Shown here in pieces: positions 1 to 64,000 of a stretch of DNA of 64,000 nucleotides (positions within the stretch are counted from its first letter, which is position 1; each line of letters starts with the position of its first letter). A program made the translations under genes and the position numbers. The notes beneath the pieces are model-generated. The model worked only from the letters and a program-made list of their open reading frames with translations. It was not told the origin of the DNA and searched no databases. Source of the stretch: Candidatus Saccharimonadota bacterium (GTDB lineage: Bacteria > Patescibacteriota > Saccharimonadia > Saccharimonadales > UBA10212). The stretch is taken from assembly GCA_022841445.1 (NCBI GenBank), contig JALHRM010000001.1, positions 323,777-387,776 of the forward strand, in the 5' to 3' direction.

Positions 1-160
1 TTTGTATGAGTTATGCCAAGAATTTAATCGTTTTTATGAACAATCACGCATCATTGGTGATGAGCGCGAAGAACCACGCCTCGCGATGCTTGCTGCCTAC
101 AAACACGTGCTGAACAACGGCCTGCTACTTTTAGGTATTCCTATCGTAGAACAGATGTAG
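1..160 (+). CDS. argS: arginine--tRNA ligase, C-terminal fragment (5' part outside window)
   Basis: Frame 2 is open from the window edge to TAG 158-160: ...FNRFYEQSRIIGDEREEPRLAMLAAYKHVLNNGLLLLGIPIVEQM*. This matches the conserved ArgS C-terminus, which ends in ...LLGI..PE.M. Confidence 0.6.
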   Translation, partial: LYELCQEFNRFYEQSRIIGDEREEPRLAMLAAYKHVLNNGLLLLGIPIVEQM

Positions 161-253
161 TTTGCAACTTATGTGCTCGGTGGAGTAAGCTCTATTGTAG
201 GCACCGTAATTATCCGGTTATTTAATTTGTTCACTAATAACGGACGCCTAACT

Positions 254-934
254 ATGAGAAGCAGACCATTAATTTTTGTAGGACTTATAACTGCCATCGT
301 TGTTGTGGCAGGTTTGTTAGGTACAGTTATTTTCAGGCAAAGCCAGAATGCTGCCCCAAAAGTGGCCGAGCAAAACCGTCAGTACCAGCAACAAAAGAAA
401 GATCAAGCACAGCAACAAGATTCCGAAGATGTTGCTGATTATCAATCAAAGGATGTTGCTCCACTTGCCGAAGATTCTGTGGTAGTTGGCAGTGACCAAA
501 CCAATACTCCACCGCAAGACAGCGTGCAGGTATTCTTTTCAAAAAATCCTGAATCAAATCGTGATAGTAGTGCGGTTTTCCCTGTTGCAAGAGTGACGAA
601 TGGCAAAACTCCAGGTAATGTTGCAGTCAGTGAATTAATTGTTGGCCCGACAGCCTCAGAAAAAGCCGAAGGCTACGTTGGAGGATTCCAGTTGGCCGGG
701 GACAGTAACTGCGACGGTAAGGATTTTATTCTAAAGCAGGATTCCGATGCGAATGTGACGGTGCAATTTTGCCGCAAGATTACAGTCGCTGGCAAGCTCG
801 CTCAGCAGCAGTATCGGTCTCAAATTATAACGACACTTTCCACGCTCACCAGTGCCGAAAACATCACTCTCTACGATAAAGACGGTAACTGTTTGTTCGC
901 GCTTGATGGTACGCCAAACTGCGCGCAATTGTAA
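254..934 (+). CDS. membrane-anchored GerMN-domain protein
   Basis: ORF 173..934. The in-frame ATG at 254 precedes a TM helix (LIFVGLITAIVVVAGLL) and a Q-rich linker. Then VQVFFSK...AVFPVARV...SELIVGPTASEKAEGYVGGF follows, typical of GerMN domains. Confidence 0.55.
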   Translation: MRSRPLIFVGLITAIVVVAGLLGTVIFRQSQNAAPKVAEQNRQYQQQKKDQAQQQDSEDVADYQSKDVAPLAEDSVVVGSDQTNTPPQDSVQVFFSKNPESNRDSSAVFPVARVTNGKTPGNVAVSELIVGPTASEKAEGYVGGFQLAGDSNCDGKDFILKQDSDANVTVQFCRKITVAGKLAQQQYRSQIITTLSTLTSAENITLYDKDGNCLFALDGTPNCAQL

Positions 935-980
935 CGATATTTAAGTTATAATTGACTCAGTAATTAAGGAGGTTCGCGTC

Positions 981-1319
981 GTGAACAAGCAACTGAGCAA
1001 TTTTATGGGCTTTGTGCGGAATCATGGGGTGGTCGGTTTAGCAGTCGGTTTAGCAATTGGTACGCAGGTTGGCAAGGTTGTAGATGACATAGTAAAAGGT
1101 CTTATCGACCCAGTGGTTGGATTTATCATTGGCAGCCAAGATGGTCTGAGGGAGGCTTCGTTTACTGTTACGGCGGGTGATCGGGCTATGACAATTGGCT
1201 GGGGGCTTGTACTGTCATCGCTCATTACACTGCTTGCCGTTGCGGCAGTTATTTACTATGTCGTGATGGGGCTCAAGCTTGATAAGTTAGATAAAAAAGA
1301 CGACAAAAAGGACAAGTAA
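981..1319 (+). CDS. mscL: large-conductance mechanosensitive channel
   Basis: RBS AAGGAGG then GTG 981. N-terminus FMGFVRNHGVVGLAVGLAIGTQVGKVVDDIVKGLIDPVVG plus a second TM and a KLDK-rich tail match the MscL architecture. Confidence 0.8.
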   Translation: MNKQLSNFMGFVRNHGVVGLAVGLAIGTQVGKVVDDIVKGLIDPVVGFIIGSQDGLREASFTVTAGDRAMTIGWGLVLSSLITLLAVAAVIYYVVMGLKLDKLDKKDDKKDK

Positions 1320-1322
1320 TCC

Positions 1323-1625
1323 GTGGCGGATAACGATAAACAACTATGGTTTAAGGCTCGTCGCTATGGCTGGGGGTGGACTCCAATAACATGGCAGGGG
1401 TGGCTCAGCATGACCATGTATCTGGTAACGATTATATTTCTCGGCTTTGTTTTAGTTGTGTTGCCGCGTGGCAGTGATGTTGCTACCGAACAGCTTATAC
1501 TTTTTCTGCTGTTTACACTTTCAGCTTCCATGTTTTTACTGGGAATTTGCATGAACAAGGGCGAAAAGCCAGGTTGGCAGTGGGGTGATAAACCAAAGAA
1601 AGCCGACAAAGTTGAAGCTGACTGA
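1323..1625 (+). CDS. small integral membrane protein (2-3 TM), unknown function
   Basis: 100-aa ORF with Trp-rich N-terminus ([19 protein letters not shown]) and hydrophobic helices; no recognised family. Confidence 0.45.
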
Positions 1626-2007
1626 TAAAGAGTGGAAAAAGCGTTTAACACCCGAACAGTATAAGATTCTGCGCGAAAAGGGCACAGAAGCACCGTTTAC
1701 GGGTGAATTTCTTCATAATGAAAAAAGTGGTGCGTATGTGTGTGCGGCCTGTGGAGCAACTCTGTTTCATAGCGATACGAAATTTGATTCGGGGTCTGGC
1801 TGGCCAAGTTTTTACGACGTATTTAGTAGTGATGCAATACGTCTCATCGAAGATAAAAGCTTGGGAATGCAACGTGTCGAAGTAGAATGCGCGACGTGCG
1901 GTGGGCACCTCGGGCACGTTTTTAATGACGCACCAGACCAGCCAACTGGTATGAGGTTTTGTATCAATTCGGCAAGCCTAGGGTTTTTGGATAAAAGCAA
2001 AGAGTAA
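1585..2007 (+). CDS. msrB: peptide-methionine (R)-S-oxide reductase
   Basis: Two CxxC Zn motifs (CAACG, CATCGG), GHLGHVF and the catalytic RFCINS motif. The start is uncertain because the ORF overlaps the upstream gene by about 40 nt. Confidence 0.85.
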
Positions 2008-2022
2008 CAAGGCAGTGTTTAA

Positions 2023-2595
2023 GTGCGATTCACTGCTACAATGTTAGGTATGATGAAGCCAAAAGAAAAACCGACAAAACTGCTTTGGGTTGATCTGGAA
2101 ATGACCGGCTTAGATGCCCAGGTTAACCGGATTACAGAAGTTGCCGCCATTGTTACGGATCTTGAACTCCATGAAACTGCCACCTATGAATCGATGGTTC
2201 GGCACGATGAAGATTCAATTCGTGCTCAGTTTGACGCCGACCCTTTTTGGAGCAAACGCGCTGCCCAGGCCGATAAAATTATTCAGGATATGCGCGGCGG
2301 TAAAAGTGAGCATGACATTGAACAAGATTTGATAACTTTTATCGAAAAGTACTTCTTACCTTCAGAGTCAGTGTACTTGGCAGGTAATAGCATCTGGAAC
2401 GACCGGCGTTTTATCGATCGCTGGTGGCCAATGCTGGCCGAGCGCTTGCACTATCGCATGCTGGATGTAACATCATTCAAGTTATGGCATGTTGGACATG
2501 GCGGCAAAGAGTTCGCCAAGTCCGAACAACACCGCGCCCTATCTGATATTCGCGAATCAATTGCCGAACTGCGGTATTATAGTTCTGATAATTAA
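2023..2595 (+). CDS. orn: oligoribonuclease (DEDDh 3'-5' exonuclease)
   Basis: LLWVDLEMTGLD...ITEVAAIVTD, GNSIWNDRRFI and HRALSDIRESIAELRYY. The true start may be ATG 2041-2053. Confidence 0.85.
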   Translation: MRFTATMLGMMKPKEKPTKLLWVDLEMTGLDAQVNRITEVAAIVTDLELHETATYESMVRHDEDSIRAQFDADPFWSKRAAQADKIIQDMRGGKSEHDIEQDLITFIEKYFLPSESVYLAGNSIWNDRRFIDRWWPMLAERLHYRMLDVTSFKLWHVGHGGKEFAKSEQHRALSDIRESIAELRYYSSDN

Positions 2596-2610
2596 AATGA
2601 GGTGCTGTGA

Positions 2611-2862
2611 ATGAAGCTCGTCAAAAAACTTTTAAAAGACAAAGCAGTTAGCAACGTAACGGTCGCAGTAATACTCGGTTTTAGCATCACCGGTTTTTTG
2701 GGATCAATTGGGTATTCAATTGTACCGTTATTCCAAAGTGGTGATGGCTTTGGTGGGCCTTCAGTTTCTTATAACTGGCAAATAATTGGCACACAACTTG
2801 CTGCGCTCGTACTTGGTATTTTGGCAGCACTTGCCCTGTATTGGTACGCCAACAAAAAGTAG
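2611..2862 (+). CDS. small membrane protein, unknown function
   Basis: 83-aa ORF with two hydrophobic helices and a plausible RBS (GAGGTG) upstream. Confidence 0.4.
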   Translation: MKLVKKLLKDKAVSNVTVAVILGFSITGFLGSIGYSIVPLFQSGDGFGGPSVSYNWQIIGTQLAALVLGILAALALYWYANKK

Positions 2863-2864
2863 CG

Positions 2865-3197
2865 ATGGATCATAAAACAGCAGAAGAGTATTTACTCAGC
2901 ATGCCAAATGCTTTCTTGGATTATCCGTTTGGGGAAGATGTAGCAGTTTACAAAGTAAAGGTTGGTCAAGATGACAAAATGTTTGCACTGGTTCCCGAAA
3001 AATCCAACCCGGTCAGTATAAGTTTAAAGTGTGACCCAGTACTCGCCGAAACGCTACGCGAAAGATACGATACCGTGATGCCGGGGTATCACTTGAACAA
3101 AAAACACTGGAACACAATCGTACTGACCGGCCAGCTGGAATGGGAAGAGGTGCAGGACTTAATTCGACATAGCTACGGCCTGGTAACAGGCGAATAA
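2865..3197 (+). CDS. MmcQ/YjbR-family protein
   Basis: YPFGEDVAVYKV...MFALV...ISLKCDP...PGYHLNKKHWNTIVL. ATG 2865 is preferred over the track start 2841, which overlaps the upstream gene. Confidence 0.7.
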   Translation: MDHKTAEEYLLSMPNAFLDYPFGEDVAVYKVKVGQDDKMFALVPEKSNPVSISLKCDPVLAETLRERYDTVMPGYHLNKKHWNTIVLTGQLEWEEVQDLIRHSYGLVTGE

Positions 3198-3208
3198 GTT
3201 AAACTTTA

Positions 3209-3904
3209 TTACTGACCGGCAGCTGTAATTAACTGTGTGGAAAGTACCGCCTGTGCGTTGTCGAATGCTGTTTGCAATAACTGCTTGGTCTGCGCTGATT
3301 CGGTGGTGTCGTATACGGATTTTAGGCTTACTTGATAGGCTTTTAGGTGTTTAGCGAGCACTGCGGCGTACTCATCTTCCAGCCTGCCATTTTGCTCTGC
3401 ACTGGCCAGCAGCGCGTCGGTTTGCTTATCAAGTCTTGCAGATAGTTCGGGTGTTTTTGGTTTTACTCCAAAACTAGCGAGGTAAGTCAGTATTTGTGTC
3501 TGGTCTGATCGGATAGTGGCTTTGGCGACTGCGTTTATAGCCAAAATATTGCTATCCCTGAGTTTTGTACCGTTGGTCGTGGAAATGCGCGTGATTTCTT
3601 GCTGTCTGGCGGCAATATCAACTAGCTCCACCGTAACGCTTGGTTTGTTACCAAAAAGCAGATTGTACCCTACCAACAACAAAACGATAACGATCAGCCC
3701 TAGGCCGATGAGAGCAATCAAGCCGCTTTTGCCGCCGCCCAAATTGAAAGAAAAAGCAGATTTTTTTTGCGGTGACCCCATGATGAAGTCGTATTCACCA
3801 CTCTGACCGAGTGGCTGGTTTGGCGGAGGTGGCTGGTAGCCAGGTAAATTATTCGGTTGTGGGTTGGGTGTTTGACCTGGAGGCGGGTAGTTTTGTGGAG
3901 GCAT
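3209..3904 (-). CDS. proline-rich single-pass membrane protein
   Basis: From ATG 3904: MPPQNYPPPGQTPNPQPNNLPGYQPPPPNQ, then TM GLIALIGLGLIVIVLLLVGY, then a helical ectodomain of about 140 aa. No family recognised. Confidence 0.5.
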   Translation of the reverse strand: MPPQNYPPPGQTPNPQPNNLPGYQPPPPNQPLGQSGEYDFIMGSPQKKSAFSFNLGGGKSGLIALIGLGLIVIVLLLVGYNLLFGNKPSVTVELVDIAARQQEITRISTTNGTKLRDSNILAINAVAKATIRSDQTQILTYLASFGVKPKTPELSARLDKQTDALLASAEQNGRLEDEYAAVLAKHLKAYQVSLKSVYDTTESAQTKQLLQTAFDNAQAVLSTQLITAAGQ

Positions 3905-3962
3905 AGCTCTTATGATAAAACTTTTAGCGATTTGCTTCCAGGTAGATTTGTGGAACGAGTAT

Positions 3963-4496
3963 TTAGTCAAACATTGCGCGGGCAAAGCCCACTGGTGGTT
4001 TTACATTAGGTGTTGCAGCTAGATCTGGCACTTCTCGTTCAATTGTCATTGCCATGTCTCGTGCCATACCTCCTTCCAAAAGTCTGGTGGCAGCAGCGTT
4101 CATATTTCGAGTTCTTGTATCAGCTACTTCACGCTCGGTTGTGTCGTGATAATGCATTAGGGCTGAGTGTAATACAAGCAATTCGCGGAATCGAAGGTCG
4201 GTACTAGTGACAGTGATAGCGGGAAATTCTTTTTTCGCAGCGTCGCTTAATTCGGCCTCAGTACGATGAGCGGTTACTCGAATCTTTCCATATGTTGATA
4301 AAGCGCCACTAACAAGGTGTTCACCATATATCTGGCCAGGAGCTAGTGACTCCCCGGTTCTTTCGTTGTGATCAACAATATATTGGGCTAGGGCATTCAT
4401 AGCCACTCCAACTTCTTGATACTGGAAAGGCGTTCCTTCAAAATCAACGGTTAATGCTTTCTCAGGACTAGCGCCTTCAGGCACTTTAAACTTCAT
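3963..4496 (-). CDS. hypothetical cytosolic protein (orphan)
   Basis: ATG 4496 (MKFKVPEGASPEK...) follows an AT-rich promoter region. No TM, signal peptide or recognisable motif. Confidence 0.45.
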   Translation of the reverse strand: MKFKVPEGASPEKALTVDFEGTPFQYQEVGVAMNALAQYIVDHNERTGESLAPGQIYGEHLVSGALSTYGKIRVTAHRTEAELSDAAKKEFPAITVTSTDLRFRELLVLHSALMHYHDTTEREVADTRTRNMNAAATRLLEGGMARDMAMTIEREVPDLAATPNVKPPVGFARAMFD

Positions 4497-4534
4497 CTTA
4501 AGAATAACTATAACATTTAATAGGTTATTTAACA

Positions 4535-4549
4535 ATAACATAACATAAC
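4535..4549. repeat. ATAAC pentamer x3 tandem repeat
   Basis: ATAACATAACATAAC read directly. It is part of a dense set of ATAAC/GTTAT copies in the divergent intergenic region 4497-4624. Confidence 0.9.
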
Positions 4550-4594
4550 TAGTACTGTTATCAATATTCAAGATAGTTTGACCCGGTTCTTGCC

Positions 4595-4620
4595 CCTATA
4601 ACCTATAACCTATAACCTAA
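4595..4620. repeat. CCTATAA heptamer tandem repeat (about 3.6 copies)
   Basis: CCTATAA at 4595, 4602 and 4609, plus a partial CCTAA ending 4 nt before the dnaG ATG. Confidence 0.9.
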
Positions 4621-4624
4621 GTGT

Positions 4625-6376
4625 ATGGATGCGGTGAGTGAGGTTAAGGAGCGATTAAATATCGAGGACGTTATCGGCGAATACGTCCAACTTAAACGTG
4701 CTGGCCGCAACTTCAAGGGTATGAGCCCATTCAGTAATGAAAAGACCGCCAGCTTTATGGTTAGTCCAGAAAAGCAGATCTGGCACGATTTTAGCTCGGG
4801 TAAAGGTGGTAATGTATTCAGTTTCATCATGGAAGTCGAGGGCCTGGAATTCAAGGCGGCCTTGGAGTTATTGGCTCGCAAGGCGGGTGTCGATCTTGAA
4901 CAGTTCCGTGGCAAAACCCAGGGTAACGGCTATAACGCCCAGCTGAAGAACCGGGTGCTGGAAGCTCTGGAACTGGCGGTACGTTTTTATCAGAAGCAGC
5001 TGACCGGCAGCAAGGAGGCGCTCACTTATTTGCTCAAAGAACGCCAATTTACCAAAAAGACCGTTTTGGATTGGCAGATAGGTTACGCGCCGAACAATGG
5101 TCGGGCACTGAGTGATTTTTTGACTAAACATGGCTTTACGACCGATGAAATGAAGCGAGCTGGTTTGGTGGTTGAGCGTCGTCATGGGCTTGGTGATATG
5201 TTCCGCGGCCGGATCATGATTCCGTTAGCCGACCAGCAGGGTGCTGTCGTCGGATTCACAGCCCGGATACTCATCGACGAGCCAGATGCGCCCAAGTATA
5301 TCAATACGCCTCAAACTATTGTTTATGATAAAGGCCGACAGGTTTTTGGGCTTCATATGGCCAAGGAGCGTATCCGTAAAGACGGCTTTGCCGTAGTTGT
5401 CGAAGGTAACATGGATGTCATTGCCAGTCATCAGGCCGAAGTCATGAACGTCGTAGCAACGGCCGGTACGGCCATGACCGAATCACACCTAAAAACGCTA
5501 AAGCGCTTCACTGGCGACATTCGTCTCAGCTTCGATAGTGACCAGGCGGGGCTAAACGCTACAGAGCGAGTCATCCCGATGGCACAAAAGGCGGAAGTGC
5601 AGCTCAGTATCATTCAGCTTAGTGACGCTAAAGACCCTGATGAGCTTATTCGGCGTGAACCACAGGCCTGGGCTAAAGCGGTTAATGACCGGAAGTACGC
5701 CATGGATTGGTTGATTGAGCGGTACGTGGCTATTTATGATCTAAAGTCCGCTAGCGGCAAGCGCGAATTTACGGACGTCATCTTGGCAACGGTGCGCCGT
5801 TTGAGTGATTCAGTCGAACAGGAGCACTACCTAAAGAAAGTTGCCGAGATAACTGATACCAGCATAGAAGCGGTTGTCATGAAGCTTGCTAAAAAACCAG
5901 CATTATCTGATACACCACGAATGAGGACAGTTAAACCACAGCCAGCAGCTGCGACCAAGACCGAACAGGAACAACAGATTGCTCAAGATCACTTTTTGTC
6001 TATCGCACTTGCCAAAAAATCAATGAGACAGTTACTGCCGTCAATGGACTTACTGTGGTTTCGTGACGGCCCGTCCCGCGAACTTGCACAATTTTTGCAA
6101 AAGAACCCGGCTTTTAACGGTAGTGGCACTGCCTCGGAGAAGTTGCAATCAATCGCTGACTATGTCAAAATAGTAGGCCTACAGTATGAGGAGCTTTATG
6201 CGTCCATTGATGACGATCAGCTCCGCGAGATTCACGCTCGTCTGAAAAAACGAATAATAGAAATTTACGTCAAAAAACAAAGAAAGTTGCTTGCAGTCGC
6301 TATGCAGCAGTCTGTCAATGATAATGACAATCAAAAATTAGTAGAAAAAGTTCAGCGTCTTAACCAGCTCAAGTAG
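4625..6376 (+). CDS. dnaG: DNA primase
   Basis: N-terminal primase ZBD-like region ([35 protein letters not shown]), RNA polymerase core and TOPRIM motifs ([19 protein letters not shown]). Confidence 0.9.
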
Positions 6377-6402
6377 TAATCAGATTGATTGAAGGAGGCA
6401 CT

Positions 6403-7635
6403 ATGCCCAAAGCCAAAATTGAAAAGCCAGCAAAAGAACTAGCACAACCCAAAGCCACAAAGGCTACGAAGAAGGAAGAAAAACCGGTAAAGGAAGCCAA
6501 GGCGGGGAAGCTAAAAAAAGCCGAAAAGGTCGCACAGACGCCAGTAGCGGATTTTGACAAAGTCATCGATGAACTGATAGAAAAAGGTAAAAAAGACGGC
6601 AAGATAGATCAACGCGACGTCTTTGAGAAGATTCCGGATACCCCAGCTAATATAGATGCACTGGACAAACTGTACTCAGCTTTGTCGGAAGCCAGTATTG
6701 AACTTGTTGGTGCAACTGAGCCAAGTCCGGCAGACTTTTCCGACGAATGGGTTGCAGATGATGAAGAAGAGGTTGTCGTTCCTGAAGGAACTTACTTCGA
6801 CGACATATCTGATGACTCAGTACGTTTGTATCTGCGAGAAATAGGCAAGATTCCACTACTGAAAGCTGACGAAGAGTTGGCCTTGGCCAAAAGAGTGGTC
6901 GCTGGAGACAAGCGTGCCAAAGACAAGATGGCTGAAGCTAACATGCGTTTGGTGGTTAGTATCGCTAAACGCTACAGCGGTCGAGGACTGGACTTCCTTG
7001 ATCTTATTCAGGAAGGTAATACCGGTCTACTGCGTGCCGTCGAAAAGTTTGATCCCGACAAAGGCTTCAAGTTTAGTACGTACGCAACATGGTGGATTCG
7101 CCAGGCGATTACGCGAGCGATTGCCGACCAGGCTCGAACTATTCGTATCCCGGTACATATGGTTGAAACTATCAATAAACTACTTCGTACCCAGCGGCGT
7201 CTAACGCAAGAACTCAACCGCGAACCAACCAATGAAGAAATCGGTGCAGCCATGGAAATGACTGTCGATAAAGTTGAACACATCATGAAGATTAAGCAAG
7301 ACATCAGCTCACTCGATGCCAGTGTTCGAGATGACGAAGAAGATTCGGTCCTTGGTGATTTTATCGAGGACGAAGATACTGTCAGCCCAGAAGAATCAGC
7401 TACTGGTCAGCTGCTCAAAGAACAAATTAAGCAGATTCTAGGTACATTAACCGAGCGAGAACAAAAGATACTCAAGCTGCGTTTCGGTCTAGAAGACGGC
7501 AAGAGTCACACTCTGGAAGAAGTAGGCCAGGAATTCAGCGTTACCCGCGAGCGTATTCGTCAGATTGAGGCCAAAGCACTCGCCAAGCTGCGCAAGCACA
7601 AAGACGCCCGCAAGCTCCACGACTACATTCAGTAA
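6403..7635 (+). CDS. rpoD: primary-type RNA polymerase sigma-70 factor
   Basis: RBS GAAGGAGG then ATG 6403. Regions 1.2-4 are present: [71 protein letters not shown]. Confidence 0.9.
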
Positions 7636-7677
7636 CCCTTGTGTTTAGCGGAGTTTCATAATCTATACTATTTAGCT

Positions 7678-8700
7678 ATGACATTCGAAGCAGAGGGGCT
7701 GCCACCACCAAGTACGCAGCGTGCAATCCGGCACCATCACGGCGCTCACGGCGCCGCTCTTAGGGCTATGCTTAGCACTGACCTACCTATTGAACAAGTC
7801 GCAGTTAATACGGGTAGTCTTGAGGAGGTAGCAGGATTCGACGAAGTTGCACCAGTCAGAATGGAAGAACTGCGTCCAGATCCAAACATGGACCCACTTA
7901 GCCTGTTCCTGCGACGTATCGGTCGAATTCCATTATTGACTGCCCGTCAGGAGGTGGATCTCGCGAAAAGGATTGAGCAAGGTGACTTAACTGCCAAAGA
8001 ACAACTTACCGAGGCGAATTTACGCCTGGTAGTCAGTATTGCAAAAAGGTACCGTGGGAGAGGACTGCCATTTCTGGATCTTATTCAAGACGGTTCGCTG
8101 GGTCTTATACGTGCCACCGAAAAATTTGACTACAGAAGAGGCTATAAGTTCAGCACCTATTCCACTTGGTGGATTCGCCAAGCGATTACGCGAGCGATTG
8201 CCGACCAGGCTCGAACTATTCGTGTTCCTGTGCATGTGACAGAATTCCTGAACAGCATTAGACAGGTTGAAAGGGCATTTGTTGAAGATAATGGCAGGGA
8301 GCCAACTCGTAACGAAATCGCTGCAGAACTTGGCTGTGAAGTATCAAAACTCAATGATTTATTGCGGGATACAACCCAGCCAGTATCGCTCCATTTACCC
8401 GTGGGTGAGGATGGGGATGAAGATCTAGCTGCATTCACAGCAGACACCAGGGTAAATGTAGTGCGTGATGTCGAAAAATCATTAAGAAGCCAATCTATTG
8501 GTGAAGCCCTCGGGACTCTTAGTGAGCGAGATCGTGATATTCTTGAGCGTCGGTATGGTCTGAGGGGTTTCAAGTCTCACACACTTGCCGAACTTGGTAA
8601 AATACACAGCGTTACCCGTGAGCGAATTCGCCAAATAGAAGTCCTTGCACTACAGCAAATTGCAAACACGTATCCCGGTCTTGAGATATTTTTTGACTAA
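7678..8700 (+). CDS. second sigma-70 family factor (group 1/2-like) in tandem with rpoD
   Basis: [87 protein letters not shown]. The N-terminus is His-rich (RHHHGAHG). ATG 7678 is preferred to TTG 7639. Confidence 0.85.
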
Positions 8701-9338
8701 GCTGATTTACCCGACATACCAAGCACTCGAACTTCAATTTCGTTTTTCAGCTCCTGTTTGGCCTGTTCAAATTTCTTTGGGTCGTCATTGTTGTTCACGA
8801 TTGTAACGTGTGCCCGGGCGATTGGCGGGGCTTTGTGCAGATTGCGAATTTCGGTATCGTCGCGGTGGGCAAGTTCATCTTCGCTGAGCGGGCGGTACTC
8901 GCGGTGGGCAGCTCGTGCGACACGAACATCCCAATCGGTTGCCATAGCGACGAGCAGTAGTTCATTTTCACCATATTTTTCTACCAAAATTTCGCGCTCT
9001 TCCTCGCTGTATAAGTTGTCGATGAGGACTACTTTACCCTCGGTGATGTGTTGTTCAATCTCTGGCAAGGCTTTCATAGCCATGACACCCATACCGTGCT
9101 CAGCTCGCCACGCTTCGCGGATGAGACGTTCTTTTTGTTGAAAAGTTAGTTTTGCTTCATCTTCTGTCCACTCGCCGGCTGCGTTGCGGCGTTCAACTTC
9201 GGGTGGGACGCCGAAGTATACGTAGTCGTTGGCAATACCTTTTTCATCTAGGATTTCCTGGGTCAACTCACGCGCAGTTGACTTTCCAGTGAAGGGCAGC
9301 CCGACAAAGGCAATGATTCTAGGTAACTTATTACTCAT
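8697..9338 (-). CDS. P-loop nucleoside/nucleotide kinase-like protein
   Basis: Walker [15 protein letters not shown] near the N-terminus and a size of about 210 aa. Its stop codon overlaps the stop of the convergent sigma gene. Confidence 0.55.
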
Positions 9339-9390
9339 ATTCACCACTAATCAAACCACAAGAAATGCCTACGGGAAAGAGCAGACCACT

Positions 9391-9418
9391 TTTACATTAT
9401 CAAATTATCTGTTATAGT
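9391..9418 (+). promoter_or_regulatory. sigma-70-type promoter with extended -10
   Basis: TTTACA (9391-9396), 16-nt spacer, TGt-TATAGT (9410-9418), about 30 nt upstream of ORF 9448. Confidence 0.55.
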
Positions 9419-9447
9419 ATACAAAAATAATCTACGAAAGTTAATTG

Positions 9448-10584
9448 ATGGTAATGCGCGAACCAACTGGATTTCATCCTGAAGTGGCAAGTCGGCAGAG
9501 TGATGCCGAGCTACGCGCTGCTGCCTACTTGGACAGAACAAGCGCAGCATTGCTTAGGGCACTATACCCCGGAGTTGATCCCATCGAACGTGCAATAGAA
9601 GTATTTCCTCATCCTGGTGAAAGACGTTCAGATCCGGCTACAACACGCCAATATAGCCCACAGGAAAGCATAGATTTGCGAGAGGCCGCACTGCAGCTTG
9701 GTCCACACCGGCCGACGAATGAAACTGTTGAAATGTTGGGCGTTGGCGTAGTTGATGCGCATATTATCGAATCCGGTCAGTTACACAAGGTTGCAGCCGA
9801 AATGGTTCTTGCGGTTGATCCCAATAATCCAGCTCCAATTATCGCAATTGCATCTGACAGACCCATACCGGTGTTGCGCAAAAAGAAAAATCCTGAAGAT
9901 CCTGAAATCCCTAAAGATTCGGATCATGCCGATCCTGAATTACTGTCCACATTCCGACTATTAGCGGTAGGTGGCAGGGATGTAGGTAATCCGGCATTTT
10001 ATAGACGTTGCGGTGCCTACGATGCGGTTGAAAAGCCGACAATTGATGATCTTAGAATGGTGCCAGGTACAGAGTACGAAGCGACCAAGCAGTTCATGCA
10101 AAGCATGACCGGGTTTGCAACGCAGGAAGTATTGCCTATCGGCTATGACCCAGATACAGGTCAACTCATAGAATCAGAAACGGGACAGTTAACGTACCTA
10201 GGTCATTATCAAGGCTCACCTTTCTATATACTTCGCAAGGATCCAACTCGAGAAGGTAAAAATATGGATACCGCTTCGACCATGGCTTTAGCCTGCGAAA
10301 TTACTTCAACTTTGCTTAATAGGCAGCTAGAAACAGTGGCGTATCATACCAGTGCCACTTATAAACCATCTCGCGCCGCTGATGCCTTAAAATGTGCACT
10401 TGCTGCCGAACAAGAAGGTCGATTCGAACCACGAATAGTCGTACCGAACTATGGCACTAGGCAACTCGCCGATATAAAAGGTGATCCGTATTATGAACCT
10501 ACAATCGGGCAGGTAGTTGCGGAGCTACGCAAAGCTGCAGAGACAGCCAAGCAGATACGACAGCTCCTTGCTTCTGCCGGTTGA
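9448..10584 (+). CDS. hypothetical cytosolic protein (orphan, 378 aa)
   Basis: Long uninterrupted ORF behind a good promoter. No TM, signal peptide or known motif recognised. Confidence 0.5.
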   Translation: MVMREPTGFHPEVASRQSDAELRAAAYLDRTSAALLRALYPGVDPIERAIEVFPHPGERRSDPATTRQYSPQESIDLREAALQLGPHRPTNETVEMLGVGVVDAHIIESGQLHKVAAEMVLAVDPNNPAPIIAIASDRPIPVLRKKKNPEDPEIPKDSDHADPELLSTFRLLAVGGRDVGNPAFYRRCGAYDAVEKPTIDDLRMVPGTEYEATKQFMQSMTGFATQEVLPIGYDPDTGQLIESETGQLTYLGHYQGSPFYILRKDPTREGKNMDTASTMALACEITSTLLNRQLETVAYHTSATYKPSRAADALKCALAAEQEGRFEPRIVVPNYGTRQLADIKGDPYYEPTIGQVVAELRKAAETAKQIRQLLASAG

Positions 10585-10608
10585 CAGTTGATTCGTATGT
10601 TGTAGAAT
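10581..10608 (+). promoter_or_regulatory. near-consensus sigma-70 promoter
   Basis: TTGACA (10581-10586, overlapping the TGA stop of the upstream ORF), 16-nt spacer, TAGAAT (10603-10608). Confidence 0.6.
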
Positions 10609-10614
10609 CATAGA

Positions 10615-10742
10615 CAATGAGTTTTAACGCACACAACTTAAGTCTCCTCAATATCCTTCTACCCGAGGCTGTGTTGCGCCGTTCATAAAATTTATCTAAG
10701 TCGAAGCCAACACAGCCGATCACAAAGCAGATCGGCTTTTTA
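10615..10742 (+). promoter_or_regulatory. candidate structured leader RNA / small RNA (about 128 nt)
   Basis: A 10-bp stem GGCTGTGTTG (10667-10676) / CAACACAGCC (10708-10717) has a 3' arm that overlaps the 5' arm of the terminator hairpin by 4 nt. This geometry is antiterminator-like. Confidence 0.45.
10714..10742 (+). terminator. intrinsic terminator
   Basis: AGCCGATC (10714-10721), loop ACAAAGCA, GATCGGCT (10730-10737), followed by TTTTTAATTTT. Confidence 0.7.
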
Positions 10743-10761
10743 ATTTTAAGAAAGATATTAT

Positions 10762-10962
10762 ATGACAAGTGCTGATAATCAAAACACAGAATTACCAAAA
10801 GCGCCTGAAGTAGGCGAAGGCGAATTCATAGGGAGAAGCGTACCTTTTGCCGGTGATGTAGAAGTGGCGAAGGGGGTATATCGTCCGGATCCGCCAGAGC
10901 GAGGCGCTGCCTACGATTTGTTTGTGAGTGTAGTAACCGCCACGGCACTGCAGGATTCTTGA
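10762..10962 (+). CDS. small hypothetical protein (66 aa)
   Basis: ORF starts 20 nt after the terminator T-tract. No recognisable motif or strong RBS. Confidence 0.3.
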   Translation: MTSADNQNTELPKAPEVGEGEFIGRSVPFAGDVEVAKGVYRPDPPERGAAYDLFVSVVTATALQDS

Positions 10963-11051
10963 GCAGACTTACGTTAATAAGCTGTTGTTCCAACCCTTAC
11001 TTCGTTCGCCCATTACAGCATGTGAGGCTTCTCAAGGAGCTACTGAAATTA

Positions 11052-11080
11052 TTGAAAAATATCTAAGAATATATTATAAT
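11052..11080 (+). promoter_or_regulatory. near-consensus sigma-70 promoter, near-leaderless geometry
   Basis: TTGAAA (11052-11057), 17-nt spacer, TATAAT (11075-11080). The ATG at 11090 is only 9 nt after the -10. Confidence 0.6.
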
Positions 11081-11089
11081 AATTATTAT

Positions 11090-11842
11090 ATGGCTGAAAC
11101 CTTAGCTAAAGGTGAGACACTTTTCCAGCAGGTGCGTGAGATTTCACGTGATCAGGTCGGTGATTATCTGGCACCACAGAATTACGAAGAACCCACCGAC
11201 ATACATGGCATCAGGTATCTTGGAGGCGGCTTCAAAATTGAGCGCATACTTCGACAGCCGACGTTGGCGTACGTGCCTCCTGGTTTACTAGTTGAAACTG
11301 AACCACTACGGTTAGTGCAGTTTGGAGGAGAGGTCTCTGGCTCTACTTCACGACTTGTACATGAGTCATCAATTGCCGTGCAAATGCGTGAAAGGATGAA
11401 CGCCTATCCACGCCGACAGGTACCGCCTTGGCAGCCAGATCGCGCAGAGAAGCTCGACCCCAGAATTATGGCCGATCTACCTCTTGCCAGTGTTCGTACA
11501 ATGATTATTGATAAGACAACAAATCCAATAGAGCAAGATCAGGCTAATCTGGGAATTTTTCGACTAGCCGATCGCGCACTTGTTGACGAGGGCACGCTTG
11601 TTATTGTCAGTGGTTCGCTGCAGGATGCGAAGGTGCTGCAAAAACTCGGTTTTACTATAAAAGCCCTGCAGGCTCCTCCCGAGAAAAAATGGGACACAAT
11701 TATTTCGCCAGATGAGTCGGGTTGGGAAATAGTTGCCAAAAAAATTAGTCCGAAATATCGTGGTGATTTTAATGCTGGCGAAGGTGCAGTTAACATAGTG
11801 GATTTACTTACCGACCTTGCTATTTTCTTCCCGTACTGGTAG
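11090..11842 (+). CDS. hypothetical cytosolic protein (orphan, 250 aa)
   Basis: ATG 11090 (MAETLAKGETLF...) sits directly behind the consensus promoter. The track start TTG 10985 is unlikely. No family recognised. Confidence 0.5.
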   Translation: MAETLAKGETLFQQVREISRDQVGDYLAPQNYEEPTDIHGIRYLGGGFKIERILRQPTLAYVPPGLLVETEPLRLVQFGGEVSGSTSRLVHESSIAVQMRERMNAYPRRQVPPWQPDRAEKLDPRIMADLPLASVRTMIIDKTTNPIEQDQANLGIFRLADRALVDEGTLVIVSGSLQDAKVLQKLGFTIKALQAPPEKKWDTIISPDESGWEIVAKKISPKYRGDFNAGEGAVNIVDLLTDLAIFFPYW

Positions 11843-12087
11843 ATGGCAGGAGGCGCTTAGCGGTTGTTCGTCACCTACCTTCCATGCTACTCTGGAAGTC
11901 GAGCACGCTTTTCACATTTGAACTAGTTTCGGTGCAATCGGAAGCACTTAAGCGAGTCGTACATATTGTACGGTGAAGTGAGTACTGGACGTATTAAGCC
12001 GAAAATAGACAAGAAGCCAGAGGAGTCTGAGGCTCCGCATCAGAGCAGTTTGGCTGGTGTGAAATGTGTGAAATAACGGAGATAAAT

Positions 12088-12801
12088 ATGGCTGCATATA
12101 AGCGTGTGTTACTCAAAATATCAGGAGAGCAACTATCGGGCGATCAAGGATACGGACTTGACCCCCAGTTCATGGCTTGGCTGGCTGACGAGATTAGCAT
12201 TATTGTTAAAAAAGGCGTCACAGTTGCAGCAGTTGTTGGCGGTGGTAACTTTGTACGAGGTGCTGAAGTAAATTGGCCTGGTATTCACCGCGTTACGGCT
12301 GATCAGATGGGCATGCTTGGCGGTGTAATGAATTCCATGGCGGTGACTGATGTTTTCGAATCACGTGGGCTAAAAACACGTTGTTTAACCAATATTTTTG
12401 CCGACCAAGTTGCCGAATCATACTCCTATCGCCGAGCTATGAAACATCTCGAAAAGGGTCGAGTGGTCGTTATCGGTGGGAGTATCGGCCGACCCTACTT
12501 TACCTCCGATACGGGAGCTGTCAACCTAGCACTTGAGCTACAATGCGAAGTTGTTTTAAAAGCTACTAACGTTGACGGCATATATGACAAAGATCCCAAC
12601 AAACATGACGATGCCAAAAAATATGACAATCTTACCCACCAGCAAGCAATTGAAAACCCGGATGTAAAAGTTATGGACAAAGCTGCACTTGGCCTCGCAC
12701 TAGAGCAGGGAATGAAAGTCGTTGTCTACGATATTAATCAGCCCGAAAGTCTAGCCAAAATCGTCGATGGTCAATCTATCGGTACGCTCGTCACTGCGTA
12801 A
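12088..12801 (+). CDS. pyrH: UMP kinase
   Basis: RBS GGAG then ATG 12088. YKRVLLKISGEQL, VVGGGNFVRG, GSIGRPYFTSDTGA, ATNVDGIYDKDP. Confidence 0.9.
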   Translation: MAAYKRVLLKISGEQLSGDQGYGLDPQFMAWLADEISIIVKKGVTVAAVVGGGNFVRGAEVNWPGIHRVTADQMGMLGGVMNSMAVTDVFESRGLKTRCLTNIFADQVAESYSYRRAMKHLEKGRVVVIGGSIGRPYFTSDTGAVNLALELQCEVVLKATNVDGIYDKDPNKHDDAKKYDNLTHQQAIENPDVKVMDKAALGLALEQGMKVVVYDINQPESLAKIVDGQSIGTLVTA

Positions 12802-12841
12802 GTGGAATACTGTTAACTCAGCTGCAAGGTATACTGAAACA

Positions 12842-13951
12842 ATGGCAAAAACGTCTCTGAAGACAGATGCTAAACGCTCATTTTTGAAGCAGCTTGATGA
12901 TCAACAAAAACTAATAAACGCTGATATTTTAGCGTATTGTTCGGCGTTCAATAAAGACATTGGCAGGCGGTACGGTGACTATTCGGCAGAGGCTGCAGCG
13001 GCGTTCACCGGGTTGCTCGGCAGGGGTGGGAAGCGCATCCGTGGCAGTCTTGTAATGAGTAGCTACAAAATGTTCGGCGGCACCAACGAATCAATGATTC
13101 TTCAGGCTGCCCGTGCTGTCGAGATGTTGCATGCCTATATTTTAATGATCGATGACATCAACGATCGCTCCGTGATGCGACGTGGTGCACCGGCTGCTCA
13201 TATCGCCCTGAAGGAATTTCACGAACGCCACCATCTTAAGGACGGATCACAGCATTTTGGCGAAGCGATTGCCATGAATGCGGCGCTTCTTGGAGCGCAT
13301 CAGGCACAGATTATTATGTCGCAGCTCGACGTCGAGCCCGAAAAGCGCCTCGCAGCACTCACCAACCTGAATAGTTGCTTATCTGTTACGGTGCATGGTC
13401 AATTCAATGACTTATTTAACGAAGTCGTCGAAACGGTAGACCGCGGTGCGGTAGAAAATGTACTGCTATGGAAAACGGCCTACTATACCTTTATGAATCC
13501 TTTGCAGCTTGGGGCGATATTAGCCGGCGCGAATGGCAATACGCTCGAACTTATCCGCGACTATTCATTACATGCAGGTAGGGTGTTTCAAATCACTGAT
13601 GATATCCTTGGCATTTTTGGCGAACAGTTCGAAAGTGGCAAAAGCCCATTGGATGATCTAAGGGAAGGCAAACGCACCCTTTTGACAATTTACGCACTTG
13701 ATAATGCACCGAAGCCCGATGCCTATTTCCTGGAAACAATGATGGGTAACCGCAAATTGACCATGGCTGAGTTCAATCGCTGCCGTGAAATTATTGCATC
13801 GAGCGGAGCGTTGCAGTTTGCTCGAGACGAGGCCAAAACATCCGCAGACAAAGCCCGTGCTGTGCTCAAAAACAGTGCTCAGTCCTGGGAGGGGCAAGGA
13901 GTCGCATTCCTGGATGGTCTAGTGCAGTTTTTAGTCGACCGCCGCCGCTAG
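12842..13951 (+). CDS. polyprenyl diphosphate synthase (trans-IPPS family)
   Basis: First Asp-rich motif LMIDDINDRSVMRRG and second motif FQITDDILG...GK. ATG 12842 is preferred to the overlapping track start. Confidence 0.85.
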   Translation: MAKTSLKTDAKRSFLKQLDDQQKLINADILAYCSAFNKDIGRRYGDYSAEAAAAFTGLLGRGGKRIRGSLVMSSYKMFGGTNESMILQAARAVEMLHAYILMIDDINDRSVMRRGAPAAHIALKEFHERHHLKDGSQHFGEAIAMNAALLGAHQAQIIMSQLDVEPEKRLAALTNLNSCLSVTVHGQFNDLFNEVVETVDRGAVENVLLWKTAYYTFMNPLQLGAILAGANGNTLELIRDYSLHAGRVFQITDDILGIFGEQFESGKSPLDDLREGKRTLLTIYALDNAPKPDAYFLETMMGNRKLTMAEFNRCREIIASSGALQFARDEAKTSADKARAVLKNSAQSWEGQGVAFLDGLVQFLVDRRR

Positions 13952-14168
13952 CTAAGAATGAGGTTTGATTTACCGTAGATTTGGAACTAGTAGTGTCTCG
14001 AGCACTCCGCATAGTATGTAGCCCTTCTGACCTGCACCTTGTGGCGGGGTGGGCGTAATTACCTATCCACAAATGGCGCAGTACTATAATTTGAGGCTAT
14101 ATCTTATGCTATATAATATGAGTTGATGCCATAAGCGTGGTGAAAGTAACTGAGCGTAAGGAGTGACT

Positions 14169-14825
14169 ATGTCAGTATTAGAAAGTAGGGATATGAATGG
14201 ATCAGTTAGCGTTATTATCCTAGCAATTGTTGCACTCGTTATCGGTGCAGGTGGTGGGTATGTGTTTGGTATGAACCAAAGCACTACCGACACAGATAGC
14301 GACGCTACAACTACATCACAAACAGCTCCTGCTGACAGCAGTGACTCAGCCGATGGTGTAACCGTTGGTGGCGCTAAAATGGTTCGCACACTCGACATAG
14401 TCGACAACGCTGCGAAAGCAAAGAACTTAGCCACTGTTACAAGTCTTGTTAAGCTAGCTGACCTCGTTGACACCCTAAAGGGCGATGGCCCATTCACCGT
14501 GTTTGGTCCAAACAACGCAGCATTTGAAAAACTACCAGCTGAAACAGTTGCTTCACTGCAAAAGCCGGAGAACAAAGAACTTCTCACAACCATCTTGACT
14601 TACCACGTCGTGCCCGGCACCTATACTAGTGCAGACTTGAAAGTCATGGCTGACAAGGGTGAAACCCTAAAGACTGTCCAGGGTACCGAGCTGACTCCAG
14701 TACTGGAAGGCGGCATGGTAAAACTCAAAGACGCCAAGGGTACTGTTGTTAGTATCGAAACTGCCGATGTTATTTCGAGCAACGGTGTCACTCACGTTAT
14801 TGACACTGTCTTGATGCCTCAATAG
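14169..14825 (+). CDS. membrane-anchored fasciclin (FAS1) domain protein
   Basis: RBS AAGGAG then ATG 14169. N-terminal TM and Thr/Ser/Asp-rich linker, then GPFTVFGPNNAAFEKLP, LTYHVVPG and GVTHVIDTVLMP. Confidence 0.8.
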   Translation: MSVLESRDMNGSVSVIILAIVALVIGAGGGYVFGMNQSTTDTDSDATTTSQTAPADSSDSADGVTVGGAKMVRTLDIVDNAAKAKNLATVTSLVKLADLVDTLKGDGPFTVFGPNNAAFEKLPAETVASLQKPENKELLTTILTYHVVPGTYTSADLKVMADKGETLKTVQGTELTPVLEGGMVKLKDAKGTVVSIETADVISSNGVTHVIDTVLMPQ

Positions 14826-14841
14826 TGGGTGCATAATAGGA

Positions 14842-14884
14842 AATAGTACGCCTCTAATAACTCGAGTACTATTGCAGGGTTTTA
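14842..14884 (+). terminator. possible weak terminator hairpin
   Basis: AATAGTAC (14842-14849) / GTACTATT (14866-14873) with a 16-nt loop. A TTTT run follows only after 7 nt. Confidence 0.3.
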
Positions 14885-14924
14885 TACTTACAGTCCCCCG
14901 GGACATTAATCAAGGAGCAAAATC

Positions 14925-15173
14925 ATGAGCATAACAATTTATTCGACGACCACCTGTTCTTCGTGTCACGTTTTGACGGAGTGGCTTGATAAGCAGGGCA
15001 TCGCTTACGAAAAAAAGATAACTGACACTGATCCGGCATTGATGATGGAATTTATGAGCGTTAATGATGGCATGATCGGCGTGCCATTTACTGTGATTAA
15101 AAAAGACGATGGCAGCGAGGTCAAAATCAGTGGCTATGACCAAGGCAAATTCAAAGAAGCCTTAAGTCTTTAA
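14925..15173 (+). CDS. glutaredoxin/NrdH-like small redox protein
   Basis: 82 aa with an N-terminal beta-strand followed by CSSC (IYSTTTCSSCHVLTEWL) and the thioredoxin-fold GVPFTVI motif. Confidence 0.75.
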   Translation: MSITIYSTTTCSSCHVLTEWLDKQGIAYEKKITDTDPALMMEFMSVNDGMIGVPFTVIKKDDGSEVKISGYDQGKFKEALSL

Positions 15174-15195
15174 TCTAGTATAATTTCCTGGGTAT

Positions 15196-15588
15196 ATGCC
15201 TACGATCAAAAACGATAATAAAGTAAAGCGACTTATTGCATATTCATCAGCGCCCGTAATTATTGCTTCTTTATGTTGTCTTTCGCCAGTAATTTTGGTA
15301 CTTTTGGGAATTTCTACAGTAGGTTTTGCAGCTTCGCTTGCTGACCAGCTGTATGGAGAATGGAAGTGGTATTTTAGAGTAGCTGGGCTTATAGCATTAA
15401 TTGTGGCTATCGTTTTCTACTTGCGCCGTTCTAAGGGGGTTTGTACTTTCGGCCAATTCAAGCGCCGACGCAACGAGGTTATAAACATTGTAGCCATATT
15501 TCTAATAGTCGGTGTAGTTGGCTATATCCTGTTTTTGTACGTATTTGTGCATATTATCGGCGCCTTGCTGGGTCTATGGCCATTTTAG
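15196..15588 (+). CDS. 3-TM membrane protein with MerT/MerF-like vicinal Cys pair
   Basis: TM1 carries IIASLCCLSPVILVLLG (compare MerT ...ASACCLGPLVL...). There is a basic loop with one Cys (RRSKGVC) between TM2 and TM3. Confidence 0.4.
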   Translation: MPTIKNDNKVKRLIAYSSAPVIIASLCCLSPVILVLLGISTVGFAASLADQLYGEWKWYFRVAGLIALIVAIVFYLRRSKGVCTFGQFKRRRNEVINIVAIFLIVGVVGYILFLYVFVHIIGALLGLWPF

Positions 15589-15739
15589 TTACCAAGTCTC
15601 GAATTGCTATACTCTTCAAGTTCGCCCCGTGAAGTAATTTTTACACGCTGCTTTAAGATGTTTGGCGGTAATTATTCTTACAAGAATCTATACAGCTTAT
15701 GGTAATAATAGAAGTACCAATTAAGTGGAGGGGAGTCTT

Positions 15740-16312
15740 ATGCTTCAAAGCATACGTCAAATTAGCCCTGTGGCACGAGCAATTCTTGTCATAGGCGTAG
15801 TAGCAGCATTAGTAACGAGTATTACTTTTGCCGCGCTGCAAAGTCAGGCAACATTAACAAATAACAGCATTAGCAGCGCAACTGCTGAACTTCAGGTTGA
15901 TAACATAGATAATGGTGCCGGTTTTGGTGCTACTGATCTTGGTTATGACTTTGTGGGTATAGTGCCAGGCGGCGCTGGTTCTAACGTTGGCAATTTCCAG
16001 CTTAAGAACAATGGCAGTGCTCCTTTGTCAGTTTCAGTTGAAGTACCTGTAGACCCAGTATTTACTGTATTGCCTTCTGGTTCTGTCGACCCTGCTAAGG
16101 TTGATGTAGTGATCCAGCGAGGTGCTGGAACACCTCAAGTATTTGCATTAAGTGACTTACTTGCAGGTCCAGTAACCATTACTGGTGGCAACATTGCTGC
16201 TGGTGCAACCGAAAACTTTAACGTTCAAGTTCTGATGGATGCAGATGCATTCACCGGTACGAGTGCGTCTAGCGATGACTTTACATTCACGTTCACCGGA
16301 ACTGGCGTTTAG
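15740..16312 (+). CDS. TasA/camelysin-like secreted protein with SipW-type signal peptide (paralog 1)
   Basis: RBS GGAGGGGA then ATG 15740. Signal region ...VVAALVTSITFAALQSQATLTNNSISSATAELQV, a beta-rich body, and C-terminal DADAFTGTSASSDDFTFTFTGTGV. Confidence 0.7.
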   Translation: MLQSIRQISPVARAILVIGVVAALVTSITFAALQSQATLTNNSISSATAELQVDNIDNGAGFGATDLGYDFVGIVPGGAGSNVGNFQLKNNGSAPLSVSVEVPVDPVFTVLPSGSVDPAKVDVVIQRGAGTPQVFALSDLLAGPVTITGGNIAAGATENFNVQVLMDADAFTGTSASSDDFTFTFTGTGV

Positions 16313-16347
16313 TCAGCTAAATTTAGTAACTAGCTTAGGAATTTAAC

Positions 16348-16953
16348 ATGAAACAAGTCTTACGACTTAACCCGATGTTCCGAGCGGTGGGTGTGTTCAG
16401 CGCGGTAGCTGCGCTGGTAACCGGCATCACATTTGCCGCGCTTACCAGCCAGGCCTCGCTGGTCAACAACACAATTAGTAGTGCAACGGCCAGCTTGCAA
16501 GTAAAGTCGTCCGGTAGTTTTGCCACGCAGGACGCAGGATTTGTGTTTAGTGGCGTAACCCCTGGCGGTGGTGCAGTACCAGCGCTAGGCTATGCGTTCC
16601 AGCTACGCAACAACGGCACGGTAGACCTTAACATTGCAGCGTCGATCCCGACTGCTCCGATATTTACGGTTAGCCCAGGCCCTGGGGCAGTTGACCTTAC
16701 CAAGGTTGATCTAATCCTTAGCTGTACGGCAGGCAGCGAAACGTTTGCACTCACAACTGACCTAGCGGCGCTAGTCGCGGCTCATGGCACAGGAGGTGTT
16801 GTCATGGCGCCGGATGCATTGCCGTTTAGTGGCAGTAATACGGCCGATTGTACGGCCAAAGTTCAAATGGATAGTGACGCGTTTGCTGGTGGAAGCGCAA
16901 GCTCGACCAACTTCAACATCGTGTTTACCGGCACGAATGTTGTCGCGCCCTAA
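16348..16953 (+). CDS. TasA/camelysin-like secreted protein with SipW-type signal peptide (paralog 2)
   Basis: ...AVAALVTGITFAALTSQASLVNNTISSATASLQV and C-terminal DSDAFAGGSASSTNFNIVFTGTNV. Clearly paralogous to 15740..16312. Confidence 0.7.
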   Translation: MKQVLRLNPMFRAVGVFSAVAALVTGITFAALTSQASLVNNTISSATASLQVKSSGSFATQDAGFVFSGVTPGGGAVPALGYAFQLRNNGTVDLNIAASIPTAPIFTVSPGPGAVDLTKVDLILSCTAGSETFALTTDLAALVAAHGTGGVVMAPDALPFSGSNTADCTAKVQMDSDAFAGGSASSTNFNIVFTGTNVVAP

Positions 16954-16972
16954 CTCGTAATAAGGAGCGACA

Positions 16973-18244
16973 TTGAATAAAAGCATCGTCATAAAAACGA
17001 CTGCTCGTATTACCTCGCTGCTACTGTTACTCGCAGTAGCAGGGGGGTTCGCTCTGCTACATACCCAGGGCGGAAAACTTTTCAGCGTGCAATCCGGCAG
17101 TATGGTACCTAACCTTAGCAAAGGTGATCTTGTAGCTGTGACCCGCGTTTCGGAAGGCCAGTTGGCCGTCGGGGACGTCATCACCTATACGAATCCAAAA
17201 AACATGCGCGAAACTATTACGCACCGTGTGGTAGAGCTACCCAGTTCAGCCAATGCTGGGCGGATACTTACAAAGGGTGACGCTAATCCAACCGTGGATG
17301 CTCCAATACTGCCAAGCGCGGTGGTGGGCAAGGTAGATTTTTCAGCACCATATGTTGGTGCGGTGATTGATTTTATTCGCACGCCCGTCGGGTTGCTGCT
17401 ACTTGTATACATACCGGCATTGGCAGTGATTTGGCGTGAACTGAAGCTGCTGAGCAACTACTTCCGGCGAATGCAGCCGTATATCGCGGCCTGGCGGCGA
17501 GACCGTCAGGCAAAGTCTGGCAAAGGCATGGTGATCGGGATATACGTCGGTGTGGCAACACTAATTGGCGGTATTTTAGCCATTGGACCTGTGGCGCATG
17601 CCGTATTGCTAAACCAAGCTAGCTTAACCGGCAATACAATCGCAGCCACTAATCTGCCAACCGAGCCGCCTGATCCTGGAACAGGGCAGGTATTGTTCCG
17701 CCAGCTCACGTTGCGTTGTTCGCTTGATAATACAACCACCGCTAACAAACGCCCACAAATTGTGCTGTATAACACCGAGCGTCGGACAAGCGTAGATGTA
17801 AGTGGTTGGAAGATCGCCGACAACAGCGGAATTATCGTCACCCTGCCTGCGAATACGGTAATAAAAAGAGCGCATAAACTAACCATTACTCCACTGCTAA
17901 GCAATGGGCTAGATTACGCTGGAGACAGGTTGATACTGCAAAATTCTTCCGGGCAAAACATCGACACGCTTAGCTGGGGGGCAGATACTAGCCAGTTTAA
18001 CCCATCGATTCAGGGTATGACAGCCGGTACCAAAGCCAAACGCCTGCCGGTACGAACTGACACCAATACGGCTAATGACTGGCGTCTTAACCAGAACCAA
18101 TGCCGCGGTGGGAGTGACCCGACTGCACCAGCCGGACAGGGTGGGGGCAACGACCCAGATTGCTATGACACTACCGAAACTGATCGCACAACAGTTGTTG
18201 GTATGTTCCACATACTCGAACAACAATCATCCGACGATGATTGA
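16973..18244 (+). CDS. SipW-like (S26B, ER/archaeal-type) signal peptidase I fused to a lamin-tail-domain-like C-terminal module
   Basis: RBS AGGAG then TTG 16973. N-terminal TM, SGSMVP (Ser), ITHRV (His), TKGDAN and a C-terminal TM. The frame then continues through a basic linker and a further TM. After the motif AHAVLLNQASLTGNTIAAT comes the LTD-like IVLYN...VDVSGWKIADNSG...GDRLILQNSSGQNIDTLSWG. Confidence 0.8.
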   Translation: MNKSIVIKTTARITSLLLLLAVAGGFALLHTQGGKLFSVQSGSMVPNLSKGDLVAVTRVSEGQLAVGDVITYTNPKNMRETITHRVVELPSSANAGRILTKGDANPTVDAPILPSAVVGKVDFSAPYVGAVIDFIRTPVGLLLLVYIPALAVIWRELKLLSNYFRRMQPYIAAWRRDRQAKSGKGMVIGIYVGVATLIGGILAIGPVAHAVLLNQASLTGNTIAATNLPTEPPDPGTGQVLFRQLTLRCSLDNTTTANKRPQIVLYNTERRTSVDVSGWKIADNSGIIVTLPANTVIKRAHKLTITPLLSNGLDYAGDRLILQNSSGQNIDTLSWGADTSQFNPSIQGMTAGTKAKRLPVRTDTNTANDWRLNQNQCRGGSDPTAPAGQGGGNDPDCYDTTETDRTTVVGMFHILEQQSSDDD

Positions 18245-18455
18245 ATAATCGTGTAGAGTAAAAAGTTCTATACTATATCGTTATTTCAGAATCTAGTCGT
18301 GTGGCGAGGAAGTGTTAATTCATAAATCGAGGCTAAACTCAGAGAGGATGTCGTCCAGTCACAGTAGTGAGGGATATTTGATCCCTGTAATCCTCGGCTT
18401 TCTGTGTGAGTAGTCATTAGTATCGATATCACCGTCCAACAGCGTATACTGTTAG

Positions 18456-21104
18456 GTGATGGCGGAGCGGAAGAAGTTGGCGATTATCGATGGTAAATCG
18501 GTTTTTTACCGTGGCTACTATGCCATGCCTAATCTATCAACAAAAGACGGCACGCCAACTGGCGGTGTGTACGGCTTTGCTGCCATGGGTCTCGAACTTA
18601 TAAAACGCCTCAAGCCCGACTATGTCTGTGTCGCCTGGGACAAACCCAAAACCAACATACGCCGTCGGCTAGAACTATACCCACAGTACAAGGCAAATCG
18701 TAAGCCACCACCAGCTGATTTTTATGCTCAAATACCAATATTGCATGAACTGCTGGATGCATTTAGCTGGCCGTTATATGAGTTAGATGATTACGAAGCC
18801 GACGATATTATGGGTGCACTAGCCGTCCAGGCACGAGAAAAAGATGTAGAAACCATGCTGATTACCAGCGACCTCGACATGCTGCAGCTTATCAATGGTC
18901 ATGTTAAAGTCTATGCACTCAAAAAAGGCTTCAGCCAGATCGAGGAATATCACCCGGAAAGTTTTGAACAAAAATATGGCATCAGTCACGAACAATTCTT
19001 GGATCTAAAATCACTGAAAGGGGATAGCTCTGATAACATTCCTGGCGTGCCTGGCATTGGTGAAAAAACGGCGATCACTTTGCTACAAGAATATAAGACC
19101 TTGGACGGCGTGTATGAGAACGTTGACCTCGTCAAAGAGAGCGTCGCGAAAAAGCTGATAGCGGGCAAGGAATCAGCCTACCTAAGCAAGGAAATAGCTC
19201 GTATTTGGACAGATGCACCAGTCCCACTCGATTTGCCGGCTATGGATGGTACTAACATCGATACCGCTCGCTTGGCAGAAATGCTCAGGAAGCTCGAATT
19301 TCGAAGTTTATTACGACAATTACCGCAGAACATGCAGGGCGATGTGCCGGAAGTCGATACCATCGCAGGCTCGGAACTAAAACTGCCCAAAATGACCATC
19401 ATCGACAAGCAGTCAACCCTCGCCAAGCTGGATTTTTCTAAAGCGAAAGAATTGGTCATCCATTCCCGCTCGGCCGGTAAACATGGCAAGAATCCCCAGT
19501 ACTTGCTGTTGCAGCCGGATGGTGGGGAGGCCTATGTTATCAATCTTGCCAAGATATCTCCTAAGCAATTTTTTGATCATATGAGTCCGGTCCTTTTCAA
19601 TTCCAAGTTGAAGCTCGTCGGCTTCAATATAAAAAACGATATAAAAGTCTTGTACGAACTGCTATGTGATTATCCGTATAACGTATTTGATGTGCAAAAC
19701 GGCGCATTTTTACTAAACTGCTTGGTACGTTCCCAGACACTGACCGACCTCGCCACTGAAGGGATTGGTTTCGAAGGCTCATCATTCGAAAGCCTGCCTG
19801 ACGAAGATTTTGTTCAACGTGCACCCGAGATACTGGCCGTTATTAGCGAGCTGTACAAAAAACAGTCAGCCGATATTAAAGACATACCTCGGCTGGAAAC
19901 TATGGCTAACGAGGTTGAGTGGCCGGTCGTGCCCGTCTTGGCCGCGATGGAGTATCAAGGTATAAAGCTGGATGGTAAGTACCTCAAGAAATTCTCCAAA
20001 GAATTGGAAGGTTTGATATCGGACTACGAGGAACAGATTTACGGTCATGCTGATTTTGAGTTCAATATCGGCTCGCCCTCACAGCTGGCAGACGTATTGT
20101 TCACAAAACTAGGTTTGCCGACCGAATTTATCAAGAAGGGTAAGACCGGTTACTCAACCGCGGCGAGCGAGCTAGACAAGCTCCGCGGAGTGCATCCGAT
20201 TATAAACCTAATTACTCAGTTCCGCGAAGTCACCAAACTCAAAAACACGTATGTTGATACGCTCCCTGAGATGGTTGATGAGAACGACCGTCTGCATACA
20301 ACGTTCAATATGACCATGGCGCAGACCGGCCGGCTATCGAGTATCGACCCTAATTTGCAGAATATCCCGGTTCGTACTGATCTTGGCAAGCGTATCCGCA
20401 CGGCTTTTGTAGCTGGCAATAAAAACGTATTCGTAAGTGGCGACTACAGTCAATTCGAACTTCGCTTGGCTGCCGTATTGTCGGGCGACAAAGAACTTAT
20501 CGAACTTTTTAACGAAGATGCCGACATCCACGTAATGACCGCGGCGGCCGTACATGGCATTAAGCCGGAAGATGTCACAAAGCAGCAGCGATACGAAGCC
20601 AAGGCGGTGAATTTCGGGATTCTGTACGGTCAGGGTCCGCATGGTTTGGCTGTTGGTACCGGTATGACATTTGCCGACGCTCGTGACTTTATCAAGCGCT
20701 ACTTTGAAATTCGGCCGAAATTCAAAGAATATATCGAATCTACACGCAAGAAAGCCGAAGAGCAGGGGTATGTCGAAACGCTACTTGGCCGTCGTCGACC
20801 GACTCCGGATGTTAAAAGTAGTAACTTCGCCGTGCGCGAAGCGGCCTTTCGTGCCGCCATCAACATGCCGGTACAAGGCACAGCTGCAGATCTTACCAAG
20901 CTGGCCATGACCGCTATCAGTAAAAAGCTGGGCGAAGGGATGCACCAACTGCTCCAAATACATGACAGCATTCTTGTGGAATGCCATGAAGACCAGGCCA
21001 CTGGCGTTGAAAAAATCTTGAAAGAAACTATGGAAAGTGTCTATGAGCTGCCAGTCAAACTTAAAGTTGATGTCAGCACCGGGAAAAACTGGGGTGAGCT
21101 CTGA
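18456..21104 (+). CDS. polA: DNA polymerase I
   Basis: 5' nuclease domain (GDSSDNIPGVPGIGEKTA). Pol motifs: A DYSQFELRLAA, B RYEAKAVNFGILYG, C LLQIHDSILVE. The start is GTG 18456 or ATG 18459. Confidence 0.95.
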   Translation: MMAERKKLAIIDGKSVFYRGYYAMPNLSTKDGTPTGGVYGFAAMGLELIKRLKPDYVCVAWDKPKTNIRRRLELYPQYKANRKPPPADFYAQIPILHELLDAFSWPLYELDDYEADDIMGALAVQAREKDVETMLITSDLDMLQLINGHVKVYALKKGFSQIEEYHPESFEQKYGISHEQFLDLKSLKGDSSDNIPGVPGIGEKTAITLLQEYKTLDGVYENVDLVKESVAKKLIAGKESAYLSKEIARIWTDAPVPLDLPAMDGTNIDTARLAEMLRKLEFRSLLRQLPQNMQGDVPEVDTIAGSELKLPKMTIIDKQSTLAKLDFSKAKELVIHSRSAGKHGKNPQYLLLQPDGGEAYVINLAKISPKQFFDHMSPVLFNSKLKLVGFNIKNDIKVLYELLCDYPYNVFDVQNGAFLLNCLVRSQTLTDLATEGIGFEGSSFESLPDEDFVQRAPEILAVISELYKKQSADIKDIPRLETMANEVEWPVVPVLAAMEYQGIKLDGKYLKKFSKELEGLISDYEEQIYGHADFEFNIGSPSQLADVLFTKLGLPTEFIKKGKTGYSTAASELDKLRGVHPIINLITQFREVTKLKNTYVDTLPEMVDENDRLHTTFNMTMAQTGRLSSIDPNLQNIPVRTDLGKRIRTAFVAGNKNVFVSGDYSQFELRLAAVLSGDKELIELFNEDADIHVMTAAAVHGIKPEDVTKQQRYEAKAVNFGILYGQGPHGLAVGTGMTFADARDFIKRYFEIRPKFKEYIESTRKKAEEQGYVETLLGRRRPTPDVKSSNFAVREAAFRAAINMPVQGTAADLTKLAMTAISKKLGEGMHQLLQIHDSILVECHEDQATGVEKILKETMESVYELPVKLKVDVSTGKNWGEL

Positions 21105-21667
21105 TGCCCCTAGATGAACTATTGGATATAGTAGATGAGCACGACCATACGACAAGTCAGGTAGTTACGAAACAGGTGGCGCATGATCAGTTGCTCCCGC
21201 ATCGGGTTGCTGCAGTATTTGTATTCACTACTAGCGGAAAATTATTAGTACAGGCTCATAAATCATACAAAAGACGACTTGATCATAGCGTAGGAGGGCA
21301 TGTTGATGCCGGAGAGGATTATCTAACTGCCGCTAAGCGCGAGATGCAGGAAGAAATCGGACTAAGTACACAACTCCAAGAAGTTGCGCTGCATGTCGGT
21401 CCTGTCAAGAGAAAAACAAGTAACGGCGGCAAAGATCCGCATTGTTACGGCATATATAGAACCGAAGCGCCCAAGAATTGGAAGTTTATCCCAAATGACG
21501 AGGTTGACCAGCTGATTGAAATGAGTCTAGAAGAAATCGTCAAAGACATGAACCAAAACCCGAATGCTTACTTGACCGGATTTTTACGGACACTTGCCGT
21601 TTATCTAAAAGTTAGCGGTTCAGACCTGCGCATTGAAGTTGATGGCATTGATTGGGGCGAACTGTGA
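21104..21667 (+). CDS. Nudix hydrolase (IDI-like N-terminal region)
   Basis: Nudix box GGHVDAGEDYLTAAKREMQEEIGL. The ATG overlaps the polA TGA (TGATG). Confidence 0.8.
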   Translation: MPLDELLDIVDEHDHTTSQVVTKQVAHDQLLPHRVAAVFVFTTSGKLLVQAHKSYKRRLDHSVGGHVDAGEDYLTAAKREMQEEIGLSTQLQEVALHVGPVKRKTSNGGKDPHCYGIYRTEAPKNWKFIPNDEVDQLIEMSLEEIVKDMNQNPNAYLTGFLRTLAVYLKVSGSDLRIEVDGIDWGEL

Positions 21668-22077
21668 GTGATTACGAAGTTCATAAGGCCGCTGGGATAA
21701 TGCTTCGCGGTCGCAAGCAGCTTGTGGTGCGATCCAAAAACCGTCAGCATTTTGTGGAACCTGGCGGTAAATTGGATGCTGGCGAAACATCAGAACAAGC
21801 CTTGGTGCGCGAACTCAATGAAGAACTTAGTATCGATGTAGAAGAATCTGATTTGGAGTTCTTCGGTACGTACTATGCCATTGCGGCCGGTTCGAGTCGT
21901 AAAAAACTTCGCATGGATGTTTATATGGTTAATACCTGGAAGGGCGACCCAAAACCAAGTCGCGAAATCAAAGAACTCGCCTGGATTAGCTCCACTATTC
22001 CAGAAGGCATGAAGGTCGGCTCAATCCTCGAACACGATGTCATCCCACACCTTCTCGCACAAAACCTCATCGACTAG
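21652..22077 (+). CDS. Nudix hydrolase (MutT-like)
   Basis: Nudix box GGKLDAGETSEQALVRELNEELSI. It overlaps the upstream gene; an alternative GTG at 21664 would give a GTGA overlap. Confidence 0.8.
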   Translation: MGRTVSDYEVHKAAGIMLRGRKQLVVRSKNRQHFVEPGGKLDAGETSEQALVRELNEELSIDVEESDLEFFGTYYAIAAGSSRKKLRMDVYMVNTWKGDPKPSREIKELAWISSTIPEGMKVGSILEHDVIPHLLAQNLID

Positions 22078-22091
22078 CTATACTAGTAGTA

Positions 22092-22487
22092 ATGAGGACA
22101 TTTCGATTCAACAAATTAATTCGAGATAATGTGCTTGATGCGATGCAAAAAGAAGGCCAGACCGTCGAATACAATACGCTCAATAAGAAAGAATTTGTTC
22201 GTGCACTGCACGCTAAATTGCTGGAAGAAACGAATGAGTTTGACCCTACTGATCAGAAAGTTACCGAAGAGTTTGCTGACTTGCTCGAAGTTATCGAGCA
22301 ACTCGCCACTGAACTTAAAATTCCAATGGCAAAGGTCTTAAAGGCAAAAGACGAAAAACGTCAGAAAAATGGTGCTTTTGATAAAAAAATATTTGTAGAG
22401 ACGATAACCCTGCAAGATACTGACCCATGGGTTGAGTACTTTGTTGATCACCAAGATAAGTATCCGGAGGTGAAGCAAGGTGTCTGA
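22092..22487 (+). CDS. MazG-like / PRA-PH-like nucleoside triphosphate pyrophosphohydrolase
   Basis: All-alpha, 131 aa: KLIRDNV...LHAKLLEETNEF...EEFADLLEVIEQLA, typical of the all-alpha NTP-PPase superfamily. Confidence 0.65.
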   Translation: MRTFRFNKLIRDNVLDAMQKEGQTVEYNTLNKKEFVRALHAKLLEETNEFDPTDQKVTEEFADLLEVIEQLATELKIPMAKVLKAKDEKRQKNGAFDKKIFVETITLQDTDPWVEYFVDHQDKYPEVKQGV

Positions 22488-22908
22488 AAATAAACCTGAG
22501 ATGAAAAAGTTTTTTGTAGGAGTTAAGGCAATAATCGAAGACCCCGAAAAGGGGGTACTTCTACTTAAAGTGTCTCGCGAAAATCGCAGCTTTTGGGAAG
22601 GCCCGGGTGGCCGGATTGATGACAACGAAACTTTTACCGAAACGCTTACCCGCGAGTTAAATGAAGAACTGCCTGGATCAAATAATGTCCAAATACTGGA
22701 ACTGCTCGGTAGTGAGCGAATTCACCGAGACATCGAAGAAAACACCGGGTTGATTCTACTCTATTACGAAGTCACTCTTGATTTGCCTAATCCAATTAAG
22801 CTTAGCCATGAACATGTGGATTACACGTGGCTGTCAAAAAACAACACGATCCCCAAGCCATGTGATGCCGGACTTAGGAGAATACTGGAAGACTGGCAAA
22901 AATCGTGA
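22480..22908 (+). CDS. Nudix hydrolase
   Basis: Nudix box PGGRIDDNETFTETLTRELNEELPG. GTG 22480 overlaps the upstream stop by 8 nt. Confidence 0.8.
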   Translation: MSENKPEMKKFFVGVKAIIEDPEKGVLLLKVSRENRSFWEGPGGRIDDNETFTETLTRELNEELPGSNNVQILELLGSERIHRDIEENTGLILLYYEVTLDLPNPIKLSHEHVDYTWLSKNNTIPKPCDAGLRRILEDWQKS

Positions 22909-23486
22909 TTAAGGCTATCATTTTCGATTTTTTTGGAGTGATTGCCAACGATGGGTGGCTGCCGTTTAAGTCCAAGTATTTTGGTCATGACGAAATAATG
23001 AGGCAAAAAGCCACGCTTCTTAACAGGCGCTCAGATGCCGGGCTTGAATCGTATGATGATTTTATTTCTAAAATAGCGGATTTAGCGTCACTGTCTGAGG
23101 CCGAAACCCGCAAAGAAATAGAAAATAACCCCGCTAATGTAAGGTTGATTGACTATATTCAGGTGCGATTGAATGGCAGATACAAGCTCGGATTGCTTTC
23201 TAACGCCTCCGCTGATTGGCTGGATCGCATTATAGGCCACAACGCAGCCGGACTTTTTGACAAAAAGTGTCTTTCATTCGAAACAGGACACCTAAAACCT
23301 GACCCATATGCGTACCGCGACATACTCGAAAAGTTGGAGGTTCAACCAAACGAATCGATATTTATAGACGACCAGCCAAGGTGTGTTGAGGGGGCAAGCG
23401 CGGTGGGTATCCATTCATTGCACTATCTTGATTTTGATTCAATGCGTACCGAACTTGAAACACTGCTAGCCGATTCGAATAACTAG
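22905..23486 (+). CDS. HAD-superfamily hydrolase (phosphatase-like)
   Basis: Motif I IIFDFFGVI, motif II LLSNAS, and a C-terminal FIDD acidic motif. GTGA overlap with the upstream gene. Confidence 0.75.
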   Translation: MIKAIIFDFFGVIANDGWLPFKSKYFGHDEIMRQKATLLNRRSDAGLESYDDFISKIADLASLSEAETRKEIENNPANVRLIDYIQVRLNGRYKLGLLSNASADWLDRIIGHNAAGLFDKKCLSFETGHLKPDPYAYRDILEKLEVQPNESIFIDDQPRCVEGASAVGIHSLHYLDFDSMRTELETLLADSNN

Positions 23487-23708
23487 TCGCTTGCTAACAT
23501 TGCAGGTCTCTTTCAGGTGCGCCTGGTTTAACCTGAGTTCATTAGCGAGCGGAGCACTCTTCACGCTTATTGTAATTTCGCGTTCTTTTATTTCGATCCG
23601 GCAATTCGCCTGGTAGCGGCGCTTTATGTAGTCCTTTATCTGGTCTATCTCTGCAGGGGGCTCAAAACTTCTTCCCCCCAAGATATGCTGCAAACTGTCC
23701 ATAGACAT
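23466..23708 (-). CDS. small DUF721/DciA-like protein
   Basis: 80 aa. ...ITISVKSAPLANELRLNQAHLKE...KRLVIRIG resembles the DUF721 pattern, in which a strand is followed by A.EL...L and then a terminal I.I..G. This is a weak call. Confidence 0.4.
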   Translation of the reverse strand: MSMDSLQHILGGRSFEPPAEIDQIKDYIKRRYQANCRIEIKEREITISVKSAPLANELRLNQAHLKETCNVSKRLVIRIG

Positions 23709-23871
23709 ACATTGTACCCCAGCGTGTGACTTGATTAATTACGTTTAATATGCTAATGTATATTTAGCTCAACAATATAAAAAGTAAGATAAATCGGCTA
23801 AGCTTGTACATTATGTCGCAAAAGGGTAAAGTATAGGACAATATTTGTTCTTCAAAAGAGAAGATGCGTTT

Positions 23872-25089
23872 ATGAGTATAGATAGACAACCCATCCATTT
23901 CGGGCCAGATTCATCAAAGGTCGGCATTGACCCTGCTTTTCGTATTGCTCCTGTTGACCCATTGGTGATTACTCCTGTTGACTCTACACTTATTGATTCA
24001 CAGAGAACTCTCAATAGTATCGAGACACCCGAACAGCATGGTGCTGTAGCTGGGATCATTAATTATTTGGCGCCCGTTTTGTCGCAGCATGTAAAGCCGG
24101 ATGGTTTTAGTGCTCAAGCGCGTGGTTCACTTGAAGGGCATATGCCTTCAGACGTGGTGGACTCTTTTGAACGTGGTAGTTTGCTGCCAGTCGCAAATCA
24201 AATGAGTAGGTTTACAGAGGCGTTTCAGAGTTTTGATCCAAAAGTTGCAGCCAAGGTATTGGAAGCGCTTGTCGCCAGAGCGGTAATGACAGTCAATGCA
24301 CCACCTGATGAGTTTGACGTACAAGCTATTGTTCGCGAGCTAAGTGCCGCACAATTAACGCTAGACAAACTCCAAGCAGACTCTGAGCTGCTGGCAGAGC
24401 TCGTCGACGTTGATACGGGCGAGCAATTTCCTGGTATTGGAGTAGACGTTCAAAGACGCGGTGGTGGTAGTCGGTCACTGACCATTCTTCCAGTAACTGT
24501 ACCAATGAGTGTGCTGGATTCTGGGAATGGCGTTATAGCTTATAAACAGCCTAAGGTTAGAGCCGAATCCCGATTTGTGCGTGATGGTAACAAAGTCTTA
24601 CTTGGTATTGGATACACAGATGATATAGTGCTCAGCGAAGACAACCTTGGCAGGCTGGCTGGCGAAATTAAACCGTTACTAAAGCAACCGCGTAAAAGAC
24701 TATGGTTAACAAGCGGGCTGACTATCAAGGAGGTTGGTGCCGATGACAGCGTGATTTCATCTGAGTCAGAGGACGCTCTTGATCCACTTGACGATTTGCC
24801 AACAACCCACACCGACCAACCCGTTGTTCAGCAGGGTGTTACAGAAAAATCTAGACCAGTGATTGTTCCCGAGGGAATGGCTGGTGCATATTGGTTACAG
24901 GGAAGAGCTGGCGAAATTGATACTGTCATCCCTCAGGCAGATTTACGCGGCGAGATAGGTGCAATAAGAGCGGCTATAAGGGCTCAAGAAATATTAGCCA
25001 AACAAGGTGCAGAGGTTGACCCAGTAACGGCAATGTTTATTGGACGCGCCATAGCGTCTCACGAGGAACAATCGCCTCAGGACAGTTAA
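23872..25089 (+). CDS. hypothetical cytosolic protein (orphan, 405 aa)
   Basis: ATG 23872 (MSIDRQPIHFG...) lies behind an AT-rich divergent promoter region. No TM, signal peptide or known motif. Confidence 0.5.
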   Translation: MSIDRQPIHFGPDSSKVGIDPAFRIAPVDPLVITPVDSTLIDSQRTLNSIETPEQHGAVAGIINYLAPVLSQHVKPDGFSAQARGSLEGHMPSDVVDSFERGSLLPVANQMSRFTEAFQSFDPKVAAKVLEALVARAVMTVNAPPDEFDVQAIVRELSAAQLTLDKLQADSELLAELVDVDTGEQFPGIGVDVQRRGGGSRSLTILPVTVPMSVLDSGNGVIAYKQPKVRAESRFVRDGNKVLLGIGYTDDIVLSEDNLGRLAGEIKPLLKQPRKRLWLTSGLTIKEVGADDSVISSESEDALDPLDDLPTTHTDQPVVQQGVTEKSRPVIVPEGMAGAYWLQGRAGEIDTVIPQADLRGEIGAIRAAIRAQEILAKQGAEVDPVTAMFIGRAIASHEEQSPQDS

Positions 25090-25127
25090 CACCTACTTAG
25101 CAGTACATTAACTTATAATGAGTGTTA

Positions 25128-25997
25128 ATGCCAGAATTACCCGAAGTTGAGACTGTCCGTAATGGACTAAGCAAGCTTATTATTGGGAAAAAAGTCAGTG
25201 ATGTCTGGCATGATTGGCCAAAATCCTTCCCGAATTCTTCGAGCGACGTGGCCAGTTTTTTGATCGGTGCAACCATCACCTATATACGAAGACGCGCTAA
25301 AGTACTCATTATCGATTTGAACACCAAGCATAGTCTTATTATTCATTTGAAAATGACCGGCCAGCTCGTTTTTCGTGGCGAACAAGTTTTTGGGGCAGGG
25401 CATCCGAATAACAGTTTGATCGGTGAACTACCTGATAAATCGACACGTGTCACTATTGATTTTTCAGACGGCAGCAAATTGTTTTTTAACGACCAGCGTA
25501 AGTTCGGCTGGGTGCGTCTACTGCCGACAACTGAAGTTCCGGAAATTGATTTTTTTAAAACCGTTGGGCCTGAACCGTTGGATCACGACTTCACGCCGAA
25601 ACAATTTATTGAAAGATTGCTGAGGAGAAAAAACAGCGCCATAAAGGCGGTACTGCTAGACCAAACGGTTGTCGCCGGAGTAGGAAACATCTACGCCGAC
25701 GAGTCACTGTTTGCAGCTAAGTTACATCCGGACACAAAAGTTTCAGATGTATCTAAAGCAAAACTGACTACACTACACCACGAACTAAGAGCTGTGCTGC
25801 AACTTTCAATTGAAAAAGGTGGCAGTACTGACCGCAACTACGTAAATGCCGAAGGTAAACGGGGCAGTTACATCGACTTTGCTCAAGTTTTTCGCCGCGA
25901 AAAACTCCCATGCCCAAGGTGCGGCACAACAATAGTCAAAATGCGATCCGCTGGCCGCGGTACGCACATCTGCCCAACCTGCCAGAAACGTTCTTGA
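25128..25997 (+). CDS. mutM: formamidopyrimidine-DNA glycosylase
   Basis: MPELPEVETV N-terminus. The catalytic Pro2 requires ATG 25128, not the track GTG 25122. H2TH region present, plus C-terminal zinc finger CPRCG...CPTCQ. Confidence 0.9.
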   Translation: MPELPEVETVRNGLSKLIIGKKVSDVWHDWPKSFPNSSSDVASFLIGATITYIRRRAKVLIIDLNTKHSLIIHLKMTGQLVFRGEQVFGAGHPNNSLIGELPDKSTRVTIDFSDGSKLFFNDQRKFGWVRLLPTTEVPEIDFFKTVGPEPLDHDFTPKQFIERLLRRKNSAIKAVLLDQTVVAGVGNIYADESLFAAKLHPDTKVSDVSKAKLTTLHHELRAVLQLSIEKGGSTDRNYVNAEGKRGSYIDFAQVFRREKLPCPRCGTTIVKMRSAGRGTHICPTCQKRS

Positions 25998-26007
25998 ATT
26001 AAAGAGT

Positions 26008-26604
26008 CTAGTTTGCTTTCCAGTCGCCGGCATTTATGCGGTTGCGGCTGTTGATGTGCCAATCGTGTGGGTTTGAATCTGCGATGGCATCGAACATTTT
26101 CTTTGCAGTCTTGGTGTAGTATTTTTGTTTCACTTGTTTGCGCATCCGTTGTTGAAACATGCTTTTAGCGTTTAAACCGTGAAATTCCTGCTCTTTTAAT
26201 TCAAAATCCACCGATAAGTTGTCGGCGTCTTTAACGATTTTAGCCTCTAGGCTGTCACGTTTTTCATATTCGTGCCATAACTCCAAAAATTCAGCTTCTA
26301 GGGCTGTGTCTTTCAACATATCTTCGATGCCGAGCTTCTCATTCCTATCTACATATTGTCTGGACAGATAATCGGCATCACCGGTCCGACTCTCTGTTAT
26401 GTCATGCACCAATGCCATCTTCATGAGCTTGGCAGTATCTTTGGCGTTTTCGTGCTTAGCAATGAACAGGGCAATCCACATTACGCGCATGTGATGCTCG
26501 GCTAGGTTTTCAAAGTCAGGGTTTAAAAAGCGCTTCCAGCTACGCGGAATAAACCGCAGGCTTCCTATTTCGTATAAGAATTCAAGATCTCTCTGGTCAC
26601 TCAT
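26008..26604 (-). CDS. HD-domain phosphohydrolase (YfbR-like 5'-nucleotidase family)
   Basis: NLAEHHMRV...ALVHDITESRTGD...D metal-binding pattern; about 198 aa. Confidence 0.7.
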   Translation of the reverse strand: MSDQRDLEFLYEIGSLRFIPRSWKRFLNPDFENLAEHHMRVMWIALFIAKHENAKDTAKLMKMALVHDITESRTGDADYLSRQYVDRNEKLGIEDMLKDTALEAEFLELWHEYEKRDSLEAKIVKDADNLSVDFELKEQEFHGLNAKSMFQQRMRKQVKQKYYTKTAKKMFDAIADSNPHDWHINSRNRINAGDWKAN

Positions 26605-26633
26605 CTGTAAACCAATGGTATCATGGATGAACT

Positions 26634-27554
26634 ATGGTCATAACCTTGACGGGGAGTAATGCGTATTTGATTAAGGCTGAGCTAAAAAAGCTGGTTGATG
26701 CATTTTTGGCGGACCAAGGTGACCTTGGGTTGACGCAGATTGACGCCTCGGAGGTAGAGGCAGCTAAAATTACCGAAGCGGCGCAGAGCATGCCGTTTTT
26801 GTCTAGCAGGAACATGGTGGTTGTTAAAGACATTTCTGCCAACAAGCCGGCAGCTGAACAAGTTGAAAATCTGTTATCAGTGGTTGGAGAAGACACCGAT
26901 TTTATAATTTACGACCAAGCACTCGACAAGCGTACGGTGCTATATAAAACACTCAAAAAACAAACAGACCTCCGGGAATTCACCGATCTTGATGAACGCT
27001 CGTTGGCATCTTGGGTGGTATCGGCCGCAAAGGACGAAGCCGGGGAAATTTCTCATGCTGATGCAATGTATTTGGTTGGTAGGATTGGAGCAGATCAGAT
27101 GCTCATTAGTAATGAACTACAAAAATTACTCATTTACAGCTCAAATATTACACGCAAAAATATTGATGAGCTGACTGAACCATCTCCGCAAAGTAAAATA
27201 TTTGATTTGCTGGATGCCGCATTCGCCGGGAATAATGAGCGTGCCATGGAACTATACGAAGATCAGCGAGCGCAACGTGTCGAACCTCAGCAGATTTTTG
27301 CGATGCTTTCGTGGCAATTGCAAGCGGTTGCGCTTATAAAAGCAGCAGGGGATCGCTCACTTGAGCAAATTGCCAGTGATGCCAAAATGAGCCCGTTCGT
27401 TATCCGAAAAACGGCCGGGCTAACTCGCCGTATTACGATGAGTAAAGTAAAGTCACTAGTTGCTCGGATGCTTGAAATAGATATGCTCAGCAAGACAACG
27501 GCGCTTGATATGGACGAAGCACTCAAAACCTTCATTGCTACAGAGCTAAAATAA
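26634..27554 (+). CDS. holA: DNA polymerase III delta subunit
   Basis: 306 aa with a clamp-loader delta-like N-terminus (ITLTGSNAYLIKAELKKLVD...MPFLSSRNMVVVKD) and a helical C-terminal domain. Confidence 0.7.
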   Translation: MVITLTGSNAYLIKAELKKLVDAFLADQGDLGLTQIDASEVEAAKITEAAQSMPFLSSRNMVVVKDISANKPAAEQVENLLSVVGEDTDFIIYDQALDKRTVLYKTLKKQTDLREFTDLDERSLASWVVSAAKDEAGEISHADAMYLVGRIGADQMLISNELQKLLIYSSNITRKNIDELTEPSPQSKIFDLLDAAFAGNNERAMELYEDQRAQRVEPQQIFAMLSWQLQAVALIKAAGDRSLEQIASDAKMSPFVIRKTAGLTRRITMSKVKSLVARMLEIDMLSKTTALDMDEALKTFIATELK

Positions 27555-27570
27555 AATCAGTTGCAGGAAA

Positions 27571-27930
27571 CTATTTTTTAGCTGCAGGTTTTTTAGCTGG
27601 GGATTTTTTTGCTGTTGGCTTTTTGGTAGCAGGCTTAACGGCAGCTTTTTTTGCTGGTGTAGATTTTGCACCTCCAGCTTTAGCTTTGGCAGCTAGCTGG
27701 GATTTTTTGCGTGAAGCTTTATTCTTATGAATGACAGCTTTTTTTGCGGCAACATCAAGTGCTCGTTTGGCTTCGCGCTCAGCCTTGCTGATTTCGGCGC
27801 TGTTGCCTCCGGTTAAGGCCTTGCTGAACGCCTTTAGAGCTTCGCGAAGCGTTCGCTTGGTCTTTGCGTTGCGGATGGTTGCCTTGCGAGCGACTTTAAC
27901 CCGCTTCTTAGCAGATTTGATAATTGGCAT
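27571..27930 (-). CDS. rpsT: 30S ribosomal protein S20 with Lys/Ala/Pro-rich C-terminal extension
   Basis: MPIIKSAKKRVKVARKATIRNAKTKRTLREALK... is canonical S20. An extra tail AKAKAGGAKSTPAKKAAVKPATKKPTAKKSPAKKPAAKK follows. Confidence 0.9.
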   Translation of the reverse strand: MPIIKSAKKRVKVARKATIRNAKTKRTLREALKAFSKALTGGNSAEISKAEREAKRALDVAAKKAVIHKNKASRKKSQLAAKAKAGGAKSTPAKKAAVKPATKKPTAKKSPAKKPAAKK

Positions 27931-28086
27931 TTTTTAACTGTTCCTACTTTAAGTTTGATTGATATTTCAGATTGACTATACAAGGGTGGAAGCTATTTGT
28001 AAAGAAGTGCTTGCACCTGTATAGAGCTTATGGTACTCTTAGTTTTAAGTAGTAACAGCGCAAATAAACACTTAAAAACAAAAATT

Positions 28087-30291
28087 ATGGATCCAAACGC
28101 CAAGCAGCAAGTCGTTGAGCGCGTCAAACAGGCGAGTAATATTTTGGTGACAGTAAGCACCGACCCTTCGGTGGATCAGCTGTCTGCCTGCATCGGCCTA
28201 ACTTTACTTATTAACGGTATGGAAAAACATGGTACAGCCGTGTTTAGCGGAAAAGTACCATCCACGCTAGAGTTTTTGCAACCAGAAAAAACTCTCGAAC
28301 CCAACACCGACAGCTTGCGAGATTTTATTATTAGCCTGGACAGGGCAAAGGCCGACAAACTCAAATACAAAGTCGAAGATGACATCGTCCGTATCTTCAT
28401 CACTCCATACCGAAGCAGCCTTAGCGATAAAGACTTGGTATTCAGCCAGGGTGACTTTAACGTTGACGTGGTCATTGCGCTTGGCGTGCAAGCATCCGAG
28501 CATATTGATCAGGCAATTGAAGCGCACGGAAGAATTTTGCATGATGCCACGGTAGTTTGTCTTAATGCAGGTGACATTAATGGGGAAAACAACTTAGGGC
28601 AGATTAATTGGACTGATCCGTCTGCAAGTAGTTTGTGTGAAATGATTGTTAGTATCAGCGAGGCGTTTGGTAACGGGCTTATCGACAATCAAATGGCGAC
28701 TGCATTTTTGACCGGAATTGTTGCCGAAACGGAGCGTTTTAGCAATCCAAAGACATCACCGAAGGTTATGACTATGAGTGCTCAGCTAATGGCTGCAGGC
28801 GCAAATCAGCAACTCATTGCTGAAAAGCTTGAAAAAGCCACCGAATCCCAGCCAAAAACAGAACCAATTGATGTATATAACCCCGTGCCGGAAGTTGAAG
28901 AAGAGGCCAAACCTGAACCAAAGCCTGAGGATGCCGATGCCGACGGCGTACTTAAAATCCAGCATGATAAGGGTGAGCCACATGACACTGAGCGGGTTCA
29001 TATGGATTCGGACGGTAAACTGTATCGTCCGGAACAATTTGCGGATGATTTTAACGATGTGACTGCTCAAACTCCTGGCGATAGCAGCGATGATCCTCCA
29101 TCATCACTGCCGCCACCTGATGAAGATGCCGAACTGGACACAGATGATGCTCAAGAATCCTCTTATGATAATCAGCAAATAAACAACTCCACTGAAGAAC
29201 CACAACTGGCTGAAACTGTTCCACCCCAGGACGCCCCTGAATACGAGCGGGCACCTGAAGAAGTAATACCTATCCCGAATAACGATGAACAACCTCCACC
29301 TGGTCCGGGTGCGGTACAGCAACCCCAAGCCGAGCCACCGTTTAGTGGGCCGCCAACGTCGGATGATATACCAGAACCTCCACAGGCGGCCACTGTTAAT
29401 GGTCGTAAGGCGCTTAACCCTAACGATGAACCGGATTTTGGTGGACAACTAACGGCGAATACAGAACCAGAGGCCTATAGCCCAACGACTGACCCAATGA
29501 GCATTTATAAACCTCATGACGGTACGCTGCTTTCGCATGATGACCAGCCAGCCAATGAAGTTATCGGCTTGCCATCCGAAGCAGATAGCCCGCCGTCGGT
29601 TCAGCCCACCAGTTCGCTACCTTCAGAACCACCAATGACCGTAGTAGCGCCACCTGAATTACTGCCTGAATCGGCTGCAGATGAAGATGTTCTCGGCTAC
29701 GAAGCAACTCCAGTCTCGCTCCCAAAGGTCGACGAACCAAACGAAATTCAAGAATTACCCTCAGCCGAATCAGCAGACGAAGTTGAAGCTGGTGATGCAC
29801 CGCCACCGAAATCACCTCCAGTTGAAATACCGCAGGTATCAAATGAGGGCGAAACAGGTCTAGTTTTTGGTAAAGAAGAAGCGACAACCGATCCGCTGAA
29901 CGGCTACAATCCGCTTAAATTTGACCCCGCAAAGTACACAACGTCAGCTATTGATGCTCCGAGCGAAGAACCAGCCGTTCCTGAATTGACGCTCCCAACT
30001 GCGGACGTACCGGCCTCACCCATAGAGGCATCAACGGAGATAAAACTACCGCCTACTTCGCTTGATCCCGCTGATCATGCCAACGAAACACTCGCCGAAA
30101 TAGAAAAAGATGTTGGCATCAACGATCACGGAGGCGAAACACTCGCCGAAATAGAAAAAGAACTTGGAATTGTTGATCATGGCAGCCAGACTCTGAGTGC
30201 ATTGGAAAGCTCGGGTGGTGACCCTAAACCTCCAGAAACACCAGACAAACCCCCAGAGCCGCCAGCCGTTCCCCCGCCTTTGCCTATATAA
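28087..30291 (+). CDS. DHH/DHHA1-like protein with degenerate catalytic motifs and about 480-aa acidic/Pro-rich disordered tail
   Basis: N-terminal about 250 aa follow the NrnA-like layout (ILVTVSTDPSVDQLSA..., FLTGIVAETERFSN). However, ALG replaces DHH and AETERF replaces DTG.F. The rest is low-complexity P/E/D-rich. Confidence 0.55.
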   Translation: MDPNAKQQVVERVKQASNILVTVSTDPSVDQLSACIGLTLLINGMEKHGTAVFSGKVPSTLEFLQPEKTLEPNTDSLRDFIISLDRAKADKLKYKVEDDIVRIFITPYRSSLSDKDLVFSQGDFNVDVVIALGVQASEHIDQAIEAHGRILHDATVVCLNAGDINGENNLGQINWTDPSASSLCEMIVSISEAFGNGLIDNQMATAFLTGIVAETERFSNPKTSPKVMTMSAQLMAAGANQQLIAEKLEKATESQPKTEPIDVYNPVPEVEEEAKPEPKPEDADADGVLKIQHDKGEPHDTERVHMDSDGKLYRPEQFADDFNDVTAQTPGDSSDDPPSSLPPPDEDAELDTDDAQESSYDNQQINNSTEEPQLAETVPPQDAPEYERAPEEVIPIPNNDEQPPPGPGAVQQPQAEPPFSGPPTSDDIPEPPQAATVNGRKALNPNDEPDFGGQLTANTEPEAYSPTTDPMSIYKPHDGTLLSHDDQPANEVIGLPSEADSPPSVQPTSSLPSEPPMTVVAPPELLPESAADEDVLGYEATPVSLPKVDEPNEIQELPSAESADEVEAGDAPPPKSPPVEIPQVSNEGETGLVFGKEEATTDPLNGYNPLKFDPAKYTTSAIDAPSEEPAVPELTLPTADVPASPIEASTEIKLPPTSLDPADHANETLAEIEKDVGINDHGGETLAEIEKELGIVDHGSQTLSALESSGGDPKPPETPDKPPEPPAVPPPLPI
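30084..30161 (+). repeat. in-frame 51-nt tandem repeat inside the CDS
   Basis: The 27-nt core CGAAACACTCGCCGAAATAGAAAAAGA occurs at 30084-30110 and 30135-30161. It encodes ETLAEIEK(D/E)(V/L)GI(N/V)DHG twice. Confidence 0.9.
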
Positions 30292-30299
30292 TATCCGTA

Positions 30300-30983
30300 A
30301 TGGACGGAATGTTACTAATTGATAAGCCGGTTGGTATTTCTAGCTTTGGCGTAGTTGCAAAAGTTCGCGGTATTTGGCGGAATGATCTGCGGGAACAGGG
30401 TGAATCTATTAAAAAAGCTAAAGTTGGGCATACCGGCACGCTCGATCCAATGGCGTCAGGACTGATGATTCTGGTGCTGGGCAGTTATACCAAGCGCGCC
30501 CAAGAATTTAGTAAACTCGACAAGGTGTATGAAGCAGAATTAACGCTTGGCGCTACAAGTTCAACTGATGATTTGGAGGGCGATATAACAGCAATGAGCG
30601 ACCAGCAGCCTACTTTGGAAGAAGTTAATCAGGTTGTAAAATCGTTTATTGGGGAGATTGAGCAAGTACCACCAATTTACAGTGCGATAAAAATTGACGG
30701 ACAACGCGCCTATAAATTGGCTCGCAAAGGTAGGGAAGTTACTATGCAGCCACGCCAAGTGTCGATTTTTAGCATAGCCGAGCTCGAGTATGATTATCCG
30801 AAGTTGAAGTTTAGGGTTCATGTCAGTAGCGGTACATACATCCGCTCACTAGCCCGCGACATCGGCGAAAAACTGGGCACAGGAGCGTATTTGTCGGCAC
30901 TTCGCCGCACCAAAGTCGGTGCTTACGAACTGAAGGATGCCGTAGACTTTGATACAAGTAGCCTAACCGTACAATTGACTTAA
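30300..30983 (+). CDS. truB: tRNA pseudouridine(55) synthase
   Basis: GMLLIDKP.GISSF, GHTGTLDPMASGLMIL (catalytic Asp), IEQVPPIYSAIKIDGQRAY. Confidence 0.9.
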   Translation: MDGMLLIDKPVGISSFGVVAKVRGIWRNDLREQGESIKKAKVGHTGTLDPMASGLMILVLGSYTKRAQEFSKLDKVYEAELTLGATSSTDDLEGDITAMSDQQPTLEEVNQVVKSFIGEIEQVPPIYSAIKIDGQRAYKLARKGREVTMQPRQVSIFSIAELEYDYPKLKFRVHVSSGTYIRSLARDIGEKLGTGAYLSALRRTKVGAYELKDAVDFDTSSLTVQLT

Positions 30984-31051
30984 ATAATTAAATATTGTAT
31001 GATATACCTATCAGACAGACAAGTATACCTACAGAACTAGTTTCTCCTGTC

Positions 31052-31813
31052 ATGAGTCGGATGGCCGAAGGCGTTGAGCCACCATACCCACAATTGGCCA
31101 ATACGCTGATGGAGATGGGTGAGCGGGCAGAAATAACAACAGCGTGGATGCCGCATATCTACACACACCTTGAGGCGACATTGACAGTATGCAGTACCCC
31201 TGGCTACAGCCCTGGTGAGGGTTCAACGGTGGCTGAGCGATCAGAGCATGCACAGGCCACTGCTCATACCATTGCAAGTACAGCGCGAACCGTGATCCAT
31301 GCGGCGTTTTCGGACTTTGAAGCGAAGCACCCTGGTATTTACACACCGGGGAGCATATCACCGTCGATGCCCGAAACCTCAGCAGGCTTTACGGTGGCGG
31401 CAATAATGGACGCAGCCTTTGTAGCCGGTGGAGCATTGCAGGCTCTGCGAAAGCACGGATATGAAGGTCTGGCCTCCGAAGTATTGGCGAACAGCCGGCG
31501 TTTAATGCTATACGGACTTGCTGGTGAGGGGAAAACAATTTCGCCCACAGATCTACTACGGGATAAATCTGATCCTCAGGGTTACGATGCGCCATACGCC
31601 GACCCCACCAGGTTTGTAGTTACTGAACGCGATGGTAATTTGCGAGTTGAATTTGAGCCGAGAACTCATCAGGCTATGCGATTGCTCCATCAATCAAGCC
31701 CGGAAAGGGGTTGTCCAGCGGCGATGGTTGCACATGGCAGTGGCGGTAATGTGCTCGGATATTCCTGGACGCGACTTATGAACTATTTAGCACCTACCGA
31801 CGTAACTGTCTGA
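31052..31813 (+). CDS. hypothetical cytosolic protein (orphan, 253 aa)
   Basis: ATG 31052 (MSRMAEGVEPPYPQ...); the track TTG 30995 is also possible. No known motif. Confidence 0.45.
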   Translation: MSRMAEGVEPPYPQLANTLMEMGERAEITTAWMPHIYTHLEATLTVCSTPGYSPGEGSTVAERSEHAQATAHTIASTARTVIHAAFSDFEAKHPGIYTPGSISPSMPETSAGFTVAAIMDAAFVAGGALQALRKHGYEGLASEVLANSRRLMLYGLAGEGKTISPTDLLRDKSDPQGYDAPYADPTRFVVTERDGNLRVEFEPRTHQAMRLLHQSSPERGCPAAMVAHGSGGNVLGYSWTRLMNYLAPTDVTV

Positions 31814-31873
31814 CAAATGTCCACTTAACTCTTGTATAAGGCGTGAACATCTGCTATAGTTACTGCCAACGAT

Positions 31874-32140
31874 ATGATCTCTACCGAAAAAAAGCAGAAG
31901 ATTACAGGAGACCTACAGGCACACAAAACCGATACCGGGAGTAGTGCTGTTCAAGTGGGTATTATGACGGAGCGAATCAAAGAGCTAACCGAGCACTTAA
32001 AGGTGAACAAAAAAGACTTTGCTGCCCGTCGTGGGTTGTTGGTGCTCGTCGGCAAGCGCCGTCGGCTGCTTAAGTACATTGCCGACCAAGACGGTCAGGC
32101 TTACCTGGATCTTATCAAGAAGCTCGGCATTCGCCGCTAA
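31874..32140 (+). CDS. rpsO: 30S ribosomal protein S15
   Basis: ...HKTDTGSSAVQVGIMTERIKELTEHLKVNKKDFAARRGLLVLVGKRRRLLKYI... Confidence 0.95.
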   Translation: MISTEKKQKITGDLQAHKTDTGSSAVQVGIMTERIKELTEHLKVNKKDFAARRGLLVLVGKRRRLLKYIADQDGQAYLDLIKKLGIRR

Positions 32141-32341
32141 TCTGCCCAGACTCTATTTTCGCTAAGTTAAGCGAAACAAGCTTGTGCACATTAACGACTT
32201 AAATCAGGGTTTGCTAGTGTTATAAAAGTTCGTAGTCAGAGATACAGATATCCGTTATTTTTAACAGCACAAGTAACGAATATTTGACCTTTGTCTACGA
32301 AACTCCTAGTAAACTGAAAAGTCAGAAAAGGAAAATATAAA

Positions 32342-34483
32342 ATGAGCACCATCAATCCGTTCGGGAAAGATGTTATCACTGTACGTACCGACTTGTGCGG
32401 TAAAGAACTAAGCCTAGAAATTAACCGCGTTGGATTCCGCAGCACTGCATCAGTGTTGGCGAGGTACGGCGATACCGTAGTACTCGCAACTGCCATGGTC
32501 GGCAAGGCGCCGACGCACGGCATGGACTACTTCCCACTGTCAATTGATTATGAGGAGCGTTTTTATGCAGCTGGCAAGATCAGCGGTAGCCGCTTTGTTA
32601 AGCGTGAAGGACGGCCAAGCGATGATGCTATCTTGATTGGTCGTTTGATTGACCGGCCTATACGACCGTTGTGGCCGAAGGGCTATCGGAACGAAGTACA
32701 AGGTGTCACTACCGTGCTCAGCATGGATCCGCAGTTCCGCCCAGACATGGTGGCCATGATCGCTATGAGTGCCGCCTTTATGCTGACCGGGGCACCGTTT
32801 GATGGTCCAATTGCTGGGCTACGTGTTGGTTTAGTTGACGGCAAACCTGTTGCCTTTGCATCATCCGACCAGCTCGAGAACGGCATTCTTGATCTGGTTG
32901 TAGCTGGCACAAAAGACGGCGTGATGATGGTAGAAGCTGGCGCCAATGAAGCAACCGAAGAACAGGTCATCGAAACAATCGAGTTCGCCCATAAGGCAAT
33001 GCAGCCGGCTATTGCGCTGCAGGAAGAACTTGTTGCTAAAGTAGGTGTTACCAAGCAAGAATACGATCTCGTAAAACCAAACGAAGATATCCAGGCAGCT
33101 ATTGACGCATGGATTGACGGCAAACTTGGCGCTAAACTGCGTCAGCCATACCCACAGCGTAACCAATTGGTTGATGATTTGCGCACTCAAATGCGGGAGC
33201 ATTTTGCAGCTGAACTCGGCGAAGAATTGTTTGCCGATCAAAAGAATGACTACGAAGATGCTTTTACAATGGCCCTGCACAAGGATGTGCGTGAAGGAAT
33301 CGTCAAAGACAATGTCCGGCCTGATGGTCGTCCGATGACCGAAGTTCGTCCGCTAAGTTCTGAAATCGGCTTTTTGCCGAGGGCACATGGCTCCAGCCTC
33401 TTCACTCGAGGGGTGACGCAGGCTATGAACATTGTGACGCTTGCACCGGTATCATACGCCCAACTGCTTGACACTATGGAGCGCGACGATGACCAGAAGC
33501 GTTATATGCACCACTATAATGCCCCTGGCTACACTGTTGGCGAGATCAAGCGACTTGGTTCGCCGGGCCGCCGCGAAATCGGCCACAGTGCACTTGCGGA
33601 GCGAGCATTACTGCCTGTTATCCCGAGTGAAGCAGATTTTCCATACGCTATCCGGTCTGTCACCGAAATCATGAGCCAGAACGGTTCTACATCGATGGCA
33701 GCTACTTGCAGCAGTTGTCTGAGCCTCATGGACGCTGGGGTACCGCTTAAAAGCCCTGTCAGCGGAATTGCCATGGGCTTGATGCTGGACGGTGATAAGC
33801 CGTACATTTTGACCGATATTGCTGATGCCGAGGACTTTGCCGGTGACATGGATTTCAAGGTTGCTGGTACAGCCTCTGGTATTACTGCACTACAGATGGA
33901 CATGAAGGTCCATGGCTTACCTGTCGCTATCCTCAAAGATGCGCTGATGCAGGGCAAAGTTGGTCGGGCACACATCCTGGAACACATGATCAGTGTGATT
34001 GCTAAGCCAAAGACCGCGCTAAGTCCATATGCACCGCGAGTCGAAGCAATCATGATTAACCCGGACAAAATCCGCGAAGTCATTGGTAAGGGCGGAGAAA
34101 CGATCAACAAGATTATTGCCGAAACCGGAGCCGAAATTGACATTAAAGATGACGGCACCGTCATGATATCGAGCCCTGACACCAAGAGCATCGAGGCGGC
34201 AATTGCTTGGGTAAAGAGCATCACCGCCGAACCCGAGATTGGCAAAATCTACGTCGACGCACCAGTCGTCAGCGTCATGGATTTTGGTGCATTCGTGCAA
34301 ATCATGCCAGGCAAAGACGGGTTAGTGCATGTATCTGAAATGAGCGAAGAGCGTGTCAATAAGCCGAGCGATGTCGTTAAAGAAGGCGACAAAGTTACCG
34401 TTAAGCTAGTAGCCATTGACGACCGTGGCCGCTTGCAACTTTCTATGAAAGCCGCCGCCCGCGAACAAAACGATAAGCAGTAA
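32342..34483 (+). CDS. pnp: polyribonucleotide nucleotidyltransferase (PNPase)
   Basis: Two RNase PH domains ([20 protein letters not shown]..., RPDGR...VRPL), a KH domain ([15 protein letters not shown]) and an S1 domain ([19 protein letters not shown]). Confidence 0.95.
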
Positions 34484-34491
34484 ACCAGTTA

Positions 34492-35061
34492 ATGAGCAGT
34501 AATAAACAAACGCTTCTTGACCAGATCAAAGCAGATATTCTTTCGCAGAATATCTGCCCAGACTTGGCCGAGCAGGCCACGCAGCTGGTGTTTGGGGATG
34601 GTAATCCCGATGCCGATATGGTGTTTATCGGCGAAGCTCCTGGCAAGAATGAGGATCTGCAAGGCATCCCATTCGTCGGAGCAGCAGGTAAGTTCCTGAA
34701 CGAGATGCTCGCCAGTATAAGTCTGAAAAGGGAAGACATCTACATCACTAATATAGTGAAGTATCGTCCGCCCAATAACCGCGACCCTTTGCCAGATGAA
34801 AAAGCTGCTTTTTTGCCGTTTTTGCAATCCCAGCTGGAAGTAATCCAACCAAAAATTGTCGTCACACTTGGACGACACAGTATGGATTCCCTCCTGCCGG
34901 GCTTACAAATAAGCCAAGTGCATGGTCAGCCAAAAAGATATAACGGACAAGTGTATTTGCCCTTATTCCACCCGGCTGCAGCACTTTATAACGGGGGACT
35001 ACGCCAGACGCTGCTAGACGATTTTGCAGCCATCCCCACAATTTTAGCGAAAATTAAATAA
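34492..35061 (+). CDS. uracil-DNA glycosylase, family 4
   Basis: [23 protein letters not shown]...PFVGAAG and [10 protein letters not shown] motifs. Confidence 0.85.
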
Positions 35062-35104
35062 ACCTTTAAAAAAGTTATATCTGAGAAAAGGAAGGAAAAA
35101 TAAT

Positions 35105-37261
35105 ATGGAACCAAAAAAACCACAAAATAGGCCAAACCGACCACAGAACCAGCGCGGCCAAAATCGGCAAGGCGGTAACAATACCCGACCAGCAAACGCA
35201 AATCGGCCGAAAGGCGGTCGCCCGCAACAAAATGGCGGTAGGCCACCCCAAAACGGTAGCCATCCCCAGCAGCGCCCTCAGGGCATCGCGCCGGCAGCGA
35301 ACCGGACAACAAGCCGTGGTGCGGCGATACGCGCCCATAAACGTACCCAAGAAGACGCTCAAAAAGCACTTAGTCAGTACGGGCAGGCAAACATCGCAGA
35401 AAAGCCTCGAATAAGTCTGCTGGAAGACGATACCAGCAAGCTCAAAATTAGTTTCCTTGGTGGCCAGCATGCTATCGGCGAAAAGAACATGCAGGTCATC
35501 GAATGGCAAAACGATGCCATCATCATCGACTGCGGTAACCACTTAGGTGTGGATTTGCCGGGAGTCAACTACACCATCGCTGACACAACGTATCTGGAAA
35601 GTATCAAGCATAAAATCCGTGGCTATATCATTAGCCATGGTCACCTGGATCACCTTGGTGGATTGAAGCACATTGTGCCAAAGTTCCCGGCGCCGATTCA
35701 TGGTTCGCGCTTTACTATCGGCGTCGTCGAAAAGACCTTTGAAGACCTAGGTGTTGAAACCGGCGTTGTCTTTACGCCAAAGACAGTAATTATGAACATG
35801 GACGGTCATGAGCGTCTCAAGCTAGGTGTTTTTATGGTCGAACTTATTCGCATTACTCACTCTGTTCCGGAAAGCAGCGCGATCTGTATTGATACCCCGG
35901 TCGGCAGAGTTATTAATACCGGTGATTGGCGACTTGACCCAGAACCTTTGGACGAAAAGCCAACTGACGTGGAGCGACTCCGACAGCTTGGTGATGGGGG
36001 TGTGCTGCTTATGATGAGCGATAGCACCAACACAACAAAAGCTGGACGTACGCCGACCGAACATACGCTTCAGCAAAGTTTCCATGACATCATAGGCAGG
36101 GCAGAAGGCCGTGTATTCTGCGCCATATTCAGCAGTAATATGAACCGTGTTCAGATGATTGTAAATGCTGCCGTCGAGGCAGGGCGTCGGGTTGCACTTG
36201 ATGGCCGTAGTATGATGAGCTACGCCGAAATCGCAGTCCGCCAGGGGATTCTCAAGATTCCTAAAGGCACAGTGCTCGCTATGCGTGAAATGCCTAACAT
36301 TCCGGAAAATCAGGTGCTTGTCATCTGTACTGGTGGGCAAGGCGAGCCGAATGCGGCGCTGCAGCGCATGGCCGAAGGCACCCACAAACACATTAAGCTA
36401 CAACCAAAAGACACTGTCATCATCAGTTCGACCCCTATCCCGGGTAATGAAGTTCGCTATCAGGAAATCGGTGATGAACTGGCCGAGTTCGGCGTGCATC
36501 TCTACCGCCACCCAACCTTCGAGATCGATAACATTGGGCCGCTGCACGTTTCTGGGCATGCCGCCCGCGACGAATACCGCGAAATCCTGCACATCGTCCG
36601 CCCAAAGTTCTTCCTGCCAGTATACGCAGGGTACCTTAACCGTCGCTATTACCAGGAAATGGCTATCGAGGAAGGCTGGTCACGTGACCGCATCATCATG
36701 GCAAACAATGGTGATAGCATTCTTTTCACAGCAGACAAGTATCAAGAAGGCAACAAGATACCTCACGGTACACTGTTGGTTGACCAAACCGGCACGGTTG
36801 TCAGTAACGTCGTCATTAAAGACCGAATGATGCTGGCCGAAGAAGGTCTCGTAGCAGTGATACTTACTATCGATAAAAAATCTGGTCAGCTGCTTACCAG
36901 CCCAGACATCATCAGTCGTGGGTTCATCTACATGAAAGACAACGAAGAACTGATGAACGCGTTCCGGGCTGAGTTAAGGCGGGCGGTAACCCAGCGCTTC
37001 AAGCGGGTTGACCTTGACCGGTTTAAGGCCGAACTAAAAGACTATGTTACGCATTTTCTGTATGACCAGACCCAGCGCAGCCCTATCGTCATACCAGTTG
37101 TGAATATCATCGGTGGGCGAGGCGAAAAGTCTCCACAAAACAGTTTTGCCGAGAACGCCGAAGCTATAGACCAGCCAAAATCAGCAGAGCAGGTTGCTGC
37201 TGACCAGCAACAGCGCTTTGCCAAACTACGCCAGCAACTGCTCCACCAAGACCAAAAGTAA
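35105..37261 (+). CDS. rnj: ribonuclease J with about 110-aa R/Q/N/P/G-rich N-terminal extension
   Basis: Metallo-beta-lactamase motif YIISHGHLDHLGG, beta-CASP region and C-terminal domain. The N-terminus PKKPQNRPNRPQNQRGQNRQGGNNTRPANANRPKGGRPQQNGGRPPQNG is low-complexity. Confidence 0.9.
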   Translation: MEPKKPQNRPNRPQNQRGQNRQGGNNTRPANANRPKGGRPQQNGGRPPQNGSHPQQRPQGIAPAANRTTSRGAAIRAHKRTQEDAQKALSQYGQANIAEKPRISLLEDDTSKLKISFLGGQHAIGEKNMQVIEWQNDAIIIDCGNHLGVDLPGVNYTIADTTYLESIKHKIRGYIISHGHLDHLGGLKHIVPKFPAPIHGSRFTIGVVEKTFEDLGVETGVVFTPKTVIMNMDGHERLKLGVFMVELIRITHSVPESSAICIDTPVGRVINTGDWRLDPEPLDEKPTDVERLRQLGDGGVLLMMSDSTNTTKAGRTPTEHTLQQSFHDIIGRAEGRVFCAIFSSNMNRVQMIVNAAVEAGRRVALDGRSMMSYAEIAVRQGILKIPKGTVLAMREMPNIPENQVLVICTGGQGEPNAALQRMAEGTHKHIKLQPKDTVIISSTPIPGNEVRYQEIGDELAEFGVHLYRHPTFEIDNIGPLHVSGHAARDEYREILHIVRPKFFLPVYAGYLNRRYYQEMAIEEGWSRDRIIMANNGDSILFTADKYQEGNKIPHGTLLVDQTGTVVSNVVIKDRMMLAEEGLVAVILTIDKKSGQLLTSPDIISRGFIYMKDNEELMNAFRAELRRAVTQRFKRVDLDRFKAELKDYVTHFLYDQTQRSPIVIPVVNIIGGRGEKSPQNSFAENAEAIDQPKSAEQVAADQQQRFAKLRQQLLHQDQK

Positions 37262-37298
37262 ACTTCGGAATAGAGGCTAGCCTAGTCAAGGACTAAGA

Positions 37299-37616
37299 TT
37301 AAGCCGTATGTTGGTTTTGTACGGCTAAGAGCGGGGCGGCGGGTCGTATTGTAACTTCCTTGTGGATTTCTTCCGCATGCTGCAAGCTCGCTACGTGATA
37401 AGCCTCGCCCAGCTGTGCTGCCACTGCACCCAACAGTTCAGGGGCACTTAAATTTCCAGTGCCACCGATCGCTATACACAAACGAGCTAAGTGCGCGAAT
37501 CGATGCCTCACACCCTCAATACCGGGGCCGTGAATACTATTTGCCGCATCTAACCCTCGTAAAAAATGTGCCCCACTAAAGGGAACCGGTTCACCGGTAT
37601 GTATGCTCATTGTCAT
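37299..37616 (-). CDS. small hypothetical protein (105 aa), lone minus-strand ORF
   Basis: ORF between rnj and ftsK with no known motif. Coding status is uncertain. Confidence 0.3.
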   Translation of the reverse strand: MTMSIHTGEPVPFSGAHFLRGLDAANSIHGPGIEGVRHRFAHLARLCIAIGGTGNLSAPELLGAVAAQLGEAYHVASLQHAEEIHKEVTIRPAAPLLAVQNQHTA

Positions 37617-37652
37617 CTAGCGTAGTATAAGTCGAACAAGTAAACAATACAC

Positions 37653-37682
37653 TTGACCGGGTAGCTATAAACATGTTATAAT
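37653..37682 (+). promoter_or_regulatory. sigma-70 promoter with extended -10 (ftsK)
   Basis: TTGACC (37653-37658), 18-nt spacer, TGt-TATAAT (37674-37682). Confidence 0.55.
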
Positions 37683-37747
37683 TACAACGTTATGCTAATC
37701 ATAAGCTAACATAAAAACATCTTAAAATAGGCTATACTAAAACGCAT

Positions 37748-39979
37748 ATGGCTAAAAAATCTAAAAAGAAAAAGTCGTCCAAGGCTGCACCAAAGCAAGT
37801 CCAGGCAAAAGCACCATCAATGTTTTGGCGTGGTGCCGGGGCAGTATTTTTGATTATCCTGGCGATATTTTTAGTGTTCGGTGCGGTTACATCAGCTCCT
37901 TTACCGAAAGGTGCATGGGACGCTGCCTGGTGGGTGTTTGGCATCGGGGCAATACTTGTACCACCAGCTCTGTTGTATTTTGGACTAATCAAGTTTATAA
38001 CCGAAGAGCATAAGGTGCCATTCGCTAAGCTCCTGACGATCATGGGCGGTTTAGTTGTTTTTTCGGCTATTGCCGAAGCGTTATTTGCGACCACAAATCA
38101 GCAAGTGCAGGCCGAATCTACTGGCGGTTACGGTGGTATTGTTGGCATGTTGCTCGGGGGTGCGCTTGTCGGTCTGCTCGGTAAGTTTCTGACGGTAGCG
38201 CTGCTTGGAGTTATCTTCATAGTTCTTGCATTTTTGACGTTCAATATTTCGTTCAGAGACTTGTTTACTAAACTCAAACGCGAAAAGTCAGAAGACGAAG
38301 GCGAAGAAGACCTTGCTAAGTTAAAGAAACGAGCCGGTTTTGCCGTTAATGAGGGTGTGCCAGTTGAGCATCATGAGCCAGCCGTTGAGAAACCTGCGCC
38401 AAAAATGGCTAGCCTAAAGAATACGGCGCAGAAACTCACCGGAACTGAAGATCACGCCGCATTAACGACAGCTAGCGACCCGAATTGGCAGTTTCCGCCA
38501 CTCAATTTATTAAATCAAAAACAGGACAAGGCAGACGCTGGTAATGTGCAGGGTAATGCCGAATCAATTAAGGAAACATTTAGTCACTTTAATATCAATG
38601 TCGATGTTGAAGGTGCAAATGTTGGCCCACGGGTAACACAGTATACACTTAAGCCACCATCTGGCGTTAAGCTCACTAAACTCACAGCCCTTGAAGGCAA
38701 CTTGGCGCTTGACCTTGCGGCATCAAGCATTCGGATGGAAGCACCGATTCCTGGCAAAAGAGCGGTAGGTATTGAAGTGCCGAATGTCAAAGCAGCTACT
38801 GTCACGATGCATGGGCTTATAACCAGCAGGGAATGGCGCGAAATAAGCAGCCCACTTGGGTTTGCTATCGGTAAAGACATTGCCGGAGTTCCTGTAGTCG
38901 GAGACCTTGCCCGGATGCCACACCTGCTCATTGCCGGTCAGACCGGGTCTGGTAAGAGTGTGATGATTAATGCATTTATAACCAGCTTGCTATACCGTAA
39001 CAGCCCGTCAGATCTTAAGCTGATATTAGTTGACCCTAAGCAGGTTGAAATGGCCTTGTACCGCGATATTCCGCATCTGTTGGCACCTGTGGTGAACGAG
39101 CCTGAAAAGTGCATCAGTGCACTTAAATGGGCAGTGGCGGAAATGGAGCGACGACTCAAGGCCTTTGCTGATGAAGGGCGACGTAACATTGCCGAGTACA
39201 ACAAGCTCAAGGCCGAAGAAGGAATGCCTTACATCGTCATTGTCATTGACGAGTTGGCCGACCTGATGATGATGGCCGCCCGCGATGTCGAGGCCTTGAT
39301 TGTTCGTCTTGCCCAAAAGGCTCGCGCTGCCGGTATTCACTTAGTGCTTGCCACACAGCGCCCAAGTGTCGATGTTATTACCGGGCTTATCAAAGCCAAT
39401 GTACCGGCACGTATCGCGTTCACGGTGGTCAGCCAGGTAGACAGCCGTACTATTATTGACCAGGTTGGAGCAGAAAAATTGCTTGGCCGGGGTGATTTGC
39501 TGTACAACACAGCTGAATTTACCAAGCCAATACGTGTACAAGGTGCGTTGATGAGTGACGACGAAACAAACAAAGTTTGCGATTTTCTACGCTCCCAGGC
39601 GCCGCCTAACTACAATGACGAAGTGATTAGTCAGCCAGTCCAGTTGAATGGTAAGGGCGGAGTTGTTGCACCGATGAGTGGGGGCGATGATGCAGATGAT
39701 GATTTATGGCAAGATGCGGTAAGAGTCGTTGTTGAAACTCGTAAGGCTAGCACTAGCCTACTCCAGCGTAAACTGCGGGTTGGGTACGGTCGTGCGAGTC
39801 GCCTGATGGACATGATGGAAGAACAGGGTATTATTGGCGCTGCCGATGGTGCTAAGCCGCGTGATGTACTAGTGAGCAGTATGGACGAAGTATTTGCACC
39901 AGCTACTCCTGCGAATAGTAGTGACGATCAAGGCGATGTTTACGACGACATGCCAGATGATCGTAAAATTCAGGGCTAA
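37748..39979 (+). CDS. ftsK: DNA translocase FtsK
   Basis: N-terminal 4 TM, linker, motor domain with Walker A IAGQTGSGKSV and Walker B VIDELADLMM, and gamma winged helix LLQRKLRVGYGRASRLMDMMEEQGIIG. Confidence 0.9.
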   Translation: MAKKSKKKKSSKAAPKQVQAKAPSMFWRGAGAVFLIILAIFLVFGAVTSAPLPKGAWDAAWWVFGIGAILVPPALLYFGLIKFITEEHKVPFAKLLTIMGGLVVFSAIAEALFATTNQQVQAESTGGYGGIVGMLLGGALVGLLGKFLTVALLGVIFIVLAFLTFNISFRDLFTKLKREKSEDEGEEDLAKLKKRAGFAVNEGVPVEHHEPAVEKPAPKMASLKNTAQKLTGTEDHAALTTASDPNWQFPPLNLLNQKQDKADAGNVQGNAESIKETFSHFNINVDVEGANVGPRVTQYTLKPPSGVKLTKLTALEGNLALDLAASSIRMEAPIPGKRAVGIEVPNVKAATVTMHGLITSREWREISSPLGFAIGKDIAGVPVVGDLARMPHLLIAGQTGSGKSVMINAFITSLLYRNSPSDLKLILVDPKQVEMALYRDIPHLLAPVVNEPEKCISALKWAVAEMERRLKAFADEGRRNIAEYNKLKAEEGMPYIVIVIDELADLMMMAARDVEALIVRLAQKARAAGIHLVLATQRPSVDVITGLIKANVPARIAFTVVSQVDSRTIIDQVGAEKLLGRGDLLYNTAEFTKPIRVQGALMSDDETNKVCDFLRSQAPPNYNDEVISQPVQLNGKGGVVAPMSGGDDADDDLWQDAVRVVVETRKASTSLLQRKLRVGYGRASRLMDMMEEQGIIGAADGAKPRDVLVSSMDEVFAPATPANSSDDQGDVYDDMPDDRKIQG

Positions 39980-40025
39980 CTTGACTCCTTTAATAAAAGT
40001 ATTATAGTTGCTTCAAAGGAATAAT

Positions 40026-40322
40026 ATGGGACCAGAAGGTTTTAGTATATTTAGTGATGCACTAGAGGGGCTAGAGGATACCGAGCTTTTGACGGAAGTT
40101 CCTAGTCCAGACCAAGAAATTACGGGTATTATGTTGCTTACTTCTAGTCCGACAGCTGTTCATGAGCGCCTTGGGCAATTGGGAATAGTGGAACGCTGGA
40201 TTGATCCAGAGTGCCATCAAGGCCATGTGGATCCAAATCCTAAGTTGCGTATGAAATTACGTATTAATCAGCGTAGTTCTGGCTACAACCTACTTGTATA
40301 TGAAGAAATCCCAATCGACTAA
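40026..40322 (+). CDS. small hypothetical protein (98 aa)
   Basis: RBS AAGGA then ATG 40026. No known motif. It ends 3 nt from the convergent ahcY stop. Confidence 0.35.
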   Translation: MGPEGFSIFSDALEGLEDTELLTEVPSPDQEITGIMLLTSSPTAVHERLGQLGIVERWIDPECHQGHVDPNPKLRMKLRINQRSSGYNLLVYEEIPID

Positions 40323-40325
40323 TCA

Positions 40326-41678
40326 CTAGTATCGGTAGTGTTCGGGTTTGAATGGTCCGTCATTAGAAACACTGATGTAGTCGGCTTGTTCGGGCGTTAG
40401 TTTGGTAAGTTTACCGCCCAGAGCTTCAACATGTAGTTTGGCTACTTTTTCGTCTAGCTCTTTTGGCAAGAGGTATATGCCGACCTCGTAGTCGTTATTC
40501 CAGATATCGAGCTGAGCCATAACTTGGTTGCTGAATGAGTTGCTCATGACGAATGATGGGTGTCCGGTGGCGCAGCCTAGATTTACGAGGCGGCCTTCGG
40601 CGAGAATGATAATCCGGTGACCGTCAGGGAAGGTGTACAGGTCGACTTGGGGTTTTACTTCGTCCTTCACGATTCCAGGAAAAGTGTTAAGTTGTTCAAT
40701 CTGGATTTCGATGTCGAAGTGGCCAATGTTACAGACTATGGCCGTGTCCTTCATGTTTTTCATGTGTTCGATGGTGATGATGTCACGGCAACCGGTGGCG
40801 GTCACAAAGATGTCACCTTCTTTTACGGCTTCATCCATGGTGACTACTTCGAAACCTTCCATCATGGCTTGGAGGGCACAGATAGGGTCGATTTCGGTGA
40901 CGAGCACTCGGCAGCCATAGCTTTGTAGTGATTGGGCGGAACCTTTGCCGACGTCGCCATATCCGGCGACAACGGCGACTTTGCCAGCCAGCATAATGTC
41001 GGTGGCGCGCTTAAGTCCATCTGCCAGTGATTCGCGGCAGCCATATTTGTTATCGAACTTACTCTTGGTGACAGAATCATTAACATTAATTGCTGGAATT
41101 TTGAGTTTCCCCTCGGCAAGCATCTTGTTTAGATGGTGAATACCGGTGGTAGTTTCCTCTGACACACCCTTTATACCTTCTAGCATTTCGGGGTGCTTTT
41201 CGTGTACCCATGTCGTTAAGTCGCTGCCATCATCAAGCAGCATGTTGGGCGTCTCTCCGTTCTCAAAGTACAGTGTCTTTTCAATACAATCCCAGTATTC
41301 TTCCTCTGTTTCACCCTTCCAGGCAAACACGGGGATGCCGACTGCGGCGATTGCGGCAGCGGCCTGGTCTTGGGTGCTGAAGATGTTGCATGATGACCAT
41401 CGTACATCGGCACCCAAGTCGATAAGTGTTTCAATCAATACGGCAGTCTGAATGGTCATGTGTAGCGACCCGGCAATCCGTGCACCGGCTAATGGTTTCT
41501 TGTCTTTATATTCGGCTCGGAGTGCCATCAAACCTGGCATTTCTTTCTCAGCCAGAGTTATTTCTTTGCGACCCCATTCTGCCAGGCTGATGTCGGCGAC
41601 TTTGTAATCTTTGTCCGGTGCCGCGGCAACGGCCTCGGTGGTATCGGTTGGTGCTGTACTAGTTGAAGTTGTGTTCAT
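40326..41678 (-). CDS. ahcY: adenosylhomocysteinase
   Basis: [44 protein letters not shown] (NAD site), HFDIEI, HPSFVMS and a C-terminal ...KPEHYRY. Confidence 0.95.
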
Positions 41679-42597
41679 ACCTTAATTCTACCTCATCCTT
41701 GTTGAAGTTATGTTCCTGGGTGCCGAGGTGTTCAATGGCATAGGCGGCACAGACTGCGCCGTAACGGGCACACTTTTCTAAATCCGACCCATGCAGGTAT
41801 TGGTATAGGAATCCGGCGCGGTAGGCATCCCCAGCACCCGTTAAATCGACAATTTTATCAGGTTTCACGCTGCCAACATTAATGGCCTCGGGAACATTTT
41901 TGCCTTCTATGACCGAGCCGTCTTCGCCCAGTGTGGTGACAAGCACAGGAATTTTGCTTTTTAATTCTTCAGCGCTCAGGCCGGTTTTGGTGACAATAAC
42001 TTGCAGTTCAAAGTCGTTGACTATGAGTAATTCAGCAGCTTCGATACCTTCAATGATGTCTTCGGCATCGATGTTATTTGCTTGTTGGCCGACATCGTAT
42101 AAAAGTCGAAACCCATACTTTTTGCACTCTGCAACTTGTTGCTTCATCATTTTTGGGTCGTGCGGAGCTATGACGACAAAAGGTTGGGAATCTTTCCATT
42201 TTTCGAGAGATAAGGCGCCGCTGTCGAACATGGCTCCGGGATAGAAGCCGCCGATTTGGTGGCCGACACTATCACCAATGACAGTGAAACTACCAGTTGG
42301 TTTATCGGATACATGTATGTTTTGCGTATCGATGCCAAGGGAAGTTAGTGACGAGATGTATTCTTCAGCGTCAGCGCCAACCGAGCCAAACAGCAACGGT
42401 TTTTCACCGAGCATGGCTATCGAATAAGCAATGTTGGCGGCCACGCCACCGCGTGTGTCGCGTAACTCGTCCAACAGTATCGAAACAGATAATGAGTGTA
42501 AGTTATCAGGTTTGATATGGGTGAGGTAATCGCCATCGAACGTAGCGATTCTATCGACTGCAATGGAGCCGGTAATAATTAAGGGTACTTCGTTCAC
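41659..42597 (-). CDS. PfkB-family ribokinase-like kinase (adenosine kinase candidate)
   Basis: GGVAANIAY early motif and the [13 protein letters not shown] PfkB signature 2. Its 3' end overlaps the ahcY start by 20 nt. Confidence 0.75.
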
Positions 42598-42643
42598 CTA
42601 TCAATAGTATCAGCCTAGACAAAGCGATGCCAAGGTTATTATA

Positions 42644-42672
42644 TTGACAAATAAGCAATAGCATGATAATAT
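42644..42672 (+). promoter_or_regulatory. consensus sigma-70 promoter with extended -10
   Basis: TTGACA (42644-42649), 17-nt spacer containing TGa, TAATAT (42667-42672). Confidence 0.6.
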
Positions 42673-42716
42673 TTGCAAGCTATATTATAAACATAAATTA
42701 AATTAAGAAAAACATA

Positions 42717-43157
42717 ATGTCTGAAACGCCACAATTTAGCCCTTCTCCAGTTAATATTGCTACCCAAATGCAACCAGCGTTTGATGCCGCTAAAAAAATA
42801 GAAGGCATGAACCCAGTACTGTATGGCGCCCCAAATAGAGTTATAGAAGAAGCGCGTAGCCCCATAAGTCCTGACTCAGTATCTGTAGGCAGAAGTGTAA
42901 ACAGAGGAGAAATTGAACGAGTAGATGCCAGATCGGAGGTTCAAACTCCTCTTGGAACAGTGGTACGATATGGATACAGTGAGGAAAATAATTTTCGTAA
43001 AATTATAGGCGCTGAAACGAAACTTTATGATGATACTGGAAGAGAAATTGCTAAATCTAATAGCGATGTTCCTGAAGCAGTTTCTCTGGCTGCGAAAATT
43101 GCCACCAACCGAGTTGTTGCTAAAGTTGAAGAATACAATTCATCCAGAGCAGCCTAA
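42717..43157 (+). CDS. hypothetical protein (orphan, 146 aa)
   Basis: ORF behind the strong promoter, with no SD and no known motif. Confidence 0.4.
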   Translation: MSETPQFSPSPVNIATQMQPAFDAAKKIEGMNPVLYGAPNRVIEEARSPISPDSVSVGRSVNRGEIERVDARSEVQTPLGTVVRYGYSEENNFRKIIGAETKLYDDTGREIAKSNSDVPEAVSLAAKIATNRVVAKVEEYNSSRAA

Positions 43158-43174
43158 ACAACTCATAATCGGTT

Positions 43175-43203
43175 TTGACAAACAGGGGTGAGTACTGTAT
43201 AGT
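43175..43203 (+). promoter_or_regulatory. consensus sigma-70 promoter of the rpsF-ssb-rpsR operon
   Basis: TTGACA (43175-43180), 17-nt spacer, TATAGT (43198-43203). Confidence 0.65.
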
Positions 43204-43285
43204 TACATCTGTTAATAACTAACTTCAGGTTGCCACGAACTCATTAGGTGGGCAGCTTAGAAACCAAAGGAAGGGTTCAAATATT

Positions 43286-43675
43286 TTGAACGAGTATGAA
43301 ATTGCCGTTCTGTACCATCCTGATCTAGAAGTAGATCTGGAAAAGGGCAGTAAGCGGGTAGAAAAAATCTTCGCCGACAATGGCGCAAAAATCACTAACA
43401 GCGATAACTGGGGCAAACGCAAGCTGGCGTATACCATCAAGGGCGAAGACCACGCTGTGTACGTTATTTACACCGTACAGATTCCCGGTGCTAATGTCGC
43501 CAAAATCGAGCAGACGCTCAACATTACGGATGAGGTTATTCGTTTTCTCATCACACGACCTGACTTGAAGGCAATCGCTAAAGCCGAAGCTCTAAAAGTC
43601 CTCAAGGCTAAGAAAGCTGCCGAACGCGGTGATGCCGACAAAGAAGACGAAGAAGAATCCGACAGCGAAGAGTAG
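43286..43675 (+). CDS. rpsF: 30S ribosomal protein S6 (acidic C-terminal tail)
   Basis: RBS AAAGGAAGGG then TTG 43286. NEYEIAVLYHPDLE...WGKRKLAYTIKGEDHAVYV. Tail DADKEDEEESDSEE. Confidence 0.9.
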   Translation: MNEYEIAVLYHPDLEVDLEKGSKRVEKIFADNGAKITNSDNWGKRKLAYTIKGEDHAVYVIYTVQIPGANVAKIEQTLNITDEVIRFLITRPDLKAIAKAEALKVLKAKKAAERGDADKEDEEESDSEE

Positions 43676-43733
43676 TATAATGAAGGTACAAATTAACTAG
43701 GTAAGACATAGTTCTTATAAGGAGGATGCCAAT

Positions 43734-44210
43734 ATGGCTCGATCATTCAACCAGGTAACACTAATGGGGAATCTAACCCGCGACCCCGAACTGCGCACTA
43801 CGCCTAATGGCCAAAGTGTTTGCAGTTTCAGCCTGGCGCTTAACCGTAGCTACAAAGGCTCGGACGGCAACTGGCAAGAAGCGACCGATTTTATCGATGT
43901 TGTTGCTTGGGGGCCGCTTGGCGAGCGAGTCTCACAGTATTTAAGCAAAGGTCGTCCAGCGTTAGTGAGCGGGAGATTGCAGAGCCGGGCGTGGGAACAG
44001 GATGGGCAAAAGCGCAGCAAAGTCGAAGTGGTTGCCCAAGACGTTACATTCCTTGGCGGACCAGGCGGTGGCAGTGCTCCGTCTGGTGATGACGGCGGGT
44101 CAACTGACGCTCCGGCAGCATCTGCAAAACCTGCATCAAAGAAGAAAGAAGACGTCGTTATCGAAGATATCGGCGACGAACCAATTAATTTAGACGATAT
44201 TCCATTCTAA
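43734..44210 (+). CDS. ssb: single-stranded DNA-binding protein
   Basis: FNQVTLMGNLTRDPELRTTPNG OB fold, a Gly/Ala-rich linker and a C-terminal acidic tip LDDIPF. Confidence 0.95.
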   Translation: MARSFNQVTLMGNLTRDPELRTTPNGQSVCSFSLALNRSYKGSDGNWQEATDFIDVVAWGPLGERVSQYLSKGRPALVSGRLQSRAWEQDGQKRSKVEVVAQDVTFLGGPGGGSAPSGDDGGSTDAPAASAKPASKKKEDVVIEDIGDEPINLDDIPF

Positions 44211-44223
44211 GGAGAACAATTTT

Positions 44224-44427
44224 ATGGCAAAAATATTTAAACATCGAACCGACATCGCGTACTTCGACTACAAGGACTTCAAGACCTTGCAGCGGTACGT
44301 CAACCAATATGGCCAGATTGAAAGCCGCAAGAAGACTGGTTTAACCGAAAGCAAACAGCGACAACTGGCGCGGGCTATCAAGCGCGCTCGTCACATCGCA
44401 CTGCTGCCTTTCGTTGCAAGCAATTAG
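44224..44427 (+). CDS. rpsR: 30S ribosomal protein S18
   Basis: DYKDFKTLQRYVNQYGQIESRKKTGLTESKQRQLARAIKRARHIALLPF. Confidence 0.9.
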   Translation: MAKIFKHRTDIAYFDYKDFKTLQRYVNQYGQIESRKKTGLTESKQRQLARAIKRARHIALLPFVASN

Positions 44428-44434
44428 GGATTTA

Positions 44435-44707
44435 ATGAGAACAGAGTCCGCTATGTTAAAATTACGTGAATTTGTTGACCGTCTGCACGGTGATCGAACT
44501 AGTCCTGCTGGTATATTTGGTCCAAGCAGTTTAGTGGAAGTTCAGACGTTGGAGCTAAAGACTGCATTTGCGGAATGGTACATTGATGCGGGTGATAGAA
44601 ATAAGAAATCAGATTTTCATAGTGCACTACTGTCTGCACATGCTGCATCCGTAATTACGGATAGTGAATTGGATTACTGTGAAGCGTTACTTAACCAAGG
44701 AAAATAA
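44435..44707 (+). CDS. small hypothetical helical protein
   Basis: ATG 44435 (MRTESAMLKLREF...) lies just after the rpsR stop. No known motif. Confidence 0.35.
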   Translation: MRTESAMLKLREFVDRLHGDRTSPAGIFGPSSLVEVQTLELKTAFAEWYIDAGDRNKKSDFHSALLSAHAASVITDSELDYCEALLNQGK

Positions 44708-44713
44708 TTAAAC

Positions 44714-44998
44714 ATGCAAGACATACAGAAGAAAGCCATTGAGCTCGAGTCAAAATTTCGAAGTTATCTTGATGCGAGAGATCACTCGCTTGCTCGTCAA
44801 TTAGAAAGCGAAATCCGTAGGTTAATTGACGATGCCGAACAGAACAAACACCCTCGCGCAGTCGAAGACCGCGTAAAAAGTATTATTCGGATTCTTGATA
44901 CGGTTGATGATAGCGATGAAGTTATGGATCACCAGCACAGCGACGACTTGCGTAACCGCTGCGAACGATTGCGTGAAGATTTAAGAAGACTCCAGTAG
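44714..44998 (+). CDS. small hypothetical charged helical protein (94 aa)
   Basis: Follows 6 nt after the previous ORF. Strongly charged, coiled-coil-like composition (E/R/D-rich). Confidence 0.4.
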   Translation: MQDIQKKAIELESKFRSYLDARDHSLARQLESEIRRLIDDAEQNKHPRAVEDRVKSIIRILDTVDDSDEVMDHQHSDDLRNRCERLREDLRRLQ

Positions 44999-45011
44999 AG
45001 GATTTGGAAAA

Positions 45012-45578
45012 ATGGGATTTGGAATTACTGATTTAAAAAAGGGAACCGTTTTCCAGCTAGAAGGTGAGCCTTATAAAGTTATCGAATATAGCCAGAAAGT
45101 TATGGGGCGCGGTGGTTCGATTGTGAACGTACGTATAAAAAGTTTGCTCGACGGCAAAGTTCTAGCCAAAACCTTCAAGGGTAATGAACAAGTTTCCCCG
45201 GCGGACGTCAGCCAGAAAACTGTACAGTATTTGTATAACGACGGCAGCTCATACTTTTTTATGAATCCCGACACATATGAGCAGTTTGATTTACCGGCAG
45301 ATGAGCTCGAAGGCAAAACCGGCTACATGAAAGATGGCGATAGTGTTACCGCTCAGTTGTTCGATGGGCGAGTTATTGGCATCGATTTACCTAAGAATCT
45401 TTACCTTACCGTTACGTATACCGAAGACGTCGTGCGGGGGGACACGGCTAACTCTATTCAAAAAGATGCCCAGCTGGAAACAGGTATCACAATCAAAGTT
45501 CCGGCATTTATCAAAAACGGCGATGTTATATCAGTAGATACAACTACTGGTGCATACCGCGAGCGAAAGAAGGACTAA
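45012..45578 (+). CDS. efp: elongation factor P (Arg at the modification-loop tip)
   Basis: Full-length alignment by eye to E. coli EF-P. The loop VMGRGGS replaces KPGKGQA. Domain III motif GDT... and C-terminal VDTTTGAY.ER are present. Confidence 0.95.
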   Translation: MGFGITDLKKGTVFQLEGEPYKVIEYSQKVMGRGGSIVNVRIKSLLDGKVLAKTFKGNEQVSPADVSQKTVQYLYNDGSSYFFMNPDTYEQFDLPADELEGKTGYMKDGDSVTAQLFDGRVIGIDLPKNLYLTVTYTEDVVRGDTANSIQKDAQLETGITIKVPAFIKNGDVISVDTTTGAYRERKKD

Positions 45579-45582
45579 TCTG

Positions 45583-46161
45583 ATGGGTACTCTTGCAGTT
45601 TCCAGACCTCAGTTAGTTACGCCGGGTGGGATAGAAGAAAACGAGCGATATGCATTACGCTTAATGACTCCACCAGCTCTTGATGCCAACTCCGAATATG
45701 CATCAGTTAGTGGAGGAAGGGTGCTACCCATGAGTGAATTTCCGCCACACATTGATCTTGTACCACCAACTGAGACGATTGGCCTTGATGCTTTATACAA
45801 TGCAGCACTTGAGGCTGCATCAGATCAGAAACAATGCACAGTGCTATTGGATGAAGAAAGCAGGCAGATAGCCCTTAACGGAAGAAGGTACTTGGGTGTA
45901 GTTTTTGGCCCCGAACTTGTGGACATGTATACACTAATTGCGCGAACCCTGGGTGATAGTGAATTGCTAGCCAACAGCAACAGGCTGAGGGAAACAAGCT
46001 TTGTGTTGTCAGCTCGAAATAACCCGCAACCAGTAGAAGCTGTGCGTCGCGTAACTGCACTTTGTATCGTTCGTTGTTACGATAACGATCTGCGTGAAGT
46101 GGCCGATACTGTTTCGCTTCCTGATAGCGGCATGGGTTATCCCGGTGAAAATGCGGCTTGA
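45583..46161 (+). CDS. hypothetical cytosolic protein (orphan, 192 aa) in the efp-tlyA operon
   Basis: RBS AGAAGGA then ATG 45583, 4 nt after the efp stop. Its 3' end overlaps the tlyA start by 11 nt. No known motif. Confidence 0.45.
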   Translation: MGTLAVSRPQLVTPGGIEENERYALRLMTPPALDANSEYASVSGGRVLPMSEFPPHIDLVPPTETIGLDALYNAALEAASDQKQCTVLLDEESRQIALNGRRYLGVVFGPELVDMYTLIARTLGDSELLANSNRLRETSFVLSARNNPQPVEAVRRVTALCIVRCYDNDLREVADTVSLPDSGMGYPGENAA

Positions 46162-46858
46162 TCAGTATTTGGCTTCGCGTCAATTGGTAACATCACGCTC
46201 ACAGGCTGAATCGTATATAAAAATGGGCTCTGTCAAAGTCAATGGCAAGGTAATTACAAAGTCGGGCTACTCTATTAGTGAAAGTGATAAAGTTCAACTC
46301 ACTCAAGCCGAGCAATACGTTAGCCGCGCGGGATTGAAACTAGCTGGAGTCGCGAAAGATTTGAAACTGGACTTTCGCGGTAAAACTGTTTTAGATGTCG
46401 GTAGTAGTACGGGCGGTTTTACTGATTACGCACTCCGGAACGGTGCCGAAAAGGTAATCGCAGTTGATGTTGGTACTAATCAGCTACACCCAAGCCTGCA
46501 CGGTAACACGCGAATTGAGCTGCATGAAAAAACCGACATCCGCGACTTTACACCTAGCCAAGCTGTTGATGTCGTGGTAATCGACGTCAGCTTCATCAGT
46601 CTTAGGCAAATCCTCCCTCACATCCGTGACATCATCGATATATCAACGATTGTTGTGGCTATGGTTAAGCCACAGTTCGAGGCCGAAAGAAATCAGGTCA
46701 ACAAAGGTGTCATCAAAAACAACGCCATTAGGCGAGCAGTACTAAAAGACTTTGAAGATTGGGTCAGGGCTTTTTTTATGATCCGCTCTCAGGCTGATAG
46801 CCAAATTGCGGGTGAAAAAGGCAATGTCGAACGATTTTACTCAATGACATCCTTGTAG
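46151..46858 (+). CDS. tlyA: TlyA-family rRNA 2'-O-methyltransferase
   Basis: S4-like N-terminus MRLDQYLASRQLVTSRSQAESYI, SAM motif VLDVGSSTGGFTDYAL, VDVG.NQL. ATG 46151 is preferred to track start 46094. Confidence 0.85.
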   Translation: MRLDQYLASRQLVTSRSQAESYIKMGSVKVNGKVITKSGYSISESDKVQLTQAEQYVSRAGLKLAGVAKDLKLDFRGKTVLDVGSSTGGFTDYALRNGAEKVIAVDVGTNQLHPSLHGNTRIELHEKTDIRDFTPSQAVDVVVIDVSFISLRQILPHIRDIIDISTIVVAMVKPQFEAERNQVNKGVIKNNAIRRAVLKDFEDWVRAFFMIRSQADSQIAGEKGNVERFYSMTSL

Positions 46859-46866
46859 TTCTATTT

Positions 46867-46927
46867 GTTGACCCTCGATCAGAATCCTCGACCACCTTTG
46901 GTGGTCTGCGGATGACCTCGCGTCAAC
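46867..46927 (+). other. compound hairpin after tlyA (no U-tract)
   Basis: GACCACC TTT GGTGGTC core (46890-46906), flanked by ATCC/GGAT (46884-87 / 46910-13) and closed by GTTGAC/GTCAAC (46867-72 / 46922-27). Confidence 0.5.
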
Positions 46928-47057
46928 AGATTGACTCTTCATCACTTTCATAAAATACTTGCGATATGTAATACGTAGCGTTATGATTTGCTTAAGCTTA
47001 AAAAAGCTCGCATTCGAACAAAATCAATACCAACATCTAAAACAAACTCGCAAAAAG

Positions 47058-48011
47058 ATGTACAAAAACAACTTAGGCGTAACCGCGTCTAATACTAATT
47101 CATATACCCACAAAAAGGGTTTTCGACCGATTAAGCATCACGGCTTTCGCTATGTGGTGTTGTCTGTGTTCGTAATTAGCGGTGCAATGATGATTGCCAT
47201 ACTTCAGTTTGGCGTAAGTCTAGATAGCGCCGAGCGACAGCCTGATGTTTTGGCTGCGACTGTAGTCGAGCGCACCGCACCAGAAGTGCCAAAGGCCATT
47301 GAAACTCTTCCCGAACAACCTCTCGAAGATGAGAAATTACAGTTATTGCTGCAGGACTGGGCTGCTACGCATTCTGCTCAAGATTGGTCGGTAGTTATAC
47401 AAGAAGCCGGGTCGGATGCCTATAGTGCATCCATAAGAGCCGGGTCATGGTATGTGCCTGCGAGTGTTTATAAATTGATGATGACCTACACGCTGTTTAA
47501 CCGCATCGGGTTCGACAACATGCGGAGCATCTATATAACTGTTGATGGCAAAAAACAAACACTCGATGCTTGTGTTGACGCTATGCTCAGGTATTCCGAT
47601 AACCCATGCGGAGAAGCTGTCGGCAAGTACCTCGGGTGGTTTAGGGTAGAAGCAGATTTGCACAAATTGGGTCTTAAAAATACTTTTGTGAACCGAAAGG
47701 ACACCATGTTTTCTACGGCTGCCGATGCAGCGCTGTACATGAACTTGCTATATCAAGGCAAACTGTTTGGCGAACGTGAAACGAACTATGTCGTATCTAC
47801 ACTTCAACAACAGCGCTTAAGAGCAGGCATTCCAAAGGGTTGCAGTGACTGCGTTGTTGCTAACAAAACGGGGGATCTAGGTAATGTTCGTCACGATGTT
47901 GCACTTGTCGAAAAAGACGGCAAAAAGTATGTTTTGGCAATCTTTACATCTGGTGCGCCGTACGGCCAGATTGCCGAGCTTACAAGCCGGGTCGTTAGCC
48001 AAATTGATTAG
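47058..48011 (+). CDS. membrane-anchored class A beta-lactamase-like serine hydrolase
   Basis: TM (YVVLSVFVISGAMMIAIL), then SxxK (PASVYKL), SDN (RYSDNPC) and KTG (ANKTGD) motifs. ATG 47058 is preferred. Confidence 0.7.
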   Translation: MYKNNLGVTASNTNSYTHKKGFRPIKHHGFRYVVLSVFVISGAMMIAILQFGVSLDSAERQPDVLAATVVERTAPEVPKAIETLPEQPLEDEKLQLLLQDWAATHSAQDWSVVIQEAGSDAYSASIRAGSWYVPASVYKLMMTYTLFNRIGFDNMRSIYITVDGKKQTLDACVDAMLRYSDNPCGEAVGKYLGWFRVEADLHKLGLKNTFVNRKDTMFSTAADAALYMNLLYQGKLFGERETNYVVSTLQQQRLRAGIPKGCSDCVVANKTGDLGNVRHDVALVEKDGKKYVLAIFTSGAPYGQIAELTSRVVSQID

Positions 48012-48014
48012 TAG

Positions 48015-48404
48015 TTACTTCTTGCCGATAGTGCCAAGATGGGTGTGTTTGAACGAGTCTCGGTGCTTAAGGCCGTAACCAAGCAAGCGGTCGAGGCCGA
48101 TGTGTGCGAGCCAGATAAGTGCGATATATACCGCGAGCTCCCAGTTATTGAGCAGACCGACCGTCAAAAGCAGCAGCGGCAGAACCATGGAATGACCAAT
48201 ATTGTAGATTATTGAACCGATGTGGGGGTTTAGCAAGTAACCGAGCATAAACATATCGACAGCGAGCAGTAGTACGATAAACATGAACCAGTTGCCATCG
48301 GTAAGATAATAAAAAGTAGTCGCAAATGTAACTAATGCGAGACCTTCAAGTCTTTGAATATGAATAGTAGTGTTACGTATTGAACCTGAATTCGACGACA
48401 TCAT
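48015..48404 (-). CDS. DUF4260-like integral membrane protein
   Basis: 4 TM. RLEGLAL... N-terminus and HIGLDRLLGYGLK...F..THLG near the C-terminus. The start overlaps ychF by 32 nt, so it is uncertain. Confidence 0.5.
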   Translation of the reverse strand: MMSSNSGSIRNTTIHIQRLEGLALVTFATTFYYLTDGNWFMFIVLLLAVDMFMLGYLLNPHIGSIIYNIGHSMVLPLLLLTVGLLNNWELAVYIALIWLAHIGLDRLLGYGLKHRDSFKHTHLGTIGKK

Positions 48405-49452
48405 CTGGCTTCATTATATAGGTTTTGCCTTCAGTGCGAACTTTTCCGGCGGCTTTGGCTGCAGCTTCTGAACCAGCTGTAACAAGATCGTTGTAATCAA
48501 TAATCTGCGCTGCGATAAATCCTCGTTCGAAATCTCCATGAATAACTCCGGCTGCTTGCGGGGCAGTGAAGCCTTTTTTGATTGTCCACGCCCGGACTTC
48601 TTTTTCTCCCGCAGTCAGGTAACTTTGCAATCCAAGTGTGTCGTATGCTGCTCGTACCAGTTGTGCGAGGCCGCTTTCGGTCTGACCGTAGCTTTCTAAC
48701 AATTCAAGCCGGTCACTATCGTCAAGGCCGCGAAGTTCGCTTTCCAGTTTTGCACAAATAAAAACGGACTGCGCTGGTGCAACCATCTTTGAAAGCTGTT
48801 GTAATGAGTCTCCCTGCAGCGCTTCTTCATCAACATTAAAGACGTAAATAACCGGCTTGGCTGTGAGTAGTTGCAAATCGGTAATTTCTAATGATTTGGC
48901 CCTTAGATCTTCGTTTTGCGACAAGGGTGTACCGCTATCAAGTAGTGCTTTAACTTCTTCTAAAACACTTTTTAGCGGCAGTAGTTTTGGGTTGGCCTTT
49001 GCTTCTTTATCCATTCGGGGTATTCGTTTTTCTATTGTCTGGAGATCCGCTAAAACTAACTCCGTATTGATGACATCGATATCTTTTTGAGGGTTTGGCT
49101 GATCATCAACATGCTGAACATTGTTGTCGCTGAATGCTCTCACAACATGGCAGATGGCATTGGTGCTCCGGATATTGGCCAGAAATTGGTTGCCAAGACC
49201 TTCGCCCTGACTGGCACCAGCAACAAGCCCTGCGATGTCTACAAAAGTGACCGTAGCCGGTATGATCTTCTGTGATTTGTATAGCTCGGCCAATTTGGTG
49301 AGCCGTTCGTCAGCAATGGGCACGATGCCGGTGTTTGGTTCAATTGTTGCAAAGGGGTAATTTGCTGCCAACACTTCATTGTCTGTGAGGGCATTAAATA
49401 ATGTGGACTTGCCGACATTCGGCAGCCCGACTATACCGATAGATAAACTCAT
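48373..49452 (-). CDS. ychF: redox-regulated ATPase YchF
   Basis: IGIVGLPNVGKSTLFNALT, DIAGLV.GAS.GEGLGN and a TGS domain at the C-terminus. Confidence 0.95.
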   Translation of the reverse strand: MSLSIGIVGLPNVGKSTLFNALTDNEVLAANYPFATIEPNTGIVPIADERLTKLAELYKSQKIIPATVTFVDIAGLVAGASQGEGLGNQFLANIRSTNAICHVVRAFSDNNVQHVDDQPNPQKDIDVINTELVLADLQTIEKRIPRMDKEAKANPKLLPLKSVLEEVKALLDSGTPLSQNEDLRAKSLEITDLQLLTAKPVIYVFNVDEEALQGDSLQQLSKMVAPAQSVFICAKLESELRGLDDSDRLELLESYGQTESGLAQLVRAAYDTLGLQSYLTAGEKEVRAWTIKKGFTAPQAAGVIHGDFERGFIAAQIIDYNDLVTAGSEAAAKAAGKVRTEGKTYIMKPDDVVEFRFNT

Positions 49453-49501
49453 ATTACATACATTCTAACAGGGGTAGTGATTTAATACTATACAGAGGTT
49501 C

Positions 49502-49530
49502 TTGTTTACAGCTGTTTCTATACCTATAAT
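49502..49530 (+). promoter_or_regulatory. sigma-70 promoter, near-leaderless geometry
   Basis: TTGTTT (49502-49507), 17-nt spacer, TATAAT (49525-49530). The ATG at 49541 is 10 nt after the -10. Confidence 0.5.
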
Positions 49531-49540
49531 GCTTATTAAT

Positions 49541-50068
49541 ATGTCTGCGAACGCTGGGGCGGGAATTATTAGCAAAATAGGCAATGCTCGCTTGAGGTAT
49601 CTACTCATCGGTGCAGCCGTCACCGGTCTGTTGGTCGGTGCAATTATTTATTTTGTGCAGCCCCAAGATAGCGCAACGACCACTCAGCAACCGAACAAAG
49701 TGACGCAACCTTCTGATGTGGCAACACCCGATCAAATCCGAGAAAACATGGTTCCACGCTACAAGGAACTACTTGAGAGTGGTGACCTAAAGCAGTACCA
49801 GCTCCAGCTTTTGTCACTTGCTAGTCAGTACAAAGCAGCGGGTGATGTTGAGGGGCAGCGTGAAGTGTATGAGCAAATAAAAACCAATGTGCCAGTAGAC
49901 AAGATGGCAATTGCAACGTTGACTCATTTGTTTATTTTTGCCGAATCCCAGAGGAATCAAGCCGACATACGTCGGTTTGGCGTACCATTAGTCGATGCCT
50001 TAAATAACGCACAGCGGACTGAAGAAGCTAAAGGTATCAGTAATCGCCTAAAGGAAGTATCGTCGTGA
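49541..50068 (+). CDS. single-pass membrane protein with helical (TPR-like?) ectodomain
   Basis: MSANAGAGIISK..., TM LLIGAAVTGLLVGAIIYFV, Thr/Gln linker and a helical domain. The stop overlaps the next start (GTGA). Confidence 0.5.
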   Translation: MSANAGAGIISKIGNARLRYLLIGAAVTGLLVGAIIYFVQPQDSATTTQQPNKVTQPSDVATPDQIRENMVPRYKELLESGDLKQYQLQLLSLASQYKAAGDVEGQREVYEQIKTNVPVDKMAIATLTHLFIFAESQRNQADIRRFGVPLVDALNNAQRTEEAKGISNRLKEVSS

Positions 50069-52467
50069 CCAGTTCACTACGCAGCATGCTAACTCCTGTA
50101 TTGTGGTTTGCATGCATACTCACACTACTGACTATTGCATCAATATTGTTCAATTCTAAAGCATCAGCCTACAACCCGGATGCTATTAGCAATCAGGCAC
50201 CCATGGAAAATTCAATGGATATTGTTCGGGGCAGGGATGCTGGACAGTCGTTAGCCCCGTATTTCATAGTTGGTGTTAGCGGACCAGATGGTTATGATGG
50301 CAATGTATCTTGGGCAAAAGTTTATGTACCAAATGGTCAGCCGGCTCGCTTAACGGTTCAATATGGTGGAGGGCATTGCGCTCGTGATGATTCAATACCT
50401 AGTGATGTAACTTATGAAATGTATGATCTAACAAACAGAGATGATTTTACTATCAGCCAACCTGGAGAGGCATTCGGCCTACCGTACAGAGAGACAAAAG
50501 ATAATTCAGATATGGGGGGTGTGTGTGATGACAGTTCATTTTATTTTGATATTCCGGCAAATGCCGGCATCACTTCTACGATAACTGGCCATACCGGATA
50601 CCGGGTATTTGGTTTTCGTGCGACGCTTAACAATGTATGGCCAGGCGGTTCAGGATCAATTACTAAAACATATCGCCTTCGGGTAAATAATGGCGGATTA
50701 GTAGGATTTTCGCGGCCGATTACTGCACTAGAACAAAACACAGTTTTTGGTGTTTTCAATAATGAATTTCAGCGTCAGGGTAGAGGTGGCAACTGGAATT
50801 ATAACGTGCAGTTTGCGCCACGTTGTGGAGAAAATGACCCCAATTCTAACCTTACAATTTATGATGCTGATTGGGCTACTGCTCGCTTTCAACCAGACTT
50901 GAGCTTTGAGGTGCGTGGCGAACGTAATGTTGCGCCAGTTGATCCAGCCGGGAGCTGGCCAAGACGATTTTTATTAGTAGAGCGCAATGACTTTAACCCA
51001 GGTAGTAAGGTATTGCAAAGCTTTACCTATGAAGCGAACGATGCCTATAAGTATCGCCTAAATTGGAGTGATATTGCTTACAACAATGCCGTCCAGACCA
51101 GAATAGTCTTTGACCAGTTTGACGCACAAAGAATAATTGAATGCGCCGTTGTGCCGCCCCCACCACCAGCCGTTGTGACCGAGACGAGGCCTTACATTAA
51201 AGCGTATGGCGCTCATGTCGTTACGGGCGGATGGTTTGATGATGGTGATGTGTCTTGCGGTGGTAATTCTAACTACAAGGAGGCGAGTCAAACATCGGTG
51301 GGCAATAATCCTTACCCAGGAGGAATACGTACTTTTGGTGTAGTGGAGAGGTCTGGAGCTACATTTAACGCCTTTGGATCAGTGAGTAAATATGGGTCGC
51401 GGTCGCTTGGCCTGGTGGAAGGAAGCGGCTTTTTGCCTAGCGGTGCAACAGTCGCTGATCATAGATCGATTACAGGGAGTGGCTACGGGTTCTTTACGAA
51501 TCAGTTACATCCAACTCCTTCTACTGATCCGCCACCTGCATTGGCGCGTTATTACAGTCCTACTTATCTGACACTTGCGAATGGGTCGCCACCGTCTACA
51601 TCTACACATTATCCACCATCAACAGACTATCCATCGGTTGGGGCGAAATATGCTGGGGGTATTCTGGGCGGTGTTGATGCGGCGGTTAGCGACCAGTGTA
51701 TCCCCGATTTTTATGGAACTACACAAGGGAATCCGGCCGTACTATCGGCACTTAATCCTGTCACTAATTTAGCGGCGCTTGCCAGTACGCAACAGATTAT
51801 AGCACCTGGTGCCGGTCAGAATGCTCAAATAGGTACCGGCGCGCAACTGGCTATAGTTGCTGGACAGCGCCTGACGATTTATGTTGAGGGTGATGTCTAC
51901 ATCGGAAGTAATATTGTCTATACACCTGGCTATGATTATTCTGAGCCGGAAGAAGTACCGTACTTTAGTCTAATTGTCAGAGGTAATATTTACGTCGGCA
52001 AGAATGTTGATAGGCTAGAAGGGTTTTATGTTGCTCAACCGGATACTAGTTCGCAAGCAGCAATTGATGCTACGGGAAACTTTGTAACTTGCGCAGAACG
52101 TTCACCGGCAAGTGCCCCGCCTAGCGCAGTTAGCTACGCCCAATTGGGCAATGAATGTAACAATCGGCTACTTGTTAACGGTGCAGTAGCTGCCAAGCGG
52201 GCAGTCTTGCTCAGATCAAATGGGTCTATAGAGCGTGCATTACCGAACGAAGATTTTACGCAAGGTGTCACATATCCTGCTAATGCTGGTGGGCGAACGC
52301 CAAATAACTCTTTTTCTGGTGGCACTTTTCGACAAGGCGATACCGCCGCTGAAGTGTTTAACTACATTCCTGAAATGATGATAGCCACCCCGAACTTTGC
52401 AGGTGGCGGGGATCTGCTTAATCGGTTTGAGGTAGAGCGTATCTACAGCTTACCGCCAGTTTTTTAG
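50065..52467 (+). CDS. large secreted/anchored protein (800 aa), unknown family, pilus-locus associated
   Basis: N-terminal signal/anchor (VLWFACILTLLTIASILF...ASA) and two domains split by a PPPPP linker. Cys-containing. The C-terminal half has beta-helix-like repeats (GDVYIGSNIVY, VRGNIYVGKNV, LLVNGAVAA). Confidence 0.6.
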   Translation: MTSSLRSMLTPVLWFACILTLLTIASILFNSKASAYNPDAISNQAPMENSMDIVRGRDAGQSLAPYFIVGVSGPDGYDGNVSWAKVYVPNGQPARLTVQYGGGHCARDDSIPSDVTYEMYDLTNRDDFTISQPGEAFGLPYRETKDNSDMGGVCDDSSFYFDIPANAGITSTITGHTGYRVFGFRATLNNVWPGGSGSITKTYRLRVNNGGLVGFSRPITALEQNTVFGVFNNEFQRQGRGGNWNYNVQFAPRCGENDPNSNLTIYDADWATARFQPDLSFEVRGERNVAPVDPAGSWPRRFLLVERNDFNPGSKVLQSFTYEANDAYKYRLNWSDIAYNNAVQTRIVFDQFDAQRIIECAVVPPPPPAVVTETRPYIKAYGAHVVTGGWFDDGDVSCGGNSNYKEASQTSVGNNPYPGGIRTFGVVERSGATFNAFGSVSKYGSRSLGLVEGSGFLPSGATVADHRSITGSGYGFFTNQLHPTPSTDPPPALARYYSPTYLTLANGSPPSTSTHYPPSTDYPSVGAKYAGGILGGVDAAVSDQCIPDFYGTTQGNPAVLSALNPVTNLAALASTQQIIAPGAGQNAQIGTGAQLAIVAGQRLTIYVEGDVYIGSNIVYTPGYDYSEPEEVPYFSLIVRGNIYVGKNVDRLEGFYVAQPDTSSQAAIDATGNFVTCAERSPASAPPSAVSYAQLGNECNNRLLVNGAVAAKRAVLLRSNGSIERALPNEDFTQGVTYPANAGGRTPNNSFSGGTFRQGDTAAEVFNYIPEMMIATPNFAGGGDLLNRFEVERIYSLPPVF

Positions 52468-52534
52468 GTGAGAGGACTAAATGCGTAGCTTTAGTAGCAA
52501 CGGTAATGCTTATGGTATATAATCGGAGACAACT

Positions 52535-53575
52535 ATGAGCATACTGAGTGGGGTATCGAACTTTTTTGGTCTGGACATCGGCACTTCGGCTATTCGCGTG
52601 GTTGAGCTAAAAGGGAAAGGCCCTGTTAAAACGTTGTCCGCCTACGCCCAAGGGCCTGTAGACGAAAAAATTGCTTTAAGCGACGCCAAGGCTGACCAAC
52701 AGCGATTGGTTCAGGTTATCAAAGACATCGTCAAGCAAGCCGGTATTAGTACCCATAACGTGGCTGTCGGTTTGCCGTCTAGTCGTGTGTTTACCACAGT
52801 AGTTGATTTTGAAAGACTGGGCTCGGACGAGTTAGCAAAAACGATTCGCTACCAGGCTGAATCACTCATCCCGACGCCAATATCTGATTCTAAAATAGAT
52901 TGGGCGGTAATTGGCGATTCACCCAAAGATACTACTAAGGTTGAAATTTTACTCACCAGCGTACCAAATAATTTTGTAGAAAACCGTCTCGATATGCTGG
53001 AAGAGGCCGGTTTTAACGTCATAGCTTTTGAACCTGACAGCATGGCGGTGATGCGTTCCACTATTCCATTTGATACGACCGCCCCCCAGATGGTGCTCGA
53101 TGTTGGCAATAAGGCCACCGATCTTGTTATTTCGGTTGGCGGCGCTCCAAGATTATCCAGGTCAATCCCAACCGGTATTGATGCTATTGTGCGATCCGCT
53201 ATGCAGAACCTGAGTATTGACCAGAAGCAAGCCAATCAGTTTGTGTTCAAATTCGGGCTCGGTAAAGACAAACTAGAAGGTCAAATCTACAATGCAATTA
53301 TCAGTACAGTCGACCTGCTAATGGCTGAAGTTGAAAAGTCGGTCAAATTTTTTCACACTCGTTACGGAGACGTGCCGATTGAAAAAATATACGTTACCGG
53401 TGGGGCTTCGGTATTGCCCGAATTTCCACTGTATTTAAACAGTAAATCCGGTATTAGTGTAGAAATTGGTAACGCCTGGCGCAACATCAACTTCCCAGTC
53501 AGTAAGCAAAATGAACTGCTCAGTATATCTAACCACTTTGGCGTAGCGGTAGGACTGGCGGAGCGCATCGAATGA
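52535..53575 (+). CDS. pilM: type IV pilus assembly ATPase-like protein PilM
   Basis: Actin-like fold N-terminus FFGLDIGTSAIRVVEL; about 346 aa. Followed by pilN with an ATGA overlap. Confidence 0.85.
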   Translation: MSILSGVSNFFGLDIGTSAIRVVELKGKGPVKTLSAYAQGPVDEKIALSDAKADQQRLVQVIKDIVKQAGISTHNVAVGLPSSRVFTTVVDFERLGSDELAKTIRYQAESLIPTPISDSKIDWAVIGDSPKDTTKVEILLTSVPNNFVENRLDMLEEAGFNVIAFEPDSMAVMRSTIPFDTTAPQMVLDVGNKATDLVISVGGAPRLSRSIPTGIDAIVRSAMQNLSIDQKQANQFVFKFGLGKDKLEGQIYNAIISTVDLLMAEVEKSVKFFHTRYGDVPIEKIYVTGGASVLPEFPLYLNSKSGISVEIGNAWRNINFPVSKQNELLSISNHFGVAVGLAERIE

Positions 53576-54243
53576 TCCAATTCAACCTATTACCCGATAT
53601 TAAACTTACATTTGTAAAAGCGCAGCGCGCAAAGCGCCGAACTATATCAATCGCTTTTATCGTCACCGCCTGCGTTGTTGGGCTGTTTTTGATGATGCTG
53701 TTTTATGTTCAGGTTATTCAGAAGCGTCAGCTGAGTAATCTAGATAAGGATATTAAGCAGAGTAGCGACACAATAGCAGAGGTAAAAGATCTGGACAAAG
53801 TACTCACTGTTCAAAACCAATTAAATTCGCTTGCAGACTTGCATCAAAGTAAGCCAGTTGCTACGAGACTCTATGATTACCTCAACCAAATTACACCCGC
53901 AAAGGTGAACTTGAGTACTCTGAGTTTGGATTTTGGTGCGACCACTTTGACGATTTCTGGCACAGCCGATTCACTCCAGACAATTAACCAACTTGCCGAC
54001 ACATTGAAGTTTACGACGTACAAAATCGAAGGCAGCCAAGAAGGTAAGAATGCTTTTCCGTCAGTGGTATTAAGCAATTTTAGCCGCGATGAAAAGTCGG
54101 CTAGCTATGAGTTTTCAATTACCTATGATCCGGCATTGTTTGATAGTACGAGCAAATTGAATCTAAGCGTTCCGCAGCAGCAAATTACCAGCAGATCATA
54201 TACCGAGCAGCCAATTTTTAACGGCAGTGGGGAGGGGAACTAA
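53572..54243 (+). CDS. pilN: type IV pilus inner-membrane component PilN
   Basis: N-terminal INLLP-type motif (IQFNLLPD), a single TM and a periplasmic-type domain. Confidence 0.75.
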   Translation: MIQFNLLPDIKLTFVKAQRAKRRTISIAFIVTACVVGLFLMMLFYVQVIQKRQLSNLDKDIKQSSDTIAEVKDLDKVLTVQNQLNSLADLHQSKPVATRLYDYLNQITPAKVNLSTLSLDFGATTLTISGTADSLQTINQLADTLKFTTYKIEGSQEGKNAFPSVVLSNFSRDEKSASYEFSITYDPALFDSTSKLNLSVPQQQITSRSYTEQPIFNGSGEGN

Positions 54244-54244
54244 A

Positions 54245-54916
54245 GTGGCGCAACAATCAGCAAAACATGTACTTGTCGATAAAGCCCAGCGAACAATGCT
54301 GATTTCGATTTCTATTGCCACTATCGTAGTTGTCTTCTGCCTGGTTGCTTTTAAATCACTGTGGTCTGAGGCCGGCTATCAGAATAAGATTATCAAAATG
54401 AAAAAAGAAGCATCTGTTCAGTACAAAGAAAACATCGACGCGGTTGATAAGTTAGTATCCCAGTACAACGTATTTAACAACGAAGATACCAACATACTTG
54501 GCGGTAGTCGCACTGGTGCAGGTGAGTTGGATGGCGCTAATGGTCGTATCGTGCTTGATGCGCTACCTAGTAAGTATGACTTCCCGGCGCTCACTAGCAG
54601 CTTGGAAAAAATACTATTGACCCGTAAGGCGACTATTGAATCAATAACTGGCTTTGACGATGAATCAGCGCAGTCTACCGCCGCTCAATCCACTCCAACA
54701 TCGACCTCAACACCGATTACATTCACGCTTGGCACATCAACTAGTTATGCGGGTAGTCGCGATATCATCAATGATTTACAGCGCTCAATACGCCCTTTTG
54801 TCATACAACAATTGCAGCTTAGTGGCAAGGACGCTGAGATGTCGATGACCATTACAGCAGAGACATATTATCAGCCGACCAAGAGCCTCGGAGTAACTTT
54901 CAAGGAGGTTAAGTAG
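54245..54916 (+). CDS. PilO-like pilus assembly membrane protein
   Basis: RBS GGAGG then GTG 54245. Single TM (MLISISIATIVVVFCLVAF), a coiled-coil region and a C-terminal domain. The call rests on position after pilN. Confidence 0.5.
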   Translation: MAQQSAKHVLVDKAQRTMLISISIATIVVVFCLVAFKSLWSEAGYQNKIIKMKKEASVQYKENIDAVDKLVSQYNVFNNEDTNILGGSRTGAGELDGANGRIVLDALPSKYDFPALTSSLEKILLTRKATIESITGFDDESAQSTAAQSTPTSTSTPITFTLGTSTSYAGSRDIINDLQRSIRPFVIQQLQLSGKDAEMSMTITAETYYQPTKSLGVTFKEVK

Positions 54917-54917
54917 C

Positions 54918-55181
54918 ATGAAGCAAAAAGATATCGCTCTTGTTGCCATCGTCGCTATCATCACCGGAATGTTTTCATTGTTTATCGCCAATGCTGTTTT
55001 TGGATCACCTGATAATCGTAGTACCAAGGTGCCTGTCGTAGAACCTATCAGCGCCGAATTCCCGCGTCCGAGTGCTGACCATCCTGAATATCAAGCATTC
55101 TTTAACAAAGACGCTCTTAATCCGACGCAAACAATCAAAATCGGGGATAGTGCTAATACCAAGCCTTTCAACGCACCGTAA
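54918..55181 (+). CDS. small single-TM pilus-locus protein (87 aa)
   Basis: TM IALVAIVAIITGMFSLFIANAVF. Its position is equivalent to pilP, with no sequence signature. Confidence 0.35.
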   Translation: MKQKDIALVAIVAIITGMFSLFIANAVFGSPDNRSTKVPVVEPISAEFPRPSADHPEYQAFFNKDALNPTQTIKIGDSANTKPFNAP

Positions 55182-55232
55182 TTGGCCGGGGTTGATCGGT
55201 AGCGTTATAAGGTTTCGCTCAACGAACGGCTT

Positions 55233-57017
55233 ATGAATATACTCTCAGAAGAAACACAAAAAAGCGTCGAGAAAGCTCTGGTTGATGACGGCCTGATAAC
55301 AAAGGCAAAAATTCATGAACTAAAGGAAAAAGCCCACAAAGAAGGCCAGCCATTTATGGCGCTACTAGTTGAGCAGGGGCACATTACCGATGAGCAGCTG
55401 ACTCACGCTCTGGCAACCGCTAGTAAGTTACCGTACGTGAACTTGAGTGAAGCCAAGATTGACACCAAAATTTTGGAGCTTTTGCCAAAAGAAACTGCCG
55501 AACACTACATGGCGGTGCCTCTTGGCGAAATGCAGAACCGTTTGGTTGTTGGCATGCTAGATGCCGACAATGTTCAGGCCATCGACTTTTTAAGCAATAA
55601 AATCGGTCGTCCGCTAAAAGTCTATGCAGCAAGCGAAACGGGCATTAAAAGTGTTCTTCTGCAGTATCAGCAGAGTTTGGAACGAGGCATGGCTTCGATG
55701 TTTAACAAGCCCGGAGATGCCGAAAAAGAGCAAGAAGAAGTCATTCCGACCGGCAAAAAGACCCAAACAATTGTGCAGGATTCTCCCATCAGCAGGGCGT
55801 TGTCGGCAATCATGGATTACGCTGTTAAAAACAAAGCCAGCGATATCCATATCGAACCACTAGAAGCTGAACTTAAGATTCGTTGCCGGATTGACGGTGT
55901 CCTGAAAGAAGTTATGAAGCTCCCCAAAAGCACCGAGCCACCTTTAATTAGTCGCATCAAGATTTTATCTAACCTGAAAATTGATGAACATCGCATTCCG
56001 CAAGATGGTCAGTTTTCGGTGAATGTGGATGGTCGTTCGATTGACCTGCGTATCGCTATTAGTCCGGTAGTGTGGGGTGAGCAAGTAGTTATTCGTCTCC
56101 TCGATAAGTCGGGAACCAGCTTTAAGCTCGAGGACATGGGGTATCGTGGTCGTGCACTTCGGGCAATACGCAAAGGCTTAGAGCGGCCCAATGGCATGAT
56201 CCTGACTTCTGGACCGACTGGTTCGGGCAAGAGTACCTCGCTTTATGCCTTGCTGCAAGAAATTAAGAATGACCAAATCAACATCGTGACACTGGAAGAC
56301 CCAGTCGAGTATAAGATGCAGGGTATCAACCAGATTCAAGTAAACCCGGATATTGGGTTAACGTTTGCATCCGGTTTACGGTCGGTGCTTCGCCAAGACC
56401 CGGACGTGGTGATGGTTGGGGAAATTCGCGACAGGGAGACCGCGACACTGGCCGTTCAGGCGGCGCTAACGGGCCACCTGGTTTTTAGCACGCTGCACAC
56501 CAACAGTGCCGCAGGAATTCTGCCACGTCTGCTTGATATGGGCATCGAACCGTTTTTGATTGCCAGTACCGTTCATACCGTCATTGGACAACGGTTGGTG
56601 CGCAAAATCATTCCTGGTGGCGAATCATACGAGTCTGACATCGCCGAAACAGAGGCAATTAGACAGACTATTGGTGATTTGCTACCAAAGAACAAAGAAG
56701 AAGTTGAAGAAGTGTCAAAAGATCTCGGCTACGAGTCCTTGCCACTTGCCAGTCAAAATGCTTATACTTTAATGAAGGGTAAAGCCGGTTCAGCAGATGC
56801 CGCAGGGTATAAGGGGCGATTGGGATTATATGAAGTTTTTGAAGTTAATGAACAAATCCAAGACCTTATCATCAAGCGCTCGACGAGCGCCGAGATCCAA
56901 GAGGCTGCCGTGAGTGATGGGATGATAACCATGCGTCAGGACGGATACTTTAAGGCGCTTGACGGTAAAACGACACTGGCAGAGATTAACCGCGTGGCGG
57001 CATCAGACAACGCCTGA
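55233..57017 (+). CDS. pilB: type IV pilus extension ATPase (GspE/PilB family)
   Basis: N-terminal T2SSE_N-like domain, Walker A SGPTGSGKSTS, Asp box, Walker B VVMVGEIRD and His box LVFSTLHTN. Confidence 0.9.
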   Translation: MNILSEETQKSVEKALVDDGLITKAKIHELKEKAHKEGQPFMALLVEQGHITDEQLTHALATASKLPYVNLSEAKIDTKILELLPKETAEHYMAVPLGEMQNRLVVGMLDADNVQAIDFLSNKIGRPLKVYAASETGIKSVLLQYQQSLERGMASMFNKPGDAEKEQEEVIPTGKKTQTIVQDSPISRALSAIMDYAVKNKASDIHIEPLEAELKIRCRIDGVLKEVMKLPKSTEPPLISRIKILSNLKIDEHRIPQDGQFSVNVDGRSIDLRIAISPVVWGEQVVIRLLDKSGTSFKLEDMGYRGRALRAIRKGLERPNGMILTSGPTGSGKSTSLYALLQEIKNDQINIVTLEDPVEYKMQGINQIQVNPDIGLTFASGLRSVLRQDPDVVMVGEIRDRETATLAVQAALTGHLVFSTLHTNSAAGILPRLLDMGIEPFLIASTVHTVIGQRLVRKIIPGGESYESDIAETEAIRQTIGDLLPKNKEEVEEVSKDLGYESLPLASQNAYTLMKGKAGSADAAGYKGRLGLYEVFEVNEQIQDLIIKRSTSAEIQEAAVSDGMITMRQDGYFKALDGKTTLAEINRVAASDNA

Positions 57018-57057
57018 TAATTGGAAAAGCATATGAAGCGAGGGGGGCAATAGAAAA

Positions 57058-58131
57058 ATGAGTACACAAGGACAGCCGCGAATCGAGGTATTACTCGAAG
57101 AAGTTATTAAAAAGAAAGCTTCAGACCTTCACCTGCAAGTTGGGTTGCCACCGATACTCCGTATAGACGGTGCATTGATTCACGTACCAGGCACAGATGC
57201 GCTCAATGAAGAATCTGTCGAAGCCTTGATATTTGCAATCTTAGACGCTGATCAAAAAGAAATTTTGCTTAAAGACAAAGAGTTCGACTTTAGTTTTGCT
57301 TTCGGCGACCTGGGTCGATTCCGCGTAAACGCTTTTCATGAGCGAGGCAACTTAGCCGCTGCGCTGCGTTTGATTCCGAACGAAGTCATGACTATCGAGC
57401 AGTTGTCTTTACCGCAAATTGTTAATAAGTTTGCCGACTATCCACGTGGATTGGTGCTTGTTACGGGCCCAACTGGATCAGGTAAGAGTACGACACTTGC
57501 GGCGCTAATTCACAAAATTAACCACGAACGCGCAACGCACATTATTACTATCGAAGACCCGATTGAGTTTACGCACAAATCTCAAAAATCAGTCATTGTG
57601 CAGCGCGAAGTTCACTATGACACCTATAGCTTTAGCGCGGCGCTTCGGTCAAGCCTGCGTGAAGACCCCGATGTGGTGCTTATTGGTGAGATGCGTGACC
57701 TTGAAACCATCGCTGCTGCTATTACCATTGCCGAAACTGGTCACTTAGTGTTTGCGACGTTACATACTAACAGCGCCGCTCAGAGCATCGACCGTATGAT
57801 TGATGTTTTCCCACCGCATCAGCAACCACAGATTCGGGCACAGCTTAGCAACATCTTAATGGCTATTTGTTCGCAGCGCTTAGTGCCGTCAATCGGTGGC
57901 GGGCGAGTGGCAGCAGCCGAAATACTAGTCGCAACGCCTGCTGTACGCAACATCATCCGAGAAGGTAAAAGCCACCAGCTGGATGCCGTTATTCAAACCG
58001 GCGCAGAATATGGAATGCAGAGCATGGACCGTACGCTGGTAAACCTAATCCACAGCGGTACTATCAGCTACGAAGAAGCCAGAAACTTTGCGGTTGACCT
58101 TGAAGAACTTGATCGGCTAATGAGAGGCTAA
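57058..58131 (+). CDS. pilT: type IV pilus retraction ATPase
   Basis: ASDLHLQVG.PP..RIDG, Walker A TGPTGSGKSTT, VVLIGEMRD, LVFATLHTNSAAQSIDR, AEIL..TPAVRNIIREGK. Confidence 0.9.
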   Translation: MSTQGQPRIEVLLEEVIKKKASDLHLQVGLPPILRIDGALIHVPGTDALNEESVEALIFAILDADQKEILLKDKEFDFSFAFGDLGRFRVNAFHERGNLAAALRLIPNEVMTIEQLSLPQIVNKFADYPRGLVLVTGPTGSGKSTTLAALIHKINHERATHIITIEDPIEFTHKSQKSVIVQREVHYDTYSFSAALRSSLREDPDVVLIGEMRDLETIAAAITIAETGHLVFATLHTNSAAQSIDRMIDVFPPHQQPQIRAQLSNILMAICSQRLVPSIGGGRVAAAEILVATPAVRNIIREGKSHQLDAVIQTGAEYGMQSMDRTLVNLIHSGTISYEEARNFAVDLEELDRLMRG

Positions 58132-58136
58132 GACAA

Positions 58137-59357
58137 ATGCTGACGTACACGTATACCGCCAGAGACCCATCGACCGGCGCAAAAATTAAAGCCGATGTTC
58201 AGGCCGAAAGCGAACAGGCTGCTGCTAAGCTCATCAAGCAGCAAGGGTATGCGCCACTCGAAATTACACCGGCAGTCGCTCAAAGTACGGGCTTATTCAG
58301 CCGATTCACAAACCATATTCGTACCAAGGATAAAATCCTTTTTTCTCGGCAGCTTTCGACATTGATTAACGCTGGCCTACCACTGGTGCAGAGCTTGCGC
58401 TCTACCGCCAATCAAACCAAGAGCAAACCGCTCAAAGTTGTCGTTAGCAAGGTGATAAATGATGTTGAAGCTGGTATGGCGTTTTCCCAGGCACTCGCCA
58501 AACATCCCGGTGTATTTGGCGAAGTATACATTGGTCTTATATCAGCTGGCGAAGTATCCGGTACTTTGGATAAAGCTTTAGAACGATTGGCCGACCAGCA
58601 GGAAAAAGATGCTGAAATTTTGAGTAAAGTCCGTGGTGCAATGGTCTACCCAATCATCGTGTTACTGGTGATGGTTGGGGTGGTAACATTCATGCTACTA
58701 GCGGTTTTGCCGCAGGTACAAGAACTTTACAAAGGCTTGCCCGGTGCGAGGCTGCCTTTTATTACATCGGCTTTACTTGCTGTGTCGGAATTCACTGGTA
58801 AATTCTGGTGGGCAATACTCGGTGTGATGGGTGTCGGAGTCTTTTTGACGACACGCTGGGCACGTACTGGCCCCGGTAAGCGAGTAGTTGATAGACTGAA
58901 AATTGAATCAATAGTCATCGGCCAGCTTTTCAAAAAGCTATACATGGCTCGTTTTGCAAGAACTTCTACAACGCTAGTCGCCAGTGGCGTACCACTGCTA
59001 CAAGTACTATCAATAACTGCCAAGTCGATAAACAATATCCATGTCGAAGAGTCCATAAATAATGCCGCGAGCAAAGTTAAAGGAGGTAAGGCACTGTCGG
59101 ATAGCTTAGAGGGCGACCGCAATTTTGATGAGCTGGTACCAAACATGCTACGGATTGGTGAACAATCCGGATCGGTCGAGGACATGCTCGCCAAAACTGC
59201 CGACTACTTCGAGAAAGAAGTTGATAATCAGATTAAGACCATATCAACCATCATTGAGCCGATTATGATGATTCTGATGGGTATTATGGCGCTTTTGATC
59301 GTGGCGGCTATATTGCTACCAATATATGGGCTTGTCGGGCAGGGCGTCCTAAACTAG
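58137..59357 (+). CDS. pilC: type IV pilus platform protein (GspF/PilC family)
   Basis: Two T2SSF repeats (FSRQLSTLINAGLPLVQSL ; FARTSTTLVASGVPLLQVL), 3 TM, 406 aa. Confidence 0.9.
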   Translation: MLTYTYTARDPSTGAKIKADVQAESEQAAAKLIKQQGYAPLEITPAVAQSTGLFSRFTNHIRTKDKILFSRQLSTLINAGLPLVQSLRSTANQTKSKPLKVVVSKVINDVEAGMAFSQALAKHPGVFGEVYIGLISAGEVSGTLDKALERLADQQEKDAEILSKVRGAMVYPIIVLLVMVGVVTFMLLAVLPQVQELYKGLPGARLPFITSALLAVSEFTGKFWWAILGVMGVGVFLTTRWARTGPGKRVVDRLKIESIVIGQLFKKLYMARFARTSTTLVASGVPLLQVLSITAKSINNIHVEESINNAASKVKGGKALSDSLEGDRNFDELVPNMLRIGEQSGSVEDMLAKTADYFEKEVDNQIKTISTIIEPIMMILMGIMALLIVAAILLPIYGLVGQGVLN

Positions 59358-59461
59358 CTTACGGATAATATCCTTGCTTTTTAGTGTTATCGGTCATACT
59401 ATGTAAGCATTAGCGTATTCTTACGGCATAACATATAAAGCAAAGGGGGCATTTGCAAGCC

Positions 59462-59977
59462 ATGAGTATCAAAGAATTATACGGAAAAAAGAAAGACGAA
59501 GGCTTTACCATTATCGAGGTGATGATCGTCTTGGCTGTCGCAGGTTTGATTTTGGTGATCGTGTTGATTGCTATCCCGCAGCTCCAGCGTAACCAACGTA
59601 ATGCGGCCAGGAAGAACATCGTCGCTCGAGTTAGTACGGAGGTTGCATCATTTGCAGGAAACAACAACGGTGCCTTACCAACGTTGAATAATAACGCACA
59701 GACTGGCATTACTGGTGGATTCCAGACTAGGTATCTCACAGGCATAAACTATCAAGACCCTTCTACGGGGAACAACTACACCATAACTACCGGACCTAAT
59801 GCTCCTGCTGCTGTTGGAGAGATGAGATATCAGACGACCCAGATATGCAACGGTGAGACTCCAGTTGGGACAATTCCGGCTGGTGGTGGTAACCCCGCTG
59901 TTGTTGCAAATACCAGGAACTACACCCTTAGTGTGTTCCTTGAAGGTGGTGCTACATATTGCGTAGACAATAAATAG
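59462..59977 (+). CDS. type IV major pilin candidate (PilA-like)
   Basis: RBS AAGGGGG. Prepilin motif KKKDEG|FTIIEVMIVLAVAGLILV with Glu5, a C-terminal Cys pair (C...C), and a strong terminator directly downstream. Confidence 0.85.
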   Translation: MSIKELYGKKKDEGFTIIEVMIVLAVAGLILVIVLIAIPQLQRNQRNAARKNIVARVSTEVASFAGNNNGALPTLNNNAQTGITGGFQTRYLTGINYQDPSTGNNYTITTGPNAPAAVGEMRYQTTQICNGETPVGTIPAGGGNPAVVANTRNYTLSVFLEGGATYCVDNK

Positions 59978-59998
59978 TTCGATTTCAATAGAATTTTT

Positions 59999-60030
59999 AA
60001 GACCGGTCAAAAAGGCCGGTCTTTTAATTT
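59999..60030 (+). terminator. intrinsic terminator after the pilin gene
   Basis: AAGACCGG (59999-60006), 9-nt loop, CCGGTCTT (60016-60023), then TTAATTTGTTTG. Confidence 0.75.
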
Positions 60031-60050
60031 GTTTGTGCTACCATTGATGC

Positions 60051-60884
60051 GTGATAATGGTTATGCTGCTGCTTTTTATGGTTGGTCTTTGCATGGGTAG
60101 TTTTGCTGGTGCAGTTGTCTGGCGAGTCTTTAAGCAATCAAAAATAAAGTCAAAAAATGGCCGAACTGAGTACTCAATAAGCCAGGGTCGTTCTATGTGT
60201 GAACACTGCGGACATGCACTAGCCACAAAAGACCTCATACCGCTAATCAGCTACCTCGGTCTGCGAGGCGAATGTCGTTACTGCCAAAAGCCTATTGCTC
60301 GCAGCGTGCTGGCCGTAGAGCTGGCTGGGGGCATTGTTTTCGTGCTGTCATACGTATTTTGGCCAACCGAGCTTGTGGGCGCCGAACAGATCATCCCATT
60401 CGTTACTTGGCTATTATCATCAGTTGGTTTGCTTGCGTTAGCGCTCTATGACTATAAGTGGTATATTTTGCCAAATCGTATCTTGTACCCGACTTTCTAC
60501 ATAGCTTTGGCTGGCTGGCTGGCAAACGCGGTGTTGTTCAACTTCGAGTTTGAATCAGTGTTAAAACTGTTAAGCAGCATTGCTATCGCCAGCGGGATAT
60601 TCTGGCTGATTTATATGCTTAGTAAGGGCAGGCTCATAGGGTTTGGGGATGTGCGTCTCGGACTTGTCACAGGCACATTATTGGCTGATCCTCGCTTGAG
60701 TCTACTCATGATATTTGTAGCATCGCTAATCGGCACGCTGTTTGCCGCACCACAGCTTGTTGCTGGCAAAAAAACTGCCACTAGCCGCATCCCATATGGA
60801 CCGTTTCTAATACTCGGCACAGCCATCAGTTTGTTTTTTGGCGAGTCTATCATAACTTGGTACACAAATTTACTCATCTTGTAG
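60051..60884 (+). CDS. pilD: prepilin peptidase (A24 family)
   Basis: N-terminal Cys motif CEHCGH...CRYCQ, multiple TM, and aspartyl active-site regions GFGDVRL and PYGPFL. Confidence 0.9.
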   Translation: MIMVMLLLFMVGLCMGSFAGAVVWRVFKQSKIKSKNGRTEYSISQGRSMCEHCGHALATKDLIPLISYLGLRGECRYCQKPIARSVLAVELAGGIVFVLSYVFWPTELVGAEQIIPFVTWLLSSVGLLALALYDYKWYILPNRILYPTFYIALAGWLANAVLFNFEFESVLKLLSSIAIASGIFWLIYMLSKGRLIGFGDVRLGLVTGTLLADPRLSLLMIFVASLIGTLFAAPQLVAGKKTATSRIPYGPFLILGTAISLFFGESIITWYTNLLIL

Positions 60885-60910
60885 TTCAGTCTTCACTATA
60901 TCCCCCAGCA

Positions 60911-61019
60911 CTGCTTTACCCCAGAAGCCTTTAGAAGGGATTGGATTGCTAACGCCATAGGCGCGAGCAAAGTGAGCCCTATAAAGTGCACCTTCCTAAA
61001 GGCTTCTGGGGTAAAGCAG
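60911..61019. repeat. 24-bp perfect inverted repeat enclosing a 61-nt structured spacer
   Basis: CTGCTTTACCCCAGAAGCCTTTAG (60911-60934) is the exact reverse complement of 60996-61019. The spacer holds a nested hairpin TTGCT-AA-CGCC-ATA-GGCG-CG-AGCAA. Confidence 0.9.
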
Positions 61020-61065
61020 ACATTCACTCCTTCACTTCTTACCGCTTGTGGTTTATACTCAATTT

Positions 61066-61929
61066 ATGTGGTCGCTCAAGGGTGTGGGTTCGGTTCACTC
61101 AGGCTCAGATGGAGGCTCGAGTGGCTTTACTATTACCGAGGTATTAATTGTACTGGCGGTGACTTCGCTCTTGTTTGTCAGCACGGCGGTCGCAATTAAT
61201 GGCCAGCAGGCCAGTACGCAGTTTTCGCAGGGCATGCGAGACATTGAATCAAAAATTAGAGATGTAATCAATGACACAGCTACCGGATATGTGCCAAGCA
61301 ATAATCAAAATTATCTCTGCCAAGTTATTGGTGGTGTGCCCAGAATTACTGCCGGAAGCGGTTCAGGGCTTGGAACCAACGACCAGTGTGTTGTTTTGGG
61401 GCGAGCAGTCCAGGTGAGTACGACGGCTGATGCTAACAAGGTGTATATCTATACGGTTATTGGTCGACGTACTATGCCAGTCGCAGTAGGATTGTCGGCA
61501 AGTGTACCGGTTGCGTCATTGGCAGACGCCAACCCGGTAGCTGCAATCGATGGCGTTGATTTAACTGAAACATATGACCTGCGTGGCGGGATGCGGGTAC
61601 TTTCGGCACGCACAATTACTCGAGCCGATAGTGGTATGGCTGGATTTTTTGCTAACTTTACCAACACCACAAGTGGTTCCACTAGTGACGATGGCAGGGT
61701 TAGTGCGCTGGAATTGCCGGTGTCATCCAACTCTACATACCAATCAACCGCCGTAACAAATTGTCTGGAATTTCAGTCTCCTTGTGACAACATCGCCGCA
61801 CTTAACCTAGGCGAATGGTCGATTTGTTTCCAGCGCTCCGACGAGCGCCAAACAGCCAGGCTTATAGTAGGTGATGCGACCCTAAAATCACCGACTACAG
61901 TACGGGTAGAATTTGAGGACTGCACATGA
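61066..61929 (+). CDS. minor (pseudo)pilin, large
   Basis: Prepilin motif GGSSG|FTITEVLIVLAVTSLLFV. The start is uncertain: ATG 61066 or GTG 61048. Confidence 0.75.
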   Translation: MWSLKGVGSVHSGSDGGSSGFTITEVLIVLAVTSLLFVSTAVAINGQQASTQFSQGMRDIESKIRDVINDTATGYVPSNNQNYLCQVIGGVPRITAGSGSGLGTNDQCVVLGRAVQVSTTADANKVYIYTVIGRRTMPVAVGLSASVPVASLADANPVAAIDGVDLTETYDLRGGMRVLSARTITRADSGMAGFFANFTNTTSGSTSDDGRVSALELPVSSNSTYQSTAVTNCLEFQSPCDNIAALNLGEWSICFQRSDERQTARLIVGDATLKSPTTVRVEFEDCT

Positions 61930-62423
61930 AAATTACCAACGATAACAGGGGCGAAACCATTATCGAAGTGTTAATCGCTATTGCGGTTATTGCCTTAACA
62001 CTCGGAACGTCATTTGCGCTGGCAAATCGCAGCTTGCGGCTCGGTATCGAATCGCGCGAGCGCGGGGAAGCTTTGCAGATTATCGAATCCCAGATCGAAA
62101 GCTTAAAATACGTTTATGCTATCGCTCGTGAAAATGGACTAGAAGCCCAGTTCGATATCCTATATCGCACCAATACTCCATTTTGCGTACGTGCTATAGA
62201 AACTGTCGACCCAAGTGTACACCATCGACCAGTTACATCACCTGATTGCACGGTGAACTCACTCGGTGCATCGGGACAACCAGACTCCAGATATCGTATA
62301 TCGATTCAATACGTAGCAGATACGAGCCCCGCACTCAATAATTCTGTTCATGAATTTAGTGTCAGATGGGATAGATTTGGTGGTGCGGTTGATGAACCAA
62401 CAAGGATTTACTACCGATTATGA
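61926..62423 (+). CDS. minor (pseudo)pilin
   Basis: ATGA overlap with the upstream gene. NDNRG|ETIIEVLIAIAVIALTLG, with Glu at +1 instead of Phe. Confidence 0.75.
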   Translation: MKITNDNRGETIIEVLIAIAVIALTLGTSFALANRSLRLGIESRERGEALQIIESQIESLKYVYAIARENGLEAQFDILYRTNTPFCVRAIETVDPSVHHRPVTSPDCTVNSLGASGQPDSRYRISIQYVADTSPALNNSVHEFSVRWDRFGGAVDEPTRIYYRL

Positions 62424-63190
62424 GACGAACTACATACCAGCAGGACTTAAAGAAGTACCCCTCTAGGCTAGAGTCCTCGACCGTCCCTGACGGTCTACGG
62501 ATAGCCGGAAGAAGCACTTCTTTGACTCCCGCCCAACGTGGTTTTACTATTGTTGAACTATTGGTTGCATTGACTGTTTTTAGTCTAGTCTTGCTGCTTT
62601 GCCTGGTTGCACTCATTCAGATCGGCCGGATGTTTTACAAAGGTATATCGCTATCGCGCACCCAAGAAGTAGCTAGGAGTATTGCGACAGATATTAACAA
62701 TGATCTTGTTCTTAGCAAAGGGATTGTCGAGGTCGGGACTGACGCTGGTAGCAACTTAAGCTGGTACTGTATTAGCGGGCATCGTTATACCTATGAACTT
62801 GGTAAAAAGTTAGGTACTGACGCAGCAGCCGGTGTCCGTCGTGACTCACTTGTTAATAATAGTGCCTGTAGCCCCATAGTGAGTGGTGCAGCTGAGCTCG
62901 ATACCAATGTTTATAGTGATCAAACAAAAGAATACCTCAGCGATGGAATGCGCGTGAACATGTTTGATATCCAAAACTGTGCATCAGGGCTCTGCACAGT
63001 GCAGGTGAGGGTGCTGTTTGGTGAGGACGATCTATTCATGAGTGATACTACGCCGCTTCCGTCCAATCCAACTGCCACAGACTATGCTCTAGTTTCATCC
63101 CAGCCCGATGCCCGTTGCACAGGAACACTATCGAGCTCCCAATTCTGTGCTACGGCAGATGTATCAACTAGCGTGTATAAGAGGTTTTGA
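62420..63190 (+). CDS. minor (pseudo)pilin with long leader
   Basis: ATGA overlap. PAQRG|FTIVELLVALTVFSLVLLL, preceded by about 41 aa if ATG 62420 is used. Confidence 0.7.
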   Translation: MRRTTYQQDLKKYPSRLESSTVPDGLRIAGRSTSLTPAQRGFTIVELLVALTVFSLVLLLCLVALIQIGRMFYKGISLSRTQEVARSIATDINNDLVLSKGIVEVGTDAGSNLSWYCISGHRYTYELGKKLGTDAAAGVRRDSLVNNSACSPIVSGAAELDTNVYSDQTKEYLSDGMRVNMFDIQNCASGLCTVQVRVLFGEDDLFMSDTTPLPSNPTATDYALVSSQPDARCTGTLSSSQFCATADVSTSVYKRF

Positions 63191-64000
63191 TGATGGGTAG
63201 ACTAAATACTAAGTATAGGGCTGACGAGCAGGGACTTATCGCTATTTTTGTAGCACTCATTATTACCACTATTTTGGCACTTACGACTATCGGCTTCGGT
63301 CGGATCATGAACCGCGAATACCGCCAGGCAGTTGACCGCGACTTAAGTACCCAAGCTTTCTATGCCGCTCAAAGTGGATTGAGTGATGCCAGTGAGTACA
63401 TCGCCGCAAATTCGACGGGTTCGACTACTCCTCAAAAAAACACTTGCCAAACCAGCCAAGCGGTTAGTCCATACACGGATTTTCGCCCCAACCTATCAGG
63501 CAACGGTCAGGTCGGCTACAGTTGTTTATTGTTTGATGGGAATATCTTCGATATCCGTTTTGATAATCTACAGCCAAATCGACCAAGAGTTTTCAAAGTA
63601 ACGCCGAGCGGGCTTGATAAGATGCTGTTTAGTTGGCAGGATAACGAAGGTGATCAGGGTTTCAAGTCAGTGGAGGATTATCCAAAATTTTATGATCAAG
63701 TGAACTGGAATGCCCTCGGCGGCAGAACTGGCGCCCTAGAAGTCACTATCTTCCCGGTCTATGATGGTGATTCGGTACGAAACGCGTTACGTGGAGACCA
63801 GCTATCTTATATTATGTATCCCGCTGCAGGAGGCTCAACCTTCGATACTAACACCGGTATTACTCCCGGTGGCAGGACTGCCGTCGTGGCACGGGGGCAG
63901 TGCAATAATAGCTATCGTACTGGGTTTGATGCCTACTTCCCGGGAGCGACAACTGCCTATGCCTGCAATAATATTGTCTATAACGACATAAGCAATAATT
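63190..64000 (+). CDS. PilX-N-like pilus protein, 3' end outside the window
   Basis: Not in the ORF track because there is no stop in the window. I translated it myself from ATG 63190 (TGATG overlap): MMGRLNTKYRADEQGLIAIFVALIITTILALTTIGFGRIMNREYRQAVDRDLSTQAFYAAQSGL... It is open to position 64000. Confidence 0.65.
   Translation, partial: MMGRLNTKYRADEQGLIAIFVALIITTILALTTIGFGRIMNREYRQAVDRDLSTQAFYAAQSGLSDASEYIAANSTGSTTPQKNTCQTSQAVSPYTDFRPNLSGNGQVGYSCLLFDGNIFDIRFDNLQPNRPRVFKVTPSGLDKMLFSWQDNEGDQGFKSVEDYPKFYDQVNWNALGGRTGALEVTIFPVYDGDSVRNALRGDQLSYIMYPAAGGSTFDTNTGITPGGRTAVVARGQCNNSYRTGFDAYFPGATTAYACNNIVYNDISNN

Follow-up and report, generated by a model that had tools for sequence, protein, structure and literature searches.

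The 24-bp inverted repeat between pilD and the minor-pilin genes lies within a 132-nt segment (60898-61029) that is, as judged from alignment with related loci, a lineage-specific palindromic DNA insertion acquired after the split from the closest sampled relative. With a probability of roughly 0.55, the hairpin represents the core of an orphan MITE/RPE-like palindromic insertion (RPE, Rickettsia palindromic element), a non-coding foldback element that belongs to the same broad type as Correia, ERIC, RUP and Rickettsia palindromic elements. Throughout, the window denotes the whole stretch of DNA that was analysed, 64 kb in length. The insertion site comprises the following features:

60891..60897, + strand: left direct repeat CTTCACT, candidate target-site duplication; single copy in the relative
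60898..61029, unstranded: inserted unit of 132 nt, defined by alignment with the relative and missing from all relatives
60911..60939, unstranded: left arm of the inverted repeat, 24 nt perfect and 29 nt at 93%
60946..60970, unstranded: nested inner hairpin, from sequence reading and minimum-energy folds
60991..61019, unstranded: right arm of the inverted repeat, with a bulged C at 60995
61030..61036, + strand: right direct repeat CTTCACT, which includes the -35 hexamer, from alignment with the relative
61031..61059, + strand: minor-pilin promoter TTCACT-17-TATACT, from a consensus scan and conserved in the relative

Pfam annotation identified the neighbourhood as a type IV pilus locus, with these genes around the insertion:

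55233-57017: pilB (Pfam)
57058-58131: pilT (Pfam)
58137-59357: pilC (Pfam)
59453-59977: major pilin (Pfam), followed by a canonical terminator at 59999-60023
60063..60884, + strand: pilD (prepilin peptidase), upstream of the insertion; Pfam A24_N_bact and Peptidase_A24, TAG stop at 60882-60884
61066..61929, + strand: first minor-pilin-like gene, downstream of the insertion, 287 aa; the L006 ortholog starts at the aligned ATG

The 273-aa pilD product is 100% identical to P0001, and P0123 corresponds to the first minor pilin, with 100% identity over 287 aa. Three pilin-like genes carrying the N-methyl motif follow from 61066 onwards, and the true start of the gene directly downstream of the insertion is the ATG at 61066, not the GTG at 61048. 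Homologs of PilD assign the window to Saccharibacteria/Patescibacteria. The gene order agrees with 'T4P locus one' of Saccharibacterium TM7x, and type IV pili play a central part in the attachment of Saccharibacteria to their hosts (PMC11623550). The remaining genes of the window are housekeeping genes, encoding primase, two sigma-70 paralogs, Pol I, PNPase, RNase J, FtsK, EF-P and others. Among the ORFs of the 64-kb window, Pfam recognised no transposase, integrase, invertase or recombinase. Relatives carry an XerC/D-like recombinase gene ~3 kb downstream, which is present in them though the hairpin element is absent.

Comparison with these relatives distinguished an insertion from a deletion. 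The closest relative found, whose PilD is 85% identical (P0002), is represented by contigs from seven samples, six of them ENA metagenomes and one a Logan run (L006-L011, L016-L019). In the window, the spacer between pilD and the first minor-pilin gene measures 181 nt (60885-61065). It is 48 nt long, with no trace of the hairpin, in every contig of the closest relative that reaches this junction, and 41, 41 and 52 nt long in three Saccharibacteria that are more distant but share the gene order (L012, L013 and L015). Because the spacer measures 41-52 nt in four relatives, the short form is ancestral and the window carries an insertion. Within the 12.2 kb alignable with the closest relative, only two insertions longer than 50 nt are specific to the window, and both are palindromes.

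The element thus shows presence/absence at an orthologous site, being found in the window and in none of the relatives compared. Nucleotide identity to the closest relative is 76-83% over the locus and flanking coding DNA. Since the arms still match at 24 of 24 positions although the flanking coding DNA has diverged by ~20%, the insertion is probably young. The earlier note had set conservation at homologous loci as a check on any function. This conservation is lacking in the closest relative (7 contigs) as well as in the three distant Saccharibacteria, and absence from orthologous spacers means that the element is no conserved control device of the pilD/minor-pilin junction.

The ends of the inserted unit were placed by means of the heptamer CTTCACT, which occurs once in the relative and twice in the window, 139 nt apart. 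Removal of 139 nt (the 132-nt unit plus one CTTCACT) leaves a spacer of 42 nt, within the 41-52 nt of the relatives, whereas removal of the 109-nt hairpin alone leaves 72 nt, beyond their range. On this basis, the inserted unit was taken as 60898-61029 with a 7-bp target duplication. In this unit, 13 nt precede the 109-nt hairpin and 10 nt follow it, and the GC content is 50% versus 47% for the window. With these boundaries, the inverted repeats are subterminal. They leave 13 nt and 10 nt free at the two ends, and the CTTCACT repeats stand off from them by the same distances, an unusual arrangement for a DDE-transposase MITE. A 7-mer is shared by two 35-nt flanks in ~10% of shuffles (P ~0.10), so that the repeat alone is weak evidence. 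We infer that the 7-bp CTTCACT repeat is a putative target-site duplication generated by a transposase acting in trans.

Further observations were made at these ends. A target-site duplication flush with the 24-bp arms was considered and rejected, as the arms are flanked by GCA and ACA. A third TTCACT is located at 61023-61028, within the right end of the insert.

Homology with the relative restarts at 61030, and the 39 nt from there to the ATG at 61066 (CTTCACTTCTTACCGCTTGTGGTTTATACTCAATTT) are 100% identical. The promoter that the earlier note had considered plausible, TTCACT-17-TATACT, is placed at 61031-61059 and gains support from this comparison: its stretch is 100% conserved in the relative, compared with 76-83% identity (~80%) in coding DNA. 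The right CTTCACT copy rebuilds the -35 box, so that the insertion has damaged neither the conserved promoter nor the beginning of the minor-pilin operon, while the sequence formerly upstream of the -35 box is displaced 139 bp by the insertion. The -10 box ends 6 nt before the ATG at 61066, as it does in two of three outgroups; in the third, a -10-like box overlaps or abuts ATG-proximal bases. The position of the -10 box points to a putative leaderless minor-pilin mRNA.

The palindrome itself has the anatomy given in the earlier note. Sequence reading and a repeat finder agreed that 60996-61019 is the exact reverse complement of 60911-60934 (CTGCTTTACCCCAGAAGCCTTTAG). In the repeat finder, the arms lengthen to 29 nt at 93% (60911-60939 and 60991-61019), with four extra pairs (AAGG at 60935-38 with CCTT at 60991-94) past a single bulged C at 60995. 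Outwards, no complementarity extends the stem beyond 60911 or 61019. The segment between the arms measures 51-61 bp, and the loop contains the nested hairpin TTGCT-AA-CGCC-ATA-GGCG-CG-AGCAA (60946-60970), which is also seen in the minimum-energy folds.

Folded as RNA, a 141-nt stretch reached -62.4 kcal/mol (z -7.3) for the + strand and -65.2 kcal/mol (z -5.9) for the - strand. Folded as DNA, the 132-nt unit reached -38.4 (z -9.9). None of the shuffles equalled the fold energy of the RNA, on either strand, or of the DNA. The stem is wholly Watson-Crick and nearly equally stable on both strands. Such properties are to be expected when a palindrome exists at the DNA level and ends in inverted repeats; selection acting on an RNA would not necessarily produce them.

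With up to 3 mismatches allowed, the 24-mer arm matched only the two arm sites in the 64-kb window (chance expectation 0.00). When 120-nt segments of both strands were folded along the entire window (mean -27.2 kcal/mol, sd 6.6 kcal/mol), the 60911-61019 element came first at -64.5 kcal/mol and the stretch 62421-62540 second at -58.1 kcal/mol. The remark of the earlier note that it saw no other such element in 64 kb holds for near-perfect repeats, 60911-61019 being the sole long, near-perfect and closely spaced inverted repeat across the window. It does not extend to imperfect repeats, of which one, ~93 nt long, lies in the third minor-pilin gene:

62440..62532, unstranded: second palindromic insertion, 93 nt (31 codons), in frame, with CCA directly flanking both sides

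This second palindrome starts ~1.4 kb downstream of the first. It has 31-nt arms at 71% complementarity, which mark its exact limits, and a perfect inner hairpin, GACCGTC-CCT-GACGGTC, and its region is the only other small indel relative to the closest relative. It sits in frame, after the start codon (ATG 62420) of the third minor-pilin gene and ahead of the cleavage motif G/FTIVELL, so that the leader of this protein has 41 residues here compared with 10, 16, 9 and 16 in L006, L012, L013 and L015, respectively. Translation could alternatively begin at an in-frame TTG (62522), which follows GGAAGAAG and would give a leader of 7 residues. The palindrome is 100% identical in an independent Logan contig (L001) and is thus no assembly artefact. 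The organism is also represented in the sequencing run SRR28154527.

The two palindromes are unrelated in sequence: local alignment gave 17 and 16, compared with a shuffled null of 14.9 +/- 2.2. They share a design of ~100 nt with a long outer stem and a small inner hairpin, and only their two regions fold as a single long hairpin with extreme z (-8.0 and -6.0). The second palindrome shows that this lineage has repeatedly acquired such elements.

Searches for further copies covered the window and several sequence collections; the own species lay outside the scanned genomes, as shown by the missing two-arm self-hit, and the rest of the own genome was not covered. In the window, neither a scan allowing 3 mismatches nor blastn-short or tblastn detected a further copy, and both inserts returned only noise when compared by blastn-short and tblastn with the window and the relatives' loci. 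The 20-nt arm core was scanned against 185,579 species-representative genomes and JGI metagenomes as an exact 20-mer, a scan that misses copies more than ~5-10% diverged, and gave only four single-arm matches, in unrelated sequence and at about the chance level. The arm core and the inner hairpin had no match in viral contigs, and blastn against plasmids and phages found none either. A local inverted duplication was rejected as the origin of the arms, as no nearby sequence resembles either of them.

The element was also searched for RNA and coding content. Rfam 15 gave no match at gathering score in the window, and relaxing the threshold to E up to 10 over 60700-61250 gave only noise outside the element. 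ARAGORN detected no tRNA or tmRNA, and a consensus scan of the element found no promoter, outward or internal, and no terminator. The tails of the stem are without a U-tract, reading ACAUUCAC on the + strand and UGCUGGGG on the - strand. An intrinsic (Rho-independent) terminator was rejected on this account, though a canonical one is used at 59999-60023.

A 43-codon ORF with a hydrophobic centre occupies 60896-61027 on the minus strand, and an open + frame also crosses the element; there is no longer ORF. The +0 frame translation shares no words with any protein. Matches of the -2 frame ORF to P0121 and P0122 were rejected as artefacts, as these are tandem-repeat proteins in which many weak 38-40% stretches sum to a score. 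At the protein level, these searches gave no relatives of the element.

A published review describes MITEs as small elements with terminal inverted repeats, a target-site duplication and a stable stem-loop (PMC10969869). The element fits this description in its small size, its 24-29 bp inverted repeats, its 7-bp direct repeat, its lack of coding content and its stable fold. The 132-nt unit and its 109-nt hairpin are well below 500 bp and carry no transposase gene, as the ORFs are at most 43 codons long and lack true homologs. Inverted repeats of 24 bp (perfect) to 29 bp fall within the ~4-30 bp of MITE termini, although they are subterminal in the 132-nt unit, and a transcript of either strand is predicted to form a stable stem-loop (-62.4 and -65.2 kcal/mol). 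Against a mobile family, we found no second copy and no transposase in 64 kb, and the element is not AT-rich. The REP/MITE-type repeat that the earlier note had named as the contrary outcome fits the anatomy best, whereas the dispersed copies that it predicts were not found in the collections searched.

The following sequence of events would account for these features. A small palindromic element would have entered this Saccharibacteria lineage after its split from the closest sampled relative, with a transposase acting in trans making the 7-bp target-site duplication at the -35 box. A read-through transcript from pilD would then carry a 28-bp perfect RNA stem without a U-tract, a possible target for RNase III or block to 3' exonucleases that might stabilise the 3' end of pilD. 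Such an effect would uncouple pilD transcription from the minor-pilin operon, which would be driven by its own promoter. There is precedent for effects of this kind in Correia elements, whose terminal inverted repeats are cut by RNase III, and in ERIC elements, which alter mRNA decay (PMC10969869; PMC2649163). The element itself appears to be without designed function, and we infer that any effect on RNA would be a by-product of insertion.

A possible, though rather unlikely, alternative is a one-off insertion by a route other than transposition, with no family of copies behind it. The 132 nt could be filler or foreign DNA that was captured at a 7-nt microhomology, or the palindrome could have arisen by template switching or inverted duplication in the course of replication or repair. 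Illegitimate recombination after natural transformation would be one route. In another, a tyrosine recombinase would insert a folded single strand site-specifically at a 7-bp core, as XerCD does with CTX-phage. The element is single-copy in the window and in the collections searched, which agrees with such an event, as does the XerC/D-like recombinase gene ~3 kb downstream in relatives. The direct repeat that does not adjoin the inverted repeat, together with the third TTCACT, is a pattern that microhomology- or core-guided joining could leave.

Other observations argue against a one-off event. Neither arm resembles nearby sequence, which speaks against a local inverted duplication. A two-sided target duplication is the product of a staggered cut and would not result from a single microhomology junction. 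Moreover, repair accidents do not readily account for two independent palindromic inserts of ~100 nt in a 1.6-kb stretch.

Selection for an RNA function is distinctly unlikely. On this reading, the insertion was exapted at the pilD/minor-pilin junction, where it would insulate, be processed by RNase III, stabilise 3' ends or terminate transcription without a U-tract. The appeal of the idea lies in the 28-bp stem at -62 kcal/mol with arms that are still perfect, and in the position of the element, exactly between two transcription units, past the pilD stop and before an independent promoter. PNPase and RNase J are encoded in the window, and RNase III cleavage of Correia elements and the effect of ERIC on mRNA decay provide precedent (PMC10969869). 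However, the element is missing from every related locus, with no conservation or covariation showing selection, and the relatives do without any structure at this junction. The perfect arms are explained equally well by youth, and neither strand has a U-tract, though the genome uses canonical terminators. Of the insulator, RNase III site or attenuator suggested by the earlier note, the conserved device falls away with its absence in all relatives; what stands is that a read-through RNA would have to carry the 28-bp stem.

A small structured RNA gene, a small-protein gene or a protein-binding palindrome is very improbable. The fold is stable on both strands, and a 43-codon ORF and an open + frame are available. 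Yet there is no Rfam match (E up to 10), no promoter or terminator brackets or lies within the element, and the ORFs lack true homologs, so that the structured sRNA of the earlier note finds no backing. Arms 51-61 bp apart are not the geometry of an operator and the element is present in no relative, which likewise leaves the protein-binding palindrome unsupported.

It is just as improbable that the element is an artefact of assembly or library preparation, such as an adapter or foldback chimera. No independent assembly of this stretch was found: exact look-ups of PilD (with two start codons), PilC and the first minor pilin gave no record, and L001 begins ~400 nt downstream. The insert, however, has clean junctions and a duplicated 7-mer and lies in the interior of a 464-kb contig, and its companion palindrome at 62440-62532 is confirmed in the independent Logan assembly. 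To our knowledge, the arms match no common adapter, transposon end or scar (Illumina, SMRTbell, ONT barcodes, Tn5 ME, Himar ITR, loxP and FRT).

An invertible DNA switch for phase variation of minor-pilin expression is the least credible reading: a perfect 24-bp inverted repeat does enclose a short segment next to the promoter of a surface structure, but this 51-61 bp segment has no promoter-like site, the working promoter (61031-61059) is outside the repeat and would be unmoved by inversion, no invertase or recombinase gene was recognised by Pfam in 64 kb, and the locus is absent in relatives, whose Xer-like gene is present without the element. Known invertible segments are far longer (~314 bp for fimS and >150 bp for the switches of Bacteroides and Clostridioides), and 51-61 bp is too short for the arms to synapse easily. 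The element has inverted repeats by surface-structure genes in common with these promoter invertons. In contrast to them, it encloses a promoterless segment, with the active promoter lying outside the repeat; no invertase gene was found, and the element is not conserved.

The palindromic insertion is therefore not a conserved switch, riboregulator or operator, and it provides no basis for a regulatory model of pilD and the minor pilins. Its value is that of a clean, datable insertion in the reduced genome of an episymbiont, which hit the -35 box of a promoter and regenerated it. If more copies are present in the rest of the genome, they would form the first MITE/RPE-like families that we know of in Saccharibacteria, for which a full-text literature search found no paper on MITEs. 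Such copies would also offer a natural experiment on the effects of these elements upon pilus gene expression.

A broader proposal, put forward tentatively and with more doubt than belief, is that undescribed RPE/MITE-like families land preferentially in the fast-evolving minor-pilin operon. One of them would have added a dsRNA stem at a duplicated -35 box, and the other would have been absorbed into a prepilin leader (from ~10 to 41 residues) or would supply the TTG start at 62522. Were this true, pilus variation in ultrasmall episymbionts would stem in part from selfish palindromes.

Among known systems, the MITE/RPE-like insertion described here has several partial counterparts and no sequence likeness to any element searched. 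With ERIC/IRU and REPIN elements it shares the form of an imperfect palindrome extending over the whole element (~100-130 nt), the location in transcribed intergenic DNA and a possible effect on mRNA stability. Unlike it, ERIC and REPIN elements are multicopy, and REPINs consist of REP pairs with a GTAG motif and a RAYT transposase, none of which was seen here.

The likeness extends further to QMITE2 of Coxiella and to the Correia elements (CREE) of Neisseria, which are also non-coding, ~110-130 nt long and built of inverted repeats around a short core (PMC10969869; PMC2649163). Intergenic placement next to a promoter, a stable stem-loop transcript and presence/absence between related genomes are common to all of them (PMC10969869; PMC2649163). 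The direct repeats of QMITE2 (7-9 bp) and its terminal inverted repeats (23-29 bp) are similar to the 7 bp and 24-29 bp found in the window (PMC10969869). In contrast to Correia elements, which number hundreds per genome, the window element is known in one copy. It further differs from QMITE2 and Correia in that its direct repeat stands apart from the inverted repeat, its target is not TA, and no parent insertion sequence or transposase was seen.

RPEs offer a parallel for both palindromes. They differ in having many copies and a conserved encoded peptide, each palindrome of the window being a singleton in the data searched, and in belonging to a different phylum. Like the elements described here, RPEs are palindromes that occupy a reduced, host-dependent genome; they are ~100-150 bp long and fall into several families unrelated in sequence (PMC10969869). 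RPEs insert both between genes and in frame within ORFs without destroying them, and the palindrome at 62440-62532 does likewise (PMC10969869).

In the window, as in every related locus, the minor-pilin operon is preceded by a -10-like box (TATACT or TATAAT) ending ~6 nt before the ATG, and no Shine-Dalgarno sequence lies ahead of this ATG in any of them. The corresponding regions upstream of the operon are as follows.

61031-61066: -10-like box region in the window
L006:10710-10745: the same region in a contig of the closest relative
L012:~4845-4867: the same region in a more distant Saccharibacteria locus
L015:~4862-4884: the same region in a second such locus
L013:~4860-4873: the same region in a third such locus

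Two genomes that share only ~80% identity in their coding DNA are 100% identical over the 39 nt before the ATG. These features suggest a conserved promoter giving rise to a leaderless mRNA.

Upstream, the major pilin gene is followed by a terminator.

59999-60023: canonical intrinsic terminator, 10-bp stem and T-rich tail, 3' of the major pilin gene

The organism thus uses U-tract terminators, and pilD is positioned downstream of one. After its TAG stop, the pilD frame stays open for 105 further codons (60885-61199), spanning the whole palindromic insert and entering the next gene, but in a frame other than that gene's. In the closest relative, pilD and the minor-pilin ATG share a frame across a 48-nt spacer. 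The open frame is probably due to chance and in part to the palindrome.

The third minor-pilin gene carries a second palindrome, unrelated in sequence to the first (60898-61029).

62440-62532 (L001:1012-1104 in an independent Logan contig): lineage-specific insertion of a 93-nt palindrome (31 codons)

Its 31-nt arms are 71% complementary, GACCGTC-CCT-GACGGTC forms an inner hairpin, and CCA flanks it on each side. The palindrome lies in frame within the leader peptide, which it lengthens to 41 residues, versus 9-16 in relatives. A TTG at 62522, in frame with the third minor pilin and preceded by GGAAGAAG, might serve as a new start codon. The uracil-DNA-glycosylase gene has a 13-bp hairpin, CAGATATTCT...AGAATATCTG, at its 5' end (34513-34575; z = -5.2 for the local 120-nt fold); unlike both insertions, this hairpin is not a long palindrome. 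Also in the window, dnaG is immediately followed by a tandem pair of full-length sigma-70-family genes (6385-7635 and 7639-8700), each with regions 1.2 to 4, a duplication that is unusual in a small genome.

In the relative, a polysaccharide-lyase gene of 494 aa (PF14099; L006:7618-9102) separates pilC from the major pilin and lies on the minus strand, opposite to its neighbours, whereas the matching site in the window (59359-59393) holds only 35 nt; the pilus locus has thus seen gene gain or loss in both lineages. The relative's contigs from separate samples also differ from one another in minor-pilin genes three and four: one contig encodes 70 and 397 aa with a gap between them (L007:4793-6673), the other 225 and 380 aa (L006:12099-13921). 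This difference suggests either variation within the population or a break in the assembly of the minor-pilin region.
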